Of a stretch of 64,000 nt of DNA, positions 1 to 64,000 are shown in pieces. Origin of the DNA: an uncultured Clostridia bacterium (GTDB lineage Bacteria > Bacillota > Clostridia > Christensenellales > UBA1242); assembly GCA_944381175.1 (NCBI GenBank), contig CALWKD010000020.1:22888-86887 (forward strand). The letters run 5' to 3'. The position numbers and the translations under genes are program-made. Below the pieces are notes generated by a model. It was not told where the DNA came from and did no database searches. It saw nothing but the letters and a program-made list of their open reading frames with translations. Position 1 is the stretch's first letter; each line of letters starts with the position of its first letter.

Positions 1-30
1 AGACCTATTTTCGATTGTTATGTTTTCCAT
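1..30 (-). CDS. 5' end of a gene running off the window (MENITIENRS...), possibly a YabP/YqfC-family sporulation protein
   Basis: ATG at 30-28 with AAAGGAG Shine-Dalgarno 6 nt upstream. ITIENR resembles the start of YabP-family proteins, but only 10 codons are visible. Confidence 0.35.
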   Translation of the reverse strand, partial: MENITIENRS

Positions 31-82
31 TTTAAACTCCTTTTTGTTTGAAAAATTTGAGATATCGGTTATAATATAAAAT

Positions 83-901
83 ATGAACAAGAAAGAGATA
101 ATAGTAGAAAAAAATAAAAAACTTGTGACAATTCTTCAAGATTTCGGCTTTTCTTTTGCTGATGTAAACAAAATGCTTCGAAACAAAGACGTCAGGATAA
201 ATGGAAAAATTGAAAAGGGAAATCCAGAGGTCCAAGCGGGAAGTGAAGTTGCGTTTTATTATTCGGATGATATGCTCGAAAAGAAGTATCAAATTGTCTT
301 TGAGTCTGAGAATGTTGTTATCGTCTACAAGAGTGCAGGAATTGAAACGGCGGGAGATTCGGGACTTGAGAAAATTATCTCTGGGGCGATTGCGGTTCAT
401 AGGCTCGACCGAAACACTGAGGGGCTTGTGATTTTTGCAAAAAACAGCGATGCGGAAGAAAAACTTAACACGGCTTTCAAAAACAAACTCGTGCACAAGT
501 TTTATGTCGCGGAGGTTGTCGGAGATTTGAATTGCTCTGGGAAGATTTTTTCTGCTTATCTTTCCAAAGATAGCGAATCCTCTTTTGTTAAGATTTCGGA
601 CAAAAAAGTGCCAAATTCCACAAAAATTCAAACAAAAATCACCACAATTAAGCACGGCAGTCAAAGTAGTCTTGTTTGCGTGGAACTTTTAACTGGTAAA
701 ACTCATCAAATAAGAGCACATCTTGCTTTCCTTGGACACGCGATAATCGGTGACGGCAAATATGGAAAAAATGAAGACAACAAAAAGTTTGGGCAGTCAA
801 GGCAAAAGTTGGCGTGCTTCAAATTGGAGTTTGATAAGATTGGAATTGAGGAATTGGACGGGAAAACTTTTGAAAAGAAGCCGAAGTGGTGGAATTTTTA
901 A
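83..901 (+). CDS. RluA/RluD-family RNA pseudouridine synthase with N-terminal S4-like domain
   Basis: Catalytic HRLDRNTEG motif, TGKTHQIRAHL and IIGDGKYG motifs. Confidence 0.93.
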   Translation: MNKKEIIVEKNKKLVTILQDFGFSFADVNKMLRNKDVRINGKIEKGNPEVQAGSEVAFYYSDDMLEKKYQIVFESENVVIVYKSAGIETAGDSGLEKIISGAIAVHRLDRNTEGLVIFAKNSDAEEKLNTAFKNKLVHKFYVAEVVGDLNCSGKIFSAYLSKDSESSFVKISDKKVPNSTKIQTKITTIKHGSQSSLVCVELLTGKTHQIRAHLAFLGHAIIGDGKYGKNEDNKKFGQSRQKLACFKLEFDKIGIEELDGKTFEKKPKWWNF

Positions 902-932
902 CAACATTCGACTTGAAATCATATAAACCTAT

Positions 933-1406
933 ATGGGTGAGATTTTGAAGGTCAACTCTTATTATGAGGGGTTGTTGCAAAACCTTTTTGGAGGGGCAAG
1001 GGGATGCTTTTCCAACTTTATGAATTTCTTTTATCAATACAATCAAATTTTGCAATTTGCTCCAGAAAATTGCAACTGTATGCAATTTTTGTTCAAAAAA
1101 GAGTTGGAAAACTGCGAAATTTTGTCACAACTTTTGATTAAAATTGGCGGAGATAACAGATTTTATTCAAGTTCAAGAAAATATTTGTCGGGATACAATG
1201 TTGACTACTGCAAATCTGTTTCAAAAATGTTTATTTCTGATGTGGAACTGCTTGAAATTGGTGTGATTGAGACCAAAAATGCCATCCAAAAGATTGAAAA
1301 TGCGGTCATTAAAAAAGAGTTAAAGAAAATTTTGGAAAATAAAAAACAAGAATTAAAATTCTTAAAAGAGACATTTTTCAGAAATAATTTATTAAAAAAT
1401 CAATAA
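933..1406 (+). CDS. Ferritin/Mn-catalase-like (CotJC-like) four-helix protein, metal ligands apparently degenerate
   Basis: Pattern YxxLLxxxFGG...YQY...LxxLLIKIGGD and 157-aa size match clostridial ferritin-like spore proteins. No ExxH motifs present. Confidence 0.5.
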   Translation: MGEILKVNSYYEGLLQNLFGGARGCFSNFMNFFYQYNQILQFAPENCNCMQFLFKKELENCEILSQLLIKIGGDNRFYSSSRKYLSGYNVDYCKSVSKMFISDVELLEIGVIETKNAIQKIENAVIKKELKKILENKKQELKFLKETFFRNNLLKNQ

Positions 1407-1439
1407 AAACTGCATCCGTTTGCAATTTTTTATTTTTTT
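1405..1439 (+). terminator. Probable intrinsic terminator
   Basis: AAAAAC-TGCA-tccgtt-TGCA-ATTTTT hairpin followed by a T-rich run, directly after the stop codon. Confidence 0.5.
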
Positions 1440-1528
1440 AAGCATTTTTCTGCTAGATTTTTACGAAGATTTCGGGTTTTTAGGAATTTATATTTAATAA
1501 ATATAAATATTTTTTCTTTGCTTTTTGT

Positions 1529-1558
1529 TTGATAAATTCATCAGATAAGTGGTAAAAT
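1529..1558 (+). promoter_or_regulatory. Sigma-A-like promoter of the giant lipoprotein gene
   Basis: TTGATA (1529-34) and extended -10 TGgTAAAAT (1550-58), upstream of a GAGGGAG SD. Confidence 0.5.
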
Positions 1559-1617
1559 ATTTTCAAGGTTATAACACACTTTTTACTGCAAGAAAAATTG
1601 ACGAGGGAGAGTTTCTT

Positions 1618-4600
1618 ATGAAGAAATTTAAGATTGTGTTGATGTCGGCGTTTATGCTGATGCTTGGGTCATTTTTGGTGGCTTGTGACTTTAAAAGTCC
1701 AGAGGCGTCATTCACCAACGAAGAACTCGTTGTCTCTATTGACGAAAACATAAATTTGGACGAGTATTTGACTGTTAAGGAAGTTGAGAAATCTTCCATT
1801 GACTATAAACTCGAAAATTCCAGTCTGTTTGATGTTGACGGAAGAAATATTATTGCTAAGCAGTCTGGCAAGTCTTATGTCTATGCGACATACAAAAACA
1901 ACATTCTCTCATCAATGCAAATCATCGTCAAAAGCAGTTTTCCTTCACCAACTTTTTCAAGTGAGCCTTTGTCAGATGACGGAATTTTGACTTGGGAGCC
2001 TGTGTTTGCTTATTATGACGGAGAACTTGTCACTCCAAGCCAGTATAGGGTTGAGGGTGTTTGCGTGGTGTATTCGGCTGATGATCCTTCAGTTGTTGAA
2101 GAGAAAATTGAAATCAACGAAACGACCACCACAAACTCTCTCCAATTGGAAAATTATGGCTTGTACAGCGTCACCGTCACCGCTCTTGGCACAGGTTATT
2201 TTGACGATAGTGCCCCGTCAGTGCTTTTGGAAGATTTGGCGTTTGGATATGTTGAGCCTGCAAAAGACTTTGCGTTGAGTGAAGACGGAGTTCTCTCTTG
2301 GTCTGGCGAAGACGGAACAAATTTCGCAGTCAAATTCGACGGTGTGGAACTTGCACAAAGACAAACTGAGATGTCTTTCGACTTGTCAAGTTATTTGGCA
2401 TCGGAAGAGGCAGGCGTGCATACGGTGAGAGTGATTTCTTATGACCCGAACGGGCTTTTGCTTGCGACGGAGAGTGAGGAAATTTCCATAACAAAATACG
2501 ATTTGCCTACCGCACAATATAGCTACAACTCGACATCGGGAGGAAATATTGAGGTTTCGGTGCAAGAGAGTGTCGGAAGATATGAATTTGAATTTGTCAG
2601 CGAAACTGACCAAACCTCAGAAAAATTTGTTGTTGAAAATGCGGGAGAAAACATTCTTTCTTCGTTTGATGAACTTGAGACTGGGCTTTACACGCTCAAG
2701 GTCAGAGCATTGCCGAACATCACATCATCAAATATTGAAGGTGAGTTCTTCTTCAAGAGTGATGCGTTTGAACTGGGAAAGGTTTATAAACTTCCAACCG
2801 CTGAAATCGACGGTGCTGGCGGAAATGAAATTGACGGAGAAAATTTTGCTGTCAATCTTTCAAGTGAAGAACTTCCATTTGATGTCCTGTTGAACATCGA
2901 GGGGCTTGGAACGACGACATTGGTTGAGGGATTTGAAAAAGGACAAACATATTTCAATTTCTTAATGCAAATTTCAAACGCTGGTGTCTATGACATTTCT
3001 TTAAGACAAATTCCAACTTCTGAGACGAACCTGGTTGGAGAGGAAAATGTTTACGTGCTGAACTCAAGCAAGAGCAACACTCTCAATGTTACAAAGGTCG
3101 GAACGATTTCTGGTGAGATTGCACACAAATACAATGAAAATGTTTCGGAATTTACTTTCGCAAAAGTGGGAAATGCCACAAATTACATATTGCAAATCGG
3201 TGGCGGCTCAAATTATGCCGATGTGCCAAATGAAAATTATGAAGTGGAAATCGGCGAAGAAGATGTGACAATCAAATTGACAGCAAAAATTGAAGATTTG
3301 TTTGACACAATTTCTGTGGAAGGCAAGAACATTTTTGACTTTAGGGTGATTGCAAAGACCGCAAATGACACACTTGCAATAAATTCTTCAAAAATTAAAC
3401 AAATTGAAAGGCTCAACGCACCTTCCTCTGCGGGCAGTGGAAATACGGAAAGCAAAATTTACTCGTGGACAAGTGCTGAAGAAGGGGTTGGAAGTTTCAA
3501 AGTGGAGCTTTACAAAATCGACAAAGACCTCTACGAAAGCAATCAGGATGAGATAAACATCGACACTTCTTCTCTCTCTGACATTGGCAGTGTGACAGAA
3601 GAGACTCAGATTGAGATTGTGGAAGTGGGATATTATTATGCAAAGGTTTATTCTTTGACCGCTGATGAAAACAATTACATCTCTTCAGCCGATGCTCTTG
3701 AAGAAGTTTTCTATATCTGTGAGCAGTTGAAAGTGGAGGATGTGAAGTTTGGAAACAACGGAACAAATTATTTGGTTTCAATTCTCAACTCCGAAAATGT
3801 TGACGAATACGAAATTTTGCTTAATGACGCTCCACTTGGAAGAGCGTCTGTCACAAGTGATGAAAGAACTCCTTTCCTTGTTGCAGAAAACTTTGATGTC
3901 AGTGGCGAAGAATACAGAATTTCAGTTGTTGCACATTCGGATGACGAAAGAATTTACAATGCCAGCACGGCATACGAGTTTATTGTGGAGAGATTGCCAC
4001 GAGTGGTGCGAGGAGATATCCAACTTGGAGGACTTTCGCTTGTTGCAGACCCAATAGATATGACTGCGACAAGTTTTGCACAAGATATTTCAATCTCGGC
4101 GATTGAAGGCGCAAAAGGCGTGAGAATTTGGAATGGAAGTGGCACTTCTGCGGGTAGTGAGACGGAGACCTCTGCAAAATTGTCAATTGCAAACAAATCA
4201 AATGTTGAATTGAATTTCAGATTTTTTGGCTCGGCAATGGAAGATGAGTTTTATGTTATGGAAGCGAACAAGATTTATCTGACTGGCGAAACCTCAACTT
4301 TCACATTCACTCGTTTGCAAACTCCAACAAATCTTGCCTATTATGACGGAAAGTTGAGACTTGAACACACAAGCACAACCTCAACTTCATATTATGTGTT
4401 GACACTCGTTTGCGTTGGGCTCAACAATCAAGCGCAATACATAACCATTCAACTTGACAACACGACAGCATCAATCAGTGGGAATGTTGTCACGATTGAT
4501 ATTGAAAAAGTGATTGAAAACCTGACTGCTGAGCAGGAAGCGATTTACAATCAAAGTGCGGAAATTGGTTTTGCGGTTTTTGCTTATGCAGACAGACTCG

Positions 4601-7600
4601 ATGGAAGCGTTGTGACGTTCTGTTCAAACTATGCGACGACGAGACTGGACAACAGCAGTGTTATTTGTGTTGTGGACAAAATGGCGTCGACAACACTCTC
4701 GATAGATTATCAGACTTCTCAGACTGATTACATTTTGAGTTGGAGTGCGATTGGGACAAATTCGGCTTACGAAAGCGAAACAAAATACAGCGTTTTGCTT
4801 GACGGCAGTGAGGTGGGAGAAGATGTTTCCTCACTTTCAAGGAGTTTCTCTGTTGATGAGTTTGACAACTCGACATATTATGAATTTTCAGTCATTGCAA
4901 AAAATCCGTATTACATCCAATCTGACACCTCAAACATAATAAGAATTTACAAATTGAACTCCATTTCAAGACTGAGACTTTTTGAGACGGGAGAACTTGG
5001 ATTTGATGTGAGTTCATCCGAGCAAGATTTTGTTGACTATGTCAATGTGACCACAAACAGCGGAGTTGAGAACAACAAAACTGGAAAGATTTCCATTTCA
5101 GAAGACGGGAAAATTTCTTTGCAAGTGGTTGGGCTTAAGGGCGTTGAGAGCGGAGAAAACAGGACAACCTATTATATTGACAGTGTGAAAACTGAGTGGA
5201 CTTTGGCAAATATGAGTGTGTTGAAGCCTGAAGATGAGACGGTGTCTTATCAAAACAACACGATTTCTTGGGATGCTTTTGCTTCGACGGAGAATTTGCA
5301 GTGTTTGAGATACATTTTGATGTTTGTGGATGAAAATGGAAACAAGGCGACATACAAGACGACAAACACAAGCGAAAACTTGACGACAAACACAGATTTA
5401 TACAACTCCATTTCCGCTTTGTCGGGAGAGGTGTCCATTTATGTTTCGGCTTACCTTGAAACGACGGCGGACTCAGTCAGCGGAGACAACGCCTATGTGG
5501 TCGACGCTGGGCAGACGATTTATTATGCACTCAATACTTCTCTTCCTACCGAGGAGACGAATAACAATTATTATGTTTACAGCAATCACGCAACCATAAC
5601 AAAATACTCGACGCCAAAGATTTCGGATGTTGTCTTTGATGACGGGGAGTTGGAAAATGCACAATTCTCTGATATAGAGATTGTGTTTGAGGGCAATTAT
5701 GGTGCGTCTGGAAGATTTAATATTTATCTCAATGACCAGTATTTGAGATATGAGGACATAACCGCTTCTGACGGAAAATATAGTTTCACTTTGACGGCGG
5801 ATGATTACAACTTGAAAGTGGGAGCAGGTGAGACTTTGAAAGTTGGAATAATCGCTTTGAGCGAAGAGAACATCCCTTCTTCAATTGGCAGTGTAAACAT
5901 CATCAGAGCAAATGAGATTGAGAGTGTGGAGTTTGTGCAGAGCGAAGCGGGCGAATTCTCACACAAAATCAAGATTGAGTTCTCAACCACTGATTACACA
6001 AGTGGTGGAGTTGTGCTCAAGTTTACATACAAACCTACTGGAGCGGACGAGGAAAGTCAATATATTCTCATTCCAATCAATGAGGTTTTGGAAGGTGCTG
6101 AATATGACCTCGGAGATGTTATAAATCAAGTGGTTGAGGGCAACAAAATTTTGGCAAATGACGGAACAGTGCAACTTTCTGCTTTTGTTGGGAATTATTC
6201 TTATGCAGGAGAAGAGCAAGGCACTTTCTATTTGGCTTGTCCAACCTCCACAACAAGCCAAGAGTATCAAATTCTTGAGGCGGTTGGGGAAGTTGAGAAA
6301 GCGTCAGGAGGATTTGTTATTTCCGACGCCATAAACAGCGACGAGACGATTTATGTGGTTGAGTGTAATGGGGTTTTGTTTGAGGTGACAAAGACAAACG
6401 GGCAGTTCTACTTTGAGTTTCCACGTGGCGGAGAGTGGACAAATGGACAGTATAACTTGACGATTTACGCAAAACAGGCAAATTTCTTAAACTCTGTGAC
6501 GAACGAAGTTTCTTTCGAGTTGAACAGAATGCCGTCGGTTTCAAATGTTATTCTTTCTAGACCAAATGCTGACGATTTGTCAGAAATCACAATCACTTGG
6601 AATGATGTCGCTGGGGCGACTGGTTATGTGTTTAGGCTGTATTTGGCGAGTGACATAGAAAGAGAAAACTTGCTTTATGAGTACGTTGAGGACAGAACAA
6701 AATCGACAGGCTCGACGATTGTGAACTCTTGCACTTTTGTCGATATGTTTGGTGAAGGATACGAAAAACTTCTGCAAGCAGGGCAGATTGATGTCTTTGA
6801 TTTGATGGTTGACCAAAAACTCGTGATTGATTTGTTTGTCAAAGGAACAACTGAAGATAACGACTCAAACACCTTCTCGTTTAATGCGACAATAAAAGGA
6901 AATGCTATTGAGATTGATGATATTGATGTGAATGAATATGGAAATATCACCTTTAACGCTGTTGCAGGAGAAACATATCTTTATAGGTTTGTTGGAGTGG
7001 ACGGAACAGTCCTTCAAAATTGGACAAAAGTTGTTGCAGACAGCGACAACATCAAAATTGACACCGACAAAATAACTGCAGAGGGCGGAACTTATTATAA
7101 TATGGAAATTTTTGTGGTTGGTGGAATTGTGGAGTCACCAGTTTCAGCGACCTTTGACGGCTTGACCTTTGACTCGGTGTCATTCACGACCTATGGGACT
7201 GGGAGGTCCTTTGTTGTGGGCACGGATATCGTCGACCTAGGGTATATTGAAGCGGAAAACAATGTTGATTTTGCTTTTGAACTTATGACTGGGACATATT
7301 CAAAACTTTTTGTTGGCTTGAGCGAAGATGCGTTGATGAATGGGCAAGTTGCTGGGTTTGTTCCGACATTGGTGACTTCTGGCTCTGACAATTTGCAAGA
7401 AATTTGTTCTTACCCACTTTCAATGATATTTGATGCTCTGAATGATATTGGACAAAAAGTCACACCAAGTGAGTCGGATATTGTGCTTTACTTCTGGGCT
7501 TACAAGGAGTATGCCCCTGACGATTTGGAAAACAGTTACACAATTTCGCACGCAAGTTCTTGTGCGGTGAGATACACAAGTGATGTCGACTTTATTGAGA

Positions 7601-10600
7601 TCAAAAAACTTGGCGAAGTTTCCGACAATTCAAAATATATGGAGGACTATGCAAACACCTTTGCATTGTTTGAAAACAACGACGACTCAAACAATACAAC
7701 TGTCGGAATTTATGTCAAAATCTCTTCCATAACTCTCGATGAAATCGCACTTGACGATGAGGACGAAGAAAGTCAAGAGGGTGAGGAAGAATTGCCGAGT
7801 GACACAAATGAGCCTTTTGAAACAATCTATTTTGTCGAGAAGGCAGACCTTTTGAGTGTTGATTATTTCTTGGAAGACGGGAATTTTGTCATAAACTTGA
7901 CCTCTTTGTTTGAGCAGGGCGAACTTGCCTCGCTTTCTGGCAAGTTTAAGATTGAGTTTGCAGTCCTTTCCACCACCAATGACACAGGTGAGACCAAGTT
8001 TGTTTTGAGCGACTGGTTGGGACAGGCAAATGGCAAAGAATTTATCTTTGAGAGATTGAAGAGAGTCGAGGCGTTGATTCTCTCGGCAGGAAATCTCAGT
8101 TGGACAAATGAAGAAGAAAACGCTCAAAGATATTATGTTTACTTCATTGAAGAACTCAATGACGACAATTCGCTTGGAGACGCATATGTCTACGACACAA
8201 CCACAGTGACAATTTATGACGCTTCAAGTTTTGTTGGAGTTGGAAACAGTTATTATTTGGCGGTGAGAAGCGTAAACGAAGACCCGTATGTGATTTCTTC
8301 GCAGTTGGTGTTTGTGACCTCAAATTCAATTCCAATCAAGGTGCAAAAAAATCAAATCAACTCACCACTGAAACTTGAAAATGGAAAACTTTATTTCGAG
8401 TTGGAAGAGGGGCAAGATTTTGTAAACTATATCAAGTCTTGTGCGGAGACCACGGATGCAGTTGAGCAACTTCTTGAGCAGACATTCACTTCACCATTCA
8501 CTTTCAACTTGACTGACCTTGTGAACGGCACAATTTTTGCTCGATTAAGGTTCACTTCTCTTGCACAGGGGGTTGAGGGGAAAGCCCAAACCTTTGATAT
8601 AAACGCAAGAGATTTGATTTCAAGTATTTTTGACCTTGGAGAACTTTACAGCACAAAACTTGACGCCTTGATTTCAAATGCTGGAAGTAGTGACGCTATT
8701 GCAAAGTTGACGGCATTCAAGACCTTGATGGAAGACGGAAATATGGGCGTTGGAAACTATAAACTCCTTTTCGACGACCGTTTTGAGTCTTTGCAAACTG
8801 GCGAATATAAACTTGACTATTGCCTGCTTGGAAATTCGAGCACCCTCACATCAATTTGGTACAATTATGAAAACGAGAACGGAGAAAACAGCATTTACAT
8901 CAACAACGAGCCAAAGGTTCAGGCGCTCAAGCAAGCCGACGCAAACTACAAAGCGATAAATTATTACAAAGTTTTGGTGAAGAAGAGTGAGATTTATTCT
9001 CAGGTTGGTGGAGAACTTGTTTCTTCTCTCGCTGAAAATTATGTGATGAAAATTTACAATGATGTTGGCGAATATTATTCATTCTCAATAACAAAAGGTG
9101 TAAACAATTACAGTCTCTATCTGATTGGAAGTGAGACAGACCAAACGGTGAGCGTTTATGAAGCAAATGAGAATGGCGTGCAGACCTCTGGTGGCGACTA
9201 TTTGATGTTCTATTTGAACCAAAACAACAGCAATTCAATTTTGGGTCGATACGGAGACGAGATTCCAATCGGAACATACAAAATGCAAATTTTTGCAGTC
9301 GGAAACAATTATTCTGTGTCGAGTAAGTCAAGCCTTTTCAATCTCGTGCTTTACGGATTTGGAAGTGATTTCCAACTCAACAACGGTGAGTTCTCTTGGA
9401 CGGCACAGAGAAACACAAAGACAACGGTTGTTTACAAGAAGCACACGAGCGTTGGAGAAGATTTGGTGCAAGTTGAGACCACGGCAGCGACGGCAAGATA
9501 TTCTCTTGATGACGGCGGATATGGACTTTATGATTATGTTGAGTTCCTTGTTGTCGGGGATGTTTACTCAAACAACATCTTTGTCGACAGCGAAATTTAT
9601 TACGTACCAAATGTCTACAAACTTGCAAATCCAGTTCTCTCAAACACAAATGGCTTGATTGAGATAAACGACACGCAAAACGCAAACTTTGAAGGCTTGA
9701 ATGGATGTTATTCAGATATCGGACTCTACAATTATAGACTCTACAACGACGTCTCCACCTCTTCAAATTTCTACACATTCACAGACCAAAACAATGCCCA
9801 ATCTTCAATCTTCTATGAGACGGGCACGACGGGCTTGTCGCAAACTTCGTCTTATTATTCCTACAAGAGCACTGAAAAAGATGCATCACAATTCTATGTG
9901 GCAAGCATTGGAAGTTCGGCGACTTTTGAGATTGAAGACTTTATGCTTCAAACTGGTGGAAGCGAGTTCTATATGAAAAATGTCTACTGCATAGACAGCA
10001 CCACTGGCGAACCTATCAAAGACAGTTCAATTGGCGTGGCAGTGAGGAGCAATTTTGCCACTCTCGACGCAAGGATGATGGATGAAATCACAAATGTCGA
10101 GATTGTCGATGGGGTTATGACTTGGAATGCGGTCACTGGAAGAGCGGAGGACGGTTTGACCATTCCGACAACTGGAGACCAAAGAGTTGTTTACAGAGTC
10201 ATCATAAAGCAATATGATTTGTCAAATGGTGAGAGTGGAGAAGTTGAGAATGAATATCCAAATGTAATTCAACACTACACACTTGAAACAGAATTTGACT
10301 TTGCAAGAATTGCAGAGGAAGAACTTGTCAAATCTGCAAAATATATGAAAGCGACAATTCAGGCGTTTTCTATGAACTTCTCGGAAGATATTCCTGCATC
10401 GTCGTCATATATAGAACTTGTTGAAGGCGGATATGCATATGGGAATGTGACATACGAGGGAAGCACAACCTTTGTTCTTATGGGAGAAGGTTACCTTATC
10501 AATTCGATTGAGAGGTCGACTTCAATAGATGAGGGTTCATTGCACACCGAAAATGGAGACCTTGTTTGGACCTTTACGACTGATATTCAAATGCTTCCGT

Positions 10601-12882
10601 CAGAGGTTTTGGACAATTACATTTTCACGGTTGTCGACGAAGATTTCAATGAAATTCAAGGCGAATTTGTTGTCTCAGAGGGCGAGGCCGAAAGACAAGT
10701 CAAAGTGACCTTCAGTGAGTTCGACGGTCAAGTTGAGGCAAAAGTTCAAACTTTGACGGTCTATGTGACGAGAATAAACACACTAAACAGCGTCATCAAA
10801 TCATTTGGGCAATCTTTGGAAATTACAAAACTCAAGACCATTGAGCCAAGTGATTATGTCATCACCTCAGATGACAGAGATCCAAATGTTGAGGTGCTTG
10901 ATTTGTCAGATTACTTCACACAGAACCCATCAAATGAGGTCACACTTTTGGTTTATCAAACTCCAGAAAAGACCGACACACCTTTGTCATTCACATTCAC
11001 TGCAAGCAGAAACAAACTCTATATTCTTGGAGAAAAGGATGAGTCGATCGGCGGAATGACGGATGGCTTTGTCGGAAAGATTGTCGTTGGGCAAGACTCA
11101 AGGACCACTTTGGTCTTCAGTGTCAAGAATGTAAGTTTGGCAAACTGCCTGTTCAGCGATTTGAGTAATGACATAATTCTCCAGCGTTCGACTTGGCAGG
11201 ACGGTTCAATCACTTGGAATGGAGAAAAACAACAATTTGAATGGACTTATGAAGGATACAATGCACTTGGACCAAGACAAAGTGCAACTCAAGTCAAAGT
11301 CTCTATCAAGACAAATAAAGAGGCAACTCTGTATGTCGACCAAGACCTTTCTATTGAGGCGACCGAGGGTGAGACAAGTATCCCTGAAAACACAGAAATC
11401 ACTATTGATGAGACCTATGAAAACTCTTCAAAGGTGACCTATCTTGGAAATTCTTATTACATAAGCAATTCCGACTTTGGCGAAGTGATTGATGTGGTTG
11501 AGGAGACCGAACTTCCTGCTGGGGCGTTGTACAAAGTTGTTGAGGTTATTTCGGAAGACCAGACACTTATTCAAGAAGAGAATGGCAACCTCTACATCAT
11601 CCCGACATCTGCAGTTGTCAGCCCAGTGTACATCATTGAAGCAACTTATGGTGAGGGAGATTCTCAAATTGTCAGAACTTATACCACAACAAACACCTAT
11701 TTTGTTCCGACGATTGTTGGAAAGGTCGGAATCACAATCAAAATTAAATTGGGTGAGTCAAACATTCAGTCCGATGCGATTGCATACAATGACGGCGAAA
11801 TGGTTGATTTCAACTTGTTTGACGGCGGTCAAGGAACTGCACAAAGTCCATACTTGATTTCCACTGAAGAACAATTCAAAAACATCTCTTACAGGCTCTC
11901 AAAAGAAAGTTATTTGACCCAATACTCTGAAAACGGAAATATGAGGACAGAGGAAGGAAAATATTATTTTGCTTTGCAGGGCAACATCACTTTGACCGAG
12001 AATTTGCACGGAATTTTGTTTGAGGGAGTCTTCACTGGGCAGATTGACGGAAATGACTTCACTCTTGAATATGTAAACAATGGAGTGTCCCAACTCAAAA
12101 ATGGTGCAGTGACAATCAGCGAAGGGAATGTTGTGAGTACAAGCGACACTTCAAGCACCGCCATAAGTTATGGTGCGGCAGTTTTTGAAACCTTTTCTTC
12201 AAGTGCGGTTGTGCAAAATCTAAACTTGAAAGTGACTTTAAAGACTCCACTTCCAGAAGACCCGTCGGGCACAACTTCGACCGTTTACATCACAAGAAAT
12301 TCCCTCATTTCTGGGCTTGTCATAACAAACTCGGGAAGAATTGAGAATGTGAATTTGACAAGTTTCTCAAGTGATTTTGTGGGACTTGCGAGCAGGACTT
12401 CAAGAGTTATGATGATTTACAGTGGAATTGCCTCAATAAACACTGGGGTAAACGCGACAATCACAAACTGCTCGATGAATGCAAATATGACGATAAGCGA
12501 CTACAATATCGCACAGTTCATCTTCGTCGGCGGAATTGCGTTCACAAACTATGCGACGATTGACAGATGTTATGCTGGAGATGACTCTTCGGTTAAGTCA
12601 ATAAATGTCATTGGACAAAACGAGTCTGATGTTGTGCAAGTTGCTGGAATTGTTGTGACAAATGCGTCCTACTCCACTTTGCAAAACTGCATAAATTATG
12701 CAAATTTGACAGTTTCTGCACAAAATGAAAACGCAGACTTCGTTGCATACATTGCTGGTGTGACAGATTATGCAAGCGGAACGGTGCAGTACAATCAAAA
12801 CTTGGGGGCAATTTCCGCAAGCAATATCTTGGAGAACAAACTTCACAAGGGTGATGTTTACGTCGGAGACAGCGACAATTAG
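1618..12882 (+). CDS. Giant (~3,754 aa) acidic lipoprotein with tandem FnIII/Ig-like repeats and a C-terminal GLUG/Zmp-type module
   Basis: Start reassigned to ATG 1618 (SD GAGGGAG). MKKFK + hydrophobic stretch + lipobox LVAC. Recurrent [LI][ST]W...Y repeats (LTWEP, LSWSG, ISWDA, ITWND, LSWTN, MTWNA). GGQGTAQSPYLISTEEQF...FTGQIDGN begins near 11824. Confidence 0.85.
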   Translation: MKKFKIVLMSAFMLMLGSFLVACDFKSPEASFTNEELVVSIDENINLDEYLTVKEVEKSSIDYKLENSSLFDVDGRNIIAKQSGKSYVYATYKNNILSSMQIIVKSSFPSPTFSSEPLSDDGILTWEPVFAYYDGELVTPSQYRVEGVCVVYSADDPSVVEEKIEINETTTTNSLQLENYGLYSVTVTALGTGYFDDSAPSVLLEDLAFGYVEPAKDFALSEDGVLSWSGEDGTNFAVKFDGVELAQRQTEMSFDLSSYLASEEAGVHTVRVISYDPNGLLLATESEEISITKYDLPTAQYSYNSTSGGNIEVSVQESVGRYEFEFVSETDQTSEKFVVENAGENILSSFDELETGLYTLKVRALPNITSSNIEGEFFFKSDAFELGKVYKLPTAEIDGAGGNEIDGENFAVNLSSEELPFDVLLNIEGLGTTTLVEGFEKGQTYFNFLMQISNAGVYDISLRQIPTSETNLVGEENVYVLNSSKSNTLNVTKVGTISGEIAHKYNENVSEFTFAKVGNATNYILQIGGGSNYADVPNENYEVEIGEEDVTIKLTAKIEDLFDTISVEGKNIFDFRVIAKTANDTLAINSSKIKQIERLNAPSSAGSGNTESKIYSWTSAEEGVGSFKVELYKIDKDLYESNQDEINIDTSSLSDIGSVTEETQIEIVEVGYYYAKVYSLTADENNYISSADALEEVFYICEQLKVEDVKFGNNGTNYLVSILNSENVDEYEILLNDAPLGRASVTSDERTPFLVAENFDVSGEEYRISVVAHSDDERIYNASTAYEFIVERLPRVVRGDIQLGGLSLVADPIDMTATSFAQDISISAIEGAKGVRIWNGSGTSAGSETETSAKLSIANKSNVELNFRFFGSAMEDEFYVMEANKIYLTGETSTFTFTRLQTPTNLAYYDGKLRLEHTSTTSTSYYVLTLVCVGLNNQAQYITIQLDNTTASISGNVVTIDIEKVIENLTAEQEAIYNQSAEIGFAVFAYADRLDGSVVTFCSNYATTRLDNSSVICVVDKMASTTLSIDYQTSQTDYILSWSAIGTNSAYESETKYSVLLDGSEVGEDVSSLSRSFSVDEFDNSTYYEFSVIAKNPYYIQSDTSNIIRIYKLNSISRLRLFETGELGFDVSSSEQDFVDYVNVTTNSGVENNKTGKISISEDGKISLQVVGLKGVESGENRTTYYIDSVKTEWTLANMSVLKPEDETVSYQNNTISWDAFASTENLQCLRYILMFVDENGNKATYKTTNTSENLTTNTDLYNSISALSGEVSIYVSAYLETTADSVSGDNAYVVDAGQTIYYALNTSLPTEETNNNYYVYSNHATITKYSTPKISDVVFDDGELENAQFSDIEIVFEGNYGASGRFNIYLNDQYLRYEDITASDGKYSFTLTADDYNLKVGAGETLKVGIIALSEENIPSSIGSVNIIRANEIESVEFVQSEAGEFSHKIKIEFSTTDYTSGGVVLKFTYKPTGADEESQYILIPINEVLEGAEYDLGDVINQVVEGNKILANDGTVQLSAFVGNYSYAGEEQGTFYLACPTSTTSQEYQILEAVGEVEKASGGFVISDAINSDETIYVVECNGVLFEVTKTNGQFYFEFPRGGEWTNGQYNLTIYAKQANFLNSVTNEVSFELNRMPSVSNVILSRPNADDLSEITITWNDVAGATGYVFRLYLASDIERENLLYEYVEDRTKSTGSTIVNSCTFVDMFGEGYEKLLQAGQIDVFDLMVDQKLVIDLFVKGTTEDNDSNTFSFNATIKGNAIEIDDIDVNEYGNITFNAVAGETYLYRFVGVDGTVLQNWTKVVADSDNIKIDTDKITAEGGTYYNMEIFVVGGIVESPVSATFDGLTFDSVSFTTYGTGRSFVVGTDIVDLGYIEAENNVDFAFELMTGTYSKLFVGLSEDALMNGQVAGFVPTLVTSGSDNLQEICSYPLSMIFDALNDIGQKVTPSESDIVLYFWAYKEYAPDDLENSYTISHASSCAVRYTSDVDFIEIKKLGEVSDNSKYMEDYANTFALFENNDDSNNTTVGIYVKISSITLDEIALDDEDEESQEGEEELPSDTNEPFETIYFVEKADLLSVDYFLEDGNFVINLTSLFEQGELASLSGKFKIEFAVLSTTNDTGETKFVLSDWLGQANGKEFIFERLKRVEALILSAGNLSWTNEEENAQRYYVYFIEELNDDNSLGDAYVYDTTTVTIYDASSFVGVGNSYYLAVRSVNEDPYVISSQLVFVTSNSIPIKVQKNQINSPLKLENGKLYFELEEGQDFVNYIKSCAETTDAVEQLLEQTFTSPFTFNLTDLVNGTIFARLRFTSLAQGVEGKAQTFDINARDLISSIFDLGELYSTKLDALISNAGSSDAIAKLTAFKTLMEDGNMGVGNYKLLFDDRFESLQTGEYKLDYCLLGNSSTLTSIWYNYENENGENSIYINNEPKVQALKQADANYKAINYYKVLVKKSEIYSQVGGELVSSLAENYVMKIYNDVGEYYSFSITKGVNNYSLYLIGSETDQTVSVYEANENGVQTSGGDYLMFYLNQNNSNSILGRYGDEIPIGTYKMQIFAVGNNYSVSSKSSLFNLVLYGFGSDFQLNNGEFSWTAQRNTKTTVVYKKHTSVGEDLVQVETTAATARYSLDDGGYGLYDYVEFLVVGDVYSNNIFVDSEIYYVPNVYKLANPVLSNTNGLIEINDTQNANFEGLNGCYSDIGLYNYRLYNDVSTSSNFYTFTDQNNAQSSIFYETGTTGLSQTSSYYSYKSTEKDASQFYVASIGSSATFEIEDFMLQTGGSEFYMKNVYCIDSTTGEPIKDSSIGVAVRSNFATLDARMMDEITNVEIVDGVMTWNAVTGRAEDGLTIPTTGDQRVVYRVIIKQYDLSNGESGEVENEYPNVIQHYTLETEFDFARIAEEELVKSAKYMKATIQAFSMNFSEDIPASSSYIELVEGGYAYGNVTYEGSTTFVLMGEGYLINSIERSTSIDEGSLHTENGDLVWTFTTDIQMLPSEVLDNYIFTVVDEDFNEIQGEFVVSEGEAERQVKVTFSEFDGQVEAKVQTLTVYVTRINTLNSVIKSFGQSLEITKLKTIEPSDYVITSDDRDPNVEVLDLSDYFTQNPSNEVTLLVYQTPEKTDTPLSFTFTASRNKLYILGEKDESIGGMTDGFVGKIVVGQDSRTTLVFSVKNVSLANCLFSDLSNDIILQRSTWQDGSITWNGEKQQFEWTYEGYNALGPRQSATQVKVSIKTNKEATLYVDQDLSIEATEGETSIPENTEITIDETYENSSKVTYLGNSYYISNSDFGEVIDVVEETELPAGALYKVVEVISEDQTLIQEENGNLYIIPTSAVVSPVYIIEATYGEGDSQIVRTYTTTNTYFVPTIVGKVGITIKIKLGESNIQSDAIAYNDGEMVDFNLFDGGQGTAQSPYLISTEEQFKNISYRLSKESYLTQYSENGNMRTEEGKYYFALQGNITLTENLHGILFEGVFTGQIDGNDFTLEYVNNGVSQLKNGAVTISEGNVVSTSDTSSTAISYGAAVFETFSSSAVVQNLNLKVTLKTPLPEDPSGTTSTVYITRNSLISGLVITNSGRIENVNLTSFSSDFVGLASRTSRVMMIYSGIASINTGVNATITNCSMNANMTISDYNIAQFIFVGGIAFTNYATIDRCYAGDDSSVKSINVIGQNESDVVQVAGIVVTNASYSTLQNCINYANLTVSAQNENADFVAYIAGVTDYASGTVQYNQNLGAISASNILENKLHKGDVYVGDSDN

Positions 12883-12926
12883 GCAAAAGAAGAATACGCA
12901 AAGAAATGAAAGAGTATAAATAGAGT

Positions 12927-13799
12927 ATGAAAAAAACTATTTATGCTCTTTTTTTGTTGATTTTGTGCGTAGGTATTTTTCCTTGCAACTTTGCATCGGC
13001 AGAAAATGACGAAATTTTTGAAAAAAATGCTTTCAGAATAGTCAGAAAATCATATTTAACTGGTGAAATTTCGCTTTCTTACATCTTTCCATTGAATTCC
13101 GAGTTAATGGAAGCGGAAAGTTTTTCTGAAAACGAAATTCAAACGTTCAGATTCTATCTCGCCTCATATGTGAATGCCTTGGCAAAGTCAAACTCCGAGA
13201 AAACTCTTGACGGGGTCTTGGTGAGCGGGTGCGAATATTACACAGATGTTGACGGAATAGGTTTTTCGATTATGTTTGAAAATCTTGAAGCACAAAAAAA
13301 GTTTTTTGGCGTAACTGACGAGAGTTCTCAAAGTGGACAAAATCAGACCTCTTCTGGTTTTTTTATCAAAAAAACTGAAATCAAGACCACTTTTCCAATC
13401 TCTTCCTCAAAATCTGCTGGAGATTTGAAAATGGTTTGCTTGATGGCAGTTTCCTCTTGGTGCAACAATTTTGACCTTTCGGAAGAGAAAAAGAGCGTTT
13501 TAAGTGGGAGTTATGAAAACTCAATTTTTATCTATGATTTCGCGACGCAAGTGAGTGGGCTGAAATCGGAAGTTATGTATGAGGACGAAAACTTTTATCA
13601 CAATGTCTTTTGCAAGTCGCTCGGGGAGATTGAGTCCGACCCAAGCATCACCTTTTGGGTCACGAGCGTAAATAAAGGAGTTTGGTATATCTTGGCGATT
13701 GTGGTTGTGATAACGGGGATGATAGTGGCTGGAGGAGTGCTTTATTTGAAGAAAAACAAGAAAAAATCGCAAAAAATCAACACTAATAAAAATATTTAA
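12927..13799 (+). CDS. Uncharacterised exported protein with signal peptide and C-terminal TM anchor
   Basis: N-terminal signal peptide ending FASA. C-terminal WYILAIVVVITGMIVAGGVLYL followed by a Lys-rich tail. Confidence 0.75.
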   Translation: MKKTIYALFLLILCVGIFPCNFASAENDEIFEKNAFRIVRKSYLTGEISLSYIFPLNSELMEAESFSENEIQTFRFYLASYVNALAKSNSEKTLDGVLVSGCEYYTDVDGIGFSIMFENLEAQKKFFGVTDESSQSGQNQTSSGFFIKKTEIKTTFPISSSKSAGDLKMVCLMAVSSWCNNFDLSEEKKSVLSGSYENSIFIYDFATQVSGLKSEVMYEDENFYHNVFCKSLGEIESDPSITFWVTSVNKGVWYILAIVVVITGMIVAGGVLYLKKNKKKSQKINTNKNI

Positions 13800-13873
13800 G
13801 TTTTTTCTATTGTTTTTTGTTTCAAAAAATGGTAAAATAATTTGGTTATTTACGAAAAAAGGACAAGAAACAT

Positions 13874-15706
13874 ATGGAACAAAACAACATAAGAAATGTG
13901 GCTATTATTGCACACGTTGACCACGGCAAGACTTCGCTCGTCAACGAAATGCTTAAACAAGGAAATGTATTCAGAGAAAATCAGGTGGTTGAGGACAGGG
14001 TTATGGACTCAAACGCACTTGAAAGAGAAAGGGGCATAACAATTCTTTCAAAAAATACCTCTTGCTTTTTTGACGGCGTGAAAATCAATGTGGTGGACAC
14101 TCCTGGACACGCTGATTTCGGCGGAGAAGTTGAGAGAGTCTTGAAGATGGTCGATGGTGTGCTTTTGGTAGTTGATGCTTACGAGGGACCAATGCCTCAA
14201 ACCAGATTTGTTTTGGAAAAGGCACTCTCATTGAAACTTAAGGTCATTGTCGTTATAAACAAGATTGACAGACCAGACGCAAGAGTGAAGGAAGTTGTTG
14301 ATGAGGTCTTGGAACTGTTTTTGGAACTTGATGCAGATGAGGAACAACTCAATTCTCCTTTTGTTTTCGCTTCAGCAAGACAGGGAATTGCATCCACCGA
14401 CCCAAACACTTTGGGAAAAGATATGAAACCACTGTTTGAAACGATAATAAGTTACATCCCAGCGCCAGAGGGAAGTGCGAGCGAACCTTTGAAAATGCTT
14501 ATCTCTTCTGCAGAACACAATGATTATGTTGGAAAACTTGCTGTTGGGAAGATTGAAAGAGGAACAATTAAGGTTGGGCAAAATGTCGTTGTGTGCAACT
14601 ATCACGAGCAAGACAAAAAGAAAAAGTCCAAGATTGTCAGTCTGTTTGTTTATGAAGGGCTCAAGCGTGTGCCTGTCGAAAGTGCAAGCGTGGGCGAAAT
14701 TGTTTGCGTTGCAGGACTTGAAGATGTCCAAATCGGCGACACAATTTGTGATGAGAACAACATTGAACCAATCGAATTTGTCAAGATTGCAGAGCCAAGC
14801 GTTGAGATGACATTTATGGTTAATGACAGTCCGTTTGCTGGTCAAGAAGGCAAATTTGTCACCTCAAGACACCTTAGAGACAGGCTTTACAAAGAGGCTG
14901 TCAAAGATTTGTCACTCAGAGTTGAGGACGGAGACACCGCTGACAAGTTTAGGGTTAGAGGCAGAGGCGAAATGCATCTTTCAATTCTTATTGAGAATAT
15001 GAGAAGAGACGGATATGAGTTTCAAGTTAGCCAGCCGAAAGTTTTGATTAAAGAGATTGATGGCGTCAAATGCGAGCCTGTTGACAGACTTTTTCTTGAT
15101 GTTCCAGAGGACTGCGTCGGCACTGTTATGAACAAAATGGGCGTGCGAAAAGGTGATTTGCAAAATATGACACCGCACGGAAGCAGAATGAGAATGGAAT
15201 TTTTGATTCCTTCTCGTGGACTTTTTGGCTTCAAGTCGGAATTTTTGACAGATACAAGAGGAGAGGGTGTGATAAACTCAATCTTCTTTGAATACCAACC
15301 ATACAAGGGCGAGATAAACAGAAGAGAGGTTGGCTCTTTGATTGCGCACGAGACGGGCAAAGCGATTGTTTATGGACTTTACAACGCGCAGGAGAGGGGG
15401 GAACTCTTCATCGGGCCTGGCGTTCCAGTTTATGGTGGGATGGTCGTTGGGAGCAACCCAAAAGGCGGAGATATTGTCGTGAATGTCTGCAAAGAGAAAC
15501 ATCTTTCAAACTGCCGTTCTTCTGGGGCTGACGAGGCACTCCGACTTACTCCTCCAAGAGTTATGAGTCTTGAAGATTGCATAGAGTTTTTGGGAGATGA
15601 TGAATATCTCGAAGTGACTCCAAAATCAATTCGCATAAGAAAAATCATTCTTGACCACAATATGCGTTTGCGTGAGAGAGGCAAGGCAATTCGTGGCGAA
15701 ATTTAG
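13874..15706 (+). CDS. typA: Ribosome-associated GTPase TypA/BipA
   Basis: [42 protein letters not shown] and [11 protein letters not shown] motifs; 610 aa. Confidence 0.97.
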
Positions 15707-15707
15707 G

Positions 15708-15737
15708 AAAAGAGCAATTTGCTCTTTTTTTCTTTTT
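15708..15737 (+). terminator. Intrinsic terminator after typA
   Basis: AAAAGAGCA-att-TGCTCTTTT followed by a T run. Confidence 0.8.
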
Positions 15738-15808
15738 GGTGTTTGAGAGGGTATTACAATTTTGAAGTTAAATTGCAATATAATTGCCTTTTAAATCTTT
15801 CTTAAAAA

Positions 15809-15837
15809 TTGACAAAAGTGATAATTGCTGGTATACT
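15809..15837 (+). promoter_or_regulatory. Near-consensus sigma-A promoter of the dnaB operon
   Basis: TTGACA-17 nt-TATACT with an extended -10 TG. Confidence 0.8.
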
Positions 15838-15856
15838 AGTTTTCAATAAAGGAGAA

Positions 15857-16111
15857 ATGGTGAGGTCAAGCGAAAAACAAGAACTTAAAAAGAAAATCCA
15901 AAGACTTGGGCTTTTTTTGCTCATAGTCTTTTTGCCAGTGCTTGTGGTTGCAATTGTGCTTGCTTATCTGCAAGTGTCACAATGGCTGAATATTTTGGTC
16001 TTGGTGATATTGCTTTTTCTTTTGTTTTTCCTATTTTCGTTTGTCTGCGGGAAACTTGATGCTCGAAAAAAGGCGAGAATGGACAAAAAGAGAGACCCAT
16101 TTTCTGATTAA
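15857..16111 (+). CDS. Small two-TM membrane protein (~84 aa)
   Basis: Start moved to ATG 15857 (or GTG 15860) after AAGGAG, because the ORF-track TTG start is the promoter -35 box. Two hydrophobic helices and a basic tail. Confidence 0.7.
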   Translation: MVRSSEKQELKKKIQRLGLFLLIVFLPVLVVAIVLAYLQVSQWLNILVLVILLFLLFFLFSFVCGKLDARKKARMDKKRDPFSD

Positions 16112-16122
16112 AGGAGAAATTT

Positions 16123-17481
16123 ATGGCTGATTACAAGGTTTTGCCAAACAGTTTGGAAGCGGAACAAGCGTTGCTTGGTTGTATTCTTTTGGACAACGAT
16201 GCACAACTTGATATTTTTGGGAAGTTGGAAGCCGATGATTTTTATTCTGAGGCACACAAAAACATCTACCAGAGTATGACAACAATTTTTGAGAAAAGTA
16301 TTCCTGTCGACTTTGTAACGCTTACAAACCAACTTGAGATTGACAAAAAACTGGACACAATTGGTGGAATTGACTATGTGACATATCTTACAAATGTTGT
16401 GCCGTCTGCTGCAAACTATGAGCATTATCTTGATATTGTCAAAAACTGCTCGGCAAGACGACATTTGATTTCTGAGGCTCAAAACATAATTAAAAACGCT
16501 TTTGATGCTGAAGACGGTCAGCAAGCGATGCAATTTGCTGAGAAAAAGATTTTCGATTTGTCTCAAAAAGAGACCTCTTCCGAACTTGAACTTGTTGGCA
16601 GGCCTGGCGGAACGCTTACAAATGTCTTGAAACAGATTTCAGAACTTGCCGAAAACAAGGGAAAAATGAGAGGGATTCCGACTGGTTATCGAGATTTTGA
16701 TGCGATCACAAACGGACTTCAAAAAAGTGACCTCATTTTGCTTGCGGCAAGACCTGGTGTCGGAAAAACATCCTTTGCGATGAATATTGCAGAATATGCA
16801 GCCATAAACGAAGGGAAGAAAGTTGCCATTTTCGACCTTGAAATGTCGAGAGAACAACTTATGCAAAGGGCGCTCTCTTCCGTAGGAAAGATTCCTCTCG
16901 GGAATGTGCTTAAAGGCACAATGGACAATGAGGAGTGGAAGAGACTTTGGACGGCGGAGAAGAAACTTGCCCAAAGTTCGATTTATGTCGACGACTCGTC
17001 AATGGTCACTCCTTTTGACATAATCTCAAAGTGTAGAAAACTCAAAATGACAGAAGGACTTGATTTGATTGTTATTGACTATCTTCAACTTATGACAATG
17101 GGAAAAGGTGGAAGAGAGTCTCGAACTCAAGAGGTCAGCGATTTGACAAGAACGCTGAAAGTTGCGGCGAAAGAACTCAATGTCCCAATCATATTGCTGT
17201 CACAGTTGTCTCGTGCGGTTGAACTTCGTGACGACCATAGACCAGTGCTCTCAGACTTGAGAGAGTCTGGGTCAATCGAACAAGATGCCGACATAGTTTT
17301 GTTCCTTTACAACCCAGAAAAATACAACGATGTCACCAGCGAGGACGAACCAGGAACGGTTTATCTTCTGATTGCAAAACACAGAAGTGGAAGCACGGGT
17401 GAAGTCAAACTTAGGTGGGTTGGCGAATACACAACTTACTTCAATATTGATGACAAGATTCAAATTGAAGAGCAGAGTTAG
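16123..17481 (+). CDS. dnaB: Replicative DNA helicase
   Basis: PNSLEAEQALLG, AARPGVGKT (Walker A), IDYLQL, SQLSR, LRESGSIEQDAD. Confidence 0.97.
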   Translation: MADYKVLPNSLEAEQALLGCILLDNDAQLDIFGKLEADDFYSEAHKNIYQSMTTIFEKSIPVDFVTLTNQLEIDKKLDTIGGIDYVTYLTNVVPSAANYEHYLDIVKNCSARRHLISEAQNIIKNAFDAEDGQQAMQFAEKKIFDLSQKETSSELELVGRPGGTLTNVLKQISELAENKGKMRGIPTGYRDFDAITNGLQKSDLILLAARPGVGKTSFAMNIAEYAAINEGKKVAIFDLEMSREQLMQRALSSVGKIPLGNVLKGTMDNEEWKRLWTAEKKLAQSSIYVDDSSMVTPFDIISKCRKLKMTEGLDLIVIDYLQLMTMGKGGRESRTQEVSDLTRTLKVAAKELNVPIILLSQLSRAVELRDDHRPVLSDLRESGSIEQDADIVLFLYNPEKYNDVTSEDEPGTVYLLIAKHRSGSTGEVKLRWVGEYTTYFNIDDKIQIEEQS

Positions 17482-17489
17482 GAGGAAAT

Positions 17490-18317
17490 ATGAAGAAGAA
17501 AGGCATTATCATTGTGGTGATATTGGCGGTGATTGCGATTGTGCTTGCGGTTGTCTTTATTATGCTTTTCAGGGATAAAGACACAACTGACTTATCGAAA
17601 GACCTAAACCAATCTGTCACTCAGGGTTATTTGGCGGAGGAGAAAGAAGAGTATCAAAAGGTTTACGCTTACCTTGTCGACTTTTCTGGTGTTGCAGGCA
17701 CGGACAACGAGGCATATGTTGAGGCAACAAACTTTTACAAGGCGTATGAAGCGTGTGCAAATATTGCTGAATTTTTCAACAATGAATTGCCATATATGGA
17801 GTATACAAAGACTTACAAAACCAGCCGAAAGGACATAAAAAACAACCTCGAATCAGCACAGGAGTCTGCCGAGAATCTTATTGAAAAAATTGAGAAGTAT
17901 AGCGAGGCGACTGGCGGAAGCGAACTTTGGCAGAGAGTCGTTTGGAACAACTGCAAAGAGTATGTTGAGGACATAATTTATGACACAATGAATGCACTGG
18001 AACTTTTGGCGGAAGTCTACAATGATTCGGTGGAGTCCGACCTATTGAACAACGATTTGACCGATGTGCTTTTTATGGGAATGAGATATTTAAACAAATC
18101 GTTTAGGAAAAATGTCTCAGTTTCAAACGAAAATGTTGGGGATAAACTTCTCACTTTCAGTCAGAATGCCTTTTCTCCAGACAATGTTGAACAAGCAATT
18201 ATTTCATATTCTTACAGTTCTGAGGCAAACAAAAACAAGATGAAAGACATTTTAGATAAGGGTAGTGAAAGCGGTTATTGGCCAGATGTTTTGAGTGGAA
18301 ACATTTTGTATTTTTAG
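17490..18317 (+). CDS. Uncharacterised N-terminally membrane-anchored alpha-helical protein
   Basis: AGGAGG SD; MKKK + 20-aa hydrophobic helix; helical-looking soluble part. Confidence 0.75.
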   Translation: MKKKGIIIVVILAVIAIVLAVVFIMLFRDKDTTDLSKDLNQSVTQGYLAEEKEEYQKVYAYLVDFSGVAGTDNEAYVEATNFYKAYEACANIAEFFNNELPYMEYTKTYKTSRKDIKNNLESAQESAENLIEKIEKYSEATGGSELWQRVVWNNCKEYVEDIIYDTMNALELLAEVYNDSVESDLLNNDLTDVLFMGMRYLNKSFRKNVSVSNENVGDKLLTFSQNAFSPDNVEQAIISYSYSSEANKNKMKDILDKGSESGYWPDVLSGNILYF

Positions 18318-18329
18318 TGAGGGAAAAGT

Positions 18330-19415
18330 ATGAAAAAGAAGTTTAAAAGTGTAATCTTGGGAATTGTTGTCGGAGTTGTTGGAATTTTCACCGCAGTTGG
18401 ACTTTCAGGTTGCGGAGCAGATTTGGACACATTGAAAGAGAATTATTCGGCGATGCAATCGAAGATTGAAAAGTATGATGAGGTTTTCAAAACTGAAACT
18501 GTCGATGGAATCCAGACGAACCTTAAAGTCGACTACGGCACTTTTGTAAATGGGAAACTCACGGATGGCGTGAGTGACAGTTTTGACGAATTGGAAACAA
18601 AATATAACTCAATTCTCATCATTTCAAATGACTACATCGTGCAAAATATAACATACATCCAAAATTATAACGAGAAAAATCTCTCAAAAGCGGCAAAAAA
18701 TTCGTTGGAGGATCTTTGCGATGATATTGAGGAATTCACTGATTATCTGAAAACTTTTGTTTCGGACAGAAATGCATTAAACAATTATTTCGAGCAGTTC
18801 CAAGGAGAAAATGAAGCACAAACACAGACAAAACTTGTCACATTCAAAAAGTCATATGGCAAACTCGTAAGCAAAAATTTGAGCATTTCAATGAGTTTGG
18901 CGTCTTGTATTGAGGCGACTGAAATTTATGACAGCCTCGAAAAAACTGAGGTTACTCCAACGACATTAAAAATTGTCAAAGAGTACACAAGAGCAAAAAT
19001 GCTTCCGATTTTCAGCAGATTTATGTTGAATGAGATTTCAAACCAGTTCAACTGGGCAAACTACAAAGATACAACAGAAACTCTTGTTGAGATTGACGCA
19101 CTCCTTACAAATCTTGAGAGCGTTTTCAACAATTCTTACAAGACCACTTTTGTGACAAGTCCAGACCCAACAACATTGCGAAAGGGGACGGTGAAGGAAC
19201 TTTTTGAGACGGTTGATGAATTTTTGATCGAGGCGGACAATTATTTTTCAGCGTTGAGTGACCTCGATATAAGGGAATTTGCAGTTTCGTATGAGGGAGA
19301 TATGCAAGAGTATCTCAAAGACAATGAATTGGCAGAGATTGATATTCACAAAATTGACCAATTCATAAAAATCACAATGCCAGCATTTATAACAGAATTT
19401 TCAAGCAGAATTTAG
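18330..19415 (+). CDS. Uncharacterised lipoprotein, alpha-helical
   Basis: Signal peptide with lipobox LSGC; heptad-like helical body. Confidence 0.75.
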   Translation: MKKKFKSVILGIVVGVVGIFTAVGLSGCGADLDTLKENYSAMQSKIEKYDEVFKTETVDGIQTNLKVDYGTFVNGKLTDGVSDSFDELETKYNSILIISNDYIVQNITYIQNYNEKNLSKAAKNSLEDLCDDIEEFTDYLKTFVSDRNALNNYFEQFQGENEAQTQTKLVTFKKSYGKLVSKNLSISMSLASCIEATEIYDSLEKTEVTPTTLKIVKEYTRAKMLPIFSRFMLNEISNQFNWANYKDTTETLVEIDALLTNLESVFNNSYKTTFVTSPDPTTLRKGTVKELFETVDEFLIEADNYFSALSDLDIREFAVSYEGDMQEYLKDNELAEIDIHKIDQFIKITMPAFITEFSSRI

Positions 19416-19418
19416 GAG

Positions 19419-21056
19419 ATGAATATGGATTATCAAAAATTGGCAGACTTGTTGTTTCCAGACAACAAATACACTGTTGAAGAAATAGAGAAAAAATATC
19501 CAAAGAGACAGTTGGAAAAAGGTGCTTATGTGACAAGATTTGCACCAAGCCCAACAGGGTTTATGCATCTTGGTGGTTTTTTCTCGGCACTTATTGATTT
19601 CAACATCGCAAAAAGAAGTGGTGGAGTTTTCTATTTAAGAATTGAGGACACGGACCAAAAAAGAGAAATCTCTGGTGCAAGCGCGGTCATTATGAACATT
19701 TTGACAGGTTATGGACTCACGCCAGATGAATACGAACTCAAGGGCGGTGTCACTGTCGGAGATTATGGTCCGTATTATCAAACGGAAAGAAAGGAAATCT
19801 ACAAGGCATATGCAAAAAAACTTGTGAGCGAAGGAAAGGCTTTTCCGTGCTTTTGTAAAAAGACGGAGGGGCTGAACGATGTTAAAAAGAAGAGAGAGAA
19901 GAAGTTTTCTGTCGGAATCAATGAAGATAAAGACCCTTGTCGAAATTTGACTCTTGAGCAGATTGAAAAAAATCTGAAAGAAAAGAAAAAGTTCGCAATT
20001 CGTTTGAGGTCGAATGGTGATGGTGTTTCAAAAGTTAAACTCTATGACACAGCAAAGGGTGAGATTGAGATGACAGCGAATTGCATTGATGCAATCTTGC
20101 TTAAAAACGACCTTATGCCGACATACCACTTTGCACACGCAATTGATGACACACTTATGGGGACAACGGTTGTTGTCAGAGGAGAAGAGTGGCTCCCGTC
20201 TTTGCCGTTGCATTATGAGATTTTCAATGCACTTGGTTTTTCTCAACCAAAATATATTCACACGCCACTTATCTACAAATTCAACGAAAAAGGAAACAAA
20301 ATCAAACTCTCCAAAAGAAAGCACCCGGAGGCTGATATGCGATTTTATGAGAAAGAGGGTTATGACAAGCAGGCTGTTATGGAATATCTCATAAATCTCA
20401 TAAACTCAAATTTTGAAAATTGGCGAAGAGCAAATCCAACTGCAGAACTTTCGGAATTTCCTTTCAACGGCTTCAAAATCACTGCAAACACACCTATTTT
20501 TGATATTGTGAAATTGAATGATATTTCAAAAGATGTGATTTCAAGATATTCTGCAGAGAAGTGTTATGAAGAACTTCTTGCGTGGGCGAGAGAAAATTCC
20601 GCAGAAAATGTTGATTATCTTGTGAAAGACAGGGAATATGTCACAAAAGTTTTGAACATTGACAGAGAAAAACCAAAACCAAGAAAAGACATTTACAAGT
20701 GGAGTATGTTTTTTGATTTGTTTGATTATATGTTTGGAAAACCTCACAATTTTGAAATTGAGGAAAACAAAAAATCTGACTTTGAAGATGCTTTGAGAGA
20801 ATATAAAAAATACTTAAACCTAAGTTCAAAAGATGCGTGGTTTGAGAATGTCAAAAAAATGGCAAATGCTCTTGGTTATGCAACAGACAACAAAGATTAC
20901 AAACAAAATCCAGAAAAATACAAAGGCAATGTTGCAACTGTTTGTGAGTATATAAGAGTTGCCATCACTGGAAGAAAAAACTCTCCAGATTTGTTTGAAA
21001 TTATGACATTGTTGGGAGAAAAAGAGGTTTTGGAAAGAATTTCAGAATTTGCATAA
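19419..21056 (+). CDS. gltX: Glutamyl-tRNA synthetase (long clostridial form)
   Basis: RFAPSPTG, HLGG (HIGH-like), LRIEDTD, RGEEW, KLSKR (KMSKS-like). Confidence 0.95.
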   Translation: MNMDYQKLADLLFPDNKYTVEEIEKKYPKRQLEKGAYVTRFAPSPTGFMHLGGFFSALIDFNIAKRSGGVFYLRIEDTDQKREISGASAVIMNILTGYGLTPDEYELKGGVTVGDYGPYYQTERKEIYKAYAKKLVSEGKAFPCFCKKTEGLNDVKKKREKKFSVGINEDKDPCRNLTLEQIEKNLKEKKKFAIRLRSNGDGVSKVKLYDTAKGEIEMTANCIDAILLKNDLMPTYHFAHAIDDTLMGTTVVVRGEEWLPSLPLHYEIFNALGFSQPKYIHTPLIYKFNEKGNKIKLSKRKHPEADMRFYEKEGYDKQAVMEYLINLINSNFENWRRANPTAELSEFPFNGFKITANTPIFDIVKLNDISKDVISRYSAEKCYEELLAWARENSAENVDYLVKDREYVTKVLNIDREKPKPRKDIYKWSMFFDLFDYMFGKPHNFEIEENKKSDFEDALREYKKYLNLSSKDAWFENVKKMANALGYATDNKDYKQNPEKYKGNVATVCEYIRVAITGRKNSPDLFEIMTLLGEKEVLERISEFA

Positions 21057-21241
21057 AAGATAAATAAAAATAAACAAAAAATATGCAAAAATAAATATTT
21101 TTAATTTATTTTAAAATTAAATAAATAAGAAAAAAATAAATTAAAAAATAATAAAAACCATATTTTTAAATATTTTTCGGTTATAAAATACGCAATTTTT
21201 AATATTTTTTAATTTTTAATTTAATTTTTGGAGAAAAAATT

Positions 21242-22231
21242 ATGAAAAAAAGAGTTTTGACAGGAATTAAACCGACGGGTTACGCACATTTAGGGAATTA
21301 TTTTGGTGCAATAAAACCTGCAATTGAACTCAGTAAATCGGAGGAGTTTGAAAGTTATTATTTTATTGCAGATTATCACGCATTGACCACTTTGAAAAGC
21401 AAAGAGGAGATGCAGGAATATTTTTACAATATTGCTTGCACCTGGCTTGCGTGTGGGCTTGACCCGAACAAAGTTGTCTTTTACAGACAGTCTGACATTC
21501 CAGAGGTGTTTGAACTCAATTGGATTTTGAGTAATGTCACTCCAAAAGGGCTTATGAACAGGGCTCACGCCTACAAAGCGATTGTGGAAAGAAATGAGGC
21601 TGAGAAGCAAGAAAAAGATTTCGGCGTGAATATGGGTTTGTATAACTATCCAATTTTAATGGCGGCGGACATTTTGTTGTTTGAAACAAATCTTGTGCCT
21701 GTTGGACTTGACCAAAAACAACATATTGAAATTGCCAGAGATATCGCAAATAGTTTCAATAAAAAATATGGTGAGACTTTTGTTATGCCTGACGGACTGA
21801 TTGAAGAAGAAGTTTGCACATTGGTTGGGCTTGACGGGAGAAAAATGAGCAAAAGTTATGGAAACACAATTCAATTATTTACCTCAGAGAATGTTTTGAA
21901 GAAAAGTATAAACCGAATTGTCACAGACAGCAGACTTCCAGGAGAACCTAAAGATGCAGATTGCACAGTGAACAAACTTTACAAATTGTTTGTTTCGGCG
22001 GAAGAGGCGAAGATTTTTGAAAAGAAATTGTTGGACGGGCTCTCTTGGGGAGAGGCTAAAAAGGAACTTTTTGAGGTTGCAAACAGATATATTTCGCCAA
22101 TGAGAGAGAAATTTGAGTATTTCCAAGCACATAAAAATGAGGTTGATGAGTTGTTGAGGCTTGGTGCGAAGAAGGCGAGAGTGGTTGCGAGAGAGGTTTT
22201 GGACAGGGTTAGAAAAGCAATTGGAGTATAG
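21242..22231 (+). CDS. trpS: Tryptophanyl-tRNA synthetase
   Basis: TGIKPTG..HLGNY, YPILMAADIL, VPVGLDQKQH, KMSKS. Confidence 0.97.
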   Translation: MKKRVLTGIKPTGYAHLGNYFGAIKPAIELSKSEEFESYYFIADYHALTTLKSKEEMQEYFYNIACTWLACGLDPNKVVFYRQSDIPEVFELNWILSNVTPKGLMNRAHAYKAIVERNEAEKQEKDFGVNMGLYNYPILMAADILLFETNLVPVGLDQKQHIEIARDIANSFNKKYGETFVMPDGLIEEEVCTLVGLDGRKMSKSYGNTIQLFTSENVLKKSINRIVTDSRLPGEPKDADCTVNKLYKLFVSAEEAKIFEKKLLDGLSWGEAKKELFEVANRYISPMREKFEYFQAHKNEVDELLRLGAKKARVVAREVLDRVRKAIGV

Positions 22232-22263
22232 AAAAAGTGCGATTTTTGCACTTTTTTATTTTT
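22232..22263 (+). terminator. Intrinsic terminator after trpS
   Basis: AAAAAGTGC-gattttt-GCACTTTTT followed by a T run. Confidence 0.8.
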
Positions 22264-22472
22264 AAAGAAAGAAAAAAGTGTTGATTTTTGATGTTTTTTG
22301 ATAAAAAGAGATTTTTCAAGGTTGAAATTTTCAGTCGCTAAATGCGGTTAAAAGTCCGATTTATATATATATTAAAATATATATATTTTTCTCAAAAACT
22401 TGCTTATTCAACGACGTTTGTTGTAAAATGAAACTGAGGATGTCTAACTATATTTAGGCTAAGGAGAGGGTT

Positions 22473-25400
22473 ATGAAAAGAAAATCCATTTTTCTGTTTT
22501 TGTCGGTCTTTGTTTTGAGTCTGTGCACAACACTCGGACTTGTCAAACTTGGAGACGAGGAAGTTTATGCAGAAAGCACAACTGCAAGCGTTTGGGACGG
22601 CACTTACAAATCTGAAACCTATGGAAGTGATTATTACACTGAGGGGACAGAGGTGCACATCTTGACGGCGGACGGCTTCAGTTATTTCGCGAAAAGGGTG
22701 GCTGACGGCGTCACTTATCTAAATCAGACAATCATTCTTGAGAGTGACATTGATTTGGCGTCGCACGAATGGACACCAATTGGCACTGCCAGCAACTCTT
22801 TCAGAGGCACTTTCGACGGAAATGGACACACTATTTACAATTTGAAGATAACCAACTCAAGCACAGATGTTGGACTTTTTGGATACACAACTGGGGTTGT
22901 CAACAATTTGGTTTTGGAGGACATTGACATAAATGTCTCGGGTGCGACTTCTGTTGGAGGACTTATCGGAAATGCAAATTACCAATCTAAAACTCTCTCA
23001 AACATTTCTGTTTCAGGAAATATCGTTGCGACAAATGTCAGGTATGTCGGCGGTGTTGTCGGTTGCAGTCAAACGCAGTTAATCAGAAATGCTTCAACAA
23101 TTCTCTCCAGAGTGGACATTGAGACTTCATCTATGCCGTCAAACTCAGCGGTGGGCGGAATTTTTGGAAGTTTTTCAGCTGGTGTTGGCACTTTGGAGCA
23201 GTTGGCATTTGAGGGCTCTATAAACAGTGGTGCAAGTTATATCGGCGGTCTTTTTGGAGAACTTGGGTCATTCTCGACCTTGAGAAATTCTTATGTAAAG
23301 GCAGATATGCATAGGACATATGACATCAATTTGATCACAACATATTTGGGCGGAATTGTTGGAAATATAAACAATACACTTGATGTTAATGCTGAGCTTT
23401 ACAATTTATACGCTGATATCTATCCTTTCATTTTCATACCAATTGAGGGTGAGGAAGGAGCCTATTATATGGATAATAATGATCCAGAAAATCTGTACCA
23501 ATCTGGTTTATTTGGAAATATTAGGAACAATTCACAAGCTTCGTTTACTATAAAAAACAACTTGGTACTTGTTGAAAAGGTTAACACTAAAGATAGTTCC
23601 TACACTTTCAATAACTTCTTTTACAACCCAAATGGAGCATCTGTCACCGCGTCGAACAACTGGATTTCTGCGGACTCTCTTGATGAGATTTCGGATGATT
23701 CAATTCTTTCTTTGGAAGACTTTTATTTACAGCAGAGTTTTTATGCAAATGAAAATTACTTTGATCAAAGTGACAAATATAAATGGGATTTTGAAGACGT
23801 TTGGTATGTAGACAAGACAATGGGTTGGCATCCAAAACTTATTTCATTGAAAAATATCGGAAATCCAAATAATGATACGGATTATTCATATGAGGACCGA
23901 TTGCAAGGTGATGGCTCAGCTGGAGCTCCGTATTTAATAAGGACTGCAGCAGATCTTGGATATTTGTCTGTAAATTATTCTGAAGATTATCAAGACAAAT
24001 GGTTTTCGCTGGAAAATGATATTAACTTGATTGGAAAAACCTGGCAGCCTATCGGAGCAAACCCAAGTGTTCCGTTTTCGGGTGTTTTCTTGGGAAATGG
24101 TCACACGATCTCTGGAATAACCTGTTCACTTCAATACCAATATTCTTACCATGGACTTTTTGGTGTGACTGAAGATGCTCTTATTTGCGATCTTACCATT
24201 GAAGATATAAGATTTATCAATGAGGGCACTGGTGACACAAACAATACATCAGACAAAAATGGTTATATGGGGGCGTTTGTTGGATACGCAAAAGCGGGAA
24301 CATATCTCGACAATTGCGTCGATAACTCTGGAGTTGATGGCCTTTATTCAGTGGGGAAAGTTGATGGAAATACTCCTCGTGCTTTGACAATTATTTATGG
24401 CAAAAAGAATTACAACGGAACCAGTACGGCAGTCAACACACTGAAATTGGAGAATGTTTCCGATTATGGAATTGGATACGATGTTGAAATTGACTATGAC
24501 GGTGGAGTGTTGTATTATGGAAAAACTTTTAATTTAACAGATATTGCAAACAACTACACAGATTACATAAGTCTTGAGCATAGGTACGGAAACAGAATGT
24601 TGTTCTTACAAAATCCATCGACTGGAAACTTTCTTGAGAACATTCGTCCAGTTAGTGCGTTTAATGACAAAAATAATATTTATGGAAGAGTTTGGTGGTG
24701 GGATCAATTTTTGCTTGCAAACAGCCTCCCTCAATCTTCTGATTTAGCGGGATATGTCGATCTACTTCTTATCAAAAAAGGAAGCAGAGTGGTTTCTTAT
24801 TCAAAAGTCTCTGATGGAACAGTTGTAACACACAATGAGTCGGCTAATTTTGATGAGGGAGAATTGGTCAGTCAAGATTATATAAGATTTCTGCCAGGAT
24901 ATGGAGTTATAAACATTGATGCAACTTGGCTTGCGGGAATTAAAGCTAACTATGAAAAGATGCCAAACAAGACGGTTGAGGTCCATTACAACGAGTATGA
25001 AAAAACACACTTTGGAGCAGAATCTGACGCAGACTATCTTTCCAAGACCTTTGAAGTTGAATACGATTCAATTCTTTGGAACGATTATAATGAAATTTTT
25101 GACAGATATCCAACCAAAGACGGAAGAGCGCTTTTGAGAGGTGAAGATTTTTATATTGAAGATTTCTATCTTGATGCTGAGTTTGAGGAAAGACTCGAAG
25201 GAGGAATAGACTCCAACGGCGAATTGGAAAATATGGAATTAGGAAAGTTGAGCAAGGGATCTTTCGTCAATAACACATTTTTCCCTGAGGACACAATAAA
25301 CTTGTATGCAAAGTGGGTTGGAAGCGAAGATGCGATTTACCAACTTAAAATCAAATTCTCAACTGTGGAGGATATTGCACTTGGGAATTTGGACTTGTCG

Positions 25401-28400
25401 CAAGCCATTGAGAGTGTCAGCCTTTCAAGTTTTGATGGTGACAATCAAGTCCTTCTCAAATCACAACAGGAATTTACAGTGGAAAGTGACGGAACTGTCA
25501 TTGTCGACTTCGACTACAACACTCTTTACAGCAACTTGGCGACGAATGGACTTCAACTTGTCATCAAACTTAAGACAGGTTATGAGTTTTCTCAGCCAGT
25601 TTCGCTTGTTGACTTTGCAAGCGGAGAAGGTGGTTCGTCCTATGACTATAGTTTTGGACATTTGACAATCAAAGGTGAAAGTCAAGACACAATCATCACA
25701 TCTTCAAACACCTTTTCACAATCGGCTTTTGAAAGGGGAATAAGTTTCTTGAACCTTGTCGGCGACTATCAAATTGATGTGACGATTCAGAAACAATCTT
25801 TCAGCACCAAACTCAACATAGTGCCTGACGAAATTTATTTCTCACTTGCACCGAATGTTGGGAATGTCACAGAGGTTGCGGTTTATGAAAAGGGGATGAC
25901 TTCTGACCCGAGCACGACGACTCCATCCACCACTTACAGCATAAACAATGCTGACGGAGAATATGTCGGACTTGATGTTTTAAACAATGTTCTCATTTAC
26001 TCTGACGATATGGTGGGTGCAAATGCAACACTTGGCGAAGGACTTAGACTTGGAGAATCGGGATTTGTTTTATTTAGATACACGCTTTTGGACGGCTCAA
26101 CTAGGTATTTCGGATATGTGAGAAGTGAGTCTTCCGAAACAGTGGAAGGAATTTTGACCAATTACACAATTTACACTTTGCAAGAGGTTGAATACACAAA
26201 TGGCGAGTGGCAAATCGTGGACATTTTGGCATCTCTTACACTCAATGAGTCGGGAGAAGATTATCTTTCGGTGACATACCTCACAAATGCGGAATTTGTT
26301 TTCTTGACGACGGTGAGAGACCTTGAGTCTGAAAGTTTCTATTCAGATTACACTGTGTTTGGAGAGAATTGTCCAAATGCAACCACCGAAGTTCTCGCTC
26401 GTGCTGAGACGGGAAATACAGCCAAATTTATGCACATCTTCACGGTGACAGATATTTTGAGTGAGAGCGTGACAAATTCTTCTTCCCAGATTTGGAGAGA
26501 CTCTAGGACAAACCCAGATGTTGTCGAAACAATAAACATTGTCACAAAATACACAAAAGTCACATTTGGCTTCAAACTTGTCGACCAAGAGGGGAACACT
26601 TTTGCAAACGCTCCAGCAGGAGGAATCAATGCATCTTCTTCAAGTTTCTCAATTTCGCAGAACGGTGAAGTCATTTCTGTTCCAATTCAGGTTACGGCTT
26701 CAAACTATTACAGAATGTTTGAGATTTTTGACAACCTCAATCGTGCAAGGACCTTGGTGTTTAAGGATCAAAGCGGAAGTTATGACGGCGAGTATAATAT
26801 ATATGTTGAGGTGGAGGCAATAAGCGTCGATGAAGATTCATTTGAGACTCCAGAAGATGCTCAGCAAGATGCGGATAATTATATCGCAAGTTTCAATGCA
26901 AACAACACGCAATATTTGGGAGCAAGTTCGTTCACTTTCAACACTGGCGCAAGGGAAGATGGAAATGGTCGTTATGCTGGCGACAGTTACACATTTAACC
27001 TCACCTATGGAAACAACAGTTATGACCTTCGACCAGGAAGATACACCATTTATGTGGTTTGCGAGCCAATAAATTATTCTTTGACATATCAGACAAAGTT
27101 TGTTGAGTATAAAGAAGACGGATACACAAAAGACCAATTCAAAGACGAGAGTGGAGAAAACGCTCCGACAATTTCAGCAACAAAAGTTATCTCAGATGAG
27201 GAATCGACCACAATAAAGCAAGGGCAGTTTGAATTGTCCTATGACGATTCCATTTCAATGGACACTGCTCTTGGAGAAAACAAGGCATACTCTTTCTATG
27301 ATTGGTATGTTCAGGGTGAGAACTGGGAAGGTTTCTTGAGCAACATTGCCTCTTACGACAAAGACGACTTCTCTTTCACTTACAATGACATTTATGACCG
27401 CTTGTCAATAGGGGGAGTTTCAAACAGCATCACAACGACAAGAAGATCGTATGGAATGACGCTCACCGCGGTTTATGTCAGAAAGGAAGTTCATTTTACT
27501 CTTGACGAGCAAATCTCCATTGTCGGCGAAGATTTGAATGTTGACCCGACAAGTTATGGAATGGAAATCAATTTTGTTGATGTGAGGCAATATGATTACA
27601 TATATCAATATGGAAAATCTCCAGAGATTGAAGTGGCATTTGAAAAAACTGGAAATTCGGCTGACGCGTATTACTTTGTTGGATTTAACATAAACAATTC
27701 AAATGGCGACACTGTTCAGACATACAAACTTGAAGACGGGCAAATTTTTGAGTCACAAGTTATTGACGAGTGGATACTTGACAAGCTGGAAAACGAAGAC
27801 ACAATGGCGGTGACCACGACTTATTCAATCGTTCCAATTCTTGCAAGAAAACAAACAAACATCTATTTCCTCTCTGGCACTGGAGAAGGAATTGATGGGC
27901 ATTACACTGACGGCAGAGCGGGGAAGGTTTTTGATGTTGATGAAAATGAGACCACAGACACTCAAGTGCTTATTCAAAATGTCAATGTCAATGACAGACT
28001 GTATCTAAACGGAGAAAACTCTGCTATGGTTGGCGGGCAGTTGGAGACGAATATCATTTTGGACGAGGTGTTTGCAAGCCGAACAGGCTATTCGCTTCCA
28101 GACAACGGCTATTGGGTTTTGTCAAACGGCACAAACACTTGGAATGATATAAATGGTTCAACCTTATATATTACAAGCAACTATTTCCTTGGAACAAGCG
28201 ATGAAGAGATTTTGATTGATTTGTACGTTTACAGAACTTGGACTCCAAACAATTTTAATGTGATTTTCAACAGAAATGGCGGAACATTTACTGGCGAATT
28301 GGGCGGAAACGAGTCCATCACAATCACTGCAACATACGACTCACCAATTTCAAACATCCTCACCGCTGACGACATCACAGTCACTGGGCAACAACTCTTG

Positions 28401-31400
28401 GGTTGGACGATTGAACAGGACAATGAAGCGACTTTGATTTTTGACGAGAGTGGAGAGGCTCAAACTTATGTTGATGTGATTGACGAGGACGGCAATTATA
28501 TCCGAGCAGACGACTTGAATGTTTATGCTCTTTGGGGCTCAAGACAATACACTGTCCGACTTGTCACAAATGGCGCAAACACAATTGCTGGAGAGACGGC
28601 GGAAGAATTTATTGATTTTGAAATTTATTATGGCGACACCTTTGCCGAAGTGTTTGAGGAATATGGGCTGACCGCTGGGGATAATGCTCCAACTCGTGAA
28701 GGGTTCAACTTTGTTGGAGTTTACGCAAGTGGCGTCTATGTGCAGACGATCACCTCTGACACCATTTTCAACACAGACATTCCAGGCTGTGCTCTGAACG
28801 AGGGAAGCGGAATTTCATTGACACTTTACATTGAGTGGGAGTTTGACGAGGATTACCTTGATTTGCAGTTGACAAATCCGACTCTTGAAAGACAATACTC
28901 TGGCTTGGATGAGGTTTTCACTCTTGGAGAATTTTTCGCAAACGGATACACGGCGAATGGATACATCGTCGAGGTGGAAGATGACCAAGTTTCCATCACT
29001 TTGGATGAAGATGTTCACGCACAGGTTAATGTCAGCCTCACCTCTGACAACTTGGCTGTTTTGGCTGACAGTTCTCTCAGAGTGAAGAATGTCGGAAGTT
29101 ACAGCGCAAATTTGGTTTTGACGGTGGAGGACTTGATTTCTGCAGGAACAATTCTTCACACGCAGTCGTTGACCTTGTATGTTGAAATAGGTCAAGCAAG
29201 TCTTGATGTTTCCATTGAAAGAGATAATGAGACGGTTTGGCTTTCAAATGTCAAACGCATAATGAAGAGTTTTGTGAGCGCTTCTGTTCAGGTCAGAATT
29301 GAGAGCGTGAGCAATTTCGACGCATTTGTGAACAATGTTATGAAATCTCTCGACAGCACAATTCCTGAACAGCCGTCAAATTCTGATGTGTATCAATTTG
29401 TTATGTATAAGCATTATCAGATGATGACATCGCAAAATTACACATTGTATAAAGAAATGACATATGCTGACTTTGCAGAACTCAAGCAAACTTCACAACA
29501 AGAAATCGAAGATTTGGTTGATGTGCTCTACTTCTTTGAGTTTTATGATGATGATGCGGAAGAAACCATTGAAATAGATTATTACAACAGTGCGATTGTT
29601 ATGACCTCAGAATCGGTGTCAAATCCTAGGTCCGAGATTGCCATTGACAGAGTGGAGATTTTCAGTGAGTCATCATTGAATGTGGGAGCAAGTTATTATT
29701 TCGCTGCTTACCTAAAAAATGCTGGAAGTTCAGACTGTCTAAACAATTATGTCTTGAATTATAATGCAAACGGCGAGGCGTATGTTTACATCGGCGAGGT
29801 TTATATCTTGCCAGAGTTGTTGGTGGTTGAGAATCAGTCTGAGACGAAGGCGATGTATCACAGTTCAAATGCAGACACCATTTCGCTTGAATGGCAGGGC
29901 GATAGACAGTCGACCAATGATTATGGAATAAACACTTACTATCAGATTGGAGAAGACCTTTTCGCCTTTGCAAATCTTTACACCTCAAACACTGGAAAGG
30001 AACTTGAGGATGTTGAATTTAGCTTTGTAAATGACGAAAACTATCTTTACTATTCTGATGTGTCCATAATCAGAAGAGTCTTGGAGAACGGCGAATATGT
30101 TTATTATGATGTCACATACTATTTCAAACTGATTCTTGACGAAGATGACATCTTCACGATTTTGAATATTGACGGGGTTGCTCTTGTCGAAATTTCAGCA
30201 AGATTCTTGACAATGAACGACGGAATGATTGATTTGACTGACCTTCCATCGTCCGTTTCGCAAGAGCTCTTGCGTATCACTCAAATTACCTATGATTTGG
30301 GCGACGGGCAAGGCGAGAGAAGACTTGTTGATTCTGAAAATGGGTATTTGCAAGAGGGGATGCTTGAAGTTGGTGGATATGTTATCGCCGAAATCGAGCA
30401 AAACAACAGCAACACCATTTCCGCAACGCTTTCAAAATTTGTCCAAACGGTCACAATTGTGACGACAGAGAAAGATGCAAGTCAGTATATCAGTCTGTAT
30501 AAGTGGACGAATGAAACGCTTTACAACATCGACGGAACAATGGAGTCAAACACAAGTTACACCATTGAAAAAGACGAGATTGAGACCACGGAAGGCGAGG
30601 TCACAACTTACAATATGTCTGCAATTTACACTGATTTGGTCTATGTGAGTTACAATCTCAATTTCCCAAGCAATCACACAACCACTTCACTTGATTATTC
30701 TTGGCTTCAACTTGGGCAGTCCACGGTGGACGATTTATTCTTGCCAGCGGAAGACGGCTTCAAACTTGCGACATTGACCGCACAAAAGCCAGACGGAACA
30801 ACCGTTTCATACGAAGAATTGTTTGACAGCACAGACGGAATTTTCAGAGGGATTTCAAACACTGCACGACACACCAAGGTTGTGCTTGACGCAAAGTGGG
30901 AAATTGATGACATTCAATACTCCCAACTTATGACAGAATACAAGACAAGTGTTCACGGGTTTGATTATCTTTCGGTAAACAGCATTGTGACGATTTTGAA
31001 CTTGAACCCAGACCTATTCACTTACACTTACGAGTGGTTTAAGGGTGATGAATTGATTTCTATGGGAGCAACTTTCACTTTGGAAAGCAATGGTGTTGTT
31101 GAGGACAGCGGACAATATAGTCTTGTTGTGACAGCGACAGTCAAAAAAGAATTTTTGTCGACTGCATTTGTAAGCAGTGAGGGCGCAACAAAATCAATCG
31201 AACTTTCATTCTCTTTGGAGTTTATCAAAAACAAATTGATGGGACTAACCTTTGAGGGAGAACAAGAATTTGATTATGATGCCACCGACCATATTGGCGA
31301 CTGGTATATTGTGGCAGAGTATCTTGTTTACGACTCAGCATTAGGAGACTATGGGACAGTTGAAAATTACATCGTGGAGTACTTCACAGGTGCAACAAAC

Positions 31401-34400
31401 CTCGATTTCTCAATCTCCTTCAAAGACGAAGAAGTTTCGCAAATGAGAAACGCGGGCACATACATCATCAGCGTTTCAGGTTTGGATTTGGTTTATTCAA
31501 ACGCAGCAGAGTTCGGCTCAGAGACTTTTGAGGTTACGATAAATCCATATCAAGTTGAACTCTCCGAAAACAACATTTCTTTCAGCAAATATTTCAACAC
31601 AGACGACCAATCGCTCACAAGAGAAATCTTCTTTGTTGAGACGGTTGGACTCACCTTTGAAAGAGAGGCGGGAGAGGATGTCGGAGAGTATGAAATTTAT
31701 CTGAGTGCAGTTTCTGATTCAATAAAAGAAAACTACATTTTCAAGATGAATGATGTTGTTGTGTTTGAAAATGGGGCTCAGACCGAGAATGGTGCTTCGA
31801 CAAGCGTTGGAACTTTTGAAATTCTGACAAGCGGAAATTTGAGAGTTTATTATGAAGAGACGGAAGAAAATCCTCAGACGATTGAGACAAGTTACAGTGC
31901 TGAGGGCTTCAGTATTGAACTTGACGGCTTTGTTCTGAAGATTTACAACGGCAGTTCGTTGTTTAAATCAATCGACCTAAAACTCTATGATGTGACTTTG
32001 GGCGAAGATGTCGAAGACGAAGAGATTTTGGCAATCATTACAGAGAATTTTTCAGATGTTGTCATAAATTTCTTTGACACCAGCGCACATCAGAGCGTGA
32101 CAAACAGCGGGACTTATTCATATTCGTTTATAAATTTGGACGGAATTTCAAAATATTATTCTGATGTCGTTTTTGCACCAGGTTATCAGTTTATCATTGG
32201 AAACAACGCAATTGATGTTTCGACGATGTCTTTTGACAAGGTCTATGACGGCGAAACTCAAGCATATTTCACAATTTCTGGAACAAAAATTGAGGACATT
32301 GACAGTTTTTCAGGAATTTACATCTCAGCGACATATGCAAATGCTCACGTGGGACAGACCTCTGTTTCGTTGAGTTTGATGAACAAAGACTCGGGAGAAA
32401 GCATTGCAAATTATCAACTTTCTTCGCAATTTACAACGGCAAACATAACAAAACTTTCTGCTCGATTGACAATTTCGATGGATAAGCAAACTTATGAATA
32501 TGGCGAGATTTCCACAAACAATCTAAATTCTCACATCTCAACCACTTATCAAGTGGAAGATTTGGAAGGAAATGATGTTTCAGACTTGCTTGTGAATGGA
32601 TATTTCAACATCACATTCACATTGCCGACAGAGATTATGACAAATGCAAACGGATTTGTTTACAAAGGCGAGTATCAACTCCAAGCAAGTGGAAGTTTTG
32701 ACGATTTCAATATGACAATCGTCACTCCAAGTTTCACCATTGCAGAAAAGACAATTGAAAAGACGATTTCTGCTGGACAATTCAGCATTCTTTCAAGTGA
32801 GAATGTTGCTTCGTCCTACACAGAGACCTATCTTCTCAATGAGACTGGTGACACAATCAATCTTTTATACTATGTTGTTGGGCTGACGGCGGGACAGCCT
32901 GCAAGCATCGGCTTCTATGATGTCGCACTCTCGGAAGACACATATGTAAGTGGAAGCGTTGTGTTTGTCATAAACACTGACAATGACGGCTTTGCGGTCA
33001 AGGCGGAAGAAAATCTTGTCTACATTGTGCTTGACACTTCAATTTTGACAACGCAATATAATGGTGCAGATTATGTTTTAAGTGTTAATGTCTCAAACAA
33101 AACTCTCTCAGTCACAAATGGAACAGATATCAAGACGGGTGCAATAAGTTTTGTTTATGCCGACACTGACCTTGAAGTTGAGGACATAATTTTGGAGTCA
33201 CTTGAAATTTATTATGGCTCTTCGACGAAAAATTTCGTAAATGTAGGGACATACAGATTAAATTTCTCTGCAACATCAGCAACACACTCAAATCTTATGT
33301 TCAAGGAAGAATATGATTTTGTAATCACGGAAAAAGAGATTGATGCGTCAAAGATTGAAATCAAACAGACTTACAATGGCGGAGACAATTTTGTTATCAC
33401 CGATTTTGAAGGGAAAGTGCCTTCGGACAATGTTTCACTTTTGGCAAAATACGCAAGCACGGATGTTGGGACAGAAATTGACGTGAATTTGTATCTCCAA
33501 GGTTCAAGTGCATCAAACTATGTTTTGATAAATGCTGAAAATCTCAAGGGAGAAATTGAAAAAGCAAACGCCTATGTCGAACTCTCACAAACATCTTTTG
33601 TGTATGGAAGTTTGACTCTGAATTTGGGCGTGCCATACACTGTGACCTCGGGTGGAGTTACGGTTTCTTCATCTCAGCACAATATAACTTTGAACATTGT
33701 TGGTGCCACCTATTCTGCGATTGGGTATTTGGAGAGCGGGACATATGATGTCACTTTGGATGGTTCTTCAACCTCAGCAAATTACAACCTGATTTTTGAT
33801 GCGGACCAAACAATCACGGTGTCTGCTTACTCCATTTCGGTTGTTTTGGCGACAAGCGGACAATATTCATTTGTTTACGGTTCTGCAGAGAGCAAGTCCA
33901 CAACTTTCACTGGGACATATTTGACATCTTTGAACGAATACATTTCGTTGACCTTCACAAGAGAAGAGGGAATCGAAGTTGGATATTACAAAGTGATTTC
34001 TGCAGTTTCAAATTCAAAGAATTACACAGTTTCAAGCACTGTGGATGGAAGTGACGGAGCGTTCAGAATCACAAAAGCAAATGAAACGATTTACATCTTG
34101 ATGAGCAGTGATGCGGTTGTTTCTGGAGATACAAGACAGGTTGCGACCATTGTCTATGACGGAAACCTTTATGACAGAGTTTCTGTTGCAAAGAAGACGG
34201 GCGATGACATTTACCAACTCGTCTTTGAGAGCAGTGAAAATTCTTCTGCAACACAGTATTATGATTTGAATTATTACTCGTATGACATCGAGACAAACGA
34301 ATACACACTTCTTTCTGACACTGTTATCGACGGATTGAAGGCGACTTTAATCTTTGCAAACGGCATTGGAGCGGGAAATGTTGGAGAATATTTGATTGCT

Positions 34401-37400
34401 GTGCAAGATGCGACTGCCGACAACTTTATGGTAAGCCTCGGAATGTATGGGCAACAAAACTTCTACTTGCAAATTGAAAAGAGAAACCTCTACTTCAAAG
34501 AGCAAATCGTCACCAAGGTGTTTGACAATGAGGATGCTGAGTTTGACTTTGACGATGTGTCGGAAATCCTCGACGGAGTTTTGGCAAAAGACCTTGAGAG
34601 CCTTTCACTCAACATAAGACTTACCGAAAATGGAGCGGTTGCAAAATATGTTGGATATTCCTACACTGTGGAAGCAACACTCTTTGGTGGAGATGCAAAT
34701 TACACCCTGAATCTGACGACTTCTGAAGGAATTGCAGTTATTGGAACGATCACTCCAGCGGACATCACAATCACGATTGACAGCCAGGCATTTGTCTATG
34801 GAGAAGATATTGTGCTTGAATATACATACTCGACAGATATTGATTTGACCTACTATGAAAAAGGCATAAGCATCAATGTCGTTCCGATTGCTTCGGATGA
34901 TGATTATTCAACAAGTGGGGCTTTGAAAGTCGGAGAATATGATGCTGTTTGCGTGCTCAGCAGTCCAGATTTCAAAGCGGTTTATGTTGTGAATGGCGAA
35001 GAGTCGGATGTTCTTGACCAAATTCAAATCACGATTATCAAGAAGGAACTTTCTTTGCAAGGTGTCACTGAGGCTTTGCAGGAAATATTCACAAAGACTT
35101 ACGATGGATCAAATGAAGTTAAACTTCAAAACGACGACGGAACAAGCAGAGTGAACCTTCTTGGAGTTGTAAGCAAGCAGCAGTCTGCAGGAGAAGGTGA
35201 GGAAGTTTCTGTCTTGACAGATGATGTCACTTTGGTTTCGGCAACTTATGCGTCCGAATATATTGGACAATCTATCGAAATCGTATTCAATCTCTCAGGT
35301 GTTGATGTTGAAAACTACAACTTGACCTCTTGGAACTATGGTGTGATTGAGGCGATTGTGGTCGGATTGAACTTCAACTATAACGCAGAGGGCAATAATG
35401 TCAAGTCAAATGTTGAAAACGCAAATTTGCAACAAATAAACATTCTTGCTTTCCCATTTATGTCGCAGGCGAACTTGACCTCAAACTCTGCTGACACAAA
35501 CACCACCTCAATCAGAAACTTCCCAACAATGCTCACAGGAAAGACTGGAAACACCTTTGTTGGTTGGACGATGTCGTTTGGAAACATCGCTGAGGGCAGT
35601 GAAAATTACAACTATCTTATGGCAGTTTTGAAAAACATTGGGATGGAATACACTTATTCTGCCGATGCGGAAGAGTTTGTGGTGAATGTTGGCAATGACG
35701 CGGACACGGTTGAACTTTTGAATTCGTTGCTTCAAAACGAAGCCGACAATTTGGGATATTATTACAAAAACCACGAAGACATCTCTTTCCAATTTGATGC
35801 GGTTTGGGATATTAACAAAATCACCGTAAATATCAAGATTGCGGATGAAAATGGAGAAGATTCCACTTATGGAGTTGTCCAACTTGAGACCAGCAGTGGC
35901 GTAAGCACTGAGATTACCTCGACTTACAGCGGAACATTTGATTATGGCACGAGGTTGGTTTTGACAGCAAAGGCAAATCCGCATTGCACATATTATGGCT
36001 TCTACAACGCAACAGGAAGCATACACTATGACAACAATGTCGCAAGCGGAGTGACAGTCTCCACAGGTGAGGACGGAGTTGTGTTGGCGGTGGAGAGCCT
36101 TGGCACTGCTTACAACTTTGTCGCAAGATTTAAAGCGGACGAAGTTCAGGTCAATGTTGATTTGACGGACGCAACAAACGCGACAATCTCCTCATCTGGC
36201 TTTGTCAGCAACTCGCAAGGACTTTACACTTGGAACACCACTTATCTTGCTTTGGAAGATTTCACCTTGGCGGATATTGGCTTGAGCAGAGTTGGATACA
36301 ATGTCAATAGTTTCAGCGACGGACAGACCACCATAACAAGCACCGATTTTGAGAGCACAAACATCAGTGACCTGCTTTCAGAACAGCAGAGTTCAATCAC
36401 TCTCACGCCAGAATTTGAGGCGGTTGGAGTTGTTGTGACGCTGGATTTCAACGACGACACGACGGAAGATATTCAAATCAGCGTTCCATTTGGACAGAAC
36501 TATGCAAGTGCGTCAGGTTGGATTGAGACGCCGACTTATCTTGGACACAAGTTTGAGGGCTGGTATGATTCCTTCTCTGGAGAGATCGTGACGGGGCAGA
36601 CCGTTCTCACGACGACCGACAGTCGAACACTCACGGCGACTTGGTCAAAAGAAAAATACAGCGTGACCATAACGACGGAAAATGCGGACATCACTTCGGA
36701 GGTTTTGACTGGAGCAGAAAATGTTTACACTGCGGCTGAGGTTGAATTTGACAGTTCAGTAAGTTTCAAAGTCACTCCAAAAGCGGGTTACACTTTGGAA
36801 AATGCTGAAGAGTGGAACGAAAACTTCCAAATCACGCCAGAAGATGACGGCTCTGTGACAGTAAACTTCAAAATGCCAGCAGGAAACATCGAATGTCAGA
36901 TTGTTGCCACAGCAGTCAAGAACAATGTGACAATAAGTGGCGACCATTTGGGAGAAATTTTGGCATATGATGTGACTGGAGAAGAGACGCCGATTGATTT
37001 TGAGGGCACAACCATACCTATTGAGACGGGGAAAGTCTTGAAATTGGTTGTCTCTGCCACATATGGCTTCCAGATGACTGACGAAGTTTCTTGTGATGAC
37101 GAAAATGTTTCGATTTTGAGAGAAGTAAGCGGTGGAGTGCTCACCTTGACGATTTCAAACATTGTTGGAGACACAAATATCACACTGAATACCATTGAGA
37201 CAATCAATGATGTGACAATCAAGTTCAGTGACAGCAGTGTGATTGAAGACTTGATTGTTGGCGGTGTGAATTACAGAGATTTTGCAAATCTTGCACCTTT
37301 CCAAGTCAACACTGGTGACGAACTGGAGATGTATTTGAAGTTTGTGCACGGGTTTGAGTATGATTCTTACTTCACGGACGGAGAATTTGAAGTTGTTTCC

Positions 37401-40400
37401 GCTCTTGCAACGGAAGGCGATTTTGCAACTGAAGGATATTACAAAGTCGTTGTTTCAAATGTCACCGATGACGGAGAGATAACGCTCACAAGCAAACTCT
37501 CCAAATTCACTTTGAATTTTGTGGTTAGGTCTTTCGACGAAAATAAAGTGGAAGTGACAGAGCCAGAAAACAAGATTTTGGTTGACGGAGAAGAGGCTGG
37601 GGCTGAGATTGAGGCTGACTTTGGCTCGACTGTCACACTCACCTATTCGATGTCTGACATTTACAGTTTTGCAGGTTGGAGCAAAGACGGCGTCAATGTG
37701 TTCAGTATGGAGAGTGAGTTGGAATATGAAATTTCTGACAATGAAACCATTTATGCAATCTTCTCTTCGATGATATTCAACATAAGATTCTCGACATACA
37801 ACTACTATGTGCTGAACTCCGAATATGGTGATCCATCTGCAGAAAGAATTGTTTATCAAGAGATTGCGGGAAGAGGTGAGAGTTTTGTTGATGTCGACAC
37901 AAATCAAACCATTTCCTCTTTGGAACTCTACTTTGGCTCGAGCAAGACTCTTCGATACACCGTTCCGACTGGATACAGATATTATGGAATTGGATACAGA
38001 GATGGAAACGATTTTGTTATGCTTGAAATCGACGAGACAAGTTCGAGAACGGTTGAGTTCACTCTTTCAAGTTTGACGCTTGATGAAGACTTGGCAAATC
38101 TGACAATTTACGCAGTCGTTAGGGCATACAGTTTCGACATAAACATCAACACTGCAGTGGACATTGACAGCGTCAGAGAGTCGAATGAAGATGTCGGCGG
38201 AGTGAGACTGCAAAGTTCTTCAGGAGAAGAGACAAACCAATATGGTTATGTTGACGGCACAAGAGTGCATTACAGTGAAAACGACTTTGTTGACGGAAGT
38301 CTTGTTGATGACAGGCAGTTCACTGTTGTCGGCTACACTGGAGAAGATGTTTACATCCGCGTGGATGTGAAGAAAGCGGGATACAGGTTCTACGATATTG
38401 TGTCAAACACAGACTCTGTCACACTGTCCGAAGTGGAACGCGGAGAAAACTATGTTATCTATGTCATCAGAGGTGCTGTTGGAGGCACAACGATTGATAT
38501 TGATGTGCTGTTTAGACCAAACTTAAACAACATTAAAATAGGCTTTAAATATGCAGAGAACGATGTCAACGGCGGGGCAATCACATATGCGGTTGACAGC
38601 GAAAATGCAAACAAAGTCTGGGCATCGGGAAGAGATTATTCCTCAATCACCGTTGCGGGCTACACGGACAGTTTCTTTGAAGTGTATGTGTATGTCAAAC
38701 TTGGCTATTATGTTGACCCAAGCAATATTGAAATTCTTTGTGCGGATGATATAATCGACAGAGACTCAATCGAATACACAGCACTTTCTGTCGAGGACGG
38801 ATACACGGGAAGAATCAAGTTTGTTGTCAAAGATTATTTGCAGGCGAGCGAGATTTACATAACCTTGAAAGCCTATTCTTACACAGTCAAACTTGTGGAA
38901 GATGAAGAGACTTTGGTTGTGATAAGAAATGTCGAGTTTGGCTCGCGTATGAATCTCTATCAACAAAACCAAGACAACATTGAGATTTCCGAAACAGAAG
39001 AGAGGATAATGTTTGTCGACGGAAAGTTGGCGTTCAATATGCAAAGAGAGAATTACAACTTTGAGGGCTTCTTCACAAGCGAAAATGGTGTTGGCGTGAG
39101 ATATATTGACGGAAATGGAGATGTTGTGCTGGAGTGGAACGAAAGTGGTTACCGCCAGAACACAATCACCTCGAAATACGAACTCACCGAAAACGCCTTC
39201 TTCAACACTGAAACAGGCGAAATGGAAATCACACTTTACTTGTATTGGTCTTATTACAAAACAAGAATCAGTTTTGAACTTGTTCCAAACGCAAACTTCA
39301 ATGTCACAGCACAAGATATGGTGACGGGCGTTGATTATGCAAATTCGTGGTTCTATCCGACATCGCCGATGTATATTGAGGTTGCGTTCAACACCAATAT
39401 CTATATCGTCGCTCCAGAACTCAGCGGATACAAGTTCTACAAGTTCATCATCCAGCAAAGAGATATTGACGGGAATTGGCTTGAGGAAGTTGTCACATTC
39501 TCAGACGAAGTGCCTTGGTCGACAAACGAAAGCGACAAGATTGTCGAGGTCAACATTCAAGTTGTTTACTTTGCAATGGTTGAAGTTGTGGTGTATGGCG
39601 GTGAAGGAAGTTTCACAATCGTTCAAGACTCGTCGGATGCACAGGCGGTGGCTCTTGTGGAACAGAACTATGTTGACACCACAAAACCATTCGACCTTGT
39701 TGCAGTTTTTGATGAAAACAACTTTGAATTTGTCAGATGGAACAACCTCACAAATGGACAATCTTGGGCAGGGCAGACTTGGGCAGGGCTGATGATTGAC
39801 TCAAAGACCACTCTCATTATGAACATCCAAGGCAAGACCTTTGTGATAAGTTTTGCAGATGAGGCAGACCAGATGTATGATTACACCTTCGGACGAATCT
39901 TGTCAGTGATGACCGAATCGGCGGACGGAACGTCACGGGCATACAGCCTTGGCTCTTACGTTGCAAACAACTTCACTCCGACAAGGACTGAGGTTGAGGC
40001 GAGAGTTGGAGACAAAGTGACCTTTGTGCTCTCAATTGACTATGGATTTGCAGTTGTGTGGAACAGAGATGACATAACATTTGCAAATTACACGGGCGGA
40101 TTGTATTACTTTGAGATGACGGTCGGGGATTGTCCTCCAGATTCACTTATGCGAATTTTGCCTGAGTTTGAAAATGAAATTGTCTCAATTTACATAAACA
40201 GAGATTTCATCGAGTCTGACATAGAGGAAAACACAATTGATATGAACTCCGTTTCAATGGCAGGTTACACGACCTACAACGGAACTCGAACGGACTTTGT
40301 GTCAAGTGCATACAATGTGGAGAGCATTTTGATTGGACTTGTGACAAATGACAGATACGGCGTCGCTTCGATCGTGGTGAGAAACTATGAGAAGGAGTTT

Positions 40401-40994
40401 AGGAACATCTCAGATTTCACTGATGAAGACGGAAACATTATCTTCACAAAAGAGTTCCTTGAAGGAAACGGAATTGTCGGAGTTATTCAAATTGACATCA
40501 AATACCAAAGACTGCACTGGGAAGATGAAAGTTATGTTGGCTTGCTCTTTGAGGGTGAGGGAACAGATGATGACCCATTCAGAATTTCTTCCGCTGAGGA
40601 GTTGGCTCTTATGATGCAATTGTGCAACTCTGGGGCGACTTACGGAAACGGCAAGATGTACAGAAGTGCAAGTTACATCTTGACAGACGACATTGTTTTG
40701 TCTGAGCGATTCTGGACACCAATCGGGACTGTTGAATATTCATTCAATGGCTACTTCAATTTCAATAACCACACTGTGAAAGGAATCTACAACGCTTATT
40801 ATTATGACACTGTAAGTTATGGAGGATTGTTTGGCGTGTTGTCGCCAAATGCGGTCATTGTTATGAGAGTTGAAAACCTTTGGTATGTCTATTTGATAGT
40901 TGGAATTGTTGTGATTTTGATTGTGATTTTGGTCACCTCAATTCTGGTTTCAAGAAAGAAGAAGAAAGCAAGACAAAGGCTTGCAAACAAGTAA
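22473..40994 (+). CDS. Giant (6,173 aa) cell-surface protein: GLUG/Zmp-type modules, InlB-B/Flg_new-like and MBG/YDG-like repeats, C-terminal TM anchor
   Basis: SD AGGAGAGG; signal peptide ending VYA. Three modules of the type DI.L...W.PIG...F.G.F.GNGHTI. InlB-B-like motifs (FNRNGG..GW..YALW; PTYLGHKFEGWYD..LTATW). KVYDG/KTYDG and REAGEDVGEYEI motifs. TM helix + RKKKK at the C-terminus, no LPxTG. Confidence 0.88.
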   Translation: MKRKSIFLFLSVFVLSLCTTLGLVKLGDEEVYAESTTASVWDGTYKSETYGSDYYTEGTEVHILTADGFSYFAKRVADGVTYLNQTIILESDIDLASHEWTPIGTASNSFRGTFDGNGHTIYNLKITNSSTDVGLFGYTTGVVNNLVLEDIDINVSGATSVGGLIGNANYQSKTLSNISVSGNIVATNVRYVGGVVGCSQTQLIRNASTILSRVDIETSSMPSNSAVGGIFGSFSAGVGTLEQLAFEGSINSGASYIGGLFGELGSFSTLRNSYVKADMHRTYDINLITTYLGGIVGNINNTLDVNAELYNLYADIYPFIFIPIEGEEGAYYMDNNDPENLYQSGLFGNIRNNSQASFTIKNNLVLVEKVNTKDSSYTFNNFFYNPNGASVTASNNWISADSLDEISDDSILSLEDFYLQQSFYANENYFDQSDKYKWDFEDVWYVDKTMGWHPKLISLKNIGNPNNDTDYSYEDRLQGDGSAGAPYLIRTAADLGYLSVNYSEDYQDKWFSLENDINLIGKTWQPIGANPSVPFSGVFLGNGHTISGITCSLQYQYSYHGLFGVTEDALICDLTIEDIRFINEGTGDTNNTSDKNGYMGAFVGYAKAGTYLDNCVDNSGVDGLYSVGKVDGNTPRALTIIYGKKNYNGTSTAVNTLKLENVSDYGIGYDVEIDYDGGVLYYGKTFNLTDIANNYTDYISLEHRYGNRMLFLQNPSTGNFLENIRPVSAFNDKNNIYGRVWWWDQFLLANSLPQSSDLAGYVDLLLIKKGSRVVSYSKVSDGTVVTHNESANFDEGELVSQDYIRFLPGYGVINIDATWLAGIKANYEKMPNKTVEVHYNEYEKTHFGAESDADYLSKTFEVEYDSILWNDYNEIFDRYPTKDGRALLRGEDFYIEDFYLDAEFEERLEGGIDSNGELENMELGKLSKGSFVNNTFFPEDTINLYAKWVGSEDAIYQLKIKFSTVEDIALGNLDLSQAIESVSLSSFDGDNQVLLKSQQEFTVESDGTVIVDFDYNTLYSNLATNGLQLVIKLKTGYEFSQPVSLVDFASGEGGSSYDYSFGHLTIKGESQDTIITSSNTFSQSAFERGISFLNLVGDYQIDVTIQKQSFSTKLNIVPDEIYFSLAPNVGNVTEVAVYEKGMTSDPSTTTPSTTYSINNADGEYVGLDVLNNVLIYSDDMVGANATLGEGLRLGESGFVLFRYTLLDGSTRYFGYVRSESSETVEGILTNYTIYTLQEVEYTNGEWQIVDILASLTLNESGEDYLSVTYLTNAEFVFLTTVRDLESESFYSDYTVFGENCPNATTEVLARAETGNTAKFMHIFTVTDILSESVTNSSSQIWRDSRTNPDVVETINIVTKYTKVTFGFKLVDQEGNTFANAPAGGINASSSSFSISQNGEVISVPIQVTASNYYRMFEIFDNLNRARTLVFKDQSGSYDGEYNIYVEVEAISVDEDSFETPEDAQQDADNYIASFNANNTQYLGASSFTFNTGAREDGNGRYAGDSYTFNLTYGNNSYDLRPGRYTIYVVCEPINYSLTYQTKFVEYKEDGYTKDQFKDESGENAPTISATKVISDEESTTIKQGQFELSYDDSISMDTALGENKAYSFYDWYVQGENWEGFLSNIASYDKDDFSFTYNDIYDRLSIGGVSNSITTTRRSYGMTLTAVYVRKEVHFTLDEQISIVGEDLNVDPTSYGMEINFVDVRQYDYIYQYGKSPEIEVAFEKTGNSADAYYFVGFNINNSNGDTVQTYKLEDGQIFESQVIDEWILDKLENEDTMAVTTTYSIVPILARKQTNIYFLSGTGEGIDGHYTDGRAGKVFDVDENETTDTQVLIQNVNVNDRLYLNGENSAMVGGQLETNIILDEVFASRTGYSLPDNGYWVLSNGTNTWNDINGSTLYITSNYFLGTSDEEILIDLYVYRTWTPNNFNVIFNRNGGTFTGELGGNESITITATYDSPISNILTADDITVTGQQLLGWTIEQDNEATLIFDESGEAQTYVDVIDEDGNYIRADDLNVYALWGSRQYTVRLVTNGANTIAGETAEEFIDFEIYYGDTFAEVFEEYGLTAGDNAPTREGFNFVGVYASGVYVQTITSDTIFNTDIPGCALNEGSGISLTLYIEWEFDEDYLDLQLTNPTLERQYSGLDEVFTLGEFFANGYTANGYIVEVEDDQVSITLDEDVHAQVNVSLTSDNLAVLADSSLRVKNVGSYSANLVLTVEDLISAGTILHTQSLTLYVEIGQASLDVSIERDNETVWLSNVKRIMKSFVSASVQVRIESVSNFDAFVNNVMKSLDSTIPEQPSNSDVYQFVMYKHYQMMTSQNYTLYKEMTYADFAELKQTSQQEIEDLVDVLYFFEFYDDDAEETIEIDYYNSAIVMTSESVSNPRSEIAIDRVEIFSESSLNVGASYYFAAYLKNAGSSDCLNNYVLNYNANGEAYVYIGEVYILPELLVVENQSETKAMYHSSNADTISLEWQGDRQSTNDYGINTYYQIGEDLFAFANLYTSNTGKELEDVEFSFVNDENYLYYSDVSIIRRVLENGEYVYYDVTYYFKLILDEDDIFTILNIDGVALVEISARFLTMNDGMIDLTDLPSSVSQELLRITQITYDLGDGQGERRLVDSENGYLQEGMLEVGGYVIAEIEQNNSNTISATLSKFVQTVTIVTTEKDASQYISLYKWTNETLYNIDGTMESNTSYTIEKDEIETTEGEVTTYNMSAIYTDLVYVSYNLNFPSNHTTTSLDYSWLQLGQSTVDDLFLPAEDGFKLATLTAQKPDGTTVSYEELFDSTDGIFRGISNTARHTKVVLDAKWEIDDIQYSQLMTEYKTSVHGFDYLSVNSIVTILNLNPDLFTYTYEWFKGDELISMGATFTLESNGVVEDSGQYSLVVTATVKKEFLSTAFVSSEGATKSIELSFSLEFIKNKLMGLTFEGEQEFDYDATDHIGDWYIVAEYLVYDSALGDYGTVENYIVEYFTGATNLDFSISFKDEEVSQMRNAGTYIISVSGLDLVYSNAAEFGSETFEVTINPYQVELSENNISFSKYFNTDDQSLTREIFFVETVGLTFEREAGEDVGEYEIYLSAVSDSIKENYIFKMNDVVVFENGAQTENGASTSVGTFEILTSGNLRVYYEETEENPQTIETSYSAEGFSIELDGFVLKIYNGSSLFKSIDLKLYDVTLGEDVEDEEILAIITENFSDVVINFFDTSAHQSVTNSGTYSYSFINLDGISKYYSDVVFAPGYQFIIGNNAIDVSTMSFDKVYDGETQAYFTISGTKIEDIDSFSGIYISATYANAHVGQTSVSLSLMNKDSGESIANYQLSSQFTTANITKLSARLTISMDKQTYEYGEISTNNLNSHISTTYQVEDLEGNDVSDLLVNGYFNITFTLPTEIMTNANGFVYKGEYQLQASGSFDDFNMTIVTPSFTIAEKTIEKTISAGQFSILSSENVASSYTETYLLNETGDTINLLYYVVGLTAGQPASIGFYDVALSEDTYVSGSVVFVINTDNDGFAVKAEENLVYIVLDTSILTTQYNGADYVLSVNVSNKTLSVTNGTDIKTGAISFVYADTDLEVEDIILESLEIYYGSSTKNFVNVGTYRLNFSATSATHSNLMFKEEYDFVITEKEIDASKIEIKQTYNGGDNFVITDFEGKVPSDNVSLLAKYASTDVGTEIDVNLYLQGSSASNYVLINAENLKGEIEKANAYVELSQTSFVYGSLTLNLGVPYTVTSGGVTVSSSQHNITLNIVGATYSAIGYLESGTYDVTLDGSSTSANYNLIFDADQTITVSAYSISVVLATSGQYSFVYGSAESKSTTFTGTYLTSLNEYISLTFTREEGIEVGYYKVISAVSNSKNYTVSSTVDGSDGAFRITKANETIYILMSSDAVVSGDTRQVATIVYDGNLYDRVSVAKKTGDDIYQLVFESSENSSATQYYDLNYYSYDIETNEYTLLSDTVIDGLKATLIFANGIGAGNVGEYLIAVQDATADNFMVSLGMYGQQNFYLQIEKRNLYFKEQIVTKVFDNEDAEFDFDDVSEILDGVLAKDLESLSLNIRLTENGAVAKYVGYSYTVEATLFGGDANYTLNLTTSEGIAVIGTITPADITITIDSQAFVYGEDIVLEYTYSTDIDLTYYEKGISINVVPIASDDDYSTSGALKVGEYDAVCVLSSPDFKAVYVVNGEESDVLDQIQITIIKKELSLQGVTEALQEIFTKTYDGSNEVKLQNDDGTSRVNLLGVVSKQQSAGEGEEVSVLTDDVTLVSATYASEYIGQSIEIVFNLSGVDVENYNLTSWNYGVIEAIVVGLNFNYNAEGNNVKSNVENANLQQINILAFPFMSQANLTSNSADTNTTSIRNFPTMLTGKTGNTFVGWTMSFGNIAEGSENYNYLMAVLKNIGMEYTYSADAEEFVVNVGNDADTVELLNSLLQNEADNLGYYYKNHEDISFQFDAVWDINKITVNIKIADENGEDSTYGVVQLETSSGVSTEITSTYSGTFDYGTRLVLTAKANPHCTYYGFYNATGSIHYDNNVASGVTVSTGEDGVVLAVESLGTAYNFVARFKADEVQVNVDLTDATNATISSSGFVSNSQGLYTWNTTYLALEDFTLADIGLSRVGYNVNSFSDGQTTITSTDFESTNISDLLSEQQSSITLTPEFEAVGVVVTLDFNDDTTEDIQISVPFGQNYASASGWIETPTYLGHKFEGWYDSFSGEIVTGQTVLTTTDSRTLTATWSKEKYSVTITTENADITSEVLTGAENVYTAAEVEFDSSVSFKVTPKAGYTLENAEEWNENFQITPEDDGSVTVNFKMPAGNIECQIVATAVKNNVTISGDHLGEILAYDVTGEETPIDFEGTTIPIETGKVLKLVVSATYGFQMTDEVSCDDENVSILREVSGGVLTLTISNIVGDTNITLNTIETINDVTIKFSDSSVIEDLIVGGVNYRDFANLAPFQVNTGDELEMYLKFVHGFEYDSYFTDGEFEVVSALATEGDFATEGYYKVVVSNVTDDGEITLTSKLSKFTLNFVVRSFDENKVEVTEPENKILVDGEEAGAEIEADFGSTVTLTYSMSDIYSFAGWSKDGVNVFSMESELEYEISDNETIYAIFSSMIFNIRFSTYNYYVLNSEYGDPSAERIVYQEIAGRGESFVDVDTNQTISSLELYFGSSKTLRYTVPTGYRYYGIGYRDGNDFVMLEIDETSSRTVEFTLSSLTLDEDLANLTIYAVVRAYSFDININTAVDIDSVRESNEDVGGVRLQSSSGEETNQYGYVDGTRVHYSENDFVDGSLVDDRQFTVVGYTGEDVYIRVDVKKAGYRFYDIVSNTDSVTLSEVERGENYVIYVIRGAVGGTTIDIDVLFRPNLNNIKIGFKYAENDVNGGAITYAVDSENANKVWASGRDYSSITVAGYTDSFFEVYVYVKLGYYVDPSNIEILCADDIIDRDSIEYTALSVEDGYTGRIKFVVKDYLQASEIYITLKAYSYTVKLVEDEETLVVIRNVEFGSRMNLYQQNQDNIEISETEERIMFVDGKLAFNMQRENYNFEGFFTSENGVGVRYIDGNGDVVLEWNESGYRQNTITSKYELTENAFFNTETGEMEITLYLYWSYYKTRISFELVPNANFNVTAQDMVTGVDYANSWFYPTSPMYIEVAFNTNIYIVAPELSGYKFYKFIIQQRDIDGNWLEEVVTFSDEVPWSTNESDKIVEVNIQVVYFAMVEVVVYGGEGSFTIVQDSSDAQAVALVEQNYVDTTKPFDLVAVFDENNFEFVRWNNLTNGQSWAGQTWAGLMIDSKTTLIMNIQGKTFVISFADEADQMYDYTFGRILSVMTESADGTSRAYSLGSYVANNFTPTRTEVEARVGDKVTFVLSIDYGFAVVWNRDDITFANYTGGLYYFEMTVGDCPPDSLMRILPEFENEIVSIYINRDFIESDIEENTIDMNSVSMAGYTTYNGTRTDFVSSAYNVESILIGLVTNDRYGVASIVVRNYEKEFRNISDFTDEDGNIIFTKEFLEGNGIVGVIQIDIKYQRLHWEDESYVGLLFEGEGTDDDPFRISSAEELALMMQLCNSGATYGNGKMYRSASYILTDDIVLSERFWTPIGTVEYSFNGYFNFNNHTVKGIYNAYYYDTVSYGGLFGVLSPNAVIVMRVENLWYVYLIVGIVVILIVILVTSILVSRKKKKARQRLANK

Positions 40995-41043
40995 TAAAAT
41001 ATTTTCGCGACATCGCAAATATAAATAGAGCAAGGAGATAAGT

Positions 41044-41802
41044 ATGGAAATCCTTGCTTTATTTTTTTTGGGGCTTGTCCAAGGCTTGACGGAGTTTTTG
41101 CCAGTTTCATCCTCGGGACATCTTGTTTTGTTTTCTCAAATTTTTGGAATTGAAGAGGAACTTTTTGTGAGCATAATTCTTCATTGTGCGACACTACTTT
41201 CAATTTTGATTGTCTTTTGGAAAGATGTTTGGCAAATGATAAGTCATCCATTCTCAAAACAGACGATGCTGATTGTTGTCGCAACAATTCCAACTTGCAT
41301 AATCTGCCTTGTCTTGATGCCAATCATAAAACTCTCTTTTTCTGGGATGGTTTTGCCAGTCTGCTTTTTGGTCTCCGCAATTTTACTTTTGCTGAGTGAA
41401 AGAAGCACAAAAAACAAAGAGACGACAGAAATTTCATATAAATCTGCATTCTGGATAGGAGTTGCACAAGGGTTTGCGGTCTTTCCAGGAATTTCTAGGT
41501 CTGGAACAACCATAAGCGCGGGACTTTTCGCTGGAAACAAAAAAGAAGAAGTTGCAAAATTTTCATTTTTGATGTCCATTCCGATAATAATTCTGTCGCT
41601 TATTATGGAGATTGTGGAGATTGCGATTGGAGGGGTGAGCATAGATGTTTCAGCGGTAGGAATCTCTCTTGCCTCTGTCACAGCATTTTTGGTTGGGATT
41701 GTTGCGATAAAGACGATGCTGAAAATCACAAAAAGTGCCAAACTTAGATACTTTTCCTATTACCTCATCCTCATTTCGATAATTTCTTTGTTTGTGCTAT
41801 AG
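41044..41802 (+). CDS. uppP: Undecaprenyl-diphosphate phosphatase
   Basis: QGLTEFLPVSSSGHL, PGISRSGTTI and FSFLMSIP motifs. Confidence 0.95.
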   Translation: MEILALFFLGLVQGLTEFLPVSSSGHLVLFSQIFGIEEELFVSIILHCATLLSILIVFWKDVWQMISHPFSKQTMLIVVATIPTCIICLVLMPIIKLSFSGMVLPVCFLVSAILLLLSERSTKNKETTEISYKSAFWIGVAQGFAVFPGISRSGTTISAGLFAGNKKEEVAKFSFLMSIPIIILSLIMEIVEIAIGGVSIDVSAVGISLASVTAFLVGIVAIKTMLKITKSAKLRYFSYYLILISIISLFVL

Positions 41803-41865
41803 AGAAATTTGTCGAAAAGTGCTATTTGCAAAAACCAAAACCATAAACATATCGCAGGAGTGATT

Positions 41866-44478
41866 GTGAAAGAATATTATAAAAAAAGTATCACGGAGTG
41901 TCTGAGTGAATACGAAACAATGGAAACTGGGCTCTCTTCCAAGCAGGTTCAAGAGCGAAGTGCAGACAGCAAAAAGTATGCAATAAAACCAGAAAAACGG
42001 CAGTCGTTTTTTGTCAAGTTTCTTTGCCAAATCAAAGAACTTATGGTTTTGATTTTGCTTATTTCGGGCGTCATTTCAATCACAATCGGAATCATCGAAA
42101 AGTCCACAAGCGAGATTGTTGACGGGGCGATTATTTTGGGAATTGTCGTGATGAATGCTCTTTTTGGTGTCTTTCAGGAACGCAAAAGTGAGAAAGCGAT
42201 TGACAGTCTGAAAAAAATGACACAGCCCGAAACTTATGTTTTGCGGGAAGGGAAAGTGCAAAAAATCAAAACAACCGATCTTGTCCTAGGTGACATTATT
42301 TGCATTGAAGCGGGAAGCATTGTGCCAGCAGATTTGAGACTTATTGAGAGTGTAAACCTCAAGATAAACGAATCTGCCCTCACTGGCGAAAGTGATGCAG
42401 TGGAAAAAGATTGCAATGCAAGATATTTCAGCGACACCCAACTTGCAGAAAGAAAAAATGTTGCACACAGTGGAAGTGTTGTGGAAAATGGACACGGGAA
42501 AGGAATCGTTTGCGCACTTGGCAGACAGTCAGAAATTGGAAAGATTGCGGAGAGTTTGAAGGAGACCAAGAAGGAACTTACTCCTTTGCAAAAAGACATC
42601 CAATCAGTTGGAAAAATTTTGACATACCTCATTTTGCTTATCGCTGGAGTGACATTTGTTTTGGAGGTGTTTTCAAACCCAGATGATATTCTGAATGCCT
42701 TCTTGACCTCAGTGGCAATCTCGGTTGCAGCAATTCCAGAGAGTATGCCAGCGGTGATAACGATAATTATGAGTTTGGGAATTGCAAAACTCTCCAAGCA
42801 AAGAGCAATCGTGAAGCGTATGCACGCTGTGGAAACTCTTGGTGCGTGCGATTGTATTTGCTCTGACAAGACGGGAACAATCACTCAAAACAAGATGAAA
42901 GTCGAGAAAATTTTCACATTTTTCTCAAAAAAAAGTGCATTTTTTGATGTTTTTTTGAAAAATATGGTGCTGTGCAATGATGCAAAAATTGGAAATGGTG
43001 GATATGTGGGAGGTTCGACAGAGGTTGCCCTTTTGAATTTCGCCAAGAAACACCATTCAAGCAAAGAGGAGATTTTTGACAAATTCCCAAGGGTCGACGA
43101 AATCTCTTTCAACTCCCAACGAAAAATGATGAGCACAGTCAATATTGTGGACGGCGAGAAAATTTGCTTCACCAAAGGGGCACTGGACAGAGTCCTTGAA
43201 AGATGCAGTTTTTATGCTGACGAAAACAAAATTCTTCCATTGGACAAGGACACAAGGGAGAAAATTCTCAGGCAAAACAAAACAATGTGTGATGATGCAC
43301 TCAGAGTTATTTCATTTGCCTACAAACCTTGCCACGACTCATTGCAAGAGAATGACTTGATTTTCTTAGGAATTTGTGGAATTCAAGACCCGCCACGAAA
43401 AGAGATTGTTGACGCTGTGAAGAAGTGTCGAAAGGCGGGAATGAGACCAGTGATGATCACTGGGGACTATAAGGATACCGCTTTTGCCATCGCCAAGAAA
43501 GTTGGAATTGCGAAAAGCGAAAGTGAGGTTCTCTCGGGAGAGGAAATTGACAGGCTGTCCGATGAGGAATTTTCAAAAATTGTGGAACAAAAGTGTGTTT
43601 TTGCAAGAGTTTCGCCCGCTCACAAGGTGCGAATCGTGCAGGCCTTGAAGAAAAATGGACACATTGTTGCAATGACAGGAGACGGTGTCAATGACGCCCC
43701 AAGTTTGAAAAGTGCTGACATCGGAATAGGAATGGGAGAGACAGGAACGGATGTTGTCAAAGATGTTGCGGACATAATCATCACAGATGACAACTTTGCC
43801 ACCATTGTTGTTGCGGTTGAGGAAGGCAGAAAGATTTACAGCAACATCCAAAAGACAATCAAATACCTCTTTTCTGCAAATATGGCGGAGATTTTGGCAC
43901 TGTTTTTTATCACCATTTTGCTTCCAGGCTCGACATTTTTGCTTCCAGTGCAAATTTTGTTTGTAAATCTTATCACAGATTCTCTGCCCGCCATTGCACT
44001 TGGCACGGAGGAAGTGGAAAGTGGAGTGATGGAGGAAAAACCTCGAAACAAATCGGCGGGATTGCTTTCAAATGGAGTTGGGGCAAGCATTTTGATTTTG
44101 GGGGCGGTGCAAACATTTTTGACAATGGGTGCGTATCTATATGGGCTTTTCTGCCACAACGAATATGTGGCGACCACAATGGCGTTCTACACCCTCAATT
44201 TGATACAACTTTTTTATATGTTCACAGCGAGGACAAAAGAGAGTTGTTTCAAATCAAACCCATTTAAAAACAAATTCTTCAATCTTTCTCTTCTTGTTGG
44301 GTTTGGGCTTCTCGGGCTTATGATTTTCACAGATTTTGGAAAGGTTTTGAAACTTCAAAGTCTTGACACGCTCTCTTGGCTTGTGGTCTTTGGGTTTTCC
44401 ATTTCAATAATATTTATCGGAGAAATTTACAAATTTTTGGAGAAGAAAATAAGGAAGAAAAAATTGCATTTGAAATAA
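41866..44478 (+). CDS. P-type cation (Ca2+-type, P2A) transporting ATPase
   Basis: LTGES, AAIPE, ICSDKTGT phosphorylation site, MITGD, GDGVNDAP. Start set at GTG 41866 after AGGAG. Confidence 0.93.
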   Translation: MKEYYKKSITECLSEYETMETGLSSKQVQERSADSKKYAIKPEKRQSFFVKFLCQIKELMVLILLISGVISITIGIIEKSTSEIVDGAIILGIVVMNALFGVFQERKSEKAIDSLKKMTQPETYVLREGKVQKIKTTDLVLGDIICIEAGSIVPADLRLIESVNLKINESALTGESDAVEKDCNARYFSDTQLAERKNVAHSGSVVENGHGKGIVCALGRQSEIGKIAESLKETKKELTPLQKDIQSVGKILTYLILLIAGVTFVLEVFSNPDDILNAFLTSVAISVAAIPESMPAVITIIMSLGIAKLSKQRAIVKRMHAVETLGACDCICSDKTGTITQNKMKVEKIFTFFSKKSAFFDVFLKNMVLCNDAKIGNGGYVGGSTEVALLNFAKKHHSSKEEIFDKFPRVDEISFNSQRKMMSTVNIVDGEKICFTKGALDRVLERCSFYADENKILPLDKDTREKILRQNKTMCDDALRVISFAYKPCHDSLQENDLIFLGICGIQDPPRKEIVDAVKKCRKAGMRPVMITGDYKDTAFAIAKKVGIAKSESEVLSGEEIDRLSDEEFSKIVEQKCVFARVSPAHKVRIVQALKKNGHIVAMTGDGVNDAPSLKSADIGIGMGETGTDVVKDVADIIITDDNFATIVVAVEEGRKIYSNIQKTIKYLFSANMAEILALFFITILLPGSTFLLPVQILFVNLITDSLPAIALGTEEVESGVMEEKPRNKSAGLLSNGVGASILILGAVQTFLTMGAYLYGLFCHNEYVATTMAFYTLNLIQLFYMFTARTKESCFKSNPFKNKFFNLSLLVGFGLLGLMIFTDFGKVLKLQSLDTLSWLVVFGFSISIIFIGEIYKFLEKKIRKKKLHLK

Positions 44479-44494
44479 ATGCAATTTTATTTTT
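44459..44494 (+). terminator. Probable terminator overlapping the ATPase stop
   Basis: AAAATTGCATTT-gaaat-AAATGCAATTTT inverted repeat followed by a T-rich run. Confidence 0.6.
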
Positions 44495-44527
44495 GATTTT
44501 TTGATAAAAGTGTGATAAAATCTCTAT

Positions 44528-45484
44528 ATGGAATTTACAGAAATAATAAAAAATCAACAGTTTTTTAAAGATTTGATTGAAAAAAAAGAGCAAAATGCAC
44601 TTTCCAATTCAATTATGTTTTTCTGTGAAGATTCTTTGACGAGTGATAAGGTTTTGATTTTGACGGCACTTTTGCTCGAATATCCGACTTTTGATTTGTT
44701 CAACGACAAGAGCGCGGAATTTCTCAGAGTGGAAAACAAGGCGGATATTGACATAAAGGTGTATCCAAAAAATGGCGAAAAACTCTTGGTCTCAGATGCG
44801 AATGAGATTGTCTCGGAGTGTTTCATCAAGGCGGTGAATTTGCCTTACAAAATTTTCGTCATAAAGAATTTTGATGTCTCGACGGAGGAGGCACAAAACA
44901 AACTTTTGAAAGTTTTGGAAGAACCGCCGAAAAATGTTTATTTTCTTTTGGGAGTCAAAAACGAGGGAAAGGTTTTGCCGACCATAAAAAGTCGATGCGA
45001 CAAGGTGAAAATTGAACCACTTTCGGAAGAAGAAATGGACAAGATTTGTCAAGACAGCCTTGCCTGTGTGCTTGGAAGGGGATATGTTGGAAGAACGTTG
45101 GAACTTTCAAGGAACAAAGACCTTTACAATCTTGCAAAACTATCCGTTAGTCTTTTAACTGAACTTAAAAACAGCAAGCAGGTTTTGTCTTTTTCAAAGA
45201 GAGTGCTGGAAGAAAAAAACAACCTAAATCTCATTCTTGAGGTGCTTTCGCTTTGCCTTGAGGACATCATCAAAATAAAATGCGAGAGCGAAAACTTGTG
45301 CAAATTGAAGATGTTTGATGAACAGTTGAAGGATGTTGAGCCAGAGTTTTCTGTGGAGGCATTGTGCGAAATCTCAAAATTGATATCTCATCTGAGGGAG
45401 AAGTTGGAATTTAATGCGAATTTGACAGTTGCGATTGACAATTTTCTTCTCAAAATTTTGGAGGTGAAATTCTTATGCAAATAG
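44528..45484 (+). CDS. holB: DNA polymerase III delta-prime subunit (divergent)
   Basis: EEAQNKLLKVLEEPP, LPTIKSRC (SRC motif); holB-yaaT-yabB synteny as in Firmicutes. Confidence 0.85.
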   Translation: MEFTEIIKNQQFFKDLIEKKEQNALSNSIMFFCEDSLTSDKVLILTALLLEYPTFDLFNDKSAEFLRVENKADIDIKVYPKNGEKLLVSDANEIVSECFIKAVNLPYKIFVIKNFDVSTEEAQNKLLKVLEEPPKNVYFLLGVKNEGKVLPTIKSRCDKVKIEPLSEEEMDKICQDSLACVLGRGYVGRTLELSRNKDLYNLAKLSVSLLTELKNSKQVLSFSKRVLEEKNNLNLILEVLSLCLEDIIKIKCESENLCKLKMFDEQLKDVEPEFSVEALCEISKLISHLREKLEFNANLTVAIDNFLLKILEVKFLCK

Positions 45485-46296
45485 AAGTTGTTGGAGTGAA
45501 ATTCAAAAACAGCAACCATATATATTCTTTTGACCCGAACGGGCTTGATCTCAAAATTGGAGATTATGTTTTGGTGGATTCAGAGAAAGGGGTTGACCTT
45601 GGTTGCATAATCAAAGAAAGGGAGATGATTGATGCAAGCACGCTTGTGTCGGCTCTGAAAAAGGTTGTGAAAGTGGCTTCGCCTGAGATTGTCAAAAAGG
45701 CAGAAAAGTATGACAAAGAGGCAGAAAAACTCTATCCGATTGTGAAAAAAATCGTGAAAGAGGAAAAATTGGATATGAAGATTGTCAAGGTTGAGGCAAG
45801 TTATGACAACTCAAGATACATCATAAACTTCACCTCGGAAAACCGAGTGGACTTTCGTGAACTTGTCAAAAAACTTGCAGTCGAACTCAAAAAGCGTGTG
45901 GAACTCCGCCAAATTGGAAGTCGTGACGAAGTCAGAATGCTCGGCGGTTTTGGACCTTGCGGAAAGATTTGTTGCTGTGTGCAGAATATGGGAGAGTTTG
46001 ACCACGTTTCAATGAAAATGGCAAAGACCCAAAATTTGTCGTTGAACCCAGCAAGCATAAGCGGGCTTTGTGGGAAACTTATGTGTTGCATTGCATATGA
46101 AAATCCTGTTTACCAAGAGGCTCTGAAAGTTATGCCAAAGGTTGGCTCAATGGTGAGCACAAAGGACGGCAAGGGAAGTGTCGTTTACAACAATTTGTTG
46201 AAGAGAGAAGTCGACGTCAAATTTGTGAACGGAGACGATTTTGAGGTCAAAACCTATCCACTTTCGGAAGTTTCGTTTAGGAAGGAAGAAAAATGA
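45475..46296 (+). CDS. yaaT: PSP1-domain protein YaaT/RicT
   Basis: RVDFRELVK, ELRQIGSRD, GPCGKICCC, ISGLCGKLMCC Fe-S cysteine motifs. Confidence 0.93.
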   Translation: MQIEVVGVKFKNSNHIYSFDPNGLDLKIGDYVLVDSEKGVDLGCIIKEREMIDASTLVSALKKVVKVASPEIVKKAEKYDKEAEKLYPIVKKIVKEEKLDMKIVKVEASYDNSRYIINFTSENRVDFRELVKKLAVELKKRVELRQIGSRDEVRMLGGFGPCGKICCCVQNMGEFDHVSMKMAKTQNLSLNPASISGLCGKLMCCIAYENPVYQEALKVMPKVGSMVSTKDGKGSVVYNNLLKREVDVKFVNGDDFEVKTYPLSEVSFRKEEK

Positions 46297-47018
46297 AATT
46301 AAGTCAAGGCGAGAGAATGGAAGATTTGCAGTGCAAGGGACTTAAAATAATTCAAAATAAAGACCTTTACACCTTCACATCGGACAGCATAATTTTGGCA
46401 AATTTTGTTAAGATAAAGAAAGGTGAAACCGCGGTGGAGATTGGAGCAGGGGGCGGAGTTATTTCAATCTTGGTGCAGGCAAAAAATGAAGCCGAACGCA
46501 TTTTTGCCTTTGAAATTCAACCCGAAATGTTTGATTTGTGCAAGAAAAACATCGAATTAAATGGTCTGCAAGAAAAAATAACTCCAATTTGTGATGATGT
46601 TAAGAATTTTGAAAATTATCTCAAGGAAGAGAGTGTGGATGTCGTTTTTTCAAATCCTCCGTTTTACAAGGAGACAAATTTCCCACAAAGCGAAGTGAAG
46701 AAAATTGCAAAAGAGGAAATTTGCTTGCCGATTGCTGATTTTGTCTCTGTGGCGTCAAAAATGCTTAAAAATGGTGGAAAGTTTTATTGCGTTTATGGGG
46801 CAGAGCGGTCTTGCGAACTTATTGCTCTCTGCCAAAGACACAATCTTGCGGTCAAAGAGTTGTTTTTCACCGAAAATGGAAAAGGAAAGGTGCAACTTGT
46901 CGTGCTAAAATGCGTCAAAAATGGAAAAAATGGAGTCAAAGTCCATCCAAATCTTGCTACTAACGATGAAAATGGCAATTATTTGGAAGCATTGCACACA
47001 AAATATGTTGTTGAATAA
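46293..47018 (+). CDS. yabB: tRNA (adenine-N6) methyltransferase, YabB/TrmN6 family
   Basis: IIQ...FTSDSIIL, EIGAGGG SAM motif, NPPF motif; ATGA-type overlap with yaaT. Confidence 0.85.
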   Translation: MKLSQGERMEDLQCKGLKIIQNKDLYTFTSDSIILANFVKIKKGETAVEIGAGGGVISILVQAKNEAERIFAFEIQPEMFDLCKKNIELNGLQEKITPICDDVKNFENYLKEESVDVVFSNPPFYKETNFPQSEVKKIAKEEICLPIADFVSVASKMLKNGGKFYCVYGAERSCELIALCQRHNLAVKELFFTENGKGKVQLVVLKCVKNGKNGVKVHPNLATNDENGNYLEALHTKYVVE

Positions 47019-47033
47019 GAAAAGGTCATATTT

Positions 47034-47948
47034 TTATGACCTTTCTATTTTTAAGATTTTCACTTTTTTATAAATAATAGAATTTTCTGGTTTGTATGTG
47101 ACGGTTTCACCCACACCTTTCCCGAGCAATGCTTTGCCAAGAGGGCTTTTGTCGCTTATTTCACCTTTTGAATACTGAGCGTTTGATTTTACCTCTTCTT
47201 TATAGGTTCTTTTGCTGTTTTTTGAGTGATTTCCTGTCCAAGTTGGAGAATAGGTTATTGTGGACTCAATTATCTTGACGGAAAATGTTTCTTCCGTGTC
47301 AAGTGCTTCAAGCAAAACTCTGTCACCAATCTTGACGCAAAGTGTAGGTTTTGGAGATTTTTTCTCCCAAGGTGGTGCAGTTGTGGTGGTTTGGGACAAG
47401 ATAAAGTTGATAGGGTTTTTGTGGTCGTAATCGGAATTGTTAAGTCTCTTTTTCGGCGTATTCAACAATTCATCTATGTATTCAAAATCTTTGTAGTTCG
47501 AGGAAGTTTTGATTTTATTCGCATCTTTATTTTCTTTCTTATTGACATCATAAAAAGTCGGAATTTTTGGTGATTTTTTAGTGCTTTTTGAAGTTAGATC
47601 TTTGCCCTTGAGACCTTTTTGGTATTCATCTATTCTATTTTTATATTCTTCCAAAGTTAAATTGTTTTCATAAAGCAACTGCTCAACTCTCTCACATAAT
47701 TTATGATATTTGTTTATTTTTGGCTCAAATTGCTGTATTATCTCATCGCCTTCTAATATGTAAAATCCAACATTATTTTCATTTAACTGTTGGATGACGA
47801 ATGGAAGTTGTTTATCTGTAAATCCAACCGAAAGTTTGCGATTGAACACAAAGAGTTTATATTTGCAAAGAAAAGTAATAATAATCGCGTCATAGTCATA
47901 AGCATTATACCATTCATTTCTTTTGACAATCTTCATTTTGTTTCGCAT
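47034..47948 (-). CDS. Orphan fusion: N-terminal MutS-domain-I-like region + Lys-rich linker + GreA/GreB C-terminal domain
   Basis: N-term WYNAYDYDAIII..L..YKL...VGF...L..VI..L; C-term VKIGDRV...ISDKSPLGKALLGKGVGETV..VKILKIE. ATG 47948 after AAGGAG. Confidence 0.7.
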   Translation of the reverse strand: MRNKMKIVKRNEWYNAYDYDAIIITFLCKYKLFVFNRKLSVGFTDKQLPFVIQQLNENNVGFYILEGDEIIQQFEPKINKYHKLCERVEQLLYENNLTLEEYKNRIDEYQKGLKGKDLTSKSTKKSPKIPTFYDVNKKENKDANKIKTSSNYKDFEYIDELLNTPKKRLNNSDYDHKNPINFILSQTTTTAPPWEKKSPKPTLCVKIGDRVLLEALDTEETFSVKIIESTITYSPTWTGNHSKNSKRTYKEEVKSNAQYSKGEISDKSPLGKALLGKGVGETVTYKPENSIIYKKVKILKIERS

Positions 47949-47966
47949 ACGCAACTCCTTACAGGA

Positions 47967-47994
47967 ATTATAATGCGGGGGGGGGAGTTGTCAA
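47967..47994 (-). promoter_or_regulatory. Consensus sigma-A promoter with a C9 (G9 on + strand) tract in the spacer
   Basis: Minus strand reads TTGACA-ACTCCCCCCCCCGCAT-TATAAT (16-nt spacer); G run at 47977-47985. Confidence 0.85.
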
Positions 47995-48101
47995 GAAAAT
48001 AAAAATAAAATTTCAAAAATTTTCAAAATAGTCAAAAAAGTTAATAATTATTTTGTTATATTGATAAATTTATAGTAAAATAGTGGAAAGTGGAGGGTTT
48101 T

Positions 48102-48956
48102 ATGAAAATTTCAGTCACTGCAGAAAGCACAATCGACTTGACTAAGGAACTTTTGGAAAAATATCAAATTTCCACTCTTCCGTTTTTGGTTATTTTGGGA
48201 GACAAAGAGTTTAAAGACGGCGAGATTTGCTCAACCGATATTTTTAAATTTGTTGAGGAAAATAAAATTTTGCCAAAGACCTCAGCAATAAATAAACAAA
48301 CTTACAAAGATTTTTTTGCTGAGCAACTGAAAGAGAGCGATGCGGTGGTGCATATCAGTCTTTCCAGTCAGATGTCGAGTTCTTGCCAAAATGCCAAAGA
48401 TGCCGCAAGCGAACTTGAAAATGTCTTTGTTGTGGACTCGCTTTCACTTTCGACAGGAATTGCTCTCCTTGCAATTTACGCACGGGAACTTGCACAGCAA
48501 GGACTAAACGCGGAAGAAATTTTCAAAAAAGTCTCCGAAAGAGTGCCTTATGTGCAAGCAAGTTTTGTCATTGAAAGGCTTGACTATTTGTATAAAGGTG
48601 GCCGTTGCAGTGCCTTGGCATATTTTGGTGCAAATTTAATGAAAATTCGACCTCAGATTATCGTTAAACAAGGAAAGATGAGTTCTTACAAAAAATACAG
48701 GGGAAGTATGGACAAAGTTGTCGAAAATTATTGCAAAGACACTTTGGAAGAATTTAACACTCCAGACCGCTCTGTCGCTTTTTTGACTTACACAACTGCG
48801 ACTGAAAAAATGGTTGACGAAGCGAGAAAAGCCTTGGAGAGTGCTGGCTTTAAAAATATTTATGAGACTAGAGCGGGTGCAACAATTTCCAGCCATTGTG
48901 GTGAACATACTTTGGGAATTTTGTATATAAATGACGGAGAAAAATTGCAAAAATAA
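48102..48956 (+). CDS. degV: DegV/FakB-family fatty-acid-binding protein
   Basis: ESTIDL, PKTS, SLSSQMSS, VVDSLSLSTG, KGGR, ISSHCG; ATG after GGAGG. Confidence 0.92.
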   Translation: MKISVTAESTIDLTKELLEKYQISTLPFLVILGDKEFKDGEICSTDIFKFVEENKILPKTSAINKQTYKDFFAEQLKESDAVVHISLSSQMSSSCQNAKDAASELENVFVVDSLSLSTGIALLAIYARELAQQGLNAEEIFKKVSERVPYVQASFVIERLDYLYKGGRCSALAYFGANLMKIRPQIIVKQGKMSSYKKYRGSMDKVVENYCKDTLEEFNTPDRSVAFLTYTTATEKMVDEARKALESAGFKNIYETRAGATISSHCGEHTLGILYINDGEKLQK

Positions 48957-49074
48957 ACATTTTTAATAATAAAAAAATAAAAAATATTTAAAATTAAATG
49001 TTTTTATAAAAATATATTCAAAAATGATTGAAAATAAAGCAAAAATGATAAAAAATGCAAAAATCAACTATTTT

Positions 49075-49108
49075 AAAATACCAAAATATCGAATTTTTGG
49101 TATTTTTT
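49075..49108. terminator. Probable bidirectional terminator between degV and spmB
   Basis: AAAATACCAAAA...TTTTGGTATTTT inverted repeat between convergent genes. Confidence 0.6.
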
Positions 49109-49176
49109 ATTTATTTAATTTTCTTATTTATAAATATTTTTAATTTGTCTTATTTTTATTAAAAAATATTAAATTT

Positions 49177-49683
49177 TTATAATATTTTGCAAATCAAACA
49201 GGCAAGAACCGTGCCGACAAGAGAGCAAACAAGTGCAACTGGAATTGCGTAGAGGAGGCGTTTGACTTTGGTTTGGGAGATGTAGACAGTCGCGACATAG
49301 AAGATTGTTTCACTGCAACCCATTATCACGCAAGCACAGCGGGAGATGTAACTATCCGCTCCATATGTTGCAAATATGTTTTCAAGGATTCCATAACTGC
49401 CACTGCCCGTGAAGGGGCGAAGAAGGACAAGTTCGCATAGTTCGGTTGGTATGCCAAGCAGATTGAAAACGGGAGAGAGAAGATTTGCCAAGACCTCTGT
49501 CAGTCCGCTTACTTTAAGAAGCCCGACCGCAATCAAAATTGATGCAATGAAAGGGAAGATGTCCACGACAAGTTTGATTGCACCCTTTGCTCCCTTGACA
49601 AAAGTTTCATAGGTGTTTACTTTTTTGTAAATGCAGTAGGTGAAGAGGCAAAGAAAGAGAACTGGCAAAACATAAACGCTCAT
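49177..49683 (-). CDS. spmB: Spore maturation protein B
   Basis: YETFVKGAKG, LRPFTGSGS, GCSETIFYV motifs; overlaps spmA. Confidence 0.92.
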   Translation of the reverse strand: MSVYVLPVLFLCLFTYCIYKKVNTYETFVKGAKGAIKLVVDIFPFIASILIAVGLLKVSGLTEVLANLLSPVFNLLGIPTELCELVLLRPFTGSGSYGILENIFATYGADSYISRCACVIMGCSETIFYVATVYISQTKVKRLLYAIPVALVCSLVGTVLACLICKIL

Positions 49684-50276
49684 TTTTTCACCTCAACCGC
49701 TTTTCGTTTGTTTTTAATCTTCTTCAAAATTTTGTCAATAAAAATCACAAGACTTATTCCAAGCACGGTTGTGAAAATGGTGACGAGGAGGGTCGGGAAG
49801 ATTATATCGGCTGGATTTGCACTTCCAGCACTTTGTCTAAGCCCAATGATTGTCGTGGGAAGAAGTTGGATTGAGGTGGCGTTTATGACGATGAGCATTA
49901 TGATTGCAAATGTCGCCTTTCCAGACCCGTCGTCGAGTGCTTTCATAGACTTAATTCCCATTGGTGTGGCTGCATTCCCAATCCCCAAAAGATTTGCAGA
50001 AACGTTCATTGCAATCAATTTTTGGGTCTCTTTGTCTTCCACCCTGAAGATTTTTTTGATGAGAGGTCGCAGAAGCCTTGCAAGTTTTTCGGCAAGTCCG
50101 CTTGCATCGACAAGTTCCATTATTCCAAGCCATATCGCATAGATTGCACAAAGTTCGATGCAGAGTTCGAGTGCGTCGGCGGAGCAAGAAATCATTTCGC
50201 TCAAGACGGCACTTGGGTTTGTCACAAGCAAGACGAGTATGCTTGCAAGCATCATAGTTGTCCAAAAAACATTCAT
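49680..50276 (-). CDS. spmA: Spore maturation protein A
   Basis: WLGIM, MNVSANLLGIGNAATPMG, INATSIQLLPTT. Confidence 0.93.
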   Translation of the reverse strand: MNVFWTTMMLASILVLLVTNPSAVLSEMISCSADALELCIELCAIYAIWLGIMELVDASGLAEKLARLLRPLIKKIFRVEDKETQKLIAMNVSANLLGIGNAATPMGIKSMKALDDGSGKATFAIIMLIVINATSIQLLPTTIIGLRQSAGSANPADIIFPTLLVTIFTTVLGISLVIFIDKILKKIKNKRKAVEVKK

Positions 50277-50425
50277 AATAGATTTTATGAGTTTTGGACA
50301 TAAAAAAGACCGATAGGGTATATATTGCTGGCGAGGCGGAGTGCCGATTGAAATGCGAGATTTTTCGCTGGGGATTGGAAAAAATATTGGTTGATTATTT
50401 TTTGCGGTTTTGTTATACTCTCAAT

Positions 50426-51187
50426 ATGGAAATGATTGATGCACACGCACACATAACAAACGATTGTTATAATGATGTCGATGAAGTTTTGGAAAGAGCA
50501 AAGGAAAGTGGAGTGACAAAGGTGGTTTGTTCGGCCTTTAATCTTTTGTCGTCTCAAAACGCTTTTTCTTTGGCGAAAAAATATCCAAATGTCTTTGCAA
50601 ATGTTGGGTTTCATCCAGAAAATGTTGGGGAAATCGAAAAAAAGTCGCTCGCAGAGATTGAAAAAATGGCAAAGGATGAGAAAGTCGTTGCGATTGGCGA
50701 GATTGGACTTGATTATCACAGTGAGGGGTTTGACAAAGAGAAACAAAAAGAGTTTTTTGTCAAGCAAATCGAAATTGCAAATGCTTTAAAAAAGCCAATT
50801 GTCGTGCACAGCCGAGAGGCAATGGGGGATACAATTGAGATTTTGAAAAAACATCCTCCAATTTGTCCAAGTCTTATGCATTGCTATAGCGGAAGTTTGG
50901 AGAGCGCAAAGATTTTGATGAATCTTGGGTTTTCCTTTTCAATTGGGGGTGTGGTCACTTTCAAAAACGCATGCTCACTTCCAGAAGTTGTGGAAAACAT
51001 TCCACTTGACAGGCTTTTGCTTGAAACCGACTGCCCATTTATGACTCCCGTGCCATATCGCGGACAGAGGAACGAACCAAAAAATGTCGTCTATGTTGCA
51101 GATAAAATTGCACGGCTTAAAGGTATTTCAATTGAAGAGGTGGCATCTGTCACAACAGAAAATGCAAAAAGGTTGTTTAAAATATGA
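50426..51187 (+). CDS. tatD: TatD-family nuclease
   Basis: DAHAH, GFHP, GEIGLDY, HSR, HC, LETD motifs; start reassigned to ATG 50426 (or 50432). Confidence 0.93.
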   Translation: MEMIDAHAHITNDCYNDVDEVLERAKESGVTKVVCSAFNLLSSQNAFSLAKKYPNVFANVGFHPENVGEIEKKSLAEIEKMAKDEKVVAIGEIGLDYHSEGFDKEKQKEFFVKQIEIANALKKPIVVHSREAMGDTIEILKKHPPICPSLMHCYSGSLESAKILMNLGFSFSIGGVVTFKNACSLPEVVENIPLDRLLLETDCPFMTPVPYRGQRNEPKNVVYVADKIARLKGISIEEVASVTTENAKRLFKI

Positions 51188-51984
51188 AAGATTTTGTGTT
51201 TAAGAAAAAATATGGGCAAAATTTCATCAGCGACGCAAACTTACTCAGAGCGATTGCAAATGATGCTGGCGTTGATGAAAAAAGTGAAGTTTTGGAGATT
51301 GGTGCTGGTGCTGGGAGTTTGACAGGGGTCTTGAGCGAAATGGCGAAAAAAGTTGTTTCGTTTGAGATTGACAAAGACCTTGAAGAAAAACTTTTTGGCT
51401 TGGGACTGAAAAATGTTGAGTTTGTTTTTGATGATTTTATGAATTTTCCAATGTCCGAAATTGAAAAAATGTTTGACGGGAAGTTTAAAGTTGTTGCAAA
51501 TTTGCCGTATTACATCACAACTCCAATCATTTTCAAGTTGTTGGAGAACGGACAAAAGGTCGAAAGTTTGACCATAATGGTGCAGAAAGAGGTCGCTGAA
51601 AAGTTCTGTTCGACGGTTGGAGACGGCGATTATGGCATTCCGACTGTTATGACACAGTTTTATGGCGGTGCAAAAATAACGCGAATTGTCAAACGACAAA
51701 TGTTTTATCCTGTTCCGAATGTTGATTCGGCGGTGCTTCATATTGATATTGATAGGGAGAAATTTCCAAATGTCGACCGAAAGAAATTTTCAAAATTTGT
51801 CAAAGTTTGCTTTTCAATGAGAAGGAAAACGCTTTTAAACAACCTCGGCACTACTTTTGACAAACAAAAACTGAAACAAATTTTGGACGAGAAAACGCTT
51901 GCAAGAAGAGCAGAGAGTTTTTCGATTTTGGAGTTTATTGAGATTTTTGAGAAGTGTCAAACTTTGGCACAGTCACAAAATTGA
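51184..51984 (+). CDS. rsmA: 16S rRNA adenine dimethyltransferase KsgA/RsmA
   Basis: KKYGQNF, EIGAGAGSLT, VANLPYYITTP, MVQKEVA. Confidence 0.95.
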   Translation: MKDFVFKKKYGQNFISDANLLRAIANDAGVDEKSEVLEIGAGAGSLTGVLSEMAKKVVSFEIDKDLEEKLFGLGLKNVEFVFDDFMNFPMSEIEKMFDGKFKVVANLPYYITTPIIFKLLENGQKVESLTIMVQKEVAEKFCSTVGDGDYGIPTVMTQFYGGAKITRIVKRQMFYPVPNVDSAVLHIDIDREKFPNVDRKKFSKFVKVCFSMRRKTLLNNLGTTFDKQKLKQILDEKTLARRAESFSILEFIEIFEKCQTLAQSQN

Positions 51985-52006
51985 ATGAATTTTAATATTA
52001 AAGGAT

Positions 52007-52186
52007 ATGAGGGACAATGATGAAGAGTTGATACTTCTTGCGACCTCCATTGCGATGGAACTTTCAAGGGGGTTGGACGTTGAAGAGTTGGAAGATTTGA
52101 GGAATTTTTTCAACCAAATCTCTTGCTCAATCTCAAACCTCATCACAAGGCGTGATTGCGTCTCAAAAAGGAAGAAAAAATTTTAG
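52007..52186 (+). CDS. Small 59-aa protein, DUF6774-like (absent from the ORF track)
   Basis: Manual translation: MRDNDEELILLATSIAMELSRGLDVEELEDLRNFFNQISCSISNLITRRDCVSKRKKKF*. The EL...A.S.A..LS.GL..EEL..L..F..Q pattern is typical of small Firmicute proteins. Confidence 0.6.
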   Translation: MRDNDEELILLATSIAMELSRGLDVEELEDLRNFFNQISCSISNLITRRDCVSKRKKKF

Positions 52187-52225
52187 ACAAAAAAATTGCA
52201 GGGACGGTAGTCTTTAAAAGAATCA

Positions 52226-52262
52226 AAAAAAAGATAGTGGAACAATTTTTCCACTATTTTTT
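52226..52262. terminator. Bidirectional terminator
   Basis: A run-ATAGTGGAA-loop-TTCCACTAT-T run between convergent genes. Confidence 0.7.
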
Positions 52263-52364
52263 GTGTTAATTTGAAAAATGATTGGTTAAAACCAGTTTTG
52301 TTTGGGGCAAATTTTATGATTAGAGCATTGCGGTCTATCAAAAATTTTGTGGAAACACCGTGTG

Positions 52365-52811
52365 TTATGCAATCGCCTCGACAACCACCGAGAATTTTGC
52401 AGTTATCTCAGGGTAGACCCTTGCAAGAATTTGATATGTGCCAGCGTTTTTGATTGGCTCTTTCAATTCGATTTTTTTCTTATCGACAGAGATTCCTATT
52501 TTCTCAAACGCATCTGAGATTTCCTTGCTTGTCACTGAGCCAAAAGTCTTGCCATTGCTTCCGCATTTGATTTGGAGCGTGAGAGTCTTGCCCTCAATCT
52601 TTTTTGCAAGTTCTTTTGCAGCCAAAATTTCTTGTTGTTTGTGGAATTTTGCGGCATCATTTTGAATTTTATTTTCACTCAAGGCACTGTTGTCGGCGAT
52701 CCTCGCACTTCCATTTTTGAGAAGGAAGTTTTTTGCGTAGCCGTCTGAGACTTCTTTGATTTCGCCTTTCTTGCCTGTTCCCTTGACATCTTTAAGTAAA
52801 ACAACTTTCAT
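52365..52811 (-). CDS. rplI: 50S ribosomal protein L9
   Basis: [45 protein letters not shown]; ATG 52811 after AAGGAG. Confidence 0.96.
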
Positions 52812-52892
52812 ATTTTTCTCCTTATAGGACAAGTTTACATCATTCAGGTTTGATTTGTCAAGAAATGGGGAATATTTGAAGTGGGAGTTATT

Positions 52893-53207
52893 ATGGATAT
52901 CAGATGTAGAAAAACGCTGTGCAAATACAACGACAAATACACTTGCAAGGCAAGGGGCATTTTGATTAAGCGAAGTTGCGAATGTGAGCAATTTGAGAAG
53001 AAGCCAGGAAAGATGGTTGATGACAAGACCAAGAAGATTTTCACGGACGACCCGCCAGAATACGCACCGCAGAGAGATTCGGCGACAATTTCAATAGATT
53101 GCAAAGCGCATTGTCTTTTCAACAAAGAGGGAAAATGTGTTGCAAACGGAATTACGCTCAACGACATCAAAGAGAAACCGCTCTGCGTCACTTTTTTGAG
53201 AGAATAA
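52893..53207 (+). CDS. Cys-rich protein with two DUF1540-like repeats
   Basis: Two C-x3/4-C-x-[YF]N-x4-C-x-A-x-GI units, each ending in C..F. Confidence 0.7.
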
Positions 53208-53266
53208 CGACACAAAGTTTTTAAAAATATGTTGCAAATGGAAAATTTGTGTTGTATAATACGGGT

Positions 53267-54613
53267 ATGGAACGAAATAGGAAGAAAAGTGCAGGTCTAA
53301 ACGTAGAGCCACCAAAGAAAGAGGCCAAACCAGACACTGCAATTTCAAAAATTGAAGCGGACTTTTTTGATGTCTCACGTTATCAACGCAAGCGTGAGAA
53401 CTTGCTTCTTGGCGAATTTTCGGCGGACGGGAAATATTCCATTAAAGACGAAAAAATTCTGCAAAATCTTGTCTCAATGCCAAAAATTTTTCAGGAGAAA
53501 GTCGACAACACGATTTATGCCTATGCAAAGTATGACGGCATAAACTTGAATTTCAAAATTGATATGGACATCTCTGAGTCGTATTGCTCGGCGGAAATAT
53601 ATTTGGTCGAGGTAGAGCACGATGTGGAGGGCGACAACAAATATTTGACACCACTTTCAAATATGGTGGAAATTTACAGCCCAAAATTCAGGGACCACAT
53701 TTTCAAGGCTTGGAACATAAATCTGGAAGAGACTCCTCTTGAAAAGGATGAGGCAAAGGATTATGTTTTTGAATACTTAAGAACAATCCGTGGACAATAT
53801 GATTTCAACAAAGAACTTATTGAGATTTTGTCCCAACTTTATGTTGTGCGTCTGTTGAAACTCTTGGACAACTGTGGAGAGTTGGGGATGAAGATTCAAG
53901 CAGATTACAAAATGCTTTTGGAAAAACTTTTGAAAAAAGACCCATCACTTGCACAAGATTATTCCAGACTCAAACAGATTCTTGATAAAATGATTGAAAA
54001 AAACAAAGGCTTTGACACAATCATTCAAAATGGTGGAGCAGATATTTTGAAGAATTTCTCCCAACCTATTGACAGAGTGAGAGGAAAGATTCCACCAAAT
54101 GCTGTTGAGCCAATTATGGTAAACAAGAAGCCTGCTGTCGAAAAGAAAGAGACTGCTGCACCAAAAAAGAAAAAGAGCAAATCAAAAGGCGGAGACAGCC
54201 CAAAACCATTTGTTTACTCAATCAAAAACTATTCACCGCAAATTTTCAGTATCCCAGACCCAATTGTTGCAAGCATTCTCAATCCACCGACGCAAACTCA
54301 GGAGCAGACGGTGCAAAACGGGCAGGCAAGACAGAGTTCGACGCTTGAGCAACAAGAGGGGAATGTTGAGAATGACGACAAAAAAGAGATTCGAGATAGG
54401 AAAAGTTTGGAAGAAGCCCTAAAAGGCGATGATGGTTTTTCAGTGTTGGAAAACGAGATTGACCTTGCTGATGGCTTTAATGTGAACGAACTCGGCGATG
54501 ACGATGGTTTTAAGGCGGAAAATGATTTAGACCATAAGGAAGAGGACAATTTTAAACTCGAGGAGCAGAAATTGGGAAATGGAAATTTCCGCGATGGTAT
54601 TGATAAATTCTAA
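53267..54613 (+). CDS. Uncharacterised protein (~448 aa) with a Lys-rich patch and acidic low-complexity tail
   Basis: Long ORF with native-looking codon usage; TTGCAA-17 nt-TATAAT directly upstream of ATG 53267. Confidence 0.7.
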   Translation: MERNRKKSAGLNVEPPKKEAKPDTAISKIEADFFDVSRYQRKRENLLLGEFSADGKYSIKDEKILQNLVSMPKIFQEKVDNTIYAYAKYDGINLNFKIDMDISESYCSAEIYLVEVEHDVEGDNKYLTPLSNMVEIYSPKFRDHIFKAWNINLEETPLEKDEAKDYVFEYLRTIRGQYDFNKELIEILSQLYVVRLLKLLDNCGELGMKIQADYKMLLEKLLKKDPSLAQDYSRLKQILDKMIEKNKGFDTIIQNGGADILKNFSQPIDRVRGKIPPNAVEPIMVNKKPAVEKKETAAPKKKKSKSKGGDSPKPFVYSIKNYSPQIFSIPDPIVASILNPPTQTQEQTVQNGQARQSSTLEQQEGNVENDDKKEIRDRKSLEEALKGDDGFSVLENEIDLADGFNVNELGDDDGFKAENDLDHKEEDNFKLEEQKLGNGNFRDGIDKF

Positions 54614-54659
54614 ATTTTGAAGAGTTATTTTGAAATTTTCAATTTTTAAAAGCAAACGA

Positions 54660-54703
54660 AAAATAAAAGGATAGAATTTCGACTGATTCTATCCTTTATT
54701 TTT
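54660..54703. terminator. Bidirectional terminator
   Basis: AAAGGATAGAAT-loop-ATTCTATCCTTT flanked by A and T runs, between convergent genes. Confidence 0.8.
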
Positions 54704-54735
54704 GTAGAGTCGTTGCAAAACCAACGAATTTTTTA

Positions 54736-55332
54736 TTACTTTCCGCCTCTTCCAGAAAGTTGTCTTGCCTTTTCTTGCTCTGCCACGCGTTGCATATAAG
54801 TTGCAGTTCTGGAAGGGAGTTTAATTTTGTGCTCGTCGGAAAGATTTTTGTTTAGTCTTTCTGCCTCATAATAATTTTTTGCAATGCAATCTCTGATTAC
54901 TGCAGAAAATTCCTTTCTGAAAGCGATGATTTCATCACGCCTGCTCACTTGAAGATGTTTGAATTTTTCTTCAAAATATTTTGGATTTGGGAATACAAAC
55001 ATTCCGCCTTCATCTTTGATGGCAGGAGCCATATGAACTATTTGGTCATACATTGAAATCCATTCATAGTTGAAAAGTGTCATATCTTCCTCTGGAGTTA
55101 CAGAGTCACCTTTAAAGGCATCAATGGACACAATAGTTTGATAAGGCATATTGTTTCCATTCATAAACTTCTTCATTTCCACCAAGTCTGCAGAAAAAGT
55201 TATATATTCCAACTTTTCAGATTTTCCGTCTTGCAAAAAGAAATAAGGTCCATCAACAAAAAAGATTGGTTCTGCTCCTGGTGTTGAGGAGTTGATATGT
55301 CTTGCTTGAAGGATGTCATTTATTGTTGCCAT
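54736..55332 (-). CDS. Orphan protein (~198 aa)
   Basis: ATG 55332 (MATINDIL...) after AAAGGAG; promoter TTTACA-17 nt-TATAAT with extended TG at 55395-55367. Confidence 0.7.
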   Translation of the reverse strand: MATINDILQARHINSSTPGAEPIFFVDGPYFFLQDGKSEKLEYITFSADLVEMKKFMNGNNMPYQTIVSIDAFKGDSVTPEEDMTLFNYEWISMYDQIVHMAPAIKDEGGMFVFPNPKYFEEKFKHLQVSRRDEIIAFRKEFSAVIRDCIAKNYYEAERLNKNLSDEHKIKLPSRTATYMQRVAEQEKARQLSGRGGK

Positions 55333-55480
55333 TCCAATTTCTCCTTTAATTTTCTTATCTGTGGCTATTATAACACGAAATTTTGCGTTTGTAAATACCC
55401 TATGCAAAAATTTTTTCTTGTATAATTGCTGTTCTTTTCCCCATTCTACTTTTAGGGTTTCTTGTTTTTTGAGGTGAAAA

Positions 55481-57025
55481 GTGGAAGAAAAGAAGAGAAG
55501 ATTGGGCACGAGTGCCTTTGTTTTGGTCTTGGGTGGGTTTATCTGCAAATGCTTGGGTGCACTGTTCAGATTGCCACTCACAAACCTCTTGGGGTTTGAG
55601 GGAATTGGCGTTTTCCAACTCATTATGTCGCTCTATTCCTTTTGTCTTGTGCTGACTTGCGGTGGGGTGACGGCAAGTCTGTCAAAACTTATAAGTTCCG
55701 CAAGGGCGAGGCAAAATTATGCCAAAATTTCCACATATCTTCGCCGAGCAACTCTCGTCTGTTTGCTTTCGGGCTTTGCAATCGGAATTGTTTTCTTTTT
55801 TGCAGGCAAATATATTGCTTCTTTTCAAGGGATTTCGTCGAGTAGTGGATATTTGCTGTTTGTCGCACTCTTGCCACTTGGAGCGATGCTGGCGGTTTTT
55901 AGAGGTTTTTTTCAGGGGTATGAAAATATGTATCCGACTGCCATAAGTCAAATCTTGGAGCAGGTCGCAAAGTTTGGATTTGGGCTCTTGTTTGCCTCTT
56001 ATTTTGGCAAAAATGGCATAAGCAGTGGCGTGTTTGGTGCATTTTTGGGCATTGTTTTGAGCGAAGTGGTGGCTCTCCTCTTTTTGATTGGTGTGTTTTT
56101 GTTTAAAAAGGGGAATTTGCCAAAAATGCAAAATCTTCGTGAGATTAAATTTGTTTCAAGGGAGTTTGACAAAGTGAATTTTATGCTTTTGCTGTCCGCT
56201 TCAATCTTGCCTCTTGTGAACGCTTTTGACGGACTCGTCATCGTGCCGAGGCTTGTTAATGCGGGTTTTTCAAGCGGCCTCGCCACCAAACTTTTCGGGC
56301 TTCAAAGTGGAATTGCTGGGGCATTTTTAAATTTCCCACTCATCATCTCGGTTGCGGTCGCGACTGCGTTTTTGCCAAACATTTCATATTTGATTTCAAA
56401 GGGTGCAAAGGGAAAGTATCTTATGGAAAAGGGAATCCGAGTGCTATTGCTCTTGGTCTTGCCGACGACATTTGGTCTTGTCGCGATTTCCAAGCAAGTT
56501 TTGCCGATTGTTTACACTGATTTAAGCGGAAAGATGCTTGAAGTCGTCTTTGAACTTATGCTTTTTGGCGCTTTTTCCATAATTTTCACCGCACTTATGC
56601 AATATTTTGTTATGCTTTTGCAGGCGAACGGAGATTTCAGGTTTATTGTCATCATCACCTCAATAGGTGGAATTTTGAAAGGACTCGCGACCATCATTTT
56701 GGCGGGGATTTCATCCGTGAATGTTTTTGCAATTGTGCTTGGGAATATTTTGATGTCAGCATTTGTTTGCGTTTGTGCGTTGGTGAAACTTAAAAGCAAA
56801 TTCGGCTTACAGTTCCGCTTTGTTGAACTTTTCTTGATTTTGTTTGGCACGGCAGTTATGGCTGTCACGGTTTACACATTTATTCAAAAAAACTATTTCA
56901 CTGTTGTGGTGAACATTATCCTTGGCGTCATTCTCGGCGTGTTTGTTTACATCGTCTTTTCTGCTCCTGTCTTTTATTCCATAATAAAAAAGAAAAGTGG
57001 AGTGTTTAAAACTAAAAGAAGTTGA
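55481..57025 (+). CDS. SpoVB/MurJ-family polysaccharide / lipid II flippase
   Basis: KCLGALFRLPL, LGFEGIGVFQ, FRGFFQG..MYPTAISQILEQ; many TM helices. Confidence 0.88.
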   Translation: MEEKKRRLGTSAFVLVLGGFICKCLGALFRLPLTNLLGFEGIGVFQLIMSLYSFCLVLTCGGVTASLSKLISSARARQNYAKISTYLRRATLVCLLSGFAIGIVFFFAGKYIASFQGISSSSGYLLFVALLPLGAMLAVFRGFFQGYENMYPTAISQILEQVAKFGFGLLFASYFGKNGISSGVFGAFLGIVLSEVVALLFLIGVFLFKKGNLPKMQNLREIKFVSREFDKVNFMLLLSASILPLVNAFDGLVIVPRLVNAGFSSGLATKLFGLQSGIAGAFLNFPLIISVAVATAFLPNISYLISKGAKGKYLMEKGIRVLLLLVLPTTFGLVAISKQVLPIVYTDLSGKMLEVVFELMLFGAFSIIFTALMQYFVMLLQANGDFRFIVIITSIGGILKGLATIILAGISSVNVFAIVLGNILMSAFVCVCALVKLKSKFGLQFRFVELFLILFGTAVMAVTVYTFIQKNYFTVVVNIILGVILGVFVYIVFSAPVFYSIIKKKSGVFKTKRS

Positions 57026-57048
57026 GCATCATTTCTTGGGAGGGAATT

Positions 57049-57321
57049 ATGAACAAAACAGAATTTGTGGAAATCTTGGCAAAAAGGACAAATTTGTCAA
57101 AAGCAAAGTGTAATTTGGTGCTTGAAGAATTCAAATCAGCGGTGATTGAGATTTGTTCCAAAGGTGAGGAGGTCAAATTGCGAAACTTTGGGAAATTTTC
57201 ACTTCAAGAAAAGAAAATGAGAAGATTTTTGAATCCTCAGACTAAACGATATTACTTCTGCAAGCCTAAAAAGGTGGTGTCTTTCAAAAGTTTCGACAAT
57301 TTCAAATACGCCGTAACTTAA
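57049..57321 (+). CDS. HU/IHF-family DNA-binding protein (divergent)
   Basis: MNKTEF...LA..TNLSK, FGKF, NPQT arm; ATG 57049 after GGGAGG. Confidence 0.85.
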   Translation: MNKTEFVEILAKRTNLSKAKCNLVLEEFKSAVIEICSKGEEVKLRNFGKFSLQEKKMRRFLNPQTKRYYFCKPKKVVSFKSFDNFKYAVT

Positions 57322-57352
57322 GCAAGTTGGATGCAAACTTGCTTTTTTCTTT
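57320..57352 (+). terminator. Intrinsic terminator
   Basis: AAGCAAGTT-ggatgca-AACTTGCTT followed by a T run. Confidence 0.75.
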
Positions 57353-57386
57353 TGTTTTCTTTTTCGGGTGTGGTATGATATAGGAT

Positions 57387-58319
57387 ATGATTGTCAAAGG
57401 AATTGATTTTTCAGAAAATCCAATTTTGCTCGCTCCAATGGCGGGCGTGACAGATGTGGGGTTTAGGTATCTTGCATCTTCTTTTGGTGCAGATGCAACA
57501 GTGACCGAAATGCTTTCCGCTCGTGCAATGGCAAACTGCACAAAGAAAACCGAATTTTTGACCTTGACGACGGAAGCGGAGAAGATAAAGATTGCACAAA
57601 TTCTTGGGCACGAAGTGGAGTTTATGGAAAAGGCGGTGAGGCACAGCCTTCTTGAAAAATTTGATGTTTTTGACATCAATATGGGCTGTCCTGCCCCAAA
57701 AATCGTCAAAAATGGCGAGGGCGGAGCACTTATGGACAACTTGCTTCTTGCAAGCAAAATTATCTCTGCGGTGAAAAACGCCACCGACAAGCCTGTTTCG
57801 GTCAAGTTTAGGAAAGGGCGAAAAACGGAAAACTTTTTGGAATTTGCGAGGATGTGCGAGGAGAGTGGGGCAGATTTTGTGACTTTCCACGCGAGGACTG
57901 TCGGACAAGGATACTCGGGCAAGGCGGACTATGAAGCAATCGCAACCGTCAAGGCAAAACTCAAAATTCCAGTGATTGGAAATGGAGATGTTGTAGGCAG
58001 GGAAAGTTTTTCACGGATGAAAAACACTGGCGTTGACGGAGTTATGGTGGGTCGCGGTGCAATGGGAAAGCCTTGGATTTTTGCAGAACTTAAAGGCAAA
58101 GATGTGAAAATTGATAAATTTGAGTGCGTGAAGACTCACATCAAAATTCTCAGGCAATATTTTGATGAAAATTGGCTCAAACTCTACATAAGAAAACATC
58201 TTTTGTGGTATGCTTCCGATTTGCCAATGTCCGCAAGTGTTAGATTGAGACTTGCCACTTGCGACAACATCGACGATTGTCTTGAGATACTTGGAAAGGT
58301 TTTTGAAGAGAATAGATAA
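57387..58319 (+). CDS. dusB: tRNA-dihydrouridine synthase
   Basis: LAPMAGVTD, DINMGCP, HART, GNGD, GRGAMGKPWIF. Confidence 0.93.
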   Translation: MIVKGIDFSENPILLAPMAGVTDVGFRYLASSFGADATVTEMLSARAMANCTKKTEFLTLTTEAEKIKIAQILGHEVEFMEKAVRHSLLEKFDVFDINMGCPAPKIVKNGEGGALMDNLLLASKIISAVKNATDKPVSVKFRKGRKTENFLEFARMCEESGADFVTFHARTVGQGYSGKADYEAIATVKAKLKIPVIGNGDVVGRESFSRMKNTGVDGVMVGRGAMGKPWIFAELKGKDVKIDKFECVKTHIKILRQYFDENWLKLYIRKHLLWYASDLPMSASVRLRLATCDNIDDCLEILGKVFEENR

Positions 58320-58386
58320 AAAGTTTTTCCAAATTGTTTTGAATTATTGGGCAAATGTTGTAAACTTTAGTTAAAGGATTTCCAAA

Positions 58387-59568
58387 ATGAAGAAAACGAT
58401 AAGAGATTTAAAGGGTTTAAAAGGCAAGAAAGTGCTTTTGCGATGTGACTTCAATGTTCCGCTTGACAAATACGGCGACATACTTGATGACACAAGGATT
58501 TATGCCGCTTTGCCTACGATTGAGTATTTGGTGGAGCACGAGGCAAAAGTCATAATCGTCTCACACCTTGGAAGGCCAAAGGGTTATGACAAATATTTGT
58601 CGCTTTTCCCTGTTGCGGTTTATCTTATGAAGTGGTTTCCAAACAAGGTTAAATTTGCCAGCGAACCAATAGGGAAAGAAGTTGATAGAGAGGTTGCAAA
58701 CTTGAAAAATGGAGAGATTTTGCTCCTTGAAAACATCAGGTTTGTGCAGGGTGAAGAAGAAAATTCGCCAAAACTTGTGGAAGAACTTGCAAAACTTGGT
58801 GATATTTATGTCAATGACGCTTTTGGTGTTTGCCACAGAAAACACGCCTCGACCTATGGCGTTGCAATAAAACTCCCAAATGCGATTGGTTTTTTGGTCG
58901 AGAAAGAGTTGAAGGTCTTTGAGGAAGCGTTCAAAACGCCAAAACGCCCATTTGTTGCGATTTTTGGTGGGGCAAAAATTGACGACAAGATAAACTTGAT
59001 ACGAAATATTATGGACAATGTTATGCAACAGGGAGACTCAATCTTGATTGGCGGAGGAATGGCATACACTTTCCTGCAGGCACAAGGGATCCAGATTGGG
59101 AAATCAATTGTTTCCTTGGACAAAGTTGACGAAGCGAAGAAGGTTTTGGCTGAAGCAGAGAAAAAGGGAATAAAAGTCTTGCTTCCAGTCGACCACGTTG
59201 CTCTTCTTAAAGAAAAAGACAAAGTTGTGAGGACGAAAAAACTCTCTGGAGATATGATTGGTCTTGATATTGGGAATTTGACAATCAAGATGTTTGTCAA
59301 GGAGATTATGGAGGCGAACCAAATTCTTTGGAATGGCCCAGTGGGCAAGTATGAGGACCCTCGCTTCAAAAAGGGCACGATGAAGATTGCGAAAGCGGTC
59401 GGCAAAAGCGTCGCTTACTCGATTGTTGGAGGCGGAGACAGCATAAGTGCAATAAATGCATCTGGCGTTGCCGACAGCGTAAACCACCTTTCAACAGGTG
59501 GCGGGGCAAGTTTAAAACTTATGGAAGGGAAACCACTTCCTGCGATTGAAGTTATTGATGAGGTCTGA
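58387..59568 (+). CDS. pgk: Phosphoglycerate kinase
   Basis: DFNVP, SHLGRP, LENIRF, NDAFG, GGGMAYTF, GGGDS, STGGGASL. Confidence 0.96.
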   Translation: MKKTIRDLKGLKGKKVLLRCDFNVPLDKYGDILDDTRIYAALPTIEYLVEHEAKVIIVSHLGRPKGYDKYLSLFPVAVYLMKWFPNKVKFASEPIGKEVDREVANLKNGEILLLENIRFVQGEEENSPKLVEELAKLGDIYVNDAFGVCHRKHASTYGVAIKLPNAIGFLVEKELKVFEEAFKTPKRPFVAIFGGAKIDDKINLIRNIMDNVMQQGDSILIGGGMAYTFLQAQGIQIGKSIVSLDKVDEAKKVLAEAEKKGIKVLLPVDHVALLKEKDKVVRTKKLSGDMIGLDIGNLTIKMFVKEIMEANQILWNGPVGKYEDPRFKKGTMKIAKAVGKSVAYSIVGGGDSISAINASGVADSVNHLSTGGGASLKLMEGKPLPAIEVIDEV

Positions 59569-59645
59569 TTTTTGAGGTAAGCGAAAGAGGAATTTCGGCA
59601 ACTTTTGTGGTAAAACAAGAATAAATTAAAGACGAGGAGAAGGTT

Positions 59646-60395
59646 ATGAAGAAAATTATAATCGGCAACTTCAAGATGAACACAACTCCAAGCGAGTTCA
59701 AGTCTTATGCAATGGCACTTGCGACCAAGACAAAAGGGACAAAAAATGATGTTATCGTCTGCCCTCCATACACGCATCTTGGCACGGCAAAGCAGATTCT
59801 TGCTGGCAGTCATATTTATTATGGTGCACAAAACATCTCAGAGGAGGAAAGTGGAGCATTTACTGGTGAGATAAGTGCAAGTATGATAAAAGACTTGGGT
59901 GCGGAATATGTCATTGTTGGACACTCCGAGAGGAGAGGAAAATTCAAGGAGAATGACAAAGTTGTAAACAAAAAAATCAAGACCGCACTTGCAAACGGTT
60001 TGAAAGTCATTCTTTGCGTGGGAGAAAATTTGCAGACAAGGACAAACAAGCAAGCGGCGATGTTTGTCAAAAAACAACTTGATGACGACCTCAAGGGCAT
60101 CTATGAAAACGAACTTGAAAGTGTCATCATTGCATATGAGCCTATTTGGGCAATCGGAACAGGGAAAAATGTCACTGTGACCGAAATTCATAAAATGACA
60201 GACCTTATCAGAAAGGAAATTGAATACCTGTATTCTGAAAAGGCTGGCAGAGGAATAAACATTGTCTACGGCGGAAGCGTAGGTTTGACAAATTACAAAA
60301 AACTGCTTTCAAATGATTTCTTGAATGGGGTTATGATTGGGAATATTTGTCTCGAAATTGACAATTTCACATTGATATGCAGAGAAAATTACTAA
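59646..60395 (+). CDS. tpiA: Triosephosphate isomerase (atypical C-terminal phosphate loop)
   Basis: NFKMN, GAFTGE, GHSERR, AYEPIWAIGTG, YGGSV. Confidence 0.92.
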   Translation: MKKIIIGNFKMNTTPSEFKSYAMALATKTKGTKNDVIVCPPYTHLGTAKQILAGSHIYYGAQNISEEESGAFTGEISASMIKDLGAEYVIVGHSERRGKFKENDKVVNKKIKTALANGLKVILCVGENLQTRTNKQAAMFVKKQLDDDLKGIYENELESVIIAYEPIWAIGTGKNVTVTEIHKMTDLIRKEIEYLYSEKAGRGINIVYGGSVGLTNYKKLLSNDFLNGVMIGNICLEIDNFTLICRENY

Positions 60396-60404
60396 AATGG
60401 AGAA

Positions 60405-61511
60405 ATGATGAATCATATTGCACTTTACAGAAAATATAGACCAAAGAGTTTTGAGCAGGTGATTGGACAAGACCACATCACAAAGACCTTGCAAAACCAA
60501 ATTATGAGCGACCAAATTGGGCACGCATATCTTTTCACTGGCTCTCGTGGGACGGGAAAGACGAGCGTTGCGAAGATTTTTGCGAAAGCGGTGAATTGCC
60601 AAAAACCAGTAAACGGCTCTGCTTGCGGAGAGTGTGAGGTCTGCAAGAGGCTCGAGCAAGAAAACGACATAAACATCATCGAAATTGACGCAGCGTCAAA
60701 CAACAAAGTCGATGACATCAGAGAGATTCGAGATAAGGTGAAATTTATGCCTGTTGGAGCGAAATACAAAGTTTACATCATCGACGAAGTTCATATGCTT
60801 TCCGACAGTGCCTTCAACGCACTTTTGAAAACTTTGGAAGAGCCACCGTCATATGTCATTTTCATTTTGGCGACCACAGAGGTTCACAAATTGCCACAGA
60901 CGATTTTATCGAGGTGTATTAGGTTTGATTTCAGATTGGTTTCGACCGAGACTCTTGTGAAACACTTGGCAAAGATATTTGACAAAGAGAATATAAAATA
61001 TGATGAGGAAAGCCTCAAAATCATTGCAAGTGCAGGAGAGGGAAGCGTCAGAGACACGCTCTCAATCGCAGATTCCATTGCCTCATATTGCCAAGGTGAC
61101 ATCACAAAAGAGAAGACGCTCTCAATTTTGGGTACAACTGACCACGATTTGATAATCAGTTTCTTCGACCAAATAAAAGAAAAAGATGTCGGACAAGTGC
61201 TTTCGCTTATTGACCAGATTGAGAAAGAAGGAAAGAATTTGGCGGTGTTTGCGAAAGATTTGTCTAAGCACGCGAGAAATCTTTTGGTTTGCAAATCGTG
61301 CAAAAATGCAAACGAAATTTTAAATTTGACCGATGATGTGTTTGAAATGTATAAACAGCAGTCGGAAAAGTTTGAGGAGAAAGATTTGATTCGATATATG
61401 CAGGTCTTCTCAAGTGCCGAAAGCGAACTTCGTTACACGCTCTCCGTGAGGCTTCTGCTTGAAACGACTTGCCTTACTGCAATGCTTGGACTTGACGCAA
61501 AAAAAAACTGA
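60405..61511 (+). CDS. dnaX: DNA polymerase III gamma/tau, zero-frame (gamma-length) product
   Basis: LYRKYRP, GSRGTGKTS, C..CGECEVC zinc module, EIDAASN, DEVHML, SRC. Stops right after an A9 run. Confidence 0.95.
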   Translation: MMNHIALYRKYRPKSFEQVIGQDHITKTLQNQIMSDQIGHAYLFTGSRGTGKTSVAKIFAKAVNCQKPVNGSACGECEVCKRLEQENDINIIEIDAASNNKVDDIREIRDKVKFMPVGAKYKVYIIDEVHMLSDSAFNALLKTLEEPPSYVIFILATTEVHKLPQTILSRCIRFDFRLVSTETLVKHLAKIFDKENIKYDEESLKIIASAGEGSVRDTLSIADSIASYCQGDITKEKTLSILGTTDHDLIISFFDQIKEKDVGQVLSLIDQIEKEGKNLAVFAKDLSKHARNLLVCKSCKNANEILNLTDDVFEMYKQQSEKFEEKDLIRYMQVFSSAESELRYTLSVRLLLETTCLTAMLGLDAKKN

Positions 61512-61843
61512 AGATTGAGAAAGATGTGACAAAACTCTCTGCAAATAATGTTTGGGGAAAGGTGGTGTTGTATCTGAAAGAACACAAAAAGGTTGCACTT
61601 CACGTGGCTTGCGGAGATATAACAAATGCACAAATTGAGGGAGACCGACTTGTGATTCGCTCCAGTGACGATTTCTTGATTGATGTGCTTGAGAATGGAA
61701 GAAGAGAGATTGAAACGGCTATCAGGTGGCAAGGGTTGGACTTGAAATTTGAGGTGGTGAAGTTTGAGAGTGTTGAGCAAAAATTGAACAAGGACATCAA
61801 AAAATTGCAAAACTTTTTCGGAAGCAGATTGACAATCGACTAA
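61508..61843 (+). CDS. dnaX: Probable C-terminal (tau-specific) part of DnaX, in the -1 frame
   Basis: The -1 frame is open from the A9 run (...K-L-K-I-E-K-D-V-T-K...). W..V..YLK...LH..C and the terminal KLQNFFG.RL.I resemble Firmicute tau C-termini. No good SD before GTG 61526. Confidence 0.7.
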   Translation: MKIEKDVTKLSANNVWGKVVLYLKEHKKVALHVACGDITNAQIEGDRLVIRSSDDFLIDVLENGRREIETAIRWQGLDLKFEVVKFESVEQKLNKDIKKLQNFFGSRLTID

Positions 61844-61987
61844 CTTTTCTTTTGGAAAAAAGAAAAGTTAGCAAAAGAAAATCGATGATTTTCGAGTTTT
61901 CTTAAAACAGAGAAGAAACTTTGAGATTTTGTTTAACAACAAAAAGGGTCTCGACCCTTGGAAAAAAGAAAAGTTAGCAAAAGAAAA
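61840..61987. repeat. REP-like palindromic composite repeat
   Basis: 30-nt direct repeat TTGGAAAAAAGAAAAGTTAGCAAAAGAAAA at 61852 and 61958; hairpin CTAACTTTTCTTT/AAAGAAAAGTTAG; palindrome AAGGGTC-TC-GACCCTT. Confidence 0.65.
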
Positions 61988-62191
61988 CCAACAATTTTTG
62001 AGATTTCTTGAAATATAAAAAAACACTAAAAATAATCAAAAAATATGAAAAATTAAATATTTTTTGTGGAAAAATGGCAATTTTTGATAAAAAATGACGA
62101 TTTGTAAAAATTATAAAAATAAAGAAAAACGACTAAAAATAGTCGAAAAAATAGAAAAAATTAAATACGGAATAAATTTTAGGAGGTTTAT

Positions 62192-62506
62192 ATGGCATAC
62201 GGATTTGGTGGATTTGGCGGAAACAATATGCAGGCACTTATGCGTCAGGCACAAAAAATGCAAGAGGATATGAAGAAGATTCGTGAGGAGATTGACGGCA
62301 CGGAGTACACATCAAGTGTTGGTGGCGGAATGGTTGAGGTCACACTTTACGGAAACCGCACTGTGAAAAGTGTCAAGATTAAGCCTGAGGTGGTTGACCC
62401 AGAAGATGTGGAGATGCTCGAGGACTTGGTTGCCTCTGCGGTTGGAGACGCATTAAACAAAATCTCCGCTGACGAAAAGGCAAAACTCCCAAACTTGGGA
62501 ATGTAA
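62192..62506 (+). CDS. ybaB: YbaB/EbfC nucleoid-associated protein
   Basis: MQALMRQAQKMQ, GGGMVEVT, DPEDVEMLEDLV; dnaX-ybaB-recR synteny. Confidence 0.94.
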   Translation: MAYGFGGFGGNNMQALMRQAQKMQEDMKKIREEIDGTEYTSSVGGGMVEVTLYGNRTVKSVKIKPEVVDPEDVEMLEDLVASAVGDALNKISADEKAKLPNLGM

Positions 62507-62540
62507 AATTGTGAGATTGCCACTTTGATAAAGGAAGATT

Positions 62541-63134
62541 ATGAGTGAATTTGACGAGCCGATTGAGAGGTTGATTGAATATTTCAGGAGTTTGCCAGGC
62601 GTGGGCAAAAAAACTGCTCAACGCTATGCTTTTTACATCCTCGAAAACAGCAAAGAAAAAGCACAAAATTTTGCGAATGCAATCGTGGAAGTGAAAGAAA
62701 AGGTCCGCCTTTGCAGTGTTTGCGGGAATTATTCTTCAAGCGAAATTTGCCCGATTTGCCAAAAGCGAAACAGAAAAATTGTTTGCGTTGTGCAAGAGCC
62801 AAAAGATGTGGTGTCAATGGAAAAAGTGAAAAGTTTTGATGGGGTCTATCACATTTTGTTTGGCACAATAAACCCTCTTGAAAACAAAGGACCAAACGAC
62901 ATAAGAATAAAGGAACTTCTCGCTCGCATCTCAAAAGATGGTGTGCAGGAAGTGATTATGGCAACAAACCCTGATGTTGAGGGTGAGGCAACTGCGATGT
63001 ATATTGCGAAAATTTTGAAACCGCTTGGCGTCAAAGTTACTCGCCTTGCACAAGGAATTTCAATGGGCAGTGATATCGAATTTGCAGACGAAATCACGCT
63101 TGAAAAAGCGCTCAAAGCAAGACAAGAAATCTAA
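62541..63134 (+). CDS. recR: Recombination mediator RecR
   Basis: LPGVGKKTAQR (HhH), C..C..C..C zinc finger, ATNPDVEGEATA (TOPRIM). Confidence 0.96.
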   Translation: MSEFDEPIERLIEYFRSLPGVGKKTAQRYAFYILENSKEKAQNFANAIVEVKEKVRLCSVCGNYSSSEICPICQKRNRKIVCVVQEPKDVVSMEKVKSFDGVYHILFGTINPLENKGPNDIRIKELLARISKDGVQEVIMATNPDVEGEATAMYIAKILKPLGVKVTRLAQGISMGSDIEFADEITLEKALKARQEI

Positions 63135-63154
63135 GGTGGCATTGCCACTTTTTT
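63135..63154 (+). terminator. Probable terminator after recR
   Basis: GTGGCA-t-TGCCAC followed by T6. Confidence 0.55.
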
Positions 63155-63252
63155 AATTTTCATTTTGATAAAATTTTTGAAGTAAAAAACACAAATAGGA
63201 AAAGTGTATTGCTTGCGAATTGTGATGCCAATTTGAAAAGGTGTCATGTTGC

Positions 63253-63281
63253 TTGACTTTTTTTATTGTGTTTGCTATATT
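63253..63281 (+). promoter_or_regulatory. Sigma-A promoter of argS
   Basis: TTGACT-17 nt-TATATT with an extended TG. Confidence 0.65.
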
Positions 63282-63316
63282 GTCGATATATCAGAGGATT
63301 TTTTGGAGATTTTGCT

Positions 63317-64000
63317 ATGGATTTAAAGAACGAAATTTTGAAAAAACTTGTAAAAAGTGTAAACGATTGCAATTTTGATGGTGCTGGAAGTCTCGTTGTA
63401 ACTTTTTCCAATCGTCCAGATTTGTGCGATTTTCAAACAAATTATGCACTCATCGTGGCAAAAAATATGGGGATGAAACCTATTGAAGTTGCCGAAAAAA
63501 TAGTGGAAAATATTGAAAAAAGCGAGTTTTTTGAGTTTTCTGTGGTTGCCCCAGGCTTTATAAACATCAAAGTGACGGACAAGGCACTTTCAGAATTTGC
63601 AAATTTTGTGAAGGCTGACAAAAACTTGGGCGTTGAGCAGGTCGAGAAAAAGAGATTCGTATTCTTTGATTATGGCGGAGCGAATGTCGCCAAGGAACTT
63701 CACGTGGGACATTTGCGTTCTCCAATTATAGGTGAGGCGCTCAAAAGATTGCACGCTGTTATGGGTGACAAGGTTTTGGCGGATGTGCACTTGGGAGATT
63801 TTGGACTTCAAATGGGGCTTACGGTGCTCCAACTTAAAGAGGATGGTTATCTTGATGCGTTTTTTGACGAAAATGTCAAAGATTACAGCAAAATCCCAAT
63901 GCAAGACATCACTCTTGACCTTTTGAATGACGAATATCCAAAGGCAAGCAAGCGTAAAGATGTGGACAAAGAATTCAAGAAAATGGCAGACCTTTTCACG
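63317..64000 (+). CDS. argS: Arginyl-tRNA synthetase, truncated by the window end (absent from the ORF track)
   Basis: Manual translation from ATG 63317: ...APGFINI...DYGGANVAKELHVGHLRSPIIGE...HLGDFGLQMG. Confidence 0.93.
   Translation, partial: MDLKNEILKKLVKSVNDCNFDGAGSLVVTFSNRPDLCDFQTNYALIVAKNMGMKPIEVAEKIVENIEKSEFFEFSVVAPGFINIKVTDKALSEFANFVKADKNLGVEQVEKKRFVFFDYGGANVAKELHVGHLRSPIIGEALKRLHAVMGDKVLADVHLGDFGLQMGLTVLQLKEDGYLDAFFDENVKDYSKIPMQDITLDLLNDEYPKASKRKDVDKEFKKMADLFT

What the first reader, a model, noticed from the sequence alone, without database searches (positions are those of the whole stretch)
47967..47994. G9 homopolymer inside a perfect -35/-10 spacer: candidate phase-variable promoter
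Seen: the minus strand reads TTGACA-ACT(C)9GCAT-TATAAT with a 16-nt spacer, followed by AAGGAG and the ATG of the MutS-I/Gre fusion. It is the only long G/C run I noticed in this AT-rich window. Known: promoter-spacer homopolymers modulate expression by slipped-strand mispairing, as in Neisseria porA. Inference: C10 gives the optimal 17 nt (high expression), C9 intermediate and C8 near off, so the orphan gene would switch stochastically.
Basis: partly seen in the sequence, partly recalled or inferred. Interest (0 to 1): 0.7.

Follow-up and report, generated by a model that had tools for sequence, protein, structure and literature searches.

The report
Poly-C tract inside a promoter spacer
A run of nine C's sits between the two recognition boxes of a strong promoter in a chicken-gut bacterium, and it belongs to a genus-wide set of such slippery runs that probably switch genes up and down at random.

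Summary
The minus strand reads TTGACA-ACT-C9-GCAT-TATAAT with a 16-nt spacer, then AAGGAG and ATG.

The run is not an isolated oddity. The 1.08-Mb genome has ten G/C runs of 8-9 nt, only one of 6-7 nt, and 190 of 5 nt. Seven of the ten are non-coding (P about 6e-5). Four of them lie between TTGACA and TAnAAT boxes.

In 81 genomes of the genus, this promoter form occurs 112 times with C and 36 times with G. The reversed-pattern control gave 0. Outside the genus, 3 of 146 same-order genomes have one match each.

Tract lengths do change:
- One run's contig carries G8 at this very site, another carries G9, and a third breaks inside the tract.
- An orthologous lipoprotein promoter carries C8, C9 or C10 in three species.
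- A G8 tract splits a glycosyltransferase-like gene here, while 572-aa fused forms exist in the same 90% cluster.

Ordinary promoters in this genome peak at a 17-nt spacer, so C10 would be optimal.

The gene is a MutS-domain-I/Gre-C-domain fusion.

Verdict: a likely slipped-strand phase-variable promoter, a new member of a known kind. The effect on expression is untested.

The parts
47989..47994 (-). -35 hexamer TTGACA
   Evidence: Read directly. It is part of the 12-of-12 promoter match.
47973..47988 (-). 16-nt spacer ACT-C9-GCAT
   Evidence: In this genome, near-consensus promoters peak at a 17-nt spacer.
47977..47985 (-). C9 homopolymer (G9 on + strand), the presumed slippage tract
   Evidence: One contig of run X5 lacks one base here (G8). 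A contig of X6 has G9. X4 contigs break inside it.
47967..47972 (-). -10 hexamer TATAAT
   Evidence: There is no TG extension.
47955..47960 (-). Shine-Dalgarno AAGGAG, 6 nt before the ATG. It would lie at or next to the 5' end of the transcript, because the inferred start is about 47960.
   Evidence: Sequence read. The transcription start is inferred from -10 spacing and was not measured.
47034..47948 (-). Orphan gene, 304 aa: a MutS-domain-I-like N-terminus (1-115), a disordered linker (116-197) and a GreA/GreB-type C-terminal domain (about 200-304)
   Evidence: No orthologue was found in 60 relatives. It hits only its own cluster among 5.8 billion proteins.
47021..47044 (+). Terminator-like hairpin between the convergent methyltransferase gene and the orphan gene
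   Evidence: Consensus scan. Function was not tested.
48102..48956 (+). Divergent neighbour, a DegV-family gene. Its own promoter-like sites (48020-48048 and 48053-48081) lie beyond the tract.
46293..47018 (+). Methyltransferase gene, with Pfam MTS/TRM5-type matches. The label 'yabB-like' is recalled and comes from no call. This gene is the conserved anchor of the variable site.
   Evidence: Downstream of its orthologues, 4 of 14 loci examined (G000 included) carry a gene under a C9/C10 promoter.

Best explanation
The C9 run is a hypermutable simple-sequence tract built into the spacer of a sigma-A-type promoter with perfect -35 and -10 boxes. Slipped-strand mispairing during replication adds or removes a C. 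This changes the distance and angle between the two boxes: C8 gives 15 nt, C9 gives 16, C10 gives 17 and C11 gives 18. Transcription of the orphan MutS-I/Gre-C gene is therefore set stochastically and heritably in each lineage. It should be highest at C10, reduced at C9 and C11, and low at C8.

The locus is one of about ten contingency loci in this 1.08-Mb chicken-gut Clostridia genome. It belongs to a promoter class that has expanded in its genus.

Shown: the anatomy, the non-random genomic and phylogenetic distribution, and length polymorphism of such tracts in nature, including one G8 allele at this site.

Inferred: the switching rate, reversibility and the dependence of expression on length.
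For: Anatomy.

Bimodal run-length spectrum: there are 190 runs of 5 nt, 1 of 6, 0 of 7, 1 of 8 and 9 of 9. The i.i.d. expectation is 377, 73, 14, 2.8 and 0.54.

Location: 7 of 10 long tracts are non-coding against about 13% non-coding DNA (P=6e-5).
- Four lie in TTGACA/TAnAAT spacers of 15-17 nt.
- Two lie just upstream of a shared TGATATCCT motif before lipoprotein genes.
- One lies in the leader of a 1586-aa secreted protein.
- Associated genes include a BspA-type LRR protein, an AMP-binding enzyme and a serine hydrolase.

Genus: 38 of 81 genomes hold 112 matches to TTGACA-N1-4-C8+-N3-9-TANAAT. The G version has 36 matches in 16 of 81 genomes. The reversed-pattern control gave 0 in both searches. 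Of 146 same-order genomes outside the genus, 3 have one match each.

Length change:
- G8 versus G9 at this site in different runs, and contigs breaking in the tract.
- C9, C10 and C8(+T) at an orthologous lipoprotein promoter in three species.
- Paralogous promoters with identical flanks that differ by one C.
- The G8 tract on contig C6 splits a gene into 101 and 471 aa, and one more G would fuse the frames. Members of 572 aa in the same 90% cluster read straight through GGG.

Optimum of 17 nt in this genome.
Against: Direct evidence at this locus is thin. It rests on one contig of depth 3 with G8. No raw reads were available, so within-population heterogeneity is not shown.

Nine of ten tracts in the genome are exactly 9 nt, and 110 of the 126 promoter tracts that the C>=9 scan returned are exactly 9 nt. 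This is tighter than expected for freely drifting tracts and fits a fixed-length element as well.

Tract-bearing promoters cluster at 15-16 nt, not 17. Either most rest below the optimum or the simple spacing rule does not hold for them.

MutS and MutL are intact, so no repair defect raises slippage.

A perfect 16-nt-spacer promoter may already be strong, which would limit the dynamic range.

No expression data exist.
Confidence: 0.7

Rival explanations
1. The C tract is a fixed-length functional promoter element. It could be a binding site for a poly-C/poly-G-recognising regulator or a structural spacer feature. It would mark a regulon of orphan and surface genes in this genus. Length changes would then be occasional mutations, not an adaptive switch.
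For: Length is strikingly uniform: 9 of 10 tracts are 9 nt in G000 and 110 of 126 in the wide scan. Placement is stereotyped, with the -35 box, about 3 nt, the C run, then G and 2-3 nt before the -10 box. There is an orientation bias of 112 C against 36 G.
Against: The same kind of tract also lies inside coding sequences. There it toggles a reading frame between public assemblies of one 90% cluster. Orthologous and paralogous promoters differ by single C's while their flanks stay identical. Runs of 6-7 nt are purged genome-wide, which is the signature of selection on mutability. No candidate regulator was identified.
Confidence: 0.15
2. The tract marks a junction of gene-cassette turnover, acting as a recombination or insertion site. 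The promoter-plus-orphan unit would be mobile. The homopolymer would serve recombination or arise from it rather than tune expression, or it could act mainly on the divergent DegV gene.
For: Downstream of the conserved methyltransferase, 4 of 14 loci examined (G000, G018 with two tandem units, G008, G001) carry unrelated genes behind near-identical C9/C10 promoters. The rest carry no such tract there. The orphan has no orthologue in 60 relatives.
Against: No repeats, integrase or transposase were sought or seen at the site. The tract sits exactly between perfect -35 and -10 boxes, which a junction scar would not explain. The promoter-like sites for DegV lie 35-70 nt beyond the tract. This reading is compatible with phase variation and does not replace it.
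Confidence: 0.08
3. The run is a chance or technical artefact, such as an assembly or sequencing poly-G error, with no biological role.
For: All tracts have one length in this assembly. Illumina chemistry has known poly-G problems (recalled, not tested here).
Against: The same tract stands in independent runs from other studies. The same architecture recurs in 38 of 81 independent genus assemblies with 0 control matches. It is nearly missing from 146 other genomes of the order. Lengths of 8-13 occur in relatives.
Confidence: 0.02

Closest known systems
Neisseria meningitidis promoter-located poly-G/poly-C tracts (porA, fetA, opc)
   Same: A G/C homopolymer of 8 or more sits in the core promoter between -35 and -10. 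Repeat number sets the level of transcription. 6C is reported as non-variable and 8-14C as phase-variable, with 11C giving intermediate fetA expression (PMC13293289, abstract and passages read). The porA spacing series is recalled, not read here.
   Different: Those are Gram-negative pathogens and outer-membrane proteins, with broader tract lengths. Here the host is an uncultured gut Clostridia lineage with a genome of about 1 Mb. The hexamers are perfect consensus, the tracts are almost all 8-9 nt, and the gene is a cytoplasmic orphan.
Campylobacter jejuni poly-G/C phasome
   Same: An AT-rich small genome of the chicken gut with a discrete set of long G/C tracts, both intergenic and intragenic (PMC8355987, abstract seen in the listing). 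The claim that G9 is the commonest length there is recalled, not read.
   Different: Campylobacter tracts are recalled to be mostly intragenic, and the organism is recalled to lack MutS/MutL-type repair. Here most tracts are in promoters, and MutS and MutL are present.
Mycoplasma hyorhinis vlp lipoprotein promoters (poly-A tract in the spacer)
   Same: A family of lipoprotein genes in a reduced genome, each with a homopolymer between -35 and -10 whose length decides expression (recalled, no paper read here). In G000, two lipoprotein genes share a G9 plus a conserved -10 region.
   Different: Those tracts are poly-A, not poly-G/C, and the lineage differs. This genome reads under code 11.
Bordetella pertussis homopolymeric tracts (fim promoters)
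   Same: Poly-C tracts in promoters that vary in length (PMC1891110, title and abstract start seen in the listing).
   Different: There the tract is recalled to set the spacing to an activator site rather than lying in a consensus -35/-10 spacer.
Gre factors, Gfh1 and Rnk (for the gene product)
   Same: The C-terminal domain matches Pfam GreA_GreB. The model's best PDB matches are GreA, Gfh1, GreB and the RNA-polymerase-interacting protein 3bmb.
   Different: The N-terminal coiled coil that reaches the active site is replaced by a MutS-domain-I fold and an 80-residue disordered linker.

Membership tests
Simple-sequence-repeat transcriptional phase variation (promoter-spacer homopolymer) | Homopolymer of about 8 nt or more located between the -35 and -10 hexamers of a promoter directly upstream of a gene | tested here: met
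   C9 lies in a 16-nt spacer of a 12-of-12 promoter, 29 nt before the ATG.
Simple-sequence-repeat transcriptional phase variation (promoter-spacer homopolymer) | Tract length differs between closely related cells, strains or samples more than ordinary sequence does | tested here: inconclusive
   there is G8 in one contig of run X5 (depth 3) and G9 in X6, and X4 contigs break inside the tract. There were no raw reads and no error control.
Simple-sequence-repeat transcriptional phase variation (promoter-spacer homopolymer) | Expression level depends on repeat number | not testable with these tools
   Only indirect evidence: the genome's near-consensus promoters peak at 17 nt.
Simple-sequence-repeat transcriptional phase variation (promoter-spacer homopolymer) | High-frequency, reversible switching | not testable with these tools
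   This needs clonal cultures or deep reads.
Contingency-locus repertoire (phasome) | Long tracts are over-represented, intermediate lengths are depleted, and tracts associate with surface or variable genes | tested here: met
   (9 runs of 9 nt against 0.54 expected; 1 run of 6-7 nt against 87 expected). (lipoproteins, BspA LRR protein, 1586-aa secreted protein). (some homologues of the split gene carry PF07388 or the source name alpha-2,8-polysialyltransferase family protein).
GreA/GreB transcript cleavage factors | C-terminal globular RNA-polymerase-binding domain | tested here: met
   Pfam PF01272 E=1.4e-12. Fold matches to GreA, Gfh1 and GreB.
GreA/GreB transcript cleavage factors | N-terminal antiparallel coiled coil carrying the acidic tip | tested here: not met
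   The model shows an alpha/beta MutS-I-like domain instead. The protein is therefore not a Gre factor.
MutS domain I (PF01624) | Sequence or fold match to the mismatch-binding domain | tested here: met
   There is no direct Pfam hit. Nearest ESM clusters are MutS_I (0.94, 194 of 256 features). Of the 7 remote homologues scanned that match the query's N-terminal part in their best stretch, 4 score above the Pfam MutS_I cut-off; 6 of the 12 scanned have a MutS_I hit at E<=0.01, plus P0154 below the cut-off. The fold matches MutS/MSH domain I at rmsd 1.4-2.4 A over 67-81 columns. Conservation of mismatch-binding residues was not examined.

The most novel reading that the evidence does not exclude
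The switched gene joins a MutS mismatch/loop-binding domain to the domain by which Gre factors dock on RNA polymerase. If the product competes with MutS at slipped intermediates, or recruits polymerase to them, then the C9 promoter would be a stochastic switch of a global property: transcription behaviour or the slippage rate of all the other tracts. That would be a phase-variable modulator of phase variation. More broadly, a genus of uncultured gut Clostridia with genomes of about 1 Mb would run a largely promoter-based phasome, which the four literature searches made here did not find described.
Probability: 0.1. Interest if true: 0.8.

Novelty: new member of a known kind. Interest (0 to 1): 0.55.

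Why it matters
Phase variation by promoter-spacer homopolymers is textbook for a few pathogens such as Neisseria, Bordetella and mycoplasmas. It is hardly considered for commensal gut Clostridia known only from metagenomes.

Here a whole genus of bacteria with genomes of about 1 Mb carries up to 13 such promoters per genome. They stand in front of lipoproteins, surface proteins and fast-turning orphan genes.

This has three consequences:
- Single consensus assemblies hide expression states.
- Gene presence in these organisms does not equal expression.
- Their host or phage interactions may be run by stochastic switches.

The focal gene adds a curiosity: a MutS-I/Gre-C fusion under such a switch.

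Four full-text searches found no paper on this lineage or on Mucispirillum. This is weak evidence that it is not in print, because subscription journals are not covered.

Tried and rejected
- JGI metagenome contigs: an exact flank pattern with a free tract length found 0 stretches. A protein-based scan with P0001 found no relative. No further alleles came from there.
- Run X2 held only short fragments of 19-37 nt on the stretch and did not cover the tract, so it says nothing.
- Orthologues of the orphan: none were found in 36 same-genus and 24 other genomes. Only Gre-domain hits near E=1e-4 appeared. Among 5.8 billion proteins it hits only its own cluster. The orthologous promoter could therefore not be compared.
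The single protein found no relative.
- PHROGs and PADLOC: no hit for the orphan or for three other tract-driven genes.
- Rfam on 47700-48300: only a snoR72 match at 28.6 bits, under the 43-bit threshold, taken as chance.
- Pfam MutS_I directly on the N-terminus: no hit even at E<=10.
- Idea that loss of mismatch repair explains the tracts: rejected, because MutS (873-aa open frame) and MutL (671 aa) are present.
- A role of the G9 in a DegV leader or in a G-quadruplex: considered and set aside. The promoter-like sites for DegV lie downstream of the tract, and one G9 cannot form a quadruplex (general knowledge).

Full report
**What is there.** The minus strand of the window reads TTGACA (47994-47989), ACT, nine C (47985-47977), GCAT, then TATAAT (47972-47967). 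This is a 16-nt spacer between perfect hexamers. It is followed by TCCTGT, AAGGAG (47960-47955), TTGCGT and ATG (47948). The consensus scan gives 12 of 12 matches. It is the only such site in 46900-48300 and has no TG extension. The ORF (47948..47034) encodes 304 aa. A DegV-family gene starts divergently at 48102. A methyltransferase gene (46293-47018) converges on the ORF's 3' end, with holB- and PSP1-type genes further upstream. In the window this is the only G/C run longer than 6 nt.

**More than chance.** The window is part of contig C20 of a 1.08-Mb, 21-contig genome with 38.5% G+C. Its completeness is given as 97.7%. G/C homopolymers number 190 of length 5, one of 6, none of 7, one of 8 and nine of 9, with none longer. 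An i.i.d. model expects 377, 73, 14, 2.8 and 0.54. Intermediate lengths are therefore purged, and 9-mers are about 17-fold enriched. Seven of the ten long tracts lie outside long ORFs. A crude ORF mask gives about 13% non-coding DNA (binomial P=6e-5).

**The other nine tracts**:
- C11:12294 reads TTGACA-AAT-C9-GTGT-TACAAT (spacer 16) before a 174-aa protein with no Pfam hit.
- C17:102541 reads TTGACA-AT-C9-GTGT-TACAAT (spacer 15) before a 12-codon ORF. A 172-aa ORF with a sub-threshold DUF4116 match lies further downstream.
- C12:7539 reads TTGACA-GC-G9-AGATTG-TAAAAT (spacer 17) before a 774-aa BspA-type LRR protein with a signal-peptide-like N-terminus.
- C14:9433 and C20:7556 each have a G9 followed by the shared ATTTTGATATCCT motif, before two lipoprotein genes with LSGC and LTAC lipoboxes.
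- C19:16462 has a G9 between a TACAAT and the AGGA-ATG of a 1586-aa protein with a signal-peptide-like N-terminus.
- Three tracts are intragenic. A G9 lies in frame in a serine-hydrolase-family gene. A G9 lies in frame in an AMP-binding enzyme gene. The only G8 lies in a membrane-anchored protein gene that is split into 101 and 471 aa.

**Tracts of this kind do change length.**

(a) The split gene. The frame of the 471-aa ORF is open back through the G8 tract, and one extra G would join it to the 101-aa ORF.
- Homologues in other species are mostly 555-595 aa. Some carry PF07388, and one carries the source name alpha-2,8-polysialyltransferase family protein.
- The 90%-identity cluster holds the split pieces: three of 101 aa, one of 83 aa and three of 471 aa.
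- The same cluster also holds three 572-aa members and one 554-aa member from other assemblies.
- Aligned, the long forms read ...SYDVGGGIYGYI... where the short ones read ...SYDVGGGFTDILM-stop. The difference lies exactly at the tract.

(b) Orthologous promoters. A 244-aa lipoprotein gene in three species has identical flanks, TTGACAAAT...GTTTTATAAT. It carries C9 in G090, C10 in G084, and C8 followed by T in G070.

(c) Paralogous promoters. Within one genome, promoters with identical flanks differ by one C (G086, G028, G003).

(d) The focal tract itself, in Logan contigs of four other runs.
- X5, from another study, has one contig of depth 3 over 47809-48000 with one base left out at 47977 (G8).
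- X6 has a contig of depth 3.3 over 47838-47989 with no gap (G9).
- X4 has one contig ending at 47984 and another beginning at 47978, so the assembly breaks inside the tract.
- X2 did not cover the site.
- All of these are contigs, not reads, and depths are low. This is a hint of polymorphism at the site, not a measurement.

**A lineage-wide promoter class.** In 81 genomes of the same genus (0.7-1.5 Mb), 74 hold at least one C8/G8 run, and tract lengths of 8-13 are seen.
- The pattern TTGACA-N1-4-C8-N3-9-TANAAT matches 112 times in 38 of 81 genomes, up to 13 times in one genome. Two matches are nested double counts. The same pattern read backwards matches 0 times.
- The G version matches 36 times in 16 of 81 genomes, again with 0 control matches.
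- In a draw of 151 genomes of the order, only 3 of the 146 outside the genus have a match, one each. Three of the 5 genus members in the draw have matches.
Most of the 80 bear labels such as uncultured Clostridia, Eubacteriales or Christensenellaceae from animal guts. A second group is Mucispirillum, and a few are scattered phyla.
- Downstream genes in 30 genus loci (31 sites) include lipoproteins, membrane-anchored proteins, and cytoplasmic proteins that I did not run against Pfam.

**Spacing.** Across G000, pairs matching TTGACA/TATAAT at 11 of 12 or better number 117 at 17 nt. There are 30 at 16, 42 at 18 and 13 at 15. The organism's polymerase therefore prefers 17 nt, as is usual. The focal promoter is one short, and C10 would give 17. 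Tract-bearing promoters as a class sit at 15-16 nt:
- In the 31 genus sites: 11 at 16, 9 at 15, 4 at 14 and 2 at 17.
- In the 126 wide-scan loci: 51 at 15, 46 at 16 and 12 at 17.

I read this as a resting state one or two steps below the optimum. It is also the main observation that a simple spacing model does not predict.

**The site is a hot spot.** Downstream of the methyltransferase orthologue, 4 of 14 loci examined carry a convergent gene behind a C-tract promoter. These are G000, G018 with two tandem units each starting TATTGACAACT-C9-GTGTTA, G008 with C10, and G001 with C9. The genes are unrelated to the focal one by the search. The other ten loci have no such tract there.

**The gene.**
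- Pfam sees a GreA/GreB C-terminal domain at 243-302 and nothing in the N-terminus.
- An exhaustive HMMER search finds 40 representatives at E<=0.001. Two have full-length matches (323 and 312 aa, 28-30% identity). The rest share either the C-terminal or the N-terminal part.
- Twelve of these were scanned with Pfam. Seven of them match the query's N-terminal part in their best stretch. Six of the 12 have a MutS_I hit at E<=0.01, four of them above the cut-off. A further one, the 211-aa P0154, has a sub-threshold MutS_I hit together with the Gre domain.
- The ESM Atlas places residues 1-125 next to MutS-domain-I clusters (0.94, 194 of 256 features).
- An AlphaFold model from a 17-sequence alignment has two confident domains, with 1-115 and 200-304 mostly above pLDDT 90. 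The linker 116-197 is disordered.
- Foldseek matches the model to GreA, Gfh1, GreB and an RNA-polymerase-interacting protein. It also matches domain I of MutS and MSH proteins at rmsd 1.4-2.4 A over 67-81 columns.
The protein is not a Gre factor, because the coiled coil is missing.
- Its function is unknown. A tether between polymerase and mismatched or looped DNA is my speculation.

**Mechanism and confidence.** The best-supported reading (0.7) is slipped-strand variation of a promoter spacer, as in Neisseria fetA. There, a polyC tract in the core promoter is non-variable at 6C, phase-variable at 8-14C, and gives intermediate expression at 11C (PMC13293289, abstract and passages read).

Mismatch repair is present. 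The tracts are therefore not a by-product of repair loss.

Rivals:
- A fixed-length regulatory element (0.15). The uniform length of 9 favours it. The coding-tract switches and the single-C differences between orthologues count against it.
- A cassette-junction role (0.08). This is compatible with phase variation rather than exclusive of it.
- An artefact (0.02). contradict it.

**Literature.** Four full-text searches returned work on Neisseria, Campylobacter, Helicobacter, Bordetella, Mycobacterium, Propionibacterium and mycoplasmas. Nothing came back on this Clostridia lineage. No listed paper combined Mucispirillum with homopolymeric tracts or phase variation. Apart from PMC13293289, I saw only listings and the starts of abstracts. 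Subscription journals are not covered.

**Open points.**
- Why almost all tracts are exactly 9 nt.
- Why the C orientation is three times as common as the G orientation.
- What the many small orphan genes do.
- Whether C9 at this perfect promoter is already high or only intermediate.

**Verdict.** This is a real, non-random feature. It is a likely phase-variable promoter and a new member of a known kind. It sits in a previously unremarked lineage-wide repertoire of such promoters.

Noticed in passing
G000 contig C6:9370-9377 (outside the window; locus L014): The genome's only G8 tract splits a membrane-anchored gene into 101 and 471 aa. Some homologues of the 471-aa part carry PF07388 or the source name alpha-2,8-polysialyltransferase family protein. 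Fused 572-aa forms that read through the tract exist in the same 90% protein cluster from other assemblies.
   Followed up: yes
G000 C14:9433-9441 and C20:7556-7564 (outside the window; L019, L022): Two lipoprotein genes each have a G9 immediately followed by the shared motif ATTTTGATATCCT, which looks like a TGnTATCCT extended -10. Their TTGACA/TTGACG boxes lie 19 and 22 nt upstream of TATCCT, so these tracts may act on something other than simple -35/-10 spacing.
   Followed up: partly
G000 C19:16462-16470 (outside the window; L021): A G9 lies 17 nt after a TACAAT and directly before the AGGA-ATG of a 1586-aa protein with a signal-peptide-like N-terminus. An upstream in-frame TTG would read through the tract as glycines. 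It is unclear whether this switch would be transcriptional or translational.
   Followed up: no
Loci L181-L194 (orthologous sites downstream of the methyltransferase gene at window 46293-47018): The site is a hot spot. Unrelated genes under near-identical C9/C10 promoters occupy it in G018 (two tandem units), G008 and G001. Other genomes go straight on to the two Gate-domain genes. DegV is present there in G000 but not seen at that place in several relatives.
   Followed up: partly
Loci L061, L062, L067-L069, L071, L074, L077, L081, L085, L094, L105, L106, L110, L117, L122, L125: Mucispirillum genomes (Deferribacterota, by record title) also carry many TTGACA-N-C9-N-TATAAT sites. This suggests an independent second lineage with promoter-spacer poly-C tracts.
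   Followed up: no
Genus genomes, one search list: Ten of the 112 listed promoter matches lie within 500 nt of the first base of their contig (for example G086:C46:30, G081:C22:58, G012:C87:73). This would fit assemblies breaking at heterogeneous tracts. Contig lengths were not available, so no expectation could be computed.
   Followed up: no
window 15396-15401: This is the only G/C run of exactly 6 nt in the whole genome. I did not look at its context.
   Followed up: no
window 47946-47960: If transcription starts about 7 nt after the -10 box, the mRNA begins at or within the AAGGAG. The leader would be only about 12 nt long, with the ribosome-binding site at its extreme 5' end (inference).
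   Followed up: no
Protein cluster of P0001: Two of the four cluster members are 300 aa instead of 304. This may mean they were called from the second ATG (47936). The DNA behind them could not be fetched, so their tract lengths are unknown.
   Followed up: no

What the first reader, a model, noticed from the sequence alone, without database searches (positions are those of the whole stretch)
61491..61843. dnaX recoding site: an A9 run where the long tau product requires a -1 shift
Seen: ...GAC GCA AAA AAA AAC TGA with A9 at 61499-61507, containing the slippery heptamer A_AAA_AAC immediately before the stop. The -1 frame continues without a stop to 61843, giving ~479 aa versus 368 aa in frame 0. 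The extension looks like a tau C-terminus and lacks its own SD. Known: E. coli makes the short gamma by -1 ribosomal frameshifting, Thermus thermophilus uses transcriptional slippage on A9, and B. subtilis makes only tau. Inference: reversed polarity here (gamma by default, tau by recoding). Slippage is more likely, since I see no strong stimulatory hairpin.
Basis: partly seen in the sequence, partly recalled or inferred. Interest (0 to 1): 0.7.

Follow-up and report, generated by a model that had tools for sequence, protein, structure and literature searches.

The report
dnaX needs slippage to make tau
In this gut bacterium the gene for the DNA-replication clamp loader stops early at a run of nine A's, and the full-length essential protein can only be made if one extra base is slipped in, a known but rarely documented arrangement that is strictly conserved here.

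Summary
dnaX (60405-61511) ends at TGA directly after A9-C (A9 = 61499-61507). The -1 frame runs on to 61843 and encodes 111 more residues, giving 479 aa against 368 aa.

This is not an assembly error. 106 of 107 related loci (92 distinct junctions) have exactly A9 with the extension in the -1 frame; one has A10 with tau in frame. The extension is the true tau C-terminus: the same domain ends uninterrupted DnaX in sister genera and in public proteins. It has no conserved start codon, and -1-frame codon periodicity begins at the run. No conserved RNA structure or SD-like stimulator flanks the site. One metatranscriptome contig carries A10 where two DNA assemblies carry A9, a weak hint of transcriptional slippage.

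Best reading: gamma-like product by default, tau by programmed recoding, most likely RNA-polymerase slippage; a -1 ribosomal shift is not excluded.

This "tau needs recoding" organisation was described by Antonov et al. 2013, so it is a new member of a known kind. Unexpectedly, sister genera of the family carry in-frame A9/A10, A6 heptamers, prfB-like +1 sites (GGTG-N3-CCC-stop) or a split gene.

The parts
60405..61511 (+). dnaX frame-0 ORF, 368 aa, a gamma-like product (clamp-loader domains I-III); ends ..GLDAKKN*
   Evidence: ORF. Pfam DNA_pol3_delta2 3.7e-50 (residues 22-177), DNAX_ATPase_lid 4.3e-13 (185-229), DNA_pol3_gamma3 2.8e-13 (233-356).
61499..61507 (+). A9 run, the recoding site; frame-0 phase is GCA AAA AAA AAC
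   Evidence: Exactly A9 in 106 of 107 related loci. A9+C+T is invariant in the 27-sequence alignment.
61496..61511 (+). Overlap window where frame 0 and the -1 frame are both open; the frame change must happen here
   Evidence: the -1 frame opens 13 nt before the frame-0 stop.
61509..61511 (+). Frame-0 stop codon TGA that ends the gamma-like product
   Evidence: A stop (TGA or TAA) lies directly after A9C in 23 of 24 loci and in 77 of the 79 A9 loci.
61508..61843 (+). Tau-specific extension in the -1 frame: 111 codons plus TAA
   Evidence: Alignment A1: 17 invariant columns and 57% mean column identity over 24 species.: -1-frame codon periodicity from the first codon after the run.
61541..61771 (+). 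Folded core of the extension (about residues 12-88), with a DnaA-domain-I / DciA / tau-domain-V type fold
   Evidence: AF2 mean pLDDT 83.6. Z 10.1 to 4tps_D, 8.8 to 2e0g, 7.1 to DciA 7ykm, 4.4 to E. coli tau 5fku_E; the same profile matches the in-frame C-end of long DnaX in sister genera.

Best explanation
dnaX here is a two-frame gene. Standard decoding stops at TGA right after the A9 run and yields a 368-aa gamma-like clamp-loader subunit (domains I-III). The full-length 479-aa tau also carries the C-terminal domain that in other bacteria tethers the replicase. It is made only when the reading frame moves by -1 inside the run. The most likely mechanism is programmed transcriptional slippage. 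RNA polymerase realigns on the A9/T9 hybrid and adds one A, and the resulting A10 mRNA is translated normally through ..DAKKKLKIEK.. Transcripts with A9, A8 or A11 all give gamma-like products. Shown here: the sequence anatomy, its strict conservation, the homology of the extension to the tau C-end, and the absence of a conserved start, SD or RNA structure. Inferred: that RNA polymerase rather than the ribosome makes the shift, the ratio of the two products, and the binding function of the extension.
For: 1. Conservation. A9 followed by C, with the extension in the -1 frame, occurs in 24 of 24 genus loci, 3 of 3 more and 79 of 80 best loci of the species-representative genome collection (14 of them duplicates of loci already held). 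That is 106 of 107 loci and 92 distinct junctions, while the DnaX N-part diverges to 65% identity.
2. The extension is tau. The profile of A1 matches the in-frame C-terminal end of long DnaX in sister-genus loci. It also matches the last ~105 residues of the public proteins P0133 (507 aa) and P0142 (488 aa), both of which carry DNA_pol3_delta2, lid and gamma3.
3. No independent initiation. The first ATG/GTG/TTG in the -1 frame lies 2 to 51 codons after the run, in 9 of 24 loci at codon 17 or later, inside or beyond the conserved WGKVV motif. Column entropy at codon positions 1/2/3 of the -1 frame is 0.73/0.69/1.12 already in the six codons after the run.
4. Only one copy of the domain is found in the genome (one match in G000).
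5. Slippage rather than an E. coli-type frameshift cassette. RNAalifold finds 0 conserved pairs in -60/+90 nt over 27 sequences. An SD-like core lies upstream in only 22 of 92 junctions, and the downstream MFE z has a median of -0.9.
6. RNA hint. The one RNA-library contig that spans the site (run X19, 578 nt, depth 3.8) has an extra A. DNA contigs of runs X5 and X4 span it with A9.
7. Family context. 12 of 24 sister genera with tau in frame carry an A8-A10 run at the same place, with stops close by in both other frames, as in Thermus.
8. Long A/T runs are strongly avoided in this genome.
9. Established knowledge read in passages: Thermus thermophilus dnaX uses slippage on A9, and two-ORF dnaX genes with poly-A were predicted to use it.
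Against: The RNA evidence is a single low-depth contig from a strain that differs from the window at 14 of 577 positions. The tool warns that a difference in one contig under depth 5 may be an error and that an RNA library can contain DNA. That strain could carry A10 in its DNA, as L151 does.

The run sits in the phase nnA AAA AAA AAC followed by a stop. That phase offers two canonical -1 heptamers (A_AAA_AAA and A_AAA_AAC), and a frame-0 stop next to them could itself stimulate shifting.

Four sister genera have only A6 in the form tcA AAA AAC stop. That is short for polymerase slippage, so ribosomes of this family may shift on such heptamers.

No protein or raw-read data were available.
Confidence: 0.62

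Rival explanations
1. Programmed -1 ribosomal frameshifting makes tau from unedited A9 mRNA. The tRNAs slip on A_AAA_AAA or A_AAA_AAC, helped by the adjacent frame-0 stop codon.
For:: the phase nnA AAA AAA AAC TGA gives two overlapping X_XXY_YYZ heptamers. The wobble A of the preceding codon is kept although the amino acid varies (GCA, GTA, TCA, ACA). A stop lies directly after A9C in 23 of 24 loci and 77 of the 79 A9 loci. Four sister genera have only an A6 heptamer plus stop, with the -1 frame opening 10 nt before the stop in two of them (L049, L077). tRNA-Lys(UUU) and tRNA-Asn(GUU) are present.
Against: There is no conserved downstream stem-loop or pseudoknot and no conserved upstream SD-like element. 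According to the review passage read, A_AAA_AAC and A_AAA_AAA are much less shift-prone than A_AAA_AAG in E. coli. In other genera the run has another phase (AAA AAA AAA CGG in L044, L039) or the stop lies 1-5 codons away (L025, L081, L036, L044). One RNA contig shows A10.
Confidence: 0.25
2. The extension is translated on its own as a small protein from an internal start, so the gene is split and no recoding is needed.
For: In two sister genera the same domain does have its own SD and start directly after the upstream stop, in varying frames (g67: L073, L094-L096; g51: L057, L092, L093). In the window a GTG at 61526 opens a 105-aa ORF.
Against: There is no conserved start. The GTG/TTG at codon 6 is missing in L006 and L008, and the first start lies at codon 17-51 in 9 of 24 loci. 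Codon periodicity in the -1 frame starts at the run. The -1 frame is open back across the run in all 24 loci. This reading does not explain the invariance of A9.
Confidence: 0.04
3. Assembly or sequencing error, or a decaying gene: the true DNA has A10 and an ordinary in-frame tau.
For: Homopolymers are error-prone. One related genome (L151) has A10 with tau in frame. No run longer than 9 of any base exists in this assembly.
Against: 106 of 107 loci from many independent assemblies have A9. Other genera in the same collection show A10 and A11, so there is no cap on run length. Two other DNA assemblies of the same species span the run with A9. Both parts are under purifying selection.
Confidence: 0.02
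4. DNA-level phase variation: the run flips between A9 and A10 in the population and switches tau off and on.
For: A-runs mutate by replication slippage, and an A10 relative exists.
Against: Tau is the only source of the C-terminal domain (one copy), and by established knowledge it is essential, so A9 cells would still need recoding. A mix of lengths would be expected among assemblies, but 106 of 107 are A9.
Confidence: 0.03

Closest known systems
Two-ORF dnaX in which tau requires recoding (Antonov et al. 2013, NAR 41:6514, PMC3711429; restated in Atkins et al. 2016, PMC5009743)
   Same: Frame-0 stop right after the gamma part, the tau-specific part in the -1 frame, and a poly-A tract at the junction. 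Their set had 17 genes in 12 genera; 12 of the genes had poly-A (nine with A10, and A9, A8 and A7 in Chloroherpeton and two Chlorobium species). Slippage was proposed there by analogy with Thermus.
   Different: The lineage is different: uncultured small-genome gut Clostridia, some records titled Candidatus Caccovivens. The only genera named in the passages I read are Chloroherpeton and Chlorobium. Their Figure S3 is an image and supplementary file 1 could not be searched, so I could not see whether any Clostridia were in their set. Here the run is A9 and the tau extension is very short (111 aa).
Thermus thermophilus dnaX, transcriptional slippage on A9 (as cited in PMC3711429 and PMC5009743; primary paper not read)
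   Same: An A9 run at the end of domain III, and two products from one gene by RNA-polymerase slippage.
   Different: The polarity is reversed. In Thermus tau is in frame and slippage gives gamma. Here gamma is in frame and slippage must give tau. 12 of 24 in-frame sister genera look like Thermus.
Escherichia coli dnaX -1 ribosomal frameshift (A_AAA_AAG with an upstream SD and a downstream stem-loop)
   Same: Same gene, same junction after domain III, an A-rich slippery sequence and the -1 direction.
   Different: In E. coli the shift makes gamma, not tau. Its SD-like and stem-loop stimulators were not found conserved here. The last codon is AAC, not AAG, and this genome has both tRNA-Lys species.
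prfB (release factor 2) +1 frameshift site: SD-like element, 3-nt spacer, CUU, UGA
   Same: Applies only to sister genera, not to this window. GGTG, then 3 nt, then CCC, then a stop, with tau in the +1 frame (8 of 13 loci).
   Different: The gene is different, the P-site codon is CCC instead of CUU, and the stop is any of TGA, TAA or TAG. I found no paper linking dnaX to a +1 site.

Membership tests
DnaX (clamp-loader gamma/tau subunit) | AAA+ module, lid and domain III of DnaX | tested here: met
   DNA_pol3_delta2 170.5 bits (cut-off 27), DNAX_ATPase_lid 49.2 bits (27), DNA_pol3_gamma3 50.3 bits (24.4).
DnaX (clamp-loader gamma/tau subunit) | The tau-specific C-terminal part is homologous to the C-end of uninterrupted DnaX | tested here: met
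   the A1 profile hits in frame at the C-end of long DnaX in sister-genus loci. P0133 and P0142 are full DnaX with the domain as their last ~105 residues. Pfam has no model for it (nothing below E = 0.001).
E. coli tau domain V (Pfam DNA_pol3_tau_5; name recalled, not from a call) | Sequence or fold match to E. coli tau domain V | tested here: inconclusive
   There is no Pfam or PDB sequence match. On fold, 5fku_E gives Z 4.4, rmsd 3.2 over 71 residues, and 2aya ranks 31 in Foldseek with E 0.36. The best fold matches are DnaA domain I (Z 10.1, 8.8, 7.5) and DciA (7.1).
Two-ORF dnaX with tau by recoding (Antonov 2013) | Frame-0 stop after domain III, tau part overlapping in the -1 frame, poly-A at the junction | tested here: met
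Two-ORF dnaX with tau by recoding (Antonov 2013) | Conservation of the frame break and motif across species | tested here: met
   106 of 107 loci.
Two-ORF dnaX with tau by recoding (Antonov 2013) | A tau-length protein is actually made | not testable with these tools
   No proteomic data were available.
Programmed transcriptional slippage site | Homopolymeric A/T run of about 8-9 or more in the template | tested here: met
   A9.
Programmed transcriptional slippage site | Transcripts carry extra or missing bases that the DNA does not have | tested here: inconclusive
   one RNA-library contig (depth 3.8, another strain) has A10, and two DNA assemblies have A9.
E. coli-type -1 ribosomal frameshift cassette | X_XXY_YYZ heptamer in the zero frame | tested here: met
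   A_AAA_AAA and A_AAA_AAC are both in phase.
E. coli-type -1 ribosomal frameshift cassette | Conserved downstream RNA structure and upstream SD-like stimulator | tested here: not met
   0 conserved pairs; an SD core in 22 of 92 junctions, at scattered positions, and a median downstream MFE z of -0.9.

The most novel reading that the evidence does not exclude
Within one family of small-genome gut Clostridia, the tau/gamma junction of dnaX has been rebuilt repeatedly and now exists in at least five states. These are: tau in frame without a run; tau in frame with an A9/A10 run (Thermus type); gamma in frame with tau by A9-A11 slippage (this window); gamma in frame with tau by an A_AAA_AAC heptamer; and gamma in frame with tau by a prfB-like +1 ribosomal frameshift (GGTG, 3 nt, CCC, stop). 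There is also a split gene whose tau domain has its own start. A +1 programmed frameshift in dnaX was not found in print. If real, the family would be a natural series showing that transcriptional and translational recoding of either direction are interchangeable ways to set one protein ratio.
Probability: 0.55. Interest if true: 0.75.

Novelty: new member of a known kind. Interest (0 to 1): 0.58.

Why it matters
An essential replication protein in this clade can only be made through a programmed "error" in gene expression. The site is conserved at single-base resolution across about a hundred species-level genomes.

Gene callers miss this arrangement. Of the 150 listed hits (162 in all) to the extension's profile in a 1.84-billion-protein library, all but seven are short proteins of 56-236 aa. 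Their lengths fit the extension having been called as a separate ORF; no names or annotations were seen. dnaX is therefore probably recorded as truncated in this lineage.

The published cases of "tau by recoding" rest on prediction. This clade offers many natural variants that differ by one base (A9 against A10) or use the opposite direction of shift. That makes two questions directly testable: how the tau:gamma ratio is set, and whether polymerase and ribosome slippage are interchangeable.

Tried and rejected
- Reading TGA as a sense codon was rejected. Frame 0 past the TGA meets further stops within about 40 codons (read), only tRNA-Trp(CCA) is present, and there is no suppressor tRNA.
- Pfam on the extension gave nothing meaningful, either for the single sequence or for all 24 members (best 0.0047 for Arcadin_1 in one member).
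- A PDB sequence-profile search gave only chance-level hits with E >= 0.48.
- Foldseek against the PDB gave no match at E <= 0.001; the wide VIA-align search was needed.
- Rfam on 58000-64000 at E <= 0.1 gave no match.
- Single-sequence folds around the run gave scattered hairpins with no common position.
- Run X20 (RNA) does not reach the site: its contig ends at 61333.
- In the order-level sample, the single-sequence query for the extension found no match in 16 genomes of 16 other families. This shows only the limit of that query.
- The supplement of Antonov 2013 that lists the poly-A genes is a figure; its text gave no genus names, and file 1 could not be searched.
- Complex prediction was not used. 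The partner polymerase exceeds the size limit, and the binding claim here rests on homology only.

Full report
**1. Observation**

The sequence reads GAC GCA AAA AAA AAC TGA, with A9 at 61499-61507 and TGA at 61509-61511. The frame-0 ORF 60405..61511 encodes 368 aa. It carries the three DnaX domains: DNA_pol3_delta2, the ATPase lid and DNA_pol3_gamma3. The -1 frame is open from 61496 to the TAA at 61841-61843. One extra A in the message would give 479 aa with the junction ..DAKKKLKIEK..

The run is far from a chance feature. It is the only A9/T9 in the window, against 24.3 +/- 7.7 expected from shuffles. The whole 1.08-Mb genome (38% G+C) has only 16 A9/T9 runs and none longer. This is the only one that joins two long frames on one strand; the others lie between genes or at gene ends.

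**2. Not an error, and conserved**

The extension was found in 24 of 25 genomes of the genus, own genome included. The one miss is 89% complete.

- In all 24 loci, a DnaX N-part of 365-372 aa ends just after an exact A9 followed by C, and the extension lies in the -1 frame. The stop follows directly in 23 of 24.
- Three further genus genomes are the same.
- A scan of one genome per prokaryote species returned 80 best loci. Of these, 79 have A9 with the -1 arrangement. One (L151) has A10 and an uninterrupted tau reading ..DAKKKLKIE... Fourteen of the 80 duplicate loci already held.
- In all, 106 of 107 loci have A9, with 92 distinct junction sequences. The N-part diverges to 65% identity and the extension to 41%.
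- Logan contigs of two other DNA runs of the same species span the run with A9 (X5 record 12 and X4 record 6).

The record titles call the relatives uncultured Clostridia; three are titled Candidatus Caccovivens. The runs that hold the stretch are animal-gut metagenomes, mostly chicken.

**3. The extension is the tau C-terminus and is read through the junction**

A profile of the 24 extensions (A1) was searched against 1.84 billion representative proteins and found 162 proteins at E <= 0.001. Of the 150 listed, all but seven are 56-236 aa long. Five of the longer ones were checked:

- P0133 (507 aa) and P0142 (488 aa) are complete DnaX proteins that carry the domain as their last ~105 residues.
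- P0035, P0101 and P0136 carry DnaX domain III followed by the domain at their C-end.

In sister genera the same profile matches in frame at the C-end of DnaX of 473-587 aa.

The AlphaFold model (pLDDT 83.6) has the DnaA-domain-I type fold. Z is 10.1 to 4tps_D, 8.8 to 2e0g and 7.1 to DciA. The match to E. coli tau (5fku_E) is weak at Z 4.4. Fold alone therefore does not prove tau domain V; the in-frame relatives do.

There is no conserved start. The first ATG/GTG/TTG in the -1 frame lies 2-51 codons after the run, and in 9 of 24 loci at codon 17 or later. Third-position variability in the -1 frame is already present in the six codons after the run, with entropy 0.73/0.69/1.12 at positions 1/2/3. 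The frame-0 codons upstream show the same pattern, 1.03/0.77/1.61. The genome has a single copy of the domain.

**4. Mechanism**

RNAalifold over 27 genus sequences (-60 to +90 nt) predicts no conserved pair; only A9CT is invariant. An SD-like core lies in the 30 nt upstream in 22 of 92 junctions, at scattered positions. The downstream folding z-score has a median of -0.9. Single-sequence folds show no common hairpin. The stimulators of the E. coli dnaX cassette are therefore not conserved.

The one contig from an RNA library that spans the site has one extra A, while the DNA contigs do not. This fits slippage, but it is weak evidence:

- the depth is only 3.8;
- the strain differs from the window at 14 positions;
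- the library may contain DNA;
- a natural A10 allele exists (L151).

In favour of a ribosomal shift, the phase nnA AAA AAA AAC followed by a stop offers two canonical heptamers. Four sister genera also have only an A6 heptamer plus stop. The genome has tRNA-Lys UUU and CUU, tRNA-Asn GUU, and no unusual tRNA.

My odds are: slippage as the main route about 0.6; ribosomal shift as the main route about 0.25; all non-recoding readings together under 0.1.

**5. Family context, beyond the finding**

All 150 sampled genomes from 58 genera of the family have dnaX. Its open frame is either about 365-420 aa or about 480-600 aa.

I fetched one genome for each of the 57 sister genera and classified them by script. 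Seven loci were then reassigned by eye: L026, L029, L033 and L045 to unresolved, L054 to the +1 class, and L057 and L073 to the split class. The result:

| State | Genera |
|---|---|
| Tau in frame | 24 (12 with an A8-A10 run right after domain III and stops close by in both other frames; 12 without) |
| A>=9 with tau in the -1 frame, as in this window | 17 (A9, A10 and A11 occur; L039 lacks a profile hit) |
| A6 heptamer plus stop, -1 frame | 4 |
| Tau in the +1 frame | 6 |
| Split gene with its own SD and start | 2 |
| Unresolved | 4 |

In the +1 class, with congeners added, 8 of 13 loci read nnG GTG nnn CCC stop. The spacer codon and the stop are variable. This is the architecture of the prfB frameshift site. 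Four loci of one genus read TTT CCC AGN TAA, and one is unclear. These states differ by single-base changes at one spot. That matches the remark in the 2016 review that one nucleotide change can reverse which dnaX product needs the shift.

**6. What is known**

Antonov et al. [quoted passage not shown] Their set was 17 genes in 12 genera with -1 breaks. Twelve of the genes had poly-A: nine with A10, plus A9 (Chloroherpeton), A8 and A7 (Chlorobium). They proposed slippage by analogy with Thermus (passages read). Atkins et al. 2016 repeat this and mention unpublished work on Chlorobium (passages read). A 2022 preprint still lists only frameshift, slippage and proteolysis as ways to make gamma (passages read).

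Searches for dnaX with "CCC UGA" (one paper, which I did not open and whose title is on pheL) and for dnaX with programmed frameshift, tau and two ORFs gave nothing on a +1 dnaX or on Clostridia. The library lacks most subscription-journal papers, so absence from print is not shown.

**7. Verdict**

The feature is a real, strictly conserved recoding site of a kind already described, in a new and large lineage. The mechanism is probably slippage but is not settled. The surrounding family shows an unexpected variety of solutions, including candidate +1 sites that I did not find in print.

Noticed in passing
window 47977-47985 (G000:C20:70864-70872), and nine other places in the genome: The genome has nine G9/C9 runs and one C8, and almost no G or C runs of 6-8 (one G6). 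Six of the ten sit exactly between a TTGACA-like -35 and a TAnAAT-like -10 hexamer. An example on the minus strand of the window is TTGACA act C9 gcat TATAAT, followed by AAGGAG and a 306-aa ORF. This looks like promoter-spacer homopolymer tracts, possibly phase-variable promoters. It is odd that nine of the ten are exactly 9 long.
   Followed up: partly
loci L030, L054, L059, L069, L075, L085, L089, L090 (sister genera): dnaX ends at nnG GTG nnn CCC followed by TGA, TAA or TAG (in L059 by AGT TGA), with the tau C-domain in the +1 frame and no start codon in the first 15 codons in seven of the eight. This is a prfB-like +1 frameshift architecture. It was not found in the literature searches.
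   Followed up: partly
loci L072, L086, L087, L088 (one sister genus): A second +1 type, TTT CCC AGN TAA, with the +1 frame opening 14-26 nt before the stop and no GGTG. The shift codon (TTT_C or CCC_A) is undetermined.
   Followed up: no
loci L073, L094-L096 (one genus) and L057, L092, L093 (another): The tau C-terminal domain is a separate small ORF with its own SD-like element and ATG or GTG at or just after the dnaX stop. Relative to dnaX it lies in the +1 frame in some species and the -1 frame in others. This is a split dnaX.
   Followed up: partly
loci L040, L042, L047, L048, L052, L053, L056, L067, L068, L074: Sister genera with tau in frame carry an in-frame A9 or A10 run at residues ~362-396, with stops 0-9 codons away in both other frames. 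This is the Thermus-type arrangement, with polarity opposite to the window.
   Followed up: partly
L151:1491-1500: The species representative titled Candidatus Caccovivens faecavium has A10 instead of A9 and an uninterrupted 480-aa-class tau. It is either a natural polarity flip or a homopolymer error in that assembly.
   Followed up: partly
window 61842-61869 and 61958-61990: Directly after the tau stop lies a perfect 12-bp A/T-rich hairpin (aacttttctttt ggaa aaaagaaaagtt) that is not followed by a T-run. Its 3' half and flank (ggaaaaaagaaaagttagcaaaagaaaa) recur about 110 nt downstream, in the 350-nt spacer before the next ORF (62192, 104 aa). No Rfam match.
   Followed up: no
G000 tRNA set: ARAGORN finds 38 tRNAs and no tRNA-Ser(GCU), tRNA-Ile(GAU) or several others. 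This may reflect the draft state (21 contigs, 97.7% complete) rather than true absence.
   Followed up: no
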